A DNA stretch of 36,016 nucleotides from Hormoscilla sp. (GTDB lineage: Bacteria; Cyanobacteriota; Cyanobacteriia; Cyanobacteriales; Desertifilaceae): NCBI GenBank assembly GCA_051439505.1, contig JBFRWI010000119.1:1-36016 (forward strand), in the 5' to 3' direction. The notes under the pieces are model-generated. The model saw only the letters and a program-made list of their open reading frames with translations. It had not been told where the DNA came from and searched no databases. The position numbers were made by a program, and so were the translations under genes. Positions 1 to 36,016 of this stretch are shown here, piece by piece. The first letter of the stretch is position 1. Each line of letters begins with the position of its first letter.

Positions 1-109
1 AGGCTGGCGATCACCCGTAGGTATCATGACTCCCCTAACGTAGGTCAAATCCAGGACCTGCATCTTGCATCTCCCTAAGGGAGATAATTACCGGTATTGC
101 CGGAAATTA

Positions 110-595
110 CCGGATTTTATGCAAGAGAAGAACTGGATGCTCGCATCACGCCCTACCTGTGGCAAAGGGGGCTATCCTATTATTATGCCGAGAGATATGC
201 GCTCAGGTGCCCGGCAGTTTGAAGTTGACTTAAAGGTCAACTCCCAAGATGTGGAAGAAACCGTTTGGCGCTATCTCTGTATCGCCCGATCGCAAGGGTT
301 GACGGCAGCGCAGAATTCTCTGCTAGTGGTACGCGACGACCCCAGGTTGGTGATGCGGCGCGTCTACGATCTCTATGCAGGAGATTGTACCATAGATGAT
401 GTTCTCGCTGCTGGGGAATCGTCAGGCAAAACTGGCAATTTTTACAGTCATCTTTATGTAGGATTGTATTGGGAAGCCGCAGGAGATGAGGAGCGATCGG
501 GCCATTGGATTGTCAAAGCCGTTACCGAATACGCGATCGATGACTACATGTGGCATTTAGCCAAGGTACACCAAACCTTGCGTGGATGGACTTAA
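110..595 (+). pseudogene. Frameshifted TPR-like protein (cyanobacterial ...PYLWQRGLSYYYA...QFEVDL..N.QDVEETVWRYLC family)
   Basis: Frame at 127-201 reads EELDARITPYLWQRGLSYYYAERYA; an extra C at 202 shifts into the ORF-track frame SGARQFEVDLKVNSQDVEETVWRYLC...FYSHLYVGLY..DDYMWHLA. The 5' part is degenerate. Could also be a sequencing error. Confidence 0.7.
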
Positions 596-637
596 CTTCA
601 GTTGTAGATCCCTTACCCAACAGTCTTCACCCCTGAT

Positions 638-710
638 TGTAGGGTGAACAATGCCCACCCTACAGCAAACAATAATCCCAACAATTATTGGTGGACAATG
701 CCCACCCCAC
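638..710. repeat. Two GTAG-type REP-like palindromes (GTAGGGTG..CAATGCCCACCCTAC)
   Basis: tgtagggtgaacaatgcccaccctaca at 638-664 and a degenerate copy at about 689-710, between convergent genes; related copy at 5283-5303. Confidence 0.7.
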
Positions 711-711
711 T

Positions 712-1941
<1,230 letters not shown>

Positions 1942-2429
1942 TCATTGCTACCTGCCCGAGCGTGGAACTGCACCCACTGCCGCTAGACCGGCGAAGCGGG
2001 ATGCTTTTCCTTTCTCCGGGCCAGGTAGATCGCGATCGCGCCTAAAGCGCACAATTTTTCTATTGTACATGGCGGGGCGACATACTAGCAGACCAGCATC
2101 TCGTGGGAGACTGGGGATGGCTTTGGGGGTGGGCACCAGCAGCTCAGGTTCAGTCAGACTGTTGCCGCCATCGTCAATTTTATCTTTTCTTAAAAACCAA
2201 TTCGCCCTATTCTTGGTATAGAGGTCGATCGACTTGCTTGACAGGATCGCCTTGTAGGGGGGATCCTGTTCTGGTAGAATTAACCTAAGCCCCTAGGCTA
2301 AATACTTAGTTCTGCCCTGGCCTGAGTCCTTCCCCGGGACGGACACAGACGATCTCAGTGGTGCGGGGCCGAAGAGCCCAATCCGCTATAACATAAGTAA
2401 GCAAATCATAAGATCGAAAGAGGAAATCC

Positions 2430-3440
2430 ATGACAAAGCCCGATCGCGTGGTATTAATAGGTGTAGCCGGAGACTCCGGATGCGGTAAATCCACGTTCTT
2501 GCGCCGCATCACTGACTTGTTCGGAAAAGAATTAGTGACAGTCATCTGCCTGGATGACTACCATTCTCTGGACCGGAAACAGCGTAAAGAGACTGGGATC
2601 ACCGCTCTTGACCCCCGGGCCAACAACTTTGACCTGATGTACGAGCAAGCAAAAGCGCTCAAAAATGGTCAGACGATCAATAAGCCGATCTACAATCACG
2701 AAACAGGCATGATCGACCCGCCAGAGCAAATCATTCCGACCCCGATCGTGGTGCTAGAGGGGCTGCACCCCTTGTATGACGAACGAGTGCGCGATCTTTT
2801 GGACTTCAGCGTTTACCTGGATATCGGCGACGAGGTAAAAATTGCCTGGAAAATCAAAAGAGATATGGCAGAACGGGGTCATAGTTATGAAGATGTGCTG
2901 TTTGCCATCAATGCCCGTCGGCCAGATTTTATGGCCTACATCGACCCGCAGAAAGCTCACGCCGATGTGGTGATTCAAGTTCTGCCCACGCAGTTGCTCA
3001 AAGAGGATAAGGAACATAAAATCCTGCGGGTACGCATGATCCAGCGCTACGGAGTACAAGGTCGCGATCCAGTATACCTGTTTGATGAAGGGTCAACGAT
3101 CAACTGGATTCCTTGCGGGCGCAAGCTCACCTGCTCCTACCCTGGCATCAAGATGTACTACGGACCCGATAGCTATTACGGTCACGAAGTCTCGATCTTG
3201 GAAGTGGACGGTCAGTTTGAGAATTTAGAGGAGATGATTTACATCGAAGGTCATCTGAGCAACACCTCCACTAAATACTACGGGGAATTGACCCATCTGG
3301 TGCGGGAGCATCAGGAGTATCCGGGTTCTAACAATGGTACGGGACTGTTCCAAGTGCTGACGGGTCTGAAAATGCGGGCCAGCTTTGAATATGATAAGGC
3401 CCACGAAGAACAGGAAGAAAAGGTGCCTGTTAGCGTGTAA
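2430..3440 (+). CDS. prk: Phosphoribulokinase
   Basis: GVAGDSGCGKST Walker A with regulatory Cys, CLDDYHSLDR, WIPCGRKLTCSYPG; SD GAGG upstream; divergent from petH. Confidence 0.97.
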   Translation: MTKPDRVVLIGVAGDSGCGKSTFLRRITDLFGKELVTVICLDDYHSLDRKQRKETGITALDPRANNFDLMYEQAKALKNGQTINKPIYNHETGMIDPPEQIIPTPIVVLEGLHPLYDERVRDLLDFSVYLDIGDEVKIAWKIKRDMAERGHSYEDVLFAINARRPDFMAYIDPQKAHADVVIQVLPTQLLKEDKEHKILRVRMIQRYGVQGRDPVYLFDEGSTINWIPCGRKLTCSYPGIKMYYGPDSYYGHEVSILEVDGQFENLEEMIYIEGHLSNTSTKYYGELTHLVREHQEYPGSNNGTGLFQVLTGLKMRASFEYDKAHEEQEEKVPVSV

Positions 3441-3473
3441 AGCACTATCAGCTTTGAGCTGACAATCTTCACC

Positions 3474-3508
3474 AAGGGCGAGGGGCGGTACGCCTCTCGC
3501 CCTTTTTT
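3474..3508 (+). terminator. Intrinsic terminator of prk
   Basis: aagggcgaggggcg-gta-cgcctctcgccctt stem followed by a T run. Confidence 0.75.
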
Positions 3509-3572
3509 AATTTTTCTCGATCTCCCGAGGGTTAATATCATGTCGGGTACCCATAATAAAAATTGTCGCATC

Positions 3573-3603
3573 TGTAGGTTGGGTTGAGGAACGAAACCCA
3601 ACA
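3573..3603 (+). repeat. GTAG-type REP-like element GTAGGTTGGGTTGAGGAACGAAACCCAAC
   Basis: GTAG tetranucleotide followed by a gttgggtt...aacccaac palindrome. Confidence 0.65.
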
Positions 3604-3798
3604 GGATTTGTTTAGCGTTCTACTAAGCCTGTGAAAGTCCTTCAAGGTGGCTTATTGTGGGTGATTCCCAGACATGATATAAGCAGGAGATTGCGCTTTG
3701 GCTGCGCAGCGGCTGCGGGTTCCGGGGGGGAGTATGATAGTTTTAATCCTACCTTGCCCAGGACAAAATGTATTCGATTAATTCGATTAGTCTCCGGG

Positions 3799-3900
3799 CC
3801 CGCCTTTCGTGTCTCCTGGGAGCGCTACTCGCACTACCCAGGAGACACGAAGGGTTCAAACCCACGGCTAATAGCTCAAGTGGGTTAAAACCCACTAAAA
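3799..3900 (-). repeat. Double-hairpin dispersed repeat (copy 1, reverse orientation) interrupted by a 46-bp palindromic insert
   Basis: Reverse complement of the repeat at 6239-6296 and 11198-11256. The insert ttcgtgtctcctggg-N16-cccaggagacacgaa (3806-3851) sits inside its hairpin arm. Confidence 0.7.
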
Positions 3901-3964
3901 GCATTGTCAGAGTTTTACCTGACAGGTGCAATTCAACCGCAGGATTAATTGACACTTCATTACT

Positions 3965-4131
3965 ATGAAACTATCCTATAAAATACCGGCTGCGTTACTT
4001 GGTGTGGCGGCTACCTTGGCCCTGGTGCAGCCTCAAATCGCTGTGGGGTTATCTCCCGAGGAAGTTGGCAAAATTGCTCAAGAAATTACTGTGCGGATCG
4101 ATGGACTAGGTGATGGCTCTGGCGCGATCGT
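3965..4131 (+). pseudogene. 5' remnant of a secreted trypsin-like serine protease
   Basis: Signal peptide plus EVGKIAQEITVRIDG..GSGAI, the typical start of cyanobacterial trypsin-like domains. Resemblance stops before the catalytic His and the rest of the ORF runs through repeats. Confidence 0.7.
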
Positions 4132-4186
4132 GCCCCATCCCCGATCGCGATCGCAGTCCGGAACCGGGTACATCTGGAGACGCGGC

Positions 4187-4258
4187 GGGCGAAGCATTCG
4201 GGACGTAAATCTTTCGCTTGCGTAGATAAGTTATTCGCTCCTTAGCTTCGCCCCTACA
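4187..4258 (-). repeat. REP-like element GGGCGAAGC...GCTTCGCCCCTAC
   Basis: Terminal inverted arms ending in CTAC; related copy at 32917-32991. Confidence 0.6.
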
Positions 4259-4327
4259 GTTATGTTGGTGCATTTGGATGCCCATTTGGAGGCCAGCACC
4301 TTGGTCCGAACATCGACGCGCGATCGG

Positions 4328-4590
4328 CACCCGATGCCCGATCGCCAATAAAATTTCATCGGTGGAGATCCCATCCGATCGCGCCGGGGCACGGCAATAG
4401 ATATCTTTTCGTTTATATCCTGATTTATGGATGCCGTGCCCCTACCATACGGGTTTCAATGTAGGGGCACGGCATCGGCAAATTCTCGGTAAATATTATT
4501 CTGTTAAATTTGCCGTGCCCCGGCCACATCTGCGAGTCACCCGATGCCCGATCGCCAATTAAATGTCATCCAAGAGATCCCATCCGATCG
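4328..4590. repeat. About 53-bp direct repeats flanking two GGGGCACGGCA...TGCCGTGCCCC palindromes
   Basis: cacccgatgcccgatcgccaat..aat.tcatc...gagatcccatccgatcg at 4328-4381 and 4538-4590; palindromes at about 4385-4445 and 4460-4522. Confidence 0.7.
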
Positions 4591-4644
4591 GGCCTCGCGT
4601 TGGGTGTGGTCTTCCCGGGCGATCGCCCATGCCTATAAATCATG

Positions 4645-5253
4645 TTAACTCAAATACTGGGTACAAGCTTGGAAAAGAAAGCGAAGTAAACCTAAGACAG
4701 TGCCCATTTCCCCGATCGCATGGGAGAGAGTTTGATAAACATTACCATCAACAGTCAGTTGATAAAACTTCCAGGTATCACCGTTGGTAACAATACCCAA
4801 GACATCAATTTCTTTACCGATCTGTTTATTTTCCCACTGACAAGCTTGCATTTCCACTAAACATTTGGCTAAACCTTGCTCGAAATCATCCTTTTTGGCC
4901 TCGACGATACACAAATATGGGGCTTCTAAATAAGCTTTTCTGGCCGCTACAAGGTAATCAACATTGCCATTAGTTACTTCTGTTTCCAGACTAGCACCTT
5001 TCCAGATCTTTAAGGTATTAAATTTTTGAATAGCCTCTTCACAGATAGCGTCTATTATCAGTTTTCTAGACTCTTCATAACTCTGTAAGTCAAAGCATTG
5101 TAGTCGTTCTAGGCGTTGCCGAAAGAAATCACTGATGGGAACAGGTTCTACCTCAATATCCCAGAGCAATAATTCAGTTATATTAAGTTGCTTGCAGGCT
5201 TCTTTATACTTAAAGCTGGAAAAGTTCTTTTTCTTCTTTTTTGTCTGCTTCAC
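4645..5253 (-). CDS. PD-(D/E)XK-like / type I restriction HsdR-N-like hypothetical protein
   Basis: G.VDYLVA...CIVEAKKDDFEQGLA.C...GIVTNGDTWKF motifs. GTG start at 5253 preferred because the upstream in-frame part runs through a REP. Confidence 0.7.
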   Translation of the reverse strand: MKQTKKKKKNFSSFKYKEACKQLNITELLLWDIEVEPVPISDFFRQRLERLQCFDLQSYEESRKLIIDAICEEAIQKFNTLKIWKGASLETEVTNGNVDYLVAARKAYLEAPYLCIVEAKKDDFEQGLAKCLVEMQACQWENKQIGKEIDVLGIVTNGDTWKFYQLTVDGNVYQTLSHAIGEMGTVLGLLRFLFQACTQYLS

Positions 5254-5352
5254 GATCGATCTTGAATTAGTTACAAAGGTTAAGGTGGGCATCGCCCACC
5301 CTACTATACATAATTCCAGCATGTTTCTCAATATTACGATCGATGAAAAAAT

Positions 5353-6114
5353 TCATGGCGGTCCATTAAATTCAGCTTTATTTCTAGCTTTCAATTCTTG
5401 CAACTTTTTCCAAGCAGCCTCTTTACCAGGTGGTGGCGGCATCTTGGCAATTGCAGCTAAGCGATCGCGATTGCGTTCTTCCCAATACTGCCTGATTTCC
5501 TCAGCGTACTTCAATACCATCTCATACTCAGCCTCCACTTCGGAGCGATTATTCTCAATGTATGACAAAGCTACGTTTATTTCCGACTCTGTCAGGTTGA
5601 GAATATTGCGAATAAACTTGGGTGAATATTCTGCTTTCACGTAGTCCATCACGTCGTACAGGGTAATGCGCTTGCCGTTGATCGAGAGTCCTCTTTCCGT
5701 CCGGACGATCGCCGCTGGTTTGGCATCATGCATGTTGATTTTATTGTGAACTTTCAGCCCTTGCAGCCTTTTCCAAGCAGCCTCTTGACCAGGTGGTGGC
5801 GGCATCTTGGCAATTTTTACTAATAAATCTGGATCGCGTTTTTCCCAATCGATCCTAATTTCTTCAGCCTCCTTCCATAGCATCTCATACTCAGCCTCGA
5901 CGGCCTCGCGATTATCCTCAATGTATGACAAAGCCGCGTTCATTTCCGACTCTGTCAGCCTGAGAAGATCGATAATCATCTGGGGTAAATAATCATCTTT
6001 CAAGTAGTCCATCACGTCGTACAGGGTAATGTCCTTACCTGCGATGGTGAGTCCTATTTCCGTGCGGACGATCGCCGCCTGCTTGGCATCATTCATGTCT
6101 GTCATTTCCTGCAA
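5353..6114 (-). CDS. Tandem-duplicated DUF433-family protein (two 121-aa units in one ORF)
   Basis: Two copies of AIVRTE.GL.I.GK.ITLYDVMDY...LTESE.N.ALSYIE.NR..VEAEYE; unit starts at ATG 6096 and ATG 5733. Confidence 0.8.
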   Translation of the reverse strand: MQEMTDMNDAKQAAIVRTEIGLTIAGKDITLYDVMDYLKDDYLPQMIIDLLRLTESEMNAALSYIEDNREAVEAEYEMLWKEAEEIRIDWEKRDPDLLVKIAKMPPPPGQEAAWKRLQGLKVHNKINMHDAKPAAIVRTERGLSINGKRITLYDVMDYVKAEYSPKFIRNILNLTESEINVALSYIENNRSEVEAEYEMVLKYAEEIRQYWEERNRDRLAAIAKMPPPPGKEAAWKKLQELKARNKAEFNGPP

Positions 6115-6238
6115 TTTTTCTCTCCCATCTTATAACAATTTTGGCGATTTGGCAAGGAGGCGATAAAAATCACTCAAGGAAGCGATAAAAATTACTCACC
6201 CATGGTACAGATAATTTCTTTAGCCTTAACCGACAATG

Positions 6239-6296
6239 TTTTCAGTCGGTTTTAACCGACTTTAGCTATTAGCCGGGGGTTTGAACCCCCGGCGGG
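6239..6296 (+). repeat. Double-hairpin dispersed repeat (copy 2)
   Basis: ttttcagtcggttttaaccgactttagctattagccgggggtttgaacccccggcggg, immediately downstream of acs. Confidence 0.8.
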
Positions 6297-6320
6297 CTAT
6301 CGGGAAAGCGAGTGAGTTAT

Positions 6321-8291
6321 TTAAGCACCGCCGCGCAATTTATCGAGGACGCTGCGGTCTTCTAAAGTAGAAGTATCCCCAGCAATTTCTTGACCGCCAG
6401 CCAGCGATCGCAGCAACCGGCGCATAATTTTCCCAGAACGAGTTTTGGGCAAAGCGTCAGTAAAGCGAATTTCTCCCGGACGGGCGATCGCGCCTATTTC
6501 TTCGACCACATGCTGCTTCAATTCATCATTGAGTTGGTCGCTAGCATTTTGACGGCCTTCCAAGGTGACAAAAGCCACAACATCTTCCCCTTTAACAGGG
6601 TCGGGTTTACTTACTACAGCAGCTTCTGCTACTGCTGGGTGAGACACCAAAGCGGACTCAATTTCCATCGTGCCCAAACGGTGTCCTGCCACATTAATGA
6701 CATCATCAACGCGACCCATCACCCAGAAATAACCATCTTCATCCCGACGGGCACCATCCCCAGCAAAATATAAATACTGCCCATCTTTGGGCGCAATATG
6801 TTCCCAATAGGTGCGACGGAAGCGATCGGGGTCGCCATAAACAGTGCGCATCATGCTGGGCCAGGGATGGCGAATCACCAAATAACCCCCTTGATTATCT
6901 GCTACGGAGTTGCCTTCCAGATCCACTACATCTGCAATAATGCCCGGGAAAGGTAGAGTCGCAGAACCTGGTTTGGTCGGCGTTGCCCCCGGTAGGGGAG
7001 TTAGCATAAACCCGCCAGTTTCTGTTTGCCACCAAGTATCCACGATCGGGCAGCGTTCGTCACCAATAATGCGGTGATACCAGATCCAAGCTTCCGGGTT
7101 AATGGGTTCGCCCACAGTGCCTAACAAGCGGAGAGAAGAGAGATTTCGGGAATTGGGATGATGTTCTCCCATCTTAATAAATGCCCGAATTGCCGTGGGG
7201 GCAGTATAGAAAATATTCACGCCGTATTTTTCCACTACATCCCACAAGCAACCGGGGTTAGAAGCGCGGGGGGCACCTTCATACATTAAAGAGGTAGCGC
7301 CATTGGAAAGGGGACCGTAGACAATATAACTATGTCCTGTAATCCAACCCACATCCGCAGTACACCAATAGACATCCGTATCCTGAATGTCAAAAGTCCA
7401 TTTCAGGGTCATGTGGGTGTAGAGGTTGTAGCCCCCAGTGGTGTGAACGACACCTTTGGGCTTGCCCGTAGTCCCGGATGTATAGAGAATGAACAGCATA
7501 TCTTCGCTGTCCATCGGTTCGGCGGGACAGTCAGCAGAAGCAGTAGCTTGCAAGTCATGCCACCAGTGGTCGCGCCCCGGTTCCATCTTAATATCTTGGG
7601 CGGTGCGCTTGACTACCAAAACGTTTTCCACCGAGGGGGCGCCGTCATTGGCCAAAGCTTTGTCTACTTGCACTTTTAAGGGGACGATCGCATCTTTGCG
7701 CCAACCCCCATCCGCAGTCACCACCAATTTTGCTTCCGCATCTACCAGCCGGTCCTTAAGGGCTTCGGCGCTAAAACCGCCAAAAACTACCGTGTGGGGT
7801 GCGCCAATGCGGGCACAGGCCAGCATGGCGATCGCCGCTTCGGGAATCATGGGCATGTATATCCCCACCCGATCGCCCTTTTGCACGCCCAACTGCTTGA
7901 AGACATTAGCCATTTGGCAGACTTCCCGATGGAGTTGGGCATAGGTAAGGGTGCGGGAGTCTCCCGGTTCCCCTTCCCAAATGAGGGCCGCCTTATTCCG
8001 GCGCCAGGTCGTCAGATGCCTGTCAAGGCAATTGTAAGAAATATTAATCTTACCGCCCAGGAACCACTTCACAAAGGGCGGTTGCCAATCTAGGATCTGA
8101 TGCCATTTCTCGAACCAATGCAACTCTTTTTCGGCCAAGTCGGCCCAAAACCCTTGGGGGTCAGCTTTCGCTTGCTCGTATAATTGCTTGTACTGTTCCA
8201 AGCTTTTGATGTGAGCATTTTCCGAGAACCCGGCGGGGGGCTGGAATAGGCGTTTTTCCTTCAGGATCGATTCTATTGTCGGTTGTGACAT
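6321..8291 (-). CDS. acsA: Acetyl-CoA synthetase
   Basis: [21 protein letters not shown] and [11 protein letters not shown] motifs; start at [10 protein letters not shown]. Confidence 0.96.
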
Positions 8292-8526
8292 GCTCTGTAT
8301 CTCGATAAGGGCAATTAAACTATTTTGAACCCAGAGCAGCCCAAAAGCATCAATAACCCGGTTTTTTGGCAAAACCGGGTCTCTGGGCTACTACCTAAAG
8401 GGGGATGCTGCTGCACTCGGACCGGGCGATCGCCCCCCACCTCAAGGGAAGCACCGGTGCATAAGCAACGGTTGGTTACCAATGAAAAGGGTGAGGGCAG
8501 ATGTCCCAGTCTGGGGGGAAAACTGA

Positions 8527-9393
8527 TTAAGTCCTGCGACTTTTCGCAGCAAGCACATTCGCTTTATCTTCTTTATTTGCCTTAAAATGATCGGGAATTT
8601 CCAAGGTTGGCATGTCTTGCAGGGACTCAAATCTAAAAATATCTCTCTCTGGAATTAGAACCCCCTTAAACTGGACGAAGTACCGCTCAATCTGTTCTTC
8701 TTTGTCCTTTTTGGGATTAAATCTAAAAGGTGGAACAGGCGCATCCCGCCATTGCACTGGCAAATGTTGCGCCTTAGCAAAAGCCACCCGCTCGAAGGAA
8801 TTCATTTTCTTGTATTTCTGCAACTCATCCTCTGAAAAATTCCGAAACACTGATATGCAGGGCTGGCGACAAACTGGAATAAACTGCCAGATCCCCTGCA
8901 ACACAAATTCCCGATCGTTCAAAACCATCCCATTGTACGTCACTTCCGAGCCGGGTCCTGGCTCGATCGCAACGGGTCTAAAGTACAAATCGTAATTCGG
9001 ATCCCTTGGGTAATGCTGACAAAAAGGATTTACAATGAGCATCACCTCGGTGTCCGTTTCGACAAAAGGATCTAATTCTGACCAATGTTCATTATGGTCA
9101 CTTTCACATCCCAGCCAATAAGCCTGGTCATCTCCTATATATATGTAACGATGCCCGTCTTCAGAAATAATCGTTCCGCACAACAACCCGATCGCCTGAA
9201 ATATTCCACTCATTTTGGAACTTACCAAATTCATCTGCTGTTCATACATTCTATCATGGGCGATCGCCTTTTGAGCAGAGAATAGAGAAGGAGTACAGTT
9301 GCTCGTGTCATTAGTCGTCGGGTCCGCTGGTCCACGGCGAGGCAGTCCGGCAACAGTGAGTCCGGAGACAGCGTCGATTTTCTTTTTTACCAC
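8527..9393 (-). CDS. Hypothetical protein (cyanobacterial FQAIG...G.WQFIPVCR.PCISVFRN family)
   Basis: Long ORF with recognisable blocks; true start uncertain (possibly a later Met). Confidence 0.65.
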   Translation of the reverse strand: MVKKKIDAVSGLTVAGLPRRGPADPTTNDTSNCTPSLFSAQKAIAHDRMYEQQMNLVSSKMSGIFQAIGLLCGTIISEDGHRYIYIGDDQAYWLGCESDHNEHWSELDPFVETDTEVMLIVNPFCQHYPRDPNYDLYFRPVAIEPGPGSEVTYNGMVLNDREFVLQGIWQFIPVCRQPCISVFRNFSEDELQKYKKMNSFERVAFAKAQHLPVQWRDAPVPPFRFNPKKDKEEQIERYFVQFKGVLIPERDIFRFESLQDMPTLEIPDHFKANKEDKANVLAAKSRRT

Positions 9394-9564
9394 AGATCTT
9401 TGAATTTGTCAAGTCTTATTAATGGACTAGAGCGTCGGTCAATAAATATAGACAATTATAGACAAAAATTAGATGTAAAACAAATATATTCTCGGATCTC
9501 CCTTGGGATTCAGGTGGCTACAGGTTCGGGCACAGTGGCTTTTCTGTTGAACTGCTATAGTTAA

Positions 9565-10806
9565 CTAAAACTGCTGTTTTCTGACTCCTTTAACCTCTTG
9601 AATGACAATTTCAATCGGCACTAAACGACCCTTCCTCGTGTAACTCTGGTTTTCCTTGGCAGTGCTATTCGTCGAACGTTCGCTAAATCGCTCGATATTA
9701 GCAACAAACCAATCTCGCGTTTTTGGCATGGGTAGCATATAAAGCGTCCGAGGAATAATAAAGTAGTAGAGCAGCCAATCGATTTCGGCGGACATAAAAA
9801 TACTCTGTTTTTCCAGATTTTTATTACTGTAAGTCTGGAAGTAAAAGTTACCGCTTTTATGCCAGCGATCGCCCACAATGCCCAGTTTGAAATACCCGTT
9901 TGTTGTCGTTAGCAACAAGTCAATTCCCATCTTTTGATAATTGAAGTTATTTTCTACATTTTCTACTTTCAAAGTCTGAGGCAAGCTTTTCAACCATTCG
10001 GTGATGTCGTTTTTAGCTTGTTTGGCAACTCCACCATTTTTATCCGTTTGAGGAGAAGGAAGGGGTTTGCTAACATATTTTATTCGGTCTTTCTTTTTGA
10101 GAATAGGCTTTGATACCGATGAATATTTTTCAGTCATTAAAGGTAAAGTGTAGTTCTCAACTAAACTCGATATTCTTTGCACCTGCTCTGATGTCAAGCA
10201 ATCTGGATAATTAACTAGCATTTCTAAAAAAGATTTCGCTCCATGTAAAACAGGAACGGAACATTCTGTGGTTTCCACCCATTTAGCAACGGTAAACACG
10301 ACTGGGGCAATAACGCGATCGCTGGGAAAATTCTCAATCTCATCAGTCATCCAGCGCAGAAGCATTTTTAGATGGTAAGCATTTTGAGAAGTCGGACTAT
10401 TAAAAATTTTTTCCCAACCAGATCCCGCTCGCATTTTCCATTTATCATTGTAAGCACTAAAGGATCCTTTCCAGGTTTTAACTTCGACGATAAAGATACC
10501 GCCAGGACCAATAATTAGATGGTCTATTTCTGTCAAACTGCCCGGGCGATCGCCAGGTATTAAAGCATTTTGAAACAAGATCCAGCGATCGGATAAAGTT
10601 GTCATTAACAGCGAAACCCATCCCTCCCCTAGATTGCCTTTAATCTGATTGCCCATTTGATTAACATCGAATAAAAAACCTCCGACTTTCCCCAATAAAC
10701 CACCACCTATTTTTTCTTGTATCGCTTCTCTTTGAGTAGATTTTTTTTCTTGGATTCGCTTTTGAAAAGCTTCTCTAAGACTGGGGGATTGTTTGAGAAT
10801 TTTCAT
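9565..10806 (-). CDS. NERD-domain protein with a C-terminal PD-(D/E)XK-like domain
   Basis: GNLGE, EIDHLIIGPGGIFIVEVKTWKG and SPTSQ NERD motifs; second domain YQKMGIDLL...GDRW.KSGNFYF.T; strong SD AGGAGG. Confidence 0.8.
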   Translation of the reverse strand: MKILKQSPSLREAFQKRIQEKKSTQREAIQEKIGGGLLGKVGGFLFDVNQMGNQIKGNLGEGWVSLLMTTLSDRWILFQNALIPGDRPGSLTEIDHLIIGPGGIFIVEVKTWKGSFSAYNDKWKMRAGSGWEKIFNSPTSQNAYHLKMLLRWMTDEIENFPSDRVIAPVVFTVAKWVETTECSVPVLHGAKSFLEMLVNYPDCLTSEQVQRISSLVENYTLPLMTEKYSSVSKPILKKKDRIKYVSKPLPSPQTDKNGGVAKQAKNDITEWLKSLPQTLKVENVENNFNYQKMGIDLLLTTTNGYFKLGIVGDRWHKSGNFYFQTYSNKNLEKQSIFMSAEIDWLLYYFIIPRTLYMLPMPKTRDWFVANIERFSERSTNSTAKENQSYTRKGRLVPIEIVIQEVKGVRKQQF

Positions 10807-11197
10807 TGTTAATTACCTCCTATTTGTTTATAAAAGTTGACAAGTGCGCGAGATAGCGAAAGATCGCTACTTATGTTTATTCTTTTTAAATTAAATCGGC
10901 GCTCGCGCGATCGCCCCACATGCCAACACTCTAACTCGGCCCTATAGTTATGATGCCCGTTTTCTCAAAGAACCTTGTAGCGGATCATACAAAAACGACT
11001 TTTTGCTGTTGGTTGGTTTATTAGATCGAGTTATTAGAGCAATACAATCGGTAAACGGGCCGTCAACGTTGGCAACGAGTTCGGAATATCTCAGATCTTA
11101 CACCATTCTCAACTAGAGGCAGAGCCTCTAGAACTCGTTCCCAGGGGTCGCCTGTAGGAACGAGGGGGGTAAAATATGCACCCCCTTTTCCATAAGG

Positions 11198-11256
11198 TTT
11201 TCAGTCGGTTTTCAACCGACTTTAGCTATTAGCCGTGGGTTTGAACCCACGGCGGG
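11198..11256 (+). repeat. Double-hairpin dispersed repeat (copy 3)
   Basis: ttttcagtcggttttcaaccgactttagctattagccgtgggtttgaacccacggcggg, downstream of speY. Confidence 0.8.
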
Positions 11257-11279
11257 CCATGAGGCCAACAACTAGCCTA

Positions 11280-12470
11280 TTAACGATGCTTGCGAATGGG
11301 AGTGCCGCAAGGATAGGTGGCTACGGGTTCAAGCACGGTCTCGCCAACATTAACCAGTGGCTTTTCAGCAGATTTAATCTTTGCCGCTTGATAGTCTTGC
11401 CGCAGTTTGGCCATCATGGCTGGCAGCCGATCGTACAGTCGCTTCCGGGGACGGGGCGTGCATTTTTTCATCACGTAGGCTGTCATAATTGGAAGGGCGA
11501 TCGTGCTATCAGTGTAGCAGACAATGGTGCTGGGTAACTCATCGGGGTCAACTTTACCCCAACTGACGGCTTCGCTGGGGGTGGCACCAGATAAACCCCC
11601 CGTATCCGGACGGGCATCGGTAATTTGAATAAAATAATCGTGCCCCCGTTCTTCCAGTCCCAAAACTTCGTGCAACTGGGGTTGGGTTTGCAGCAGGAAG
11701 TTTTTGGGAGAACCGCCGCCGATAATTATGGCTGCGCTTTTACCTTCGATACCAGGAATGTCAGTAGCACGGGCCCCATAGGCGATCGCCGCTGTTTCAT
11801 TCACATCGATGGACGGATCGATAAATAACTGAGAACCTTCCAGGGCCATTGCTGCCACATTCATGCCAATGGAACTATCCCCAGGAGAAGAAGTGTAGAT
11901 CGGCACGCCGCATTCATAGGCCGTAGCCAACAGGCAAGAATTCTGAATTCCCAAGCGCTTTTCCATCTCCCAGACATACTTACCCAGCAGATGGTGAAAC
12001 TCCGCCGTTCCCATCCGCTTCTGAAACGCGGGTGCCCGTAAAATCTCCCGAATGAACGCATCCGTTTCCAGCAGTACATCGTAGTCAAACACGATATCGT
12101 AAATGCGGATCCGTCCCTCTTCGCGCAGCTTCACATCATCCAAAAACGGACTACTCGCATACAGACTCATTCCCAACCCGTAATGCAGGTCGTGATAAAG
12201 ATTTGCACCCGTGCTGATCATCCAGTCAATGAAACCGTGGCGCATTAGAGGTGCGAGAATACCCACGCCAAAACCCGCTGGTGTCATGGCACCCGACAGA
12301 CTCACGCCGACAGTCACGCCCTCTTGCATCACATCACGACTCAGTAAATGACAGATTTCCCGCAGACGCGCCGAATTGTATGCCGTGAAATAGCCGTCGA
12401 TTAAATCAACGACTGTGATTTCATTGGGCATGGGGGCGGGTGCGATTTTGCGATCGAGCAATTTTGACAT
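11280..12470 (-). CDS. speY: Deoxyhypusine-synthase-like homospermidine biosynthesis protein
   Basis: SGAMTPAG, STGANLYHD, SSPGDSSIG, GGGSPKNF and GGLSGATPSEAVSWGK (catalytic Lys) motifs; SD GGGAG. Confidence 0.88.
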   Translation of the reverse strand: MSKLLDRKIAPAPMPNEITVVDLIDGYFTAYNSARLREICHLLSRDVMQEGVTVGVSLSGAMTPAGFGVGILAPLMRHGFIDWMISTGANLYHDLHYGLGMSLYASSPFLDDVKLREEGRIRIYDIVFDYDVLLETDAFIREILRAPAFQKRMGTAEFHHLLGKYVWEMEKRLGIQNSCLLATAYECGVPIYTSSPGDSSIGMNVAAMALEGSQLFIDPSIDVNETAAIAYGARATDIPGIEGKSAAIIIGGGSPKNFLLQTQPQLHEVLGLEERGHDYFIQITDARPDTGGLSGATPSEAVSWGKVDPDELPSTIVCYTDSTIALPIMTAYVMKKCTPRPRKRLYDRLPAMMAKLRQDYQAAKIKSAEKPLVNVGETVLEPVATYPCGTPIRKHR

Positions 12471-12689
12471 TTTGATACTCCCAGAAACGCGAACAGCATA
12501 AAAGACAGTTCTTCGTAAATTTCACAAATAGCCAAATCTAGGCTTTTTGGGGATGTACCCCAAAAGCCCCATCGAACCGAGCTATTGCACATTTAGACGC
12601 ACCTTAAGTACGCCTCATTAACAGCCGATAATTCTCGCCAGTAAGCTATGAACTGGCTACGCAAGTTGCAAATTTCTAGTTAAAGTAGA

Positions 12690-12773
12690 TGCACCGCTTG
12701 ACCGACCCAGTTCGCGGATCCGGCAGGTAGCCGGAAATAGCGAACCTTCACTTGCAGGCCGGTCAGATGGTAC
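12690..12773 (-). promoter_or_regulatory. Nested RNA stem-loop in the speY leader
   Basis: UGACCGGCC/GGUCGGUCA, GGUUCGC/GCGAACU and UCCGGC-UACCU-GCCGGA nested helices. Confidence 0.6.
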
Positions 12774-12840
12774 TAGGCGCTTCACAGCGATCGGTCCAAG
12801 ACAGCCCGGGATCGCACCTACGCTTGCGCTTCAATTTCAT
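12763..12840 (-). CDS. Putative 25-aa leader peptide MKLKRKRRCDPGLSWTDRCEAPSTI upstream of speY
   Basis: ATG at 12840, TGA at 12765-12763; GGAGAGG upstream inside a GGATACC/GGTATCT hairpin; extended -10-like TGcTACAGT at 12942-12934. Confidence 0.5.
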   Translation of the reverse strand: MKLKRKRRCDPGLSWTDRCEAPSTI

Positions 12841-13019
12841 TTCCAGATACCAAAGACCTCTCCAAGGGTATCCGGTTAAAGCTGGGAAGTCCAATTTCTG
12901 TTTTGTCCCACGAATATGACTACAAGCATTTTTACTGTAGCACTTATCTTACCCCGCGATCGCCCTAAATTCACCCAATTTTTCAGCCAGTCATCTCCGC
13001 AAAAATAGCTAACTGCCTC

Positions 13020-13541
13020 TTATCCCGTCATTTCCTTGACAGATTTGTCGTAGCTATGGTATACATCTGCTCCGAAGCAGACAAAAATTACCTGGGCGAT
13101 CGCCCGATCGCTTTCCAGGAACTGCTTCACTTCCCTGAGGGCGATCGGGGCTGCCCGATCCACCGGAAATCCATAAGCACCGGTGCTGATCGCCGGAAAA
13201 GCAATTGTTTTTATCTCATAGGACTCAGCTATTGTCAAGCAACTGCGGTAACATTGTGCTAGCAGTTCCTCTTCTGAGTTGTCGCCACCCCGCCAGACGG
13301 GACCGACTGTATGGATGACCCATTTTGCGGGCAGGTGATAACCGCTAGTAATCTTCGCTTCACCGGTGGCACAACCGTTGAGAGTCCGACATTCTGCTAA
13401 AAGTTGGGGTCCGGCGGCACGATGAATGGCACCATCAACCCCGCCACCACCGAGTAGGGAGCTATTAGCAGCATTGACAATAGCATCCACCTGTTGTTTG
13501 GTAATATCCCCTTGCAGGATCTTGATTCTTTCTAGTACCAT
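13020..13541 (-). CDS. ymdB: Macrodomain O-acetyl-ADP-ribose deacetylase (YmdB-like)
   Basis: GDIT...[33 protein letters not shown] and [12 protein letters not shown] motifs. Confidence 0.92.
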
Positions 13542-13603
13542 TTGACAAATGTTAGATAATCGGTGATTCTATTATTATCGATCGCAAGAGGTAATGTCGG
13601 AAA

Positions 13604-14239
13604 TTGATGGGAACTAATACTCAGACAGAACAGCAGTTGACTGCCGATCAGTATCGGCGGAAGATGGCACGACGCAAGCAAGTGCAAGATGAACGAGTGG
13701 CGGCGGCGTCCCAGGAAAAGGGGTTGATCGTTGTTAACACGGGTAATGGTAAGGGTAAGACGACGGCGGCTTTGGGTATGGTCATGCGATCGCTCGGTCA
13801 CGGCTATCGAGTGGCGATCGTCCAATTCATCAAAGGAGCCTGGGAACCAGCAGAAAAGGAAGTTCTCAGCCATTGGGTTCCCCACCAGCTAGAATTCCAC
13901 GCTCTGGGAGAAGGCTTCACCTGGGAAACTCAAGATAGAGAGCGCGATATCCAAATAGCTCAGCAAGCTTGGGAAAAAGCCCTCGACTTTATCCGCAACC
14001 CCGAGTTTAAGTTACTGCTACTCGATGAAATTAATGTTGCTCTCAAACTGGGTTACCTGAACGTCGAGTCAGTTTTGGCTGGGTTAGAGCAAAAACCCCC
14101 TATGTCTCACGTTATCCTCACGGGTCGAGGGGCCCCAGCACCATTAATTGCCCGAGCTGACTTGGTAACCGAGATGACTCTCATTAAACATCCCTTCCGC
14201 GAACAAGGCGTCAAAGCTCAACAGGGAATTGAATTTTGA
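13604..14239 (+). CDS. cobO: Cob(I)yrinic acid a,c-diamide adenosyltransferase
   Basis: NTGNGKGKTTAALG, VQFIKG, LLDEIN, ILTGR and KHPF..G..AQ.GIEF motifs. Confidence 0.94.
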   Translation: MMGTNTQTEQQLTADQYRRKMARRKQVQDERVAAASQEKGLIVVNTGNGKGKTTAALGMVMRSLGHGYRVAIVQFIKGAWEPAEKEVLSHWVPHQLEFHALGEGFTWETQDRERDIQIAQQAWEKALDFIRNPEFKLLLLDEINVALKLGYLNVESVLAGLEQKPPMSHVILTGRGAPAPLIARADLVTEMTLIKHPFREQGVKAQQGIEF

Positions 14240-14390
14240 TAATGGCTAATTGCTAATTGTTCATTGCTAATTGTTCATTGTTCATTGCTAATTGTTCATT
14301 GCTAATTGTTCATTGCTATTGCCATTAACCATTAGCCATTAGCCATTAGCCATTAGCCATTAGCCATTAGCCATTAGCCATTAGCCATTG
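14240..14390. repeat. Opposed STRR-type heptamer arrays between convergent genes
   Basis: About 11 TAATTG(C/T)/TCATTG(C/T) units at 14240-14321, then CCATTAG x8 plus 2 variants at 14322-14390. Confidence 0.9.
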
Positions 14391-15474
14391 CTGGGAGGAT
14401 AACGCGCACAGTAGTTTCTTGACCGGGGATGCTTTCGAGGATTAATTTTCCTCCGTGTAATTCAGCCAGACGTTTAGCAATGATTAGTCCAAACCCCGTT
14501 CCTTGTTGTTCGTAAAGTTTGCGATCGAATTGCATATAGGCTCCCACCTTATCTATATACTCTGACGCTATCCCCCGCCCCCGATCGCCGATCGTGAGAG
14601 TAAAGTAATTATTTTCATTTCTACTCACGACCCGCACGGGAGTTCCCTCAGCGGAAAACTTAAAGGCGTTTTCTACCAGTTCTTCGGCAATCTTTTTCAG
14701 CCTTGCTTCTGAAATATTGACTAGACTCTCTTGCAAATATAAGTGCAAGTCTGCTTCCCGGTTAGCTGCTATAGCTTTAGCTCTGCTCACCTCAGCAATA
14801 ATAGTTTTGCTGTTGTTAATCTGGTGAGAACGGAGCATTTTAAGTCCCTCTGGGTTAGTTGCCATAAGCTCCAGTTCTGCGTACAGCAAAAAATTATGAA
14901 TTAGCTGAGATAAGCGTTCTCCCGAAGTATTTATGTACTCTCCTATCTCTCTAATTTCCGATGGTTCTATCTCCTCGGCTTCGTTAATCAAAAGTTCTGA
15001 AAAACCCAGAATACCTTGCAGGGGAGTCCGCAGCTCGTGGGGGAGTGATAAGGTAATATTACTACGTAATTCCTCTAGTTTATCCTGGGCATTTTTCTGG
15101 ACTGCTGCCTGTTTTTTCAGTCTCGTAGAGATCGCCTTCAGCAGTTCCTCTTGACTACAGGGTTTTGTCAGATAGTCATCTGCACCTAGTTCCATTCCCT
15201 GACGCTGATCGATTTTGGTGGCTTTCGCTGTCAGAAAAATGAACGGGATCGTTTCCGTTTCTGGGTAGGTCCGCAATTTCTGCAACACGCCGTAACCATC
15301 CAAGCAAGGCATCATGATATCACACAAAATCAAATCCGGTCGCTCTTGCACTGCCAGTTCTGCCCCGATCGCGCCATTTTCTGCTTCTAGCACAGTAAAG
15401 TTCTCCTCTAAGAGCAGTTCGATCAGATTTTCCCGGATAAATTCGTCATCTTCTATTACTAAAATTTTTATCAT
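14374..15474 (-). CDS. Hybrid response regulator/histidine kinase (REC-HisKA-HATPase)
   Basis: ILVIEDD, LILCDIMMP, FLTAK, TKP; HELRTPL, ENAFKFS, DRGRG and GTGFGL motifs. Confidence 0.92.
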   Translation of the reverse strand: MIKILVIEDDEFIRENLIELLLEENFTVLEAENGAIGAELAVQERPDLILCDIMMPCLDGYGVLQKLRTYPETETIPFIFLTAKATKIDQRQGMELGADDYLTKPCSQEELLKAISTRLKKQAAVQKNAQDKLEELRSNITLSLPHELRTPLQGILGFSELLINEAEEIEPSEIREIGEYINTSGERLSQLIHNFLLYAELELMATNPEGLKMLRSHQINNSKTIIAEVSRAKAIAANREADLHLYLQESLVNISEARLKKIAEELVENAFKFSAEGTPVRVVSRNENNYFTLTIGDRGRGIASEYIDKVGAYMQFDRKLYEQQGTGFGLIIAKRLAELHGGKLILESIPGQETTVRVILPAMANG

Positions 15475-15970
15475 TACTTTCTACCTCAACTGCCTTTAAT
15501 AAAATAGCAACTGTTGAAAACATTTAGGAGCGACTACTGAACAAATCTCCTTGCATTAAAATGCCTTTGATATTTTCAATAATAACCCGAACGACTACTT
15601 TTGACCGAACTCGTAGGAGCGATCGCCCTGCTAAAAAATGAAAACAGATATGGTCGATCATTTGCTTCTCGAAAAATATAACTAGAGGATAGACTACAAC
15701 ACTTCACTCCGAACTCATTGATAATGTTATCTAATCTTTGTTAAAATCTCATACTGATTTCCTCACTGCTGCTGTACCATCTTCATCCCACCCATGGCCG
15801 CTTTTAGGTATTTTTTCTAGATCTCGACCATTGTGAGGATAGAATCATATCATATTTTTCCTCGGCGGCGATCGCTCTTCTCTTCCCAATATTTTTGTCA
15901 TTTTAGGCATCCCTGATGACATCGCATTTATATTCTAAACATCAAGCCTGAGCGCTGTCAAGGGTTTTTG

Positions 15971-15986
15971 TGTGATCTTCATCACT
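15971..15986. promoter_or_regulatory. Putative CRP-family (SyCRP1-type) binding site
   Basis: TGTGA-tcttca-TCACT matches TGTGA-N6-TCACA at 9/10, upstream of the GAF remnant. Confidence 0.45.
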
Positions 15987-16037
15987 TACTTCCGAGCGGG
16001 AGTTAATAATTGTGCTAAAATGTAATCCTCAATAGGA

Positions 16038-16288
16038 AATGAAGCTGTCGGGGATCTGGGGCAAGTTCTCGAAACCGATCGAGTAGCGATTTACCGCTTC
16101 TAACCGGAGAAAAGTAATATAGTGCTTGCCTCGGAAACTAAGCTATTTGTATGTAAAATATTGAAACCATCTGCGATGACAAATGGGTTGAGGATTACCT
16201 GGGTTTTCTCCGGAGGATCCCCCAGTTCGTAGAATTTATGAGTCAGTTTATGGATCGCGAACAGCTAGCTGCCACCCAAGTAGGTGGG
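16038..16288 (+). pseudogene. Degraded GAF-domain gene remnant
   Basis: EAVGDLGQVLETDRVAIYRF* (GAF DRV.IYRF motif), in-frame stops and frameshifts, and a GAF-end-like QLAATQVG just before the MITE. Confidence 0.55.
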
Positions 16289-16481
16289 GGGTGTGGTCAA
16301 AACCCGTTGATCCTGTATGGGATAATCCCAGCCGCCGGCTCCGGCCAATTTCTCGGACACACCGGACGCACCGGACACGGAGAGAGGGGACACACCGGAC
16401 ACACCGGACGCACCGGACACACCGGACGAATTGTTAAAAACATACCCTTGAAAGCCCCAACCCCGGGTTTTGACCACACCC
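16289..16481. mobile_element. MITE with 18-bp perfect terminal inverted repeats and an internal 9-mer array
   Basis: gggtgtggtcaaaacccg ... cgggttttgaccacaccc; GGAC(A/G)CACC units at 16355-16428; same ends as the element at 32873-33047. Confidence 0.75.
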
Positions 16482-16687
16482 TTATAGAACAGATCGCCCC
16501 CATCAACAGAGCAAGTAGGAATTGATAAGAACATGTATAACAAATATGCTAAACCCAGTATTTACCCAGAAGGCTATCCAAGCTTAAGCGATGAGGAGAT
16601 CTGCTTTGGGTAGAAATTAAGTATAAAGGGATACAATCTGAGAGGAAAAAGTGACCAACTGTGCGGGTGCATCCGGTGTTTGGCAAT

Positions 16688-16746
16688 CTAGCCCGCGCAG
16701 GCGGGCGAAGGGATCTGTAGCCGGACCATGCACGGGTTCGGGCGGC
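16688..16746 (+). repeat. Dispersed repeat TAGCCCGCG.AGGCGGGC...CTGTAGCCGG...GGGTTCGGGC
   Basis: Second copy at 30057-30110. Confidence 0.7.
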
Positions 16747-17420
16747 GACGTCAATATGAGATGCACCCAACTGCGCTCAGATTATGCCGCCGTCGGGACA
16801 AGCAGGTATGATAAAATGTAGAGACTCCCAAATTGGTTTGTTACCACCAAGACGGTGGTACAAGTCGCTCAGATCTGATAGGATAAGATACCGGAGGCAA
16901 AAATCGGCGTTGCACAATTATGGGGTGATTGGTGACCAGTGACTGCTCGGGCTCTCCTCTTTGGTGCGACTACGATGTCTCGGGGGTAGTGCGAATAGGA
17001 GATACCGAGTACCATGGCTTGACTAGCATAGATGCTGAGGAGAATAAATATCTATATCTTGCGAAATAGATGGGATTACTAATTAACAAGCATTGGCGTT
17101 GCACCCGAATCGGGGATGATAGTTGTCAGTTGTCAGTTGTCACGAGCGGCTATGGCGATCGGGCGATTGACATAACCGTTATCCCGACAATAGACAATTC
17201 TCGATCCACACTCCCAAATCTCATTCATGCAGGGGGAAAGTCATTGAGAGCAAGGGTTTCAGCATAAGGAACCTAGCAAGTTAATACGCGAGCGCCGGTC
17301 AAAAGTTGGGAAAATTTTAGTATGGTGCAACGCCGCAGATTCTCTCTCCAAGCTCGAAGATAAAATGGGATAATTGGCAGATGATATATTGTAGAACCAG
17401 GATTGAAAAAAGGAGAAAAA

Positions 17421-17804
17421 ATGCCTAGGAAAATTATAGTAGTAGATGACGAAAGGCTGATATTCAAGCTGTTTAAGATGTATTTTCGAGAAAAAATCAA
17501 AGCTAAGGAATATGAATTTATTTTTGCCAGCAATGGCAAAGAGGCCCTAGAGAAACTGCAAACAGACAGTGAAATAGATATGATGCTAACGGATATAAAT
17601 ATGCCGGAAATGGATGGGCTGACATTGTTGGCAAAGATGAACGAAATAAAGATGAACATTAAAACCGTAGTGCTATCGGCATATGGGGATGTGGAAAATA
17701 TGACAAAGGCGACCGACCTGGGTGCTTTTGATTTCTTAAACAAGCCAATAGATTTTAAGCAGTTAGAAAATATTATCAGTAAGGCATTAGAAGAGGAGAG
17801 GTAA
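17421..17804 (+). CDS. Stand-alone response regulator receiver protein
   Basis: IIVVDDE, LTDINMPEMDG, LSAYG and LNKP motifs; SD AGGAG. Confidence 0.9.
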   Translation: MPRKIIVVDDERLIFKLFKMYFREKIKAKEYEFIFASNGKEALEKLQTDSEIDMMLTDINMPEMDGLTLLAKMNEIKMNIKTVVLSAYGDVENMTKATDLGAFDFLNKPIDFKQLENIISKALEEER

Positions 17805-17885
17805 AAATCAAAAGGGGGGATGAGGTTCAGAGAGTTGGGGATTGAGGCATCTCAGAAAAAGGATAGAATTAAGCAAAAAGGAATT

Positions 17886-20800
17886 ATGATGATGGCGATC
17901 GCCTCCTATGAGATAAGGGAAAAAATATATGAAAGTGCCAAGTCCCTGGTATATAGGGGCTCCAGGCAGTCAGATGGGCAACCAGCGATCCTCAAAATGC
18001 TGAAGGATGACTATCCGACAAGTGCGGAACTGACTCGCTTAAGACAAGAATATGAAATCATCCGCTCTTTAAATATAGAAGGGGCGATCGCAGCCTATGA
18101 GTTGCAAAAATATCAGAATACCCTGGTGCTAGTATTGGAGGATTTTGGCGGGTACTCATTGAAACAATGGCTGGGCGAGCGGCAGTTGACGGTAGCAGAG
18201 TTTCTGACAATTGCCATTAAAATAACGGCGGGATTGCAGGGGATCCACGCGGCGAACATCATCCATAAGGATGTGAACCCGGCAAATATCGTGTTTAACT
18301 CAGAAACCGGGCAATTAAAATTCATCGACTTTGGGATTGCGACGAGATTATCGCGGTCAAAGCAGGACCAGATCGATCCCTTAGGATTGGAAGGCACGCT
18401 GGCCTATATATCACCGGAACAAACGGGAAGGATGAATCGATCGCTGGATTACCGGACGGATTTTTACTCCCTGGGAGCAACCTTTTATGAATTGCTCGTG
18501 GGACAGCCGCCCTTTACAGGTAACGATGTCATGGAGTTGATCCACTCTCAAATCGCGATCGAACCAGCTCCTCCCCATCTGCTCAGGAGTGAGATTCCCC
18601 AAACAATTTCAAACATCGTCATGAAATTGTTGGCAAAAGCACCGGAAGAGCGCTATCAAAGTGCCTGGGGAATCAAAGCGGATTTGGAAACCTGTCGGCA
18701 TCAGCTGCTTGAGACAGGGGAAATTGCCGATTTTATTCTGGGTCGCCAGGATATTTCATCCCAATTTCAAATTCCCGATCGACTATATGGCCGGTCGGTA
18801 GAAGTGGAAAGCTTACTGATAGCCTTTAAGCGCGTGCGTCGGGGGAGTTGCGAGATGATGCTAGTTAAGGGTTATTCGGGCATCGGCAAGTCAACTCTCG
18901 TGCGGGAAATATCCAAACAGATTACTAGAGAGGGGGGGTATTTTATCACTGGCAAATTCGACCATTTTCAGAGTAAGATGCCTTACTCGGCTGTAATCAG
19001 GGCCTTTCAGGGATTAGTGCGGCAGCTACTGGCCCAAAGCCAAGGGGATCTCGACCGGTGGAAAGAAAAACTCCTGGCTGCTTTGGGTCCGGACGGACAG
19101 GTGATCGTCGATCTGATTCGGGAAGTGGAACTGATTGTGGGCCCGCAGCCTCCGGTACAGTCCTTGGCCCCAGGATCCTCGGAAGTTCGCTTGCATCTAG
19201 TCTTGTCAAATTTTATCGGGATATTTTGCTCTCGGGAACATCCCTTAGTTATCTTTCTGGATGATTTACAATGGGCTGACGGGGCGACGCTGAAATTAAT
19301 AAAACGGATCCTCAGTCCCGGAAATCAGAAATATTTGCTCTTTGTTGGTGCCTATCCAGATAACGAGGTTAACTCTAACCATCCCCTAGAGCGCGCCCTG
19401 AAGGCCATCCGCTCTTCAGGAGCGATCGTTAACGATATTACCCTATCTCCCCTCGGGCCCGAGGAGATTACCCAACTAATTGCCGACAGCTTGCATCAGG
19501 ACCCTCAAAGGGTCACACCCTTAGCAGAACTGGTGCGCCGGAAAACCAACGGCAACCCCTTCTTCGTGCATCAGTTTCTCAGGTTGCTGTATGCGGAAAA
19601 CTTGCTGACCTTCAACCAGCATCAGTCGGAAGGATCTCCAGGAGAGTGGCAATGGGACTATGGTAAAATTGAGGCCAAGAGCATCACTGATAATGTAATT
19701 GATTTGACGATCGCCAAGTTACAGCAGCTGCCAGTAGGGACGAGACAGGCTTTATGCTTGGCAGCCTGCTTGGGCCATAAATTCGATTTAACGACTCTGT
19801 CAATTATATTGGAAAAATTTGCCCCGGAAACCTTCGGTGACCTGGTGCCAGCGATTCAGTCAGGACTGATTATCCCCATTTGCAATTTAGACGAGATCCA
19901 AACAGACTTACTGGACGTGCCCCTGTTGACCCTTAATTATAAATTCCGGCACGATCGGGTGCGGCAGGCAGCTTACAATTTGATTGACGAGTTGCAAAAA
20001 GCAGCAGTGCATCTCAAGATTGGCAGACGACTGCTCCAGCGTCTCTCAGAGCAGTCATCAAGCGAAAAAATTTTTGAGTTGGTTACCCATCTAAATCTGG
20101 GTCGGGCCCTGATAACAGATTCCCAAGAACTAATGCAGTTGGCACAATTAAATTTAGCAGCCAGTCGCAAAGCGACAGAGGCAACGGCCTATAGCGCCGC
20201 CCACTCCTATTTAATGGCCGGGATGGCAAGTTTACCGGACAACAGCTGGAATGTGGATTATGACTTGACTTTGGCAATCTACAGACAAAGGGCAGAGGTG
20301 GAGTATTTGAATGGCAATTTCGAGCAGTCCTTAGCCCTGATTAACATAATTCTGACAAATGCCAAATCGGTACTGGAGGTGGCAGATGTTTATAAGCTGC
20401 TGACCGTGCAATATACTCTGCTGATGCAACATGCAGAGGCCATTCAAGCCAGTGCCGTGGCGCTTTCTTCTCTGGGAGTTCAGTGGCCATCTGATGACTG
20501 GCAAGAGGCCCTGGAGGTAGAAATGGCCGCAGCCACCAGAAATTTGCCCCGAGGGGCGATCGCTAATGTGCTCGATGGACCCCAGATGACAGATCCGTCG
20601 AAAAAGGTAGCGGTGCAATTGTTGGAGAACCTGATCGCCACCGCTTACCAATCAGATCAAGGGCTTATGGATTGGATTGTCGTCAAAATCGTTAATCTTT
20701 CTCTAGAATACGGTCATACTCCCGAATCCTGCTTGGGCTACTCTGCTTATGGCATGTTACTGGGTTCGTTGTTTGGGGATTATCAATCGGGGTATGAGTG

Positions 20801-23213
20801 GAACCTGATGGCTTTAAGGCTAAGTGAAAAATTTCAAGTCCTGACGCAGAAATGTAAAATTTGTTATATCCTTGCCAGTCACGTAAATCATTGGGTGAAA
20901 CCCCTCAAAGGGTTTGATGCTATTAGCGAAGAAGGGTATCAAGCAGGTTTGGAGTCCGGAGAATTGCAATTTGCAGGATACATTCTGTTTGAGAAGCTAT
21001 TTCTACGTTACTATCTGGGAGAAAATCTGACGGAGATCTTGGCAGATAGTTTAGATATATTGCGGTTCAGCCAAAAAAACAAAAATCTGCAGGTGAGGGC
21101 GGCAGTCTGGGGATGGCAAATGATCGTCTGGAACTTGAGTGGGCTGACGGAAGAAAAGCAATATTTCCACAATGACGAAATGACCGAAGAGCAATATCTG
21201 TCAAATTGCTATGGTCAGAAAAATTATGGGGTCATTTGCCATTATCAGATTCTGAAATCCCAAGTTTTATATCTGTACGATCGGCCAGAATCAGCGCTCA
21301 GCTGTGCAATAGCGGCCCAAAATATGCTCGGGTATATTCGCGGTCAGTTCGCGGTGGCCTGCCAGAATTTTTACCATTCCCTCATCCTGGCGGCCCTCTA
21401 TCCGGATGCAACACCGGCAAGACAAAAGCAATACTGGCAGAAATTACTGGCCAATCAACAGCAGATGCAGATCTGGGCGGATAACGCGCCGGCAAATTTC
21501 CGACATATGTATCTGTTGGTGGCAGCAGAAATGGCCCGGATTTCAGGGGACCGGTTAGAGGCAATGGAGCTGTACGATCGGGCGATCGCAGAGGCCAGAG
21601 AGCAGGAGTGGATCCAGAATGAAGCCTTGGCCAACGAACTGGCCGCTAAGTTTTGGCTTTCTGTGGGTAAAGAGGAGTTTGCCAAACTCTACATGTCTAA
21701 AGCCCACTCTGGCTACAGACTTTGGGGGGCGAAACGGAAACTTTCCGATTTACAGAGCAAATATCCCCTGTTAATTGTCAAAACCTCGACAATGAGTAGC
21801 ATGACAGCTACTTTAATCATGTCTGACACCACCGACACCCAGGACATGCCTGGGAGTAGGGCCCTGGATATTGCCACAGTGATGAAAGCCTCTCAAGCCA
21901 TTTCTGGTGAAATTGTCCTGGCAGAATTGCTGAATAAGTTAAGGAAAATTACGCTGGAGAATGCTGGGGCCCAATATGGCGCTCTCATTGTCAACCGCGA
22001 CGGGACACTGATCATAGAAAACGCGGGGAATATCAATTATGCCGAGGTGGAAGTATCAACGCCGGTAGAAAATAGCGACCAGTTGCCAGTATCGACGATC
22101 AATTATGTAGCCAGAACCTCAGAAAAAGTGGTATTAAACAATGCTACGAGTTCGGAAAAGTTTGCTACGGATCCTTACATAAAACTGCATCAGCCTAAGT
22201 CACTATTATGCATGCCGATCGTCAATCAAGGCAAGCAGATCGGGCTCCTGTACCTGGAAAATAATCTGACGGAAGGGGCCTTTACGCGCGATCGCCTGGA
22301 ACTATTAAACCTGCTATGTTCCCAAGCTGCGATCGCGATGGAAAATGCCCGTCTGTACCAGCAGTCTCAAGAGTCCTTGCAGCAGCTACAACAGGCCCAA
22401 CTGCAATTGGTGCAGAGTGAAAAAATGTCCAGTCTCGGTCAGTTAGTAGCTGGTGTTGCCCATGAAATCAACAATCCCGTTGGTTTTATCGCAGGCAATT
22501 TGAGCCACGCCCAAGCATATATCCAAGACTTGATCGACCACTTGCAACTCTATCAGCAGCAGTTGGCCGATCCCGGAGAGAAAATTTCCGACCATGCAGA
22601 AGAGATTGATTTAGAATACTTGCTGGCAGATTTACCCAAGCTGATCTCCTCCATGCAAGAGGGGACCGATCGCATTCGTGAGATTAGCACTTCTATGAGG
22701 ACTTTCTCCCGTGCGGATACTGCCAAAATGGTAAAATTCAATATTCATGATGGCCTCGACAGCACTTTGCTGATTTTGAAACACCGGCTGAAAGCCAAAG
22801 TCAAGCGTCCTGCCATTGAGATTGTCAAAGAATATGGTGAATTGCCACAGATCAAGTGCTATCCCGGACAACTCAACCAGGTGTTTATGAATCTGATTGC
22901 TAATGCCATTGACGCCTTGGATGAGGACGATCACGGGCGAGATTTGCCAGCGCAAATTACCATTCGCACGGAATTTTTCTCCGACAAAAGGACTGTGATA
23001 GTGAGGATTAAAGATAACGGTCCGGGCATGTCAGCAGAAGTGCTACAGCAGCTGTTTGACCACTTGTTCACCACCAAACCTCCTGGAAAAGGCACCGGGT
23101 TGGGGTTGTCGATTTCTCGTCAAATTGTCGAGGAAAAACATGGAGGCAAGTTGAGCTGTACTTCCGCACCCGGACAGGGGGCCTCCTTCGCGATCGAACT
23201 CCCAATGCATTAA
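17886..23213 (+). CDS. Trifunctional Ser/Thr kinase - AAA ATPase - GAF - histidine kinase (HstK/Pkn-type)
   Basis: HKDVNPAN, DFG, GTLAYISPEQTG; Walker A GYSGIGKS, FLDDLQWAD; GAF (LYLENN); HEINNP, DNGPG, GKGTGLGL. Start could be 17820. Confidence 0.95.
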   Translation: MMMAIASYEIREKIYESAKSLVYRGSRQSDGQPAILKMLKDDYPTSAELTRLRQEYEIIRSLNIEGAIAAYELQKYQNTLVLVLEDFGGYSLKQWLGERQLTVAEFLTIAIKITAGLQGIHAANIIHKDVNPANIVFNSETGQLKFIDFGIATRLSRSKQDQIDPLGLEGTLAYISPEQTGRMNRSLDYRTDFYSLGATFYELLVGQPPFTGNDVMELIHSQIAIEPAPPHLLRSEIPQTISNIVMKLLAKAPEERYQSAWGIKADLETCRHQLLETGEIADFILGRQDISSQFQIPDRLYGRSVEVESLLIAFKRVRRGSCEMMLVKGYSGIGKSTLVREISKQITREGGYFITGKFDHFQSKMPYSAVIRAFQGLVRQLLAQSQGDLDRWKEKLLAALGPDGQVIVDLIREVELIVGPQPPVQSLAPGSSEVRLHLVLSNFIGIFCSREHPLVIFLDDLQWADGATLKLIKRILSPGNQKYLLFVGAYPDNEVNSNHPLERALKAIRSSGAIVNDITLSPLGPEEITQLIADSLHQDPQRVTPLAELVRRKTNGNPFFVHQFLRLLYAENLLTFNQHQSEGSPGEWQWDYGKIEAKSITDNVIDLTIAKLQQLPVGTRQALCLAACLGHKFDLTTLSIILEKFAPETFGDLVPAIQSGLIIPICNLDEIQTDLLDVPLLTLNYKFRHDRVRQAAYNLIDELQKAAVHLKIGRRLLQRLSEQSSSEKIFELVTHLNLGRALITDSQELMQLAQLNLAASRKATEATAYSAAHSYLMAGMASLPDNSWNVDYDLTLAIYRQRAEVEYLNGNFEQSLALINIILTNAKSVLEVADVYKLLTVQYTLLMQHAEAIQASAVALSSLGVQWPSDDWQEALEVEMAAATRNLPRGAIANVLDGPQMTDPSKKVAVQLLENLIATAYQSDQGLMDWIVVKIVNLSLEYGHTPESCLGYSAYGMLLGSLFGDYQSGYEWNLMALRLSEKFQVLTQKCKICYILASHVNHWVKPLKGFDAISEEGYQAGLESGELQFAGYILFEKLFLRYYLGENLTEILADSLDILRFSQKNKNLQVRAAVWGWQMIVWNLSGLTEEKQYFHNDEMTEEQYLSNCYGQKNYGVICHYQILKSQVLYLYDRPESALSCAIAAQNMLGYIRGQFAVACQNFYHSLILAALYPDATPARQKQYWQKLLANQQQMQIWADNAPANFRHMYLLVAAEMARISGDRLEAMELYDRAIAEAREQEWIQNEALANELAAKFWLSVGKEEFAKLYMSKAHSGYRLWGAKRKLSDLQSKYPLLIVKTSTMSSMTATLIMSDTTDTQDMPGSRALDIATVMKASQAISGEIVLAELLNKLRKITLENAGAQYGALIVNRDGTLIIENAGNINYAEVEVSTPVENSDQLPVSTINYVARTSEKVVLNNATSSEKFATDPYIKLHQPKSLLCMPIVNQGKQIGLLYLENNLTEGAFTRDRLELLNLLCSQAAIAMENARLYQQSQESLQQLQQAQLQLVQSEKMSSLGQLVAGVAHEINNPVGFIAGNLSHAQAYIQDLIDHLQLYQQQLADPGEKISDHAEEIDLEYLLADLPKLISSMQEGTDRIREISTSMRTFSRADTAKMVKFNIHDGLDSTLLILKHRLKAKVKRPAIEIVKEYGELPQIKCYPGQLNQVFMNLIANAIDALDEDDHGRDLPAQITIRTEFFSDKRTVIVRIKDNGPGMSAEVLQQLFDHLFTTKPPGKGTGLGLSISRQIVEEKHGGKLSCTSAPGQGASFAIELPMH

Positions 23214-23260
23214 GTTGTTAGTTGTTAGTTGTTAGTTGTCAGTTGTCAGGTGCTAATTGT
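23214..23260 (+). repeat. Heptamer tandem repeat AGTTGT(T/C)
   Basis: About 5 units directly after the kinase stop; also AGTTGTC x3 at about 17121-17140. Confidence 0.8.
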
Positions 23261-23373
23261 GGAAATTTTTTGTTCTTATTGCCCAACGTCAGTTCGACAG
23301 CTACTCAAATTCCGAGCTCTCTGAGAGATCGATTTGCCTCAAACCCGCATGATTACGTGACGGGCGGATAATA

Positions 23374-23404
23374 ACTACGAACTACGAACTACGAACTACG
23401 AACT
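23374..23404 (+). repeat. Heptamer tandem repeat ACTACGA x4
   Basis: actacgaactacgaactacgaactacgaact. Confidence 0.8.
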
Positions 23405-23688
23405 CACGTTGCCCAGCCCTGACGAGAGATAAAATCTTAAAAATTTGTTAAAAAATTTTAAAAAATGAAAAATTTTTTTCCATCCCCTAACCCCCGCCCC
23501 TCCCCCCTCCTCCTCCCATAGCCTGACATTTACTGACTGCTTTTTTCAACCGTATTCATACGGAAATTTTCCTAATTGTCAGGACTAATTTTCCACTAAA
23601 AATATCAGGTAATTTCATGAGAACAGATTGACAAAGGGATACCTTGAGAGTAATCTATAGAGGTAAGAGAATTCTATCCAAGAGGAAA

Positions 23689-24843
23689 ATGACAAAGATG
23701 ACTCAATCGGGATTAATTTTAATTGCTGGCTCCGATCAATCGACAGATACAGAAGTGCTAGTTCAGACTCTTTCGGAAGCGGGATTGGTGGCGAAGTCAA
23801 TTGATGGCGAGAAGGCGATCGAACAGGCATCTCAGGAGCGTCCAGATGCGATCTTATTGGACATGCCAGAGGCGGGAGCGATTTGCCAGAAACTGAAGAA
23901 TAATCCCGCAACGGCAGATATACCGGTAATTGCGATCGCGCCTCAGGAGGAGAAAGAGAATCTCGTCAAAATACTGAAGTTGGGAGCAGCAGATTACATC
24001 ACCAAGCCCTGGGAACCGGAGGAATTATTAGCCCGTGTCAGGTTGCACTTGCAACTGCGAAATTCTACCAAGTTACTGATGGGGATGGACAGAATGTCTA
24101 GCTTGGGGAAAATGGTAGGAGGCGTGACTCACGAAATGAATAATGCCGTGGGCTTAGTCTACGGCAATGTGGACTACGCTAATGACTATGTTAAGGACAT
24201 GCTCAGTCTGATTGAAGTCTATCAGGATGAATACCCGGAACCGACGGAGGCAGTGGAGGAGGCTGCTGAAGAAGTTGACCTGGAATTCCTGGTGGAAGAT
24301 TTGGAAAAAATGCTCGTGTCGATGAAGAACGGGGCGGAACGGATGCGGGATATCGTTATGTCTCTACAGAACTTCTCCCGCATGGATGAAGACTCTATGA
24401 AGCCTACGGATATTCATGAGAGCATTGATGGGATATTGGTGATTTTGCACAATATCATCAAAAAAGGGACTGAGGTGGTTAAAGAATATGGTAAACTGCC
24501 AAATGTTACCTGTTACCCGGCTCTGCTGTCTCAGGTGTTTATGAATACTATTAATTATTGCCTAGACGCCTTAGCAACTGATGCTACCTCAAAGCCGACT
24601 ATTACTATTCGCACGGAAATGACTGACTCCGAGGCGATCGTCCGCATTGCTGATAATGGTCCGGGGATGAGTGCGGAGGCAGTCGATGGGATATTTGACC
24701 CGTTCTCTACATCTACGGGCAATAGCGTGGGGCTGTTCGTTGCCCGGAATGTAATAGAAGTAAAACATGGGGGTAAGCTGAGTTGTACTTCTACTCCCGG
24801 AGAAGGGACGGAGTTTGTGATTTCCTTGCCCTTGGGTAATTGA
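23689..24843 (+). CDS. Hybrid REC-histidine kinase with degenerate motifs
   Basis: PDAILLD, ADYITKP; HEMNN, ADNGPG and FDPF present; N-box and G2 box atypical. Confidence 0.85.
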   Translation: MTKMTQSGLILIAGSDQSTDTEVLVQTLSEAGLVAKSIDGEKAIEQASQERPDAILLDMPEAGAICQKLKNNPATADIPVIAIAPQEEKENLVKILKLGAADYITKPWEPEELLARVRLHLQLRNSTKLLMGMDRMSSLGKMVGGVTHEMNNAVGLVYGNVDYANDYVKDMLSLIEVYQDEYPEPTEAVEEAAEEVDLEFLVEDLEKMLVSMKNGAERMRDIVMSLQNFSRMDEDSMKPTDIHESIDGILVILHNIIKKGTEVVKEYGKLPNVTCYPALLSQVFMNTINYCLDALATDATSKPTITIRTEMTDSEAIVRIADNGPGMSAEAVDGIFDPFSTSTGNSVGLFVARNVIEVKHGGKLSCTSTPGEGTEFVISLPLGN

Positions 24844-24923
24844 TGGCACTTAGGGTTGCCGGGCGATCGCCCGGCAACCGGGCAGGTATGGTACATTGAG
24901 ATAGCCATCTACAGTAGCTGAAA

Positions 24924-27659
24924 ATGGAAATCCTCTCGGTTAGTCTGAAGAACTTTAAGTCCCACCAGGACAGGTATTTTGAATTTCAATCGGGCACGAA
25001 TGCTATTTGTGGCGAGAACGGTGCCGGGAAAACGAGTATCTTAGAGGCGATCGCCTGGACGTTGTTCACCTACAGCGACTACAGTAAGAAGGATGACTTG
25101 GTGCGCAAAGGGGCGAAAACGGCCCAAGTGACGGTACAGTTTATTTCTAGCTTGGACGGACGCACCTATCAAGTGCAACGCTGCACCCGCCAGGGTTACC
25201 AACTCTATGACCCCCAGCTAAATCAAAAGCTTGACTGCACTAAGATCGATGAGGTACAATGCTGGCTGCGATCGCACATGCGCCTAGCTGCCGATACGGA
25301 CCTGCCGAAGCTGTTTGCGGAGACGATCGGGATCCCCCAAGGCAGCTTTACGACGGACTTCTTAAAACGGGCAGGCGATCGCAAAAAGGTTTTCGATCCA
25401 ATTTTAAGAGTCGAGGAGTATAGGGAAGCATTCAGTCAGTCTAAGGAGCTAGAAAATTATGCCAAGTCTCAAGTGACACAGCTTGAACAGATAATAGCAC
25501 AATATGAAGTGCGGCTGCAAGACTGGCAAGAATTACAGCAGCAACAGGATATACTCCAGGGTAAAATTAAGGAAGAGTCAGCAGAGTTGGAGCTGCTGAC
25601 TGTAGAATTGGATAAGCTACAGAAACTCAAAGAAAATTTGAGAGAAAAAGCAGATAAAATTCAACAGCAAAGGGACCAGTTACAAAAGCTGGAAAGCGAT
25701 ATTAGCAGGCAAGAACATGTCAATATTTCTCTGCAAAAAGACCTGCAAAAAGCCCAGTCAGCAGCTAGTTTATGTGAGAGGAATCTCGAAAGCTATCGCG
25801 CCTATCAACAGGGGGAGTCGGTACGGCAAGAACTTGACGCCCAAGGTACTGCCAAGCAGAAGCTTTTACGGGAACGGGAGGGTTATCAACAGAGGATAAC
25901 TCAAAGTCAAGCTGAACTGACTAAGTTGCAGTTGCAACTAGAAAATTTGCAGCAGATTGAGGTAAAATTTGAGGAGCTGAAACCGGCGATCGCCCAGCAA
26001 GAGGCCCTAGAGTCACAACAAAAAAAGATCGCAGCCGAGTTACAGGAACTACAGGGGCAACGACTGGAACAGCAAAGTTTGGGCAAGCAGGTAACGAAAC
26101 TGCAACAACAGTTGCGATCGCGATCAGAAAAAATTAAGGATCTACAGAGTTTAGCATCTGTCGTAGATCGGATTCCGGAACTGAAACGCCATTGCCATCG
26201 CGATCGGGAACAACTGAGTCGCATAGAAGCAGCTAAACAGTTTGAAGCTTCTTTGCAGCAAATTGTCAAGTCCGGGACCCAAAAGCGCGATCGCTACCTG
26301 TCGCAAGCTCAGAAATTACTAGAAATTCTGCCTAATGGAGAGCGGGTAAAGGAAATTCGCGATATCCTGCAGATGGGTGCGAGTTTGCATGGGGAAATGC
26401 TGGGGTCTTTAGGACAGATTTTGCAAGATATTTCCGGGCAAGTTTCCGCCCCACAGTTACAGCAGCAACTGGATGCACTGGAAGGTGAACTGGATCGAGC
26501 TTATCAATGTAAGGCTGAATATGATACCCTAGAAGGGAAGCTGCGGGAGTCAAATCAACTGCGGCAGGAAATTCAAAAGCAGCGCGATCGCATCTTAGAA
26601 CTGAATGCATCCCTAAAAGCTGACTCACAGTTGAAAACAGAACTTGAGAAAATCGAACGGCATCTGCAAGCTTTAAACGACCCCCGTGGTAAAAGTAAAC
26701 TATTGGCAGCTCAATTGCAAACAGCACCTTCTATCCGGGTCAAGTACGATCGACTCCAGCAGGGGGACGGGGAAATTAGGGAAAAAATAGCTCGGATCGA
26801 GGCGGAATTAACCAATTTTGCTGACTTGGAAACGCGCATGGAGTCCCAAAAGCAGCTCCAACAGTCCCACCGATCGGGTTATTTGAACTATATTAAGCAT
26901 GAGGATGAAGTGAAAAAACTGCCGAGTCTTGAGGGAGAAGTGGCAAAGGCGATCGCCCAATTAGAAACTCTATCAGCGCAGCGGGTAGCTATGCAAGCTT
27001 CCCATGACAAATTGCTTCAAAGCTACAATCCGCAGCGGTTACAAGAAATCGAAAATGATTATAATAACAAAAGGCATCGCCTGGCCCAACTGGAAGGCAG
27101 TTTGCCTCCCAAACGCCAGCAGTTAAGGGTAATTCAGGCACAGTTAGCCACTCGACAGGAAGTAGCAGCAAAGCGCGATCGGGCGAATGCCGAACTAGCG
27201 GAACGGCAAAAGGTCCAGAAATTTATCAGCAACTCCCGTCAGGTTTACAACCAGGCATCGCCGCGCATTACCAAGTATTATTTAGATGAGATTTCCCGAG
27301 AAGCCGATCGGCTATTTCGCGAACTGATCGATCGCCAAAATGTGGCCTTGGAATGGACGGAAGATTATGAAATTATGGTGCAAGAGGCCGGATATCGGCG
27401 GGGGTTTAAGAGTCTCTCCGGCGGCGAACAGATGTGTGCCGCCTTAGCTGTCCGCTTAGCCTTACTGAAGATTTTAGCTAATATTGATGTCGCTTTCTTT
27501 GACGAACCGACTACCAATATGGACCAGTACCGTCGCCGACAGCTAGCCGATGCGATCGCCAATATCAAAACCTTCCGACAGCTATTCGTGATCAGCCACG
27601 ACGACACCTTTGAAAACATGTCTAACATTATACATGTCAAGCCGAATGACCCACGATAG
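24924..27659 (+). CDS. sbcC: SbcC/Rad50-like SMC-family ATPase
   Basis: L.NFKSH, GENGAGKT, Q-loop IPQG.F, long coiled coil, LSGGE, FFDEPT and ISHD motifs. Confidence 0.88.
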   Translation: MEILSVSLKNFKSHQDRYFEFQSGTNAICGENGAGKTSILEAIAWTLFTYSDYSKKDDLVRKGAKTAQVTVQFISSLDGRTYQVQRCTRQGYQLYDPQLNQKLDCTKIDEVQCWLRSHMRLAADTDLPKLFAETIGIPQGSFTTDFLKRAGDRKKVFDPILRVEEYREAFSQSKELENYAKSQVTQLEQIIAQYEVRLQDWQELQQQQDILQGKIKEESAELELLTVELDKLQKLKENLREKADKIQQQRDQLQKLESDISRQEHVNISLQKDLQKAQSAASLCERNLESYRAYQQGESVRQELDAQGTAKQKLLREREGYQQRITQSQAELTKLQLQLENLQQIEVKFEELKPAIAQQEALESQQKKIAAELQELQGQRLEQQSLGKQVTKLQQQLRSRSEKIKDLQSLASVVDRIPELKRHCHRDREQLSRIEAAKQFEASLQQIVKSGTQKRDRYLSQAQKLLEILPNGERVKEIRDILQMGASLHGEMLGSLGQILQDISGQVSAPQLQQQLDALEGELDRAYQCKAEYDTLEGKLRESNQLRQEIQKQRDRILELNASLKADSQLKTELEKIERHLQALNDPRGKSKLLAAQLQTAPSIRVKYDRLQQGDGEIREKIARIEAELTNFADLETRMESQKQLQQSHRSGYLNYIKHEDEVKKLPSLEGEVAKAIAQLETLSAQRVAMQASHDKLLQSYNPQRLQEIENDYNNKRHRLAQLEGSLPPKRQQLRVIQAQLATRQEVAAKRDRANAELAERQKVQKFISNSRQVYNQASPRITKYYLDEISREADRLFRELIDRQNVALEWTEDYEIMVQEAGYRRGFKSLSGGEQMCAALAVRLALLKILANIDVAFFDEPTTNMDQYRRRQLADAIANIKTFRQLFVISHDDTFENMSNIIHVKPNDPR

Positions 27660-27680
27660 GGGCGATCGGGCCTGTAGCAT

Positions 27681-28244
27681 TCAGCCATTTCCCGATACTA
27701 TTTCCCTAGCATCTTCACCAAATGTTAACGGCAGATCTGGCGATGCACTGGCGGCGATCGCTTTCGGACAGGCCCAATTGGTGGGCAGCATCGCCGGCCA
27801 TCCTCGGCGTAGGGCCTCGGGACAGATCGTATGAATTGTCAACTGACAGTCAATCAGCTGCAATCCAGATTTTTCCGCCTGCTTGAGACCTTGCTTCAAG
27901 ATCGTGTCATTTTTGAACTCCAGGGTCTGGTTGCACTGCACGCAGACGATGTGATGGTGGTGATGGGGGTAAGGATGGTTGAGTTCGTAATGCTTGTGCC
28001 CTTCTGCCAACTCCAGTTCTCGCAGGATACCCATGCGGGTCATCAACTTCACCGTCCGGTAGATCGTGGACAGAGAGATCTGTTCTCCCCGCTGTTGCAA
28101 CAGTTCGTAAAGTTCTTCCGCACTCAGATGGTTGCCCCTGGGGAGATTTTGGAAGACATGCAGGATCGTTTCCCGTTGCGGCGTCAAACGCCAACCCTTG
28201 GAATTTAACTCTGCTTTCAGGGATGCGGCGGTGTAGAGGGACAT
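27681..28244 (-). CDS. fur: Ferric uptake regulator (FurA-type)
   Basis: GWRLTPQRETIL, HLSAEELY, SLSTIYR, HHHHHIVCVQC motifs; start at MSLYTAASLK. Confidence 0.92.
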   Translation of the reverse strand: MSLYTAASLKAELNSKGWRLTPQRETILHVFQNLPRGNHLSAEELYELLQQRGEQISLSTIYRTVKLMTRMGILRELELAEGHKHYELNHPYPHHHHHIVCVQCNQTLEFKNDTILKQGLKQAEKSGLQLIDCQLTIHTICPEALRRGWPAMLPTNWACPKAIAASASPDLPLTFGEDAREIVSGNG

Positions 28245-28254
28245 CTTAACTAAC

Positions 28255-28345
28255 CTTCTCAATAAATTATCTTTGTTGATAATTATAATTCTTTCTTCAG
28301 CAAATTGGCAACAAAGATGATTAATTGAGAATAAATGTTATTAAT
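28255..28345. promoter_or_regulatory. AT-rich putative Fur-box half sites (autoregulation)
   Basis: ttctcaat, ttgataat and attgagaat motifs immediately upstream of fur. Confidence 0.4.
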
Positions 28346-28565
28346 CCTCCGATTCTCGGTTCGTAGTCAGGACTTAGTCCTGCTGCTGCCGGTGGTTAGC
28401 AACCGTAGAAACCCAACCGGCGATCGAGGAGCGGGGGCCCTGTCCATTGGTTCAATGATGTTGACCAGAGATAAATCCATTTAATCAGGCTGTCGCGATT
28501 TTTGCTGTTGCTTGCGAATAAAGAGATGATATTATCGGCAAGAATTAAACCCAGCAAGTAAACTC

Positions 28566-28841
28566 ATGAAATCTATATGGACTGCTTCGATCCTTAGCAT
28601 TGTTGTTTCACTAGGTCTGTCTCTGACCAGTTGCCAGAACCCTAAACTATCTGAGTCTTCCGGTTCTGTCTCAACGGATACAAAAGCGACGAAAAAAACT
28701 GTATTTTCAGGAACTTCCGATCGCCAAGGGCCGAATGACTCGGGTACCTTTACCTTTATCCAAGACAAAAATACCTTGCGCGGCGCGATCGTACCTCAAA
28801 CTGGTTTATGGGATACAATAATTATAATAAATATCAGATAG
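28566..28841 (+). pseudogene. Short, probably truncated lipoprotein
   Basis: Lipobox LTSC after a hydrophobic signal and Ser/Thr linker; the ORF runs into AT-rich non-coding-like sequence after GGCGCGATCGT. Confidence 0.45.
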
Positions 28842-28996
28842 TAACAAGAGGTAAATATGACCGCGATCGCATCCCAAAGCCGCGTCAGGGCGATCGCCGA
28901 AAAATTAACAAAACTTAACTTGGCGAACTGAAGCATGATGTGTTAAATTAGATGAAAGCAGAATTGAGCAACATTGAAAAGAAGGAGAAGTTGGAG

Positions 28997-29965
28997 ATGG
29001 CAAGACCGACATTCATTAGTCCGACAGTCGATTATGCGTTCAAAAAAATCTTTGGCTCGGACAAAAGTGAAGATATTATGTTGAGCTTCTTGAATGCAAT
29101 AATATATAATGGGGAAAGGGTCATATCATCCTTGACAATAATAAATCCTTACAACCCGGGTCAAGTAAAGAAGTTGAAGGACAGTTACTTGGATGTGAGG
29201 GCGGTACTACGGAGTGGGGAGATAGTGCTGATAGAAATGCAAATGGCACGGGTGCAGGGATTTCACAAGCGGGTGATGTACAATATGTGTAAGTCCTATG
29301 CAAATCAGTTGGATGAAAGAGAATTTTACCTGGGGATAACTCCAGTGATAGCAGTGACGGTAACAGATTTTATCCTGTTTAAGGAAAAAAAATCAATTCA
29401 TCATTTCGTGTTCGGAGAAAAGGAAGGAAAAAAGACAGAGTATCCCCAGCATGAATTAGAGATGGTATTTGTGGAATTGCCAAGATTCAAAAAAGAGTTG
29501 AAATCCTTGACAACCTTGGCAGAGAAATGGATTTATTTCATCAAGCATGCATCAGAGTTAACGGAAGTACCTCCAAGTTTGGAAGAGGTGGCAGAAATAG
29601 ACAAGGCATTAAAGATCGCGAAGCTAGTGAATATGGCTCCCGAAGAAGCAGAGGCAGTAATAAGTCGCGCAATCAGTTTGCAAGATGAGATAGGAAAAAT
29701 AAAGTATGCCAATGAAGAAGGACGTGAAGAAGGACGTGAAGAAGGACGCATTATTGAAGCCCGCGCTTTGGTAATGCGTCAGCTAAAAAAGCGATTTGGC
29801 CAAATGACGGAGGAAATAAATAGCTCCGTAGAAAGTTTGTCACTGTTAGATTTGGAAAGGTTGACAGAGGATATTTTTGATTTTAATAGTCGGGAAGATT
29901 TGTTTAATTGGTTGTCGGAAGTAGAGTCACCCCAAGGGCGATCGCCTTCTGGACCCAGTTCCTGA
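28997..29965 (+). CDS. Rpn-family recombination-promoting nuclease (PD-(D/E)XK_2) with DUF4351-like C-terminus
   Basis: FISPTVDYAFKKIFG, LDVRA...IEMQ, FVELPRF, EKWIYF, (EEGR)3 and RQLKKRFG motifs; alternative start 28952. Confidence 0.9.
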   Translation: MARPTFISPTVDYAFKKIFGSDKSEDIMLSFLNAIIYNGERVISSLTIINPYNPGQVKKLKDSYLDVRAVLRSGEIVLIEMQMARVQGFHKRVMYNMCKSYANQLDEREFYLGITPVIAVTVTDFILFKEKKSIHHFVFGEKEGKKTEYPQHELEMVFVELPRFKKELKSLTTLAEKWIYFIKHASELTEVPPSLEEVAEIDKALKIAKLVNMAPEEAEAVISRAISLQDEIGKIKYANEEGREEGREEGRIIEARALVMRQLKKRFGQMTEEINSSVESLSLLDLERLTEDIFDFNSREDLFNWLSEVESPQGRSPSGPSS

Positions 29966-30056
29966 AACATTCATTCTTGCCCGATCGCACCTGCGGCGAT
30001 CGCCGGTCTTCGTCAGCAGCAAAGGGCGATCGCACTAGGTGCAACGATAATGCATG

Positions 30057-30110
30057 TAGCCCGCGTAGGCGGGCTAAGTTCGCTGTAGCCGGGCCCTTTA
30101 GGGTTCGGGC
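30057..30110 (+). repeat. Dispersed repeat (second copy of the 16688 element)
   Basis: gtagcccgcgtaggcgggctaagttcgctgtagccgggccctttagggttcgggc. Confidence 0.7.
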
Positions 30111-30213
30111 AGATTGAAAATTAACAAAACTTAACTTGCCCAACAGACAGCTTCTGGGTTAGCATGTTATCGTCAACGCCAGAGGAGTAGGCGAAGCGTG
30201 AGGGAAATGTCAA

Positions 30214-31824
30214 ATGACAGATTTACTTGTCAGCAGCTTTGGAAGTGACGAGGTGCTGCGCTACGACGCAACAACAGGCTTTTTTATCGATGCATTCGTC
30301 CCTGCTGGTAGTGGCGGACTGGATAATCCTACTGGCATGACTTTCGGACCCGATGGCAACCTCTATATCAGCAGTTGGAACACTGACCAAGTGCTGCGCT
30401 ACGACGGGACAACGGGAGCATTTATCGATATCTTCGCGGACGGGAACGGTTTAGATAATCCGTGGGGCATAACTTTCGGACCAGATAACAACTTATACGT
30501 CAACAGCTTTAACAGTAACAGTGTGCTGCGTTACGACGGGATAACAGGAGCATTTATTGATGTTTTCGCTACTGGTGGAGAGCTAGATGTTCCCAGTGGT
30601 GGCTTAATCTTCGGACCCGATAGCAACCTCTATGTCAGCAGCAGGTTTAGTGACCAAGTGCTGCGCTACAACGGCACAACGGGAGCATTTCTTGATGTTT
30701 TCGCTGCTGGTGGAGGACTTCAGCCTGATGGCTTGACTTTCGGTCCTGATGGCAACCTCTATGTCAGCAGCCGCGCCAATGGCTCGGTGCTGCGCTACGA
30801 CACGACAACGGGAGCATTTATTGACGCATTTTCTCCAGCGAGTAATGGACTGTCGAATGAGTCTAGTGGCATAACTTTCGGACCCGATGGTAATCTCTAC
30901 ATCAACAGCGTGAACACTGACGATGTGCGGCGCTACGACCCAACAACAGGAGTTATTGATATCTTCGCTACGGGCGGAGGGCTGGATTTTCCGATCGGCT
31001 TAGTCTTCACAGATGATTCACCACCACCTACCCTTGAGCAGATAGTCACTCCTTCCTCTCAAACAGTTGCAGCAAAACCAGGCACGAGGGTCAGCTTTGA
31101 TGTAAATTACTCCACAGATCCTGGCAACACCCCCACTTCAGCATTAGGGTTGCGCATACACTATGACTCCACCCAAATATCCTTTACTAACCTCACCAAT
31201 AGCTTAAGCGCAGGCGAACAACCCACGCAAGTGCCACAGCTAGATATAGAAGATTTCGATGGCGATCCCGATACAGACTTTTATATACTCAAAGTTTGGA
31301 CTGACGCTGAGGGAAACTGGCCGGATGCAAATCCAACTCTTCCAGAACGCCTGTTCACCGCCAACTTTATCGCTCAAGCAGATTTTTCCGAGACGACAGT
31401 CAATTTTACAGCCCCACCCACAGCAGCGTTAGCTAGCTTTGATTCCACCTCAGTGGAAATAGTTGAGTCCCAGCTTAATCTAGACATCGACGGCAATGGC
31501 TCAACAGATGCCTTAACTGACGGTCTTTTAGCTCTGCGTTATCTATTTAGCTTTGGAGGTAATACTCTCATTGATGGCGTGATTGGCCCAGGGGCGACCC
31601 GGGAAACAGTCTCAGAGATTACCAACTACCTGGATGAGGCCCGGGATATCATGCTGGATGTGGATGGTAATGGCATGGCAGACGCCCTGACAGATGGGAT
31701 ATTGATAGCCCGTTATCTATTCGGGTTTACAGGGGAAACTTTGATTAGCGACGCAGTTGGTGCAAATGCTACCCGTTTCACTGCCAGTCAAATTGAAGCT
31801 CATCTGGGTGCCTTCGACCTCTAG
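30214..31824 (+). CDS. Six-bladed NHL/Vgb-like beta-propeller with cohesin-like domain and duplicated dockerin-like Ca-binding repeats
   Basis: Six ~42-aa V(L/R)RY(D/N)..TG repeats, five with [19 protein letters not shown] beta-sandwich; two LD(I/V)DGNG..DALTDG.L..RYLF repeats. Confidence 0.8.
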
Positions 31825-31899
31825 TAATGTGGGTGCATCTTCCTGGTGGAGAAGATTGGAAATTTAGTCGGTGAAATTGAACGGCATGGCGATCGCCCC

Positions 31900-31930
31900 C
31901 CATTCCCGCTTTGGGAAGAGGCGATCGGGC
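31900..31930 (+). repeat. 31-bp direct repeat, left copy
   Basis: ccattcccgctttgggaagaggcgatcgggc, one mismatch to 32731-32761. Confidence 0.85.
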
Positions 31931-31940
31931 CCCATCATCC

Positions 31941-32270
31941 CTAATTTCCCAACTGAACTATACTTTCAATATCTTCGCCAACCCGATGATTATCGAGGAT
32001 TTCTTCGATGGTTTCCAGATGTCCTAAAATATGAGGAATAGAACCATATTGAAACCAGTCAAATATTTCTGACAGCTCCTCTAACTTAGCATCCTGACTA
32101 GCACAATTTATCAGGCGGTTAACACATTTTGTCATATCTAAGCTAATTTCTTCCAGATTAAACAGTAGTCGCTCTACTTGATCTTTTCCTAGCTGAGCTT
32201 CTAGTTTATCTCGATTTTGCTTCAACATCTCAATCCCCGATCGCCAAGAGTCGGCTTTCTCCATCATCAT
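31941..32270 (-). CDS. Small acidic hypothetical protein (candidate immunity/antitoxin)
   Basis: SD AAGGAGGG directly upstream; 16 nt after the upstream gene. Confidence 0.65.
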   Translation of the reverse strand: MMMEKADSWRSGIEMLKQNRDKLEAQLGKDQVERLLFNLEEISLDMTKCVNRLINCASQDAKLEELSEIFDWFQYGSIPHILGHLETIEEILDNHRVGEDIESIVQLGN

Positions 32271-32286
32271 CCCTCCTTAATCAATT

Positions 32287-32622
32287 TTACTTAAACAAAG
32301 TTGGTATAGACTCTTCCATTATCTCAGATGCTTTCTCTAAAGCTTCTATAACGGCATCTACATCTTCTGAATGGTCTTCCATGATTCTGCGTAGTTGCGC
32401 TTCTGAAAGACTTTCTTTTTTAATTTGCATAGCAAAGTTTTTAATTTTCTTCCACCAGTGGGAAAGATCCAGATCGCGATTATCTTGATGATCGGGGGGT
32501 TCTCCGGCAACCGTCTCTCCCAATAGTCTCGCCAGATGTACGGTCATTTCTTCAAAAAGGGCTTTAACTTTTTTCTTGACCCGCTGAGCAAGCTTGAATA
32601 CAGCGATCGCAAGGCCGAGCAT
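32287..32622 (-). CDS. Small hypothetical protein (candidate toxin-domain-like)
   Basis: HLARLLG...PPDH...HWWKKIKNF block; frame open for 34 further codons upstream without an ATG. Confidence 0.6.
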   Translation of the reverse strand: MLGLAIAVFKLAQRVKKKVKALFEEMTVHLARLLGETVAGEPPDHQDNRDLDLSHWWKKIKNFAMQIKKESLSEAQLRRIMEDHSEDVDAVIEALEKASEIMEESIPTLFK

Positions 32623-32730
32623 ATTATAGCCAACCTGCCAGTGAACCGGAATCTCTAATGTGAATCTGCTAATTATGTTGGTGTTTTGTTTCTCCCTAAT
32701 TATAGCATAGCATATAGAGGCGAACTACCG

Positions 32731-32761
32731 CCATTCCCGCTTTGGGAAGATGCGATCGGGC
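32731..32761 (+). repeat. 31-bp direct repeat, right copy
   Basis: ccattcccgctttgggaagatgcgatcgggc. Confidence 0.85.
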
Positions 32762-32872
32762 GGGTGTATTTTAGCTCTGCACAAGCTCCCGCATTCGGAT
32801 ATTAAATCTGTCGTTTTATGTCATCATTGGTCCCCCGATCTACACTTGCGATCTCTTCTGGCCCCTCTCTAG

Positions 32873-33047
32873 GGGTGTGGTCAAAAACAGTTGGTACGGA
32901 AAGAGCCTCGCGAGGTGCAGGGCGAAGCATTCGGAGAGTCTATTTGTGAAATTATGTCATAATTTGCACAAGAATGCCGGTCGCCCCTACAGTGGTATCC
33001 GACAGATGAAAGGGCCCATAAACGATCAACGGGTTTTGACCACACCC
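32873..33047. mobile_element. MITE with GGGTGTGGTCAAAA ends and a 9-bp target-site duplication
   Basis: CCTCTCTAG at 32864-32872 and 33048-33056; carries a REP-like palindrome at 32917-32991. Confidence 0.8.
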
Positions 33048-33209
33048 CCTCTCTAGGCGCGAAGCGCCAGGGAAGCACGCTTCGTGCTTACTGCGAACCG
33101 CATAACCGGTACTAGCAAAGAATAACACCGGTGTTAACTGAGGAATTTTCGGTGTGAAATGGTTTAACTCCTATTGCCTATTCTCCCAATCTGTGTTAAC
33201 GTAACCTAA

Positions 33210-33335
33210 TGTCGTCGGTTCTGATGGGGAACAGCCATCAGAGGTAACGGGGAAAGTTCGGTGCAAGTCCGGCGCTGTCCCGCAGCTGTGAGCAGACCAG
33301 TCAGTCTGTAAGTCAGAAGGCCCGCCGACGCAATG
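33210..33335 (+). promoter_or_regulatory. Cobalamin riboswitch
   Basis: ggttctgatgg..ccatcaga.gtaacggggaaagttcggtgcaagtccggcgctgtcccgcagctgt...aagtcagaa.gcccgccga (B12 box); upstream of hupE, DUF1636 and cobW. Confidence 0.92.
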
Positions 33336-33708
33336 CCAAGTAAATTAAGCATCTGCGAGGTACGGATGATGAGCATAAGTGAATTTCTATTGGTCCAACT
33401 CAGGCGGCGGCCCCTGGGCATATTTCTCTGCAAGTACCGATGCTAGGGACGCCAGACCACTTTACCCAGACTTAATAGAGAGATGACGCCAGATGGGGGT
33501 GCAACTGCATCCTTTGCGGTCTGCCATGGAGTCAGTTGGACTTTTCGGCCAGGACGGTCCCACCATTTCTGCTAGTTGGGGTCCAGTCTGCTGTCTCTGC
33601 CAAACTGCTAGCAAGACAAACCAGTCCTAAATTGTAAGGTCCCTTACAGTTTACTTTCTGCTTGGGTGAATTCTGCCAATTATCGGCTTGGAAAACATAT
33701 ACCCTAAA

Positions 33709-33944
33709 ATGTCAATGCCCAAAATCAAGATTTCTGCCCGATCGCCCTAGTCGCCCTAGTATCGGTCATGGGACTGGTGCTGTTCGCGCAACCCGCGATC
33801 GCCCACCATGCTTTTGACGGCCAAACACCCACCAATTTTTTTGAAGGGTTTCTCTCGGGACTGGCCCACCCGGTCATCGGTTTGGACCATTTTGCCTTCG
33901 GGTTTCTGGGCTCCCGCACAGTAACAACCAATCAGTTAGGATAA
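33709..33944 (+). pseudogene. hupE: Truncated HupE/UreJ-family (Co/Ni transporter) gene
   Basis: PAIAHHAFDGQTPTNFFEGFLSGLAHPVIGLDHFAF, then a stop 14 codons later; upstream ATGs at 33709 and 33715 are out of frame. Confidence 0.8.
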
Positions 33945-33955
33945 TCTCAAGTAAC

Positions 33956-34330
33956 ATGTCAAAACACGCCATATTCGTTTGCACGACCTGTGCTACAGTT
34001 TGGAAAGACGGAAAACCCCAAGGAATTAGTGGTGGACAGCAGTTCCTCGAACAACTGCAAACAATGCACTCGGACTGGGAATTACGAGATAAATTTCCCA
34101 TTCAGGAAGTAAAATGTATGAGTGCTTGCAGTCATCATTGTGCAGTTTCCTTTGCCGCTGCTGACAAATACACTTATGTATTCGGAGATTTACAAATATT
34201 GCCGGAAACTGCTGCGGCAGTGCTAGCTTGTGCCAGTCAATATTATGCTAAACCCGATGGGATGTTACCGTGGTCAGAACGACCGCAACCCATGAAAAAG
34301 GGGGTAGTCGCAAGAATTCCGCCCCTGTAG
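33956..34330 (+). CDS. DUF1636-family Cys-rich putative metal-binding protein
   Basis: FVCTTC, VKCMSACSHHCAV, KYTYVFGDL, DG.LPW.ERP and ARIPP motifs. Confidence 0.85.
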   Translation: MSKHAIFVCTTCATVWKDGKPQGISGGQQFLEQLQTMHSDWELRDKFPIQEVKCMSACSHHCAVSFAAADKYTYVFGDLQILPETAAAVLACASQYYAKPDGMLPWSERPQPMKKGVVARIPPL

Positions 34331-34441
34331 CGATCGCGGCTGAGGGGGTCCGGATGGTGAAACCGCCCATCCAAGGAGATCGGCAAAAAATTGGGACAAG
34401 CGATCGGTTAAAATAGGCTAAGGAATCGGGTAGAGGTCAAG

Positions 34442-35080
34442 ATGGTACAAACACAGACTAAACCGGAAACGGAAACCGTATTACTAGAGTTCCCCAAAAC
34501 CCTCAAGCTCTATGTTACCCAAGAACAGTTTGCTGCCCTAGCCGCCAGCAATCGAGAGTTGCGACTAGAAAGAACCGCAGGAGGAGAGTTAATTGTGAAT
34601 CCACCGACAGGTTGGGAAACTGGAGAACGCAATAGCAGTATTTGTGGAGAGTTGTATCTCTGGTGGCGCAATGCAGGGGAACGAGGGAAAACCTTTGACT
34701 CATCGACTGGATTTATTTTACCCAATGGTGCAACTCGTTCTCCCGATGCTTCTTGGGTAAGTCAAGAACGTTGGGATGCCCTGAACCCGGAAAAAAAGGA
34801 TACTTTTGCAAATATTTGTCCAGATTTTGTGGTGGAATTGCGATCGGCTTCGGATACCCTGAAGTCCCTGCAAGAAAAAATGCAGGAGTATATGGACAAT
34901 GGCGCTGTTTTAGGGTGGTTAATCGATCCGCAAAATAGAAAAGTGGAAGTTTATCGGCTAGGATCGGAAGTGGAGGTATTGTCAAATCCGGCAGAGTTAT
35001 CGGGTGAGGCAGTATTACCGGGTTTTCGCTTAAATTTGCGTCGGGTGTGGGGTGGAAACGCGACAGAAAAAGTCCCTTAA
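34442..35080 (+). CDS. Uma2-family endonuclease
   Basis: LERTA.GELIV.PPTG, FDSSTGF.LPNGA.RSPDASW, CPDFVVELRS and GWLIDP motifs. Confidence 0.92.
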   Translation: MVQTQTKPETETVLLEFPKTLKLYVTQEQFAALAASNRELRLERTAGGELIVNPPTGWETGERNSSICGELYLWWRNAGERGKTFDSSTGFILPNGATRSPDASWVSQERWDALNPEKKDTFANICPDFVVELRSASDTLKSLQEKMQEYMDNGAVLGWLIDPQNRKVEVYRLGSEVEVLSNPAELSGEAVLPGFRLNLRRVWGGNATEKVP

Positions 35081-35110
35081 TGGTTACTCAATCAAGAAAG
35101 AAGAAAAAAT

Positions 35111-36016
35111 ATGGCAGCTAAAATACCCGTTACTGTGATTACAGGATTTCTCGGTGCAGGCAAAACGACTACCATTCGTCACCTGCTGCAAAATAATCAA
35201 GGACGCCGCATTGCTGTAGTTGTCAATGAATTTGGCGAAGTTGGAATTGATGGAGAACTGCTGCGTGACTGTCAGGTATGCGACGATGCAGAAAGCCCTA
35301 ACATTGTCGAATTGACAAATGGATGCTTGTGCTGTACGGTGCAGGAAGAGTTCTTCCCCATGATGCAAGAATTGCTCCAGCGTCGCGATAAAATAGATTG
35401 TATGCTGATCGAAACATCAGGGCTAGCATTGCCGAAACCTTTAGTGCAAGCTTTCCGCTGGCCGGAAATCAAAAATGGTGCTACGGTGGATGGTGTGGTA
35501 ACAGTGGTAGACTGTGAAGCAGTAGCTACAGGCACTCTGGCTAGCGATCTTGATGCCCTCAACGATCAACGCCAAGCAGACCCGAATTTAGAACATGAAA
35601 CTCCCATAGAGGAACTGTTTGAAGACCAACTGGCTTGTGCGGATATGGTACTGTTAACTAAGGTAGACTTGGTAGATGCTGAAACTCGCAGTAAAGTCGA
35701 AGCATGGTTGCGACAAGAGTTGCCACCGACTGTGAAAATTGTTCCTTGTAAAAGTGGGGAAATTAGCCCTGACCTGCTATTGGGATTTAATGCCGCAGTG
35801 GAGGATAACCTGGACTCTCGTCCCAGTCACCACGATACGGAAGAAGAACACGACCACGATGATGAAATAAATTCGGTGAATGTGATCTGCGATCGCCCCT
35901 TCGACCCGAAAGCCCTGATAGCCAAATTACGACAGCTAGTCGGACAGCAGGAGATCTATCGGATCAAAGGTTTTGTGGATGTTCCCAATAAACCCATGCG
36001 CATGGTGCTGCAAGGA
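35111..36016 (+). CDS. cobW: Cobalamin biosynthesis GTPase/metallochaperone CobW (runs off the window end)
   Basis: ATG 35111: KIPVTVITGFLGAGKTT, NEFGEVGIDG, GCLCCT, IETSGLA, His-rich HHDTEEEHDHDD, YRIKG; missing from the ORF track because it has no stop in the window. Confidence 0.93.
   Translation, partial: MAAKIPVTVITGFLGAGKTTTIRHLLQNNQGRRIAVVVNEFGEVGIDGELLRDCQVCDDAESPNIVELTNGCLCCTVQEEFFPMMQELLQRRDKIDCMLIETSGLALPKPLVQAFRWPEIKNGATVDGVVTVVDCEAVATGTLASDLDALNDQRQADPNLEHETPIEELFEDQLACADMVLLTKVDLVDAETRSKVEAWLRQELPPTVKIVPCKSGEISPDLLLGFNAAVEDNLDSRPSHHDTEEEHDHDDEINSVNVICDRPFDPKALIAKLRQLVGQQEIYRIKGFVDVPNKPMRMVLQG

Follow-up and report, generated by a model that had tools for sequence, protein, structure and literature searches.

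Upstream of speY, the gene for a deoxyhypusine-synthase-like (DHS-like) homospermidine biosynthesis protein, the cyanobacterium Hormoscilla sp. carries a conserved element, made up of a short reading frame and covarying RNA helices, which in all probability acts as a cis regulator of this gene. It lies in a stretch of 36,016 nucleotides (the window) for which an initial annotation, made from the letters alone, had proposed an undescribed cyanobacterial leader element, and that proposal stands: there is a conserved leader peptide with covarying RNA that is tied to speY-type genes. Comparison of homologous loci points to a promoter, a translated leader of 43 codons (uORF1), two hairpins (H1 and H2), a strict linkage to DHS-like synthases and, in a subset of loci, a second reading frame with a Pro-Pro-Pro (PPP) motif that overlaps the start of speY (putative uORF2) and that the initial annotation did not contain. 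On whether these parts form a two-part, cis-acting translational sensor, by which polyamines feed back on the enzyme that commits to homospermidine, we are evenly divided, the ligand, direction and output step being those that we infer below.

In the literature searched (subscription papers lay outside its scope) we found no description of the leader element, nor of the control of the homospermidine level in cyanobacteria, and we know of only few metabolite-sensing leader peptides in bacteria. The element adds two unannotated small reading frames to many genomes and provides a widespread, defined candidate (it was recovered in 172 of the 401 cyanobacterial genomes sampled, using a broad profile search) with the exact residues and codons to mutate, from which a polyamine biosensor could be derived. 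Two questions arise from it: can the ribosome of a bacterium detect homospermidine or agmatine through the peptide that it is making, and is bacterial EF-P-dependent pausing at polyproline tuned by polyamines, in the way known for eIF5A in eukaryotes?

Coding selection on the leader peptide

On the minus strand of the window uORF1 spans 12763..12894, as follows from the list of open reading frames and the comparison with homologues, and starts with TTG at 12894. The 25-codon frame (12840-12763) that had been put forward initially is present but forms the tail of this longer frame: its ATG at 12840 is the internal codon 19, with the frame opening 18 codons earlier, and reads ATG in only 88 of the 149 unique leaders of our pooled set (the loci are kin, so that counts over them are not independent), and it was rejected as the start. 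The start codon is TTG in 133, GTG in 10 and ATG in 3 of the 149 leaders, and was not found in 3, i.e. 143 start with UUG or GUG.

The conserved core of the peptide (12772..12852, minus strand) comprises 27 codons, for which pN/pS values and residue counts were obtained over 94 unique versions. In the frame of uORF1 pN/pS is 0.17 and stops occur in 0/94 cores, compared with 1.70 and 1.87 and stops in 86 and 88 of the 94 cores in the other two forward frames; the value of 0.34 for the antiparallel reverse frame is expected, because its third positions are shared with those of uORF1. By this comparative evidence the 43-codon leader is a real, translated coding sequence. Its core follows the pattern W15-x-L17-x3-L21-x3-R25-x2-D28-P29-x2-S32-W33-x-D35-x-C37-E38-x-P40-S41, in which W15, L17, L21, P29, C37, E38, P40 and S41 are invariant in 94/94. 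The N-terminus is variable and in-frame indels are confined to the N-terminal part, so that conservation in this short cis reading frame, with eight invariant residues within positions 15-41, is weighted towards the C-terminus over the length of an exit tunnel.

Constraint at the end of the core extends to the codon: Ser41 (12774-12772) is encoded by AGT in 149/149 leaders, unlike Ser32, for which all four TCN codons are used. Slow decoding by tRNA-Ser(GCU) is our guess as to the reason; pairing of the Pro40-Ser41 codons with the 3' arm of H2 was considered and rejected on account of third-base mismatches (C/C, C/A and G/G). The stop codon, in turn, may be TGA, TAA or TAG and follows at 1-61 codons past Ser41, with at least one codon in between in 149/149 leaders and Pro-Ser directly before the stop in 0/149. 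A fusion of uORF1 with the synthase by frameshift or read-through was rejected since their distances are not constant modulo 3.

The initial annotation had attributed the sensing of arginine to a KRKRR run that includes an AGG codon, and hungry Arg codons in this run could in principle slow the ribosome under arginine shortage. A basic block is indeed conserved (R25 in 90/94 and R23 in 86/94 cores), but position 24 is Lys in 59/94, AGG occurs in this block in 8 of the 149 leaders, and the Arg codons are mostly CGG (CGG 152, CGC 49, CGT 46, AGA 44, CGA 43, AGG 8), with all four CGN codons in use at the conserved Arg positions. As the block moreover lies 16-19 codons before the hairpin, which is too far to open it, we regard an arginine attenuator as very improbable.

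The peptide matches no family of Pfam or NCBIfam at E <= 10, a search of the ESM Atlas returned no usable match, and the relatives recovered from sequence databases (9 and 21 matches) are all unnamed or 'hypothetical'. In four loci (L254, L255, L258 and L259) repeat-like insertions directly behind Pro-Ser-Thr have altered the tail and the spacer and left the core untouched; in L259 the extended frame stops on the start codon of the synthase. A degenerate leader was encountered at L111 (G375:C84:44829-44906), with the promoter box and the N-terminal half still recognisable, the C-terminal core gone and speY 453 nt downstream.

Promoter and initiation site of uORF1

The extended -10 box TGCTACAGT (pattern TGnTAnnnT) lies at 12934..12942 on the minus strand, where it had been placed initially, and would put the transcription start near 12927. 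The same pattern is found 20-65 nt upstream of the uORF1 start in 120 of 146 leaders, against 13.9 in shuffled sequences. A Shine-Dalgarno-like (SD-like) site (12905..12911, minus strand) precedes the UUG by 10 nt, and in 55 of 81 non-redundant leaders the start is preceded at 9-14 nt (mode 13) by a match to RGGD, which is lacking in 17; for comparison, the SD is located at 7 nt in 53 of 87 speY starts. The predicted pairing of the SD-like site, calculated with an assumed anti-SD sequence, is only slightly better than that of shuffled sequences (-4.63 vs -4.27 kcal/mol).

For one homologue (L106) the leader and speY are covered by public RNA-seq contigs. One contig of X6 begins at 1449, close to the predicted promoter, and extends into speY (depth 47, against 10 upstream); a contig of X10 begins within the uORF and likewise reaches speY (120 vs 31), and in X1 and X3 contigs span everything. 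This is only a weak hint that leader and speY are co-transcribed there, since neither strand nor start nor level can be read from contigs. In the window the promoter is preceded at 78 nt by the end of a gene for a macrodomain O-acetyl-ADP-ribose deacetylase (13020-13541, minus strand; NF001664), a neighbour that, of the upstream regions examined, recurs in that of the closest relative (L082) alone.

RNA structure within and behind the leader

The region 12930-12670 has a more stable fold than shuffled sequences (z = -3.87; 0/200 shuffles as stable) and contains two helices on the minus strand that show covariation and that RNAalifold recovers independently. H1 (12843..12875) lies inside uORF1 at codons 7-18; its 7 named pairs are paired in 97% of cells and 3 of them have changed on both sides. 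H2 (12699..12765) consists of a lower stem, a conserved 9-nt bulge, an upper stem and a variable top, and 9 of its 17 pairs have changed on both sides. Over both hairpins this amounts to 12 of 24 pairs, with 96.1% of cells paired, a value reached in 0/500 shuffles and compared with 18-46% in slid controls. No Rfam family matches the leader region at the gathering score (three chance hits, E 1.5-7.9). Selection on the amino acids, covariation of the helices and the absence of a known Rfam motif were among the checks that the initial annotation had suggested.

The details of that proposal fared less uniformly. The arms of H1 (GGATACC at 12873-12867 and GGTATCT at 12851-12845) and the GGAGAGG between them (12863-12857) had been located correctly, but the view of GGAGAGG as a hidden ribosome-binding site has to be given up: H1 is part of the coding region, the loop reads GGAGAGG in 4/149 leaders, and it ends 16 nt before the internal ATG. 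Likewise, the nested stem-loop (12765-12699) is real and covaries, but not as a switch anchored on the stop, as the stop moves and the hairpin begins 5-7 nt past the AGU of Ser41 regardless of it. An extension by GUACC/GGUGC over the last codons finds no support across the homologues (permutation p = 0.25). At 12698-12690 (minus strand) the window lacks six bases that follow H2 in the same-genus loci L082 and L001, which weakens the next hairpin (H3) and creates the GUACC/GGUGC pairing in the window.

The bulge of H2 (12756-12746, minus strand) has the consensus CUGYAACUNNAG, kept across the leaders of both synthase paralogues described below, and could be a site for a protein or a ligand. A scan of the rest of the genome with short patterns of H2 was uninformative (176 matches, 96 for the control).

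H2 is followed by a weak hairpin (H3) and an AAAUUU run (12668..12689, minus strand), both stronger in many homologues, where a purine-then-U run often stands behind a small hairpin. Counts of A[AG]TTT are raised in the 45 nt that directly follow H2 (45/74, vs 10/74, 10/73 and 14/70 further down), whereas strict terminators were scored after H2 in only 15/84 (8/82, 9/77 and 2/66 in later windows) and no intrinsic terminator was called within the window of this study. The initial statement that no U-tailed terminator is visible needs a correction, in that homologues do have an A/G-rich and then U-rich run behind the stem, though seldom as a strict terminator. H3 and its run may form a weak terminator or an RNase E site, the run being in agreement with the signature of RNase E sites in cyanobacteria (A at -3, U at +2) as given in 10.1101/2021.07.27.453982. 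Masking of the leader 3' end raises the mean predicted pairing of H3 from 2.9 to 4.1 bp (45 loci). A conserved alternative fold was sought and none was found: an antiterminator between the 3' arm of H2 and H3 was rejected with a mean pairing of 0.65 bp, and pairing of the leader tail with H3 does not exceed that of permuted sequences (p = 0.25). Two more hairpin-like inverted repeats in the spacer (12657-12637 and 12570-12541, minus strand) are partly shared, by same-genus loci only.

Loci in which only 74-98 nt separate the leader from the synthase have a different hairpin in the place of H2, and in the fold predicted for them without a ribosome, leader codons are often paired with the SD of the synthase, namely the Pro-Ser codons in L108, L109 and L232 and the Ser32-Trp33 codons in L114, L225, L237, L243, L245, L250, L252 and L266. 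When the leader is masked, the energy needed to open the ribosome-binding site is lower by at least 1 kcal/mol in 8 of 17 such loci, higher in 3 and unchanged in 6, a result that leans weakly towards occupancy of the leader meaning ON and that masking by its construction is biased to give. It bears on an induction of the kind known for SpeFL, in which the nascent peptide and the ribosome would capture agmatine (or arginine) and the stalled ribosome would open H2 or free the SD of the synthase, thereby turning speY on; stalling at low polyamine would have the same effect. The acidic and aromatic residues of the core could hold an amine, and SpeFL and orf34 offer a precedent, including a hairpin over the 3' end of the leader (10.1101/604074; PMC6386406, as far as described there). 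The masking effect is absent or reversed in 9/17 loci, however, the genome has no Rho over the cut-off, the stop is not fixed as it is in the termination arrest of SpeFL, and the overlapping uORF2 could hardly be anything but repressive, so that we consider substrate induction unlikely, albeit the most serious of the alternatives to product feedback.

Linkage to two families of synthases

The initial search recovered the peptide upstream of speY in 35/94 loci, including 14/14 loci of the family to which the window belongs and 21/36 other cyanobacterial loci (2 of the 15 misses are truncated). In the broader sample of 401 genomes a DHS-like gene is present in 242, and in families with the leader the tallies of gene and leader agree (37/39 and 37/39, 22/39 and 22/39, 3/7 and 3/7); families that lack the gene also lack the leader (0/39). 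There are also families with a speY-like gene and no leader (f6, 15/17 vs 0/17; f31, 22/23 vs 0/23; f51, 7/7 vs 0/7), and the first-paralogue loci without it include Trichormus, Cuspidothrix, Scytonema, Microcoleus, Okeania and Floridaenema.

Where the leader occurs, a DHS-like gene is next downstream on the same strand in 97/97 strong hits among 100 loci (from which L112 and L113, weak chance hits, and the degenerate L111 were excluded), next downstream in 46 of 48 further loci, the exceptions being one contig end and one apparently disrupted leader, and in 24 of another 25 parsed loci (L260, L261, L269 and L271 of that set were unparsed). In L223 (G717:C75:1624-1746) and L247 an intact leader is followed by apparently inserted DNA in place of the synthase gene. 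The downstream gene encodes a member of either NF001980 or NF002699 (the G44G synthase family), paralogues that are 31% identical. Among cyanobacterial loci of the second paralogue 16/17 have the leader; outside the oxygenic cyanobacteria it was found in 0/44 first-paralogue loci (three with <150 nt upstream) and in 0/63 second-paralogue loci.

Two genomes (G288 and G603) have one leader ahead of each paralogue, and the RNA behind the leader differs between the two paralogues. The leader may be a portable sensor, attached to two distantly related synthases and coupled to different RNA outputs. One may ask whether uORF1 does not simply encode a small trans-acting protein, e.g. a partner of SpeY, that happens to share the transcription unit, with H2 and the U-run ending or stabilising its mRNA. 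The strong conservation of the amino acids, the promoter of its own, the U-run after H2 and a spacer to the synthase of up to 1.1 kb would all suit such a protein, but for a free protein there would be no need of the fixed Ser codon, a start that is never optimised, a free extension by 1-61 residues and a hairpin at a fixed distance from a codon, which are constraints at the level of the mRNA, nor of separate leader copies for two paralogues in one genome. We find this explanation improbable and retain that of a cis regulator.

In Nostoc, Calothrix, Brasilonema and relatives (L243-L263 and L270) the leader is part of a cassette with the order ornithine aminotransferase - leader - G44G synthase. 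One copy of it resides on a plasmid record (L255), which suggests that the cassette is mobile.

An overlapping reading frame at the start of speY

The speY gene (11280..12470, minus strand; 396 aa) matches NCBIfam NF001980 with 574 bits (cut-off 450), its closest named relatives stem from Hormoscilla genomes (94%), and its SD, GGGAG, is located at 12482-12478 (minus strand). Translation and homologue counts indicate a second, putative reading frame of 32 codons, uORF2 (12401..12499, minus strand), which starts with an AUG 29 nt before that of speY and overlaps, out of frame, the ribosome-binding site and the first 23 codons of speY. Its Pro-Pro-Pro (12431..12439, minus strand) corresponds to codons 11-13 of speY read in the +1 frame.

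Among 87 non-redundant speY 5' ends an AUG is present at exactly -29 in 38 and absent from 49; all loci that have it also have uORF1, except for one that is truncated. The frame is open to +40 in 38/38 loci with this AUG vs 20/49 without it, and PPP is encoded in 36/38 vs 5/49, with the remaining two of the 38 keeping PP. The putative uORF2 thus combines a conserved proline run with an open frame started upstream, as expected of an EF-P-dependent polyproline uORF. A PPP in uORF2 requires the speY codons CCC-NCC-CCC, and indeed both Pro codons of speY are CCC in 38/38, the residue between them may be Ser, Ala or Thr but has an NCC codon in 36 loci, and the Pro codon that comes after is free to vary. 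Four speY codons in a row have their third bases fixed at 0.94-1.0, whereas of 118 four-fold columns in the gene body no more than 2 attain 0.94. On a quick tree the -29 AUG requires 10 changes, at least 3 of them on well-supported branches; a test on independent pairs of AUG and PPP had only 3 pairs (2 in the same direction, 0 opposite, p 0.5).

No SD was found for uORF2, and no equivalent was seen at the second paralogue in the 28 starts located of 31. Pairing of the C-run with the SD of speY was rejected as the reason for CCC-NCC-CCC (more than 2 bp in 2/38), as was a second -10 box, TATGCT at -30, whose last base is T in only 17/29. In two speY starts of Oscillatoria/Laspinema (L119 and L125) an ATG at -32/-33 and the PPP-encoding codons are kept with two stops in the +1 frame; these possibly represent a decayed uORF2. 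By its position uORF2, where present, can hardly be other than repressive.

Since both x-P-S(AGU) in uORF1 and PPP in uORF2 are tRNA- and EF-P-dependent motifs, and the genome encodes EF-P, the two frames might read the general state of translation, i.e. EF-P activity, the supply of Pro-tRNA or Ser-tRNA(GCU), or Mg2+, like the mgt leaders of Salmonella; by the account in PMC8092293, runs of prolines cause stalling when EF-P is missing, and mgtP reacts to charged tRNA-Pro. Such a reading leaves unexplained why W, L, L, P, C and E residues are invariant at 3-26 positions upstream of the motif and why the link with homospermidine synthases is exclusive, and we give it little credence beside that of a polyamine-responsive element.

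Polyamine feedback as the favoured reading

The initial annotation had taken putrescine as the substrate of SpeY. According to PMC13625781 the homologues tested so far couple two agmatines to G44G, an activity that is not assigned here to either paralogue; the mechanism in cyanobacteria was not known before, as that paper itself states, and SpeY is cited there as essential for homospermidine and for diazotrophic growth in Anabaena. As two agmatines are joined, agmatine, G44G and homospermidine are the candidate ligands.

Under the feedback reading, the weak UUG/GUG start and the distant SD would let the loading of uORF1 with ribosomes rise with polyamine, as in the polyamine modulon of E. coli, and the nascent core from W15 to S41, about one exit tunnel long, would pause the ribosome in elongation at E-x-P-S(AGU) rather than at the stop. 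The paused ribosome would cover the foot of H2, which begins 5-7 nt further on, and shift the RNA behind it, which at long spacers could lead to termination or to RNase E cleavage at the AU/U-run, and at spacers of 74-98 nt to an altered ribosome-binding site. Where uORF2 is present and help from EF-P runs short, its ribosomes would pause at PPP, at a point 32-40 nt into speY, thereby blocking the translation of speY. The net effect would be that SpeY is low when homospermidine is high. We prefer such product feedback, again at even confidence, over substrate induction because uORF2 is repressive by position, because the features of the uORF1 start imply that the leader would be translated more when polyamine is high, and because the eukaryotic parallels repress (by way of PPW and PS-stop motifs, as described in PMC11550727). 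In E. coli, UUG/GUG starts and distant SDs confer stimulation by polyamines, and homospermidine acts there as well, by the accounts in PMC4405209 and PMC4951125.

In favour of the feedback reading count the selection on the peptide, the fixed AGT, the movable stop, the fixed position of H2, the covariation, the synthase linkage and the statistics of uORF2. Against it stand the absence of a conserved alternative fold, the rarity of strict terminators, an SD-like pairing barely above that of shuffled sequences, the short-spacer folds that lean to ON, the whole families with speY-like genes and no leader, and, for uORF2, the missing SD, the loci from which it is absent and those that keep PPP without the AUG. 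For an inhibition of bacterial EF-P by polyamines we found no paper in the literature searched. A fuller version, which we put forward more tentatively still, is by analogy a bacterial feedback circuit of two uORFs that converges on the logic of AZIN1 and HOL1: a leader with a near-cognate start would read homospermidine by its loading and its Pro-Ser(AGU) pause, and the overlapping PPP uORF would read the interference of polyamines with EF-P.

Comparison with known leader systems

As described in 10.1101/604074 and PMC6386406, SpeFL and orf34 resemble the present element in that a short leader ORF with a conserved C-terminal part and a hairpin over its 3' end lies 200-500 nt ahead of the gene for a polyamine enzyme; SpeFL itself has 34 aa and rare Arg codons at 12-13, arrests at termination in response to ornithine (UAG, RF1) and depends on Rho. 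uORF1 is set apart by these described features: it has 43 aa, a UUG start, a movable stop of any of the three types instead of a fixed UAG, no constraint to consecutive rare Arg codons (AGG in the 8/149 leaders mentioned above) and no Rho, and belongs to another phylum and to other enzymes, the genes downstream being DHS-like synthases of NF001980 or NF002699 and not the ornithine decarboxylase speF. From the sequence comparisons it looks like a new leader-peptide system that would work like SpeFL and yet lacks its defining features, and like a candidate ribosome-based polyamine sensor.

The polyamine modulon of E. coli shares the UUG/GUG start, and its SD at least 10 nt from the start may have a counterpart in the SD-like site of uORF1; in the accounts of PMC4405209 and PMC4951125 these features belong to the main gene, whose output they raise, whereas here they would be on the leader ORF, which by analogy could invert the sign of regulation. 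Eukaryotic AZIN1 (PPW) and fungal HOL1 (PS-stop) are alike in their proline pause motifs (here x-P-S and PPP) and weak uORF initiation, but act by scanning, queuing and eIF5A as described in PMC11550727, and bacteria have EF-P and no scanning, so that the likeness is one of analogy only; a Pro-Ser-stop of the HOL1 type is found in none of the 149 leaders. The uORF of the odc1 motif in alphaproteobacteria, as presented in PMC8632094, also overlaps the start of a polyamine enzyme out of frame; it is UUG-started, has 11 aa, starts 5 nt before the main start and comes with a pseudoknot, whereas uORF2 has an AUG at -29, about 30 aa and a conserved PPP. The proline-rich and acidic uORFs mgtP and mgtQ of Salmonella are similar in being small and in remodelling stems in cis according to how fast they are translated, but are, in the description of PMC8092293, much shorter, part of a Mg2+-transport operon and devoid of a long conserved core.

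Genome context

The absence of Rho that had been assumed initially agrees with the search of the genome of the window (G000, 93% complete), in which no match to TIGR00767 over the cut-off was obtained; for nspC, too, there was none over the cut-off. The leader is present once in this genome, which further encodes arginine decarboxylase (speA, C41:5762-7639), one arginase-family ureohydrolase (C164:7276-8193), a 636-aa frame with two spermine-synthase domains (C79:4576-6066) and EF-P (C175:28361-28909; coordinates given in list order). Apart from the leader, the window contains a cobalamin riboswitch at 33199-33343 on the plus strand (Rfam RF00174, 65.6 bits).
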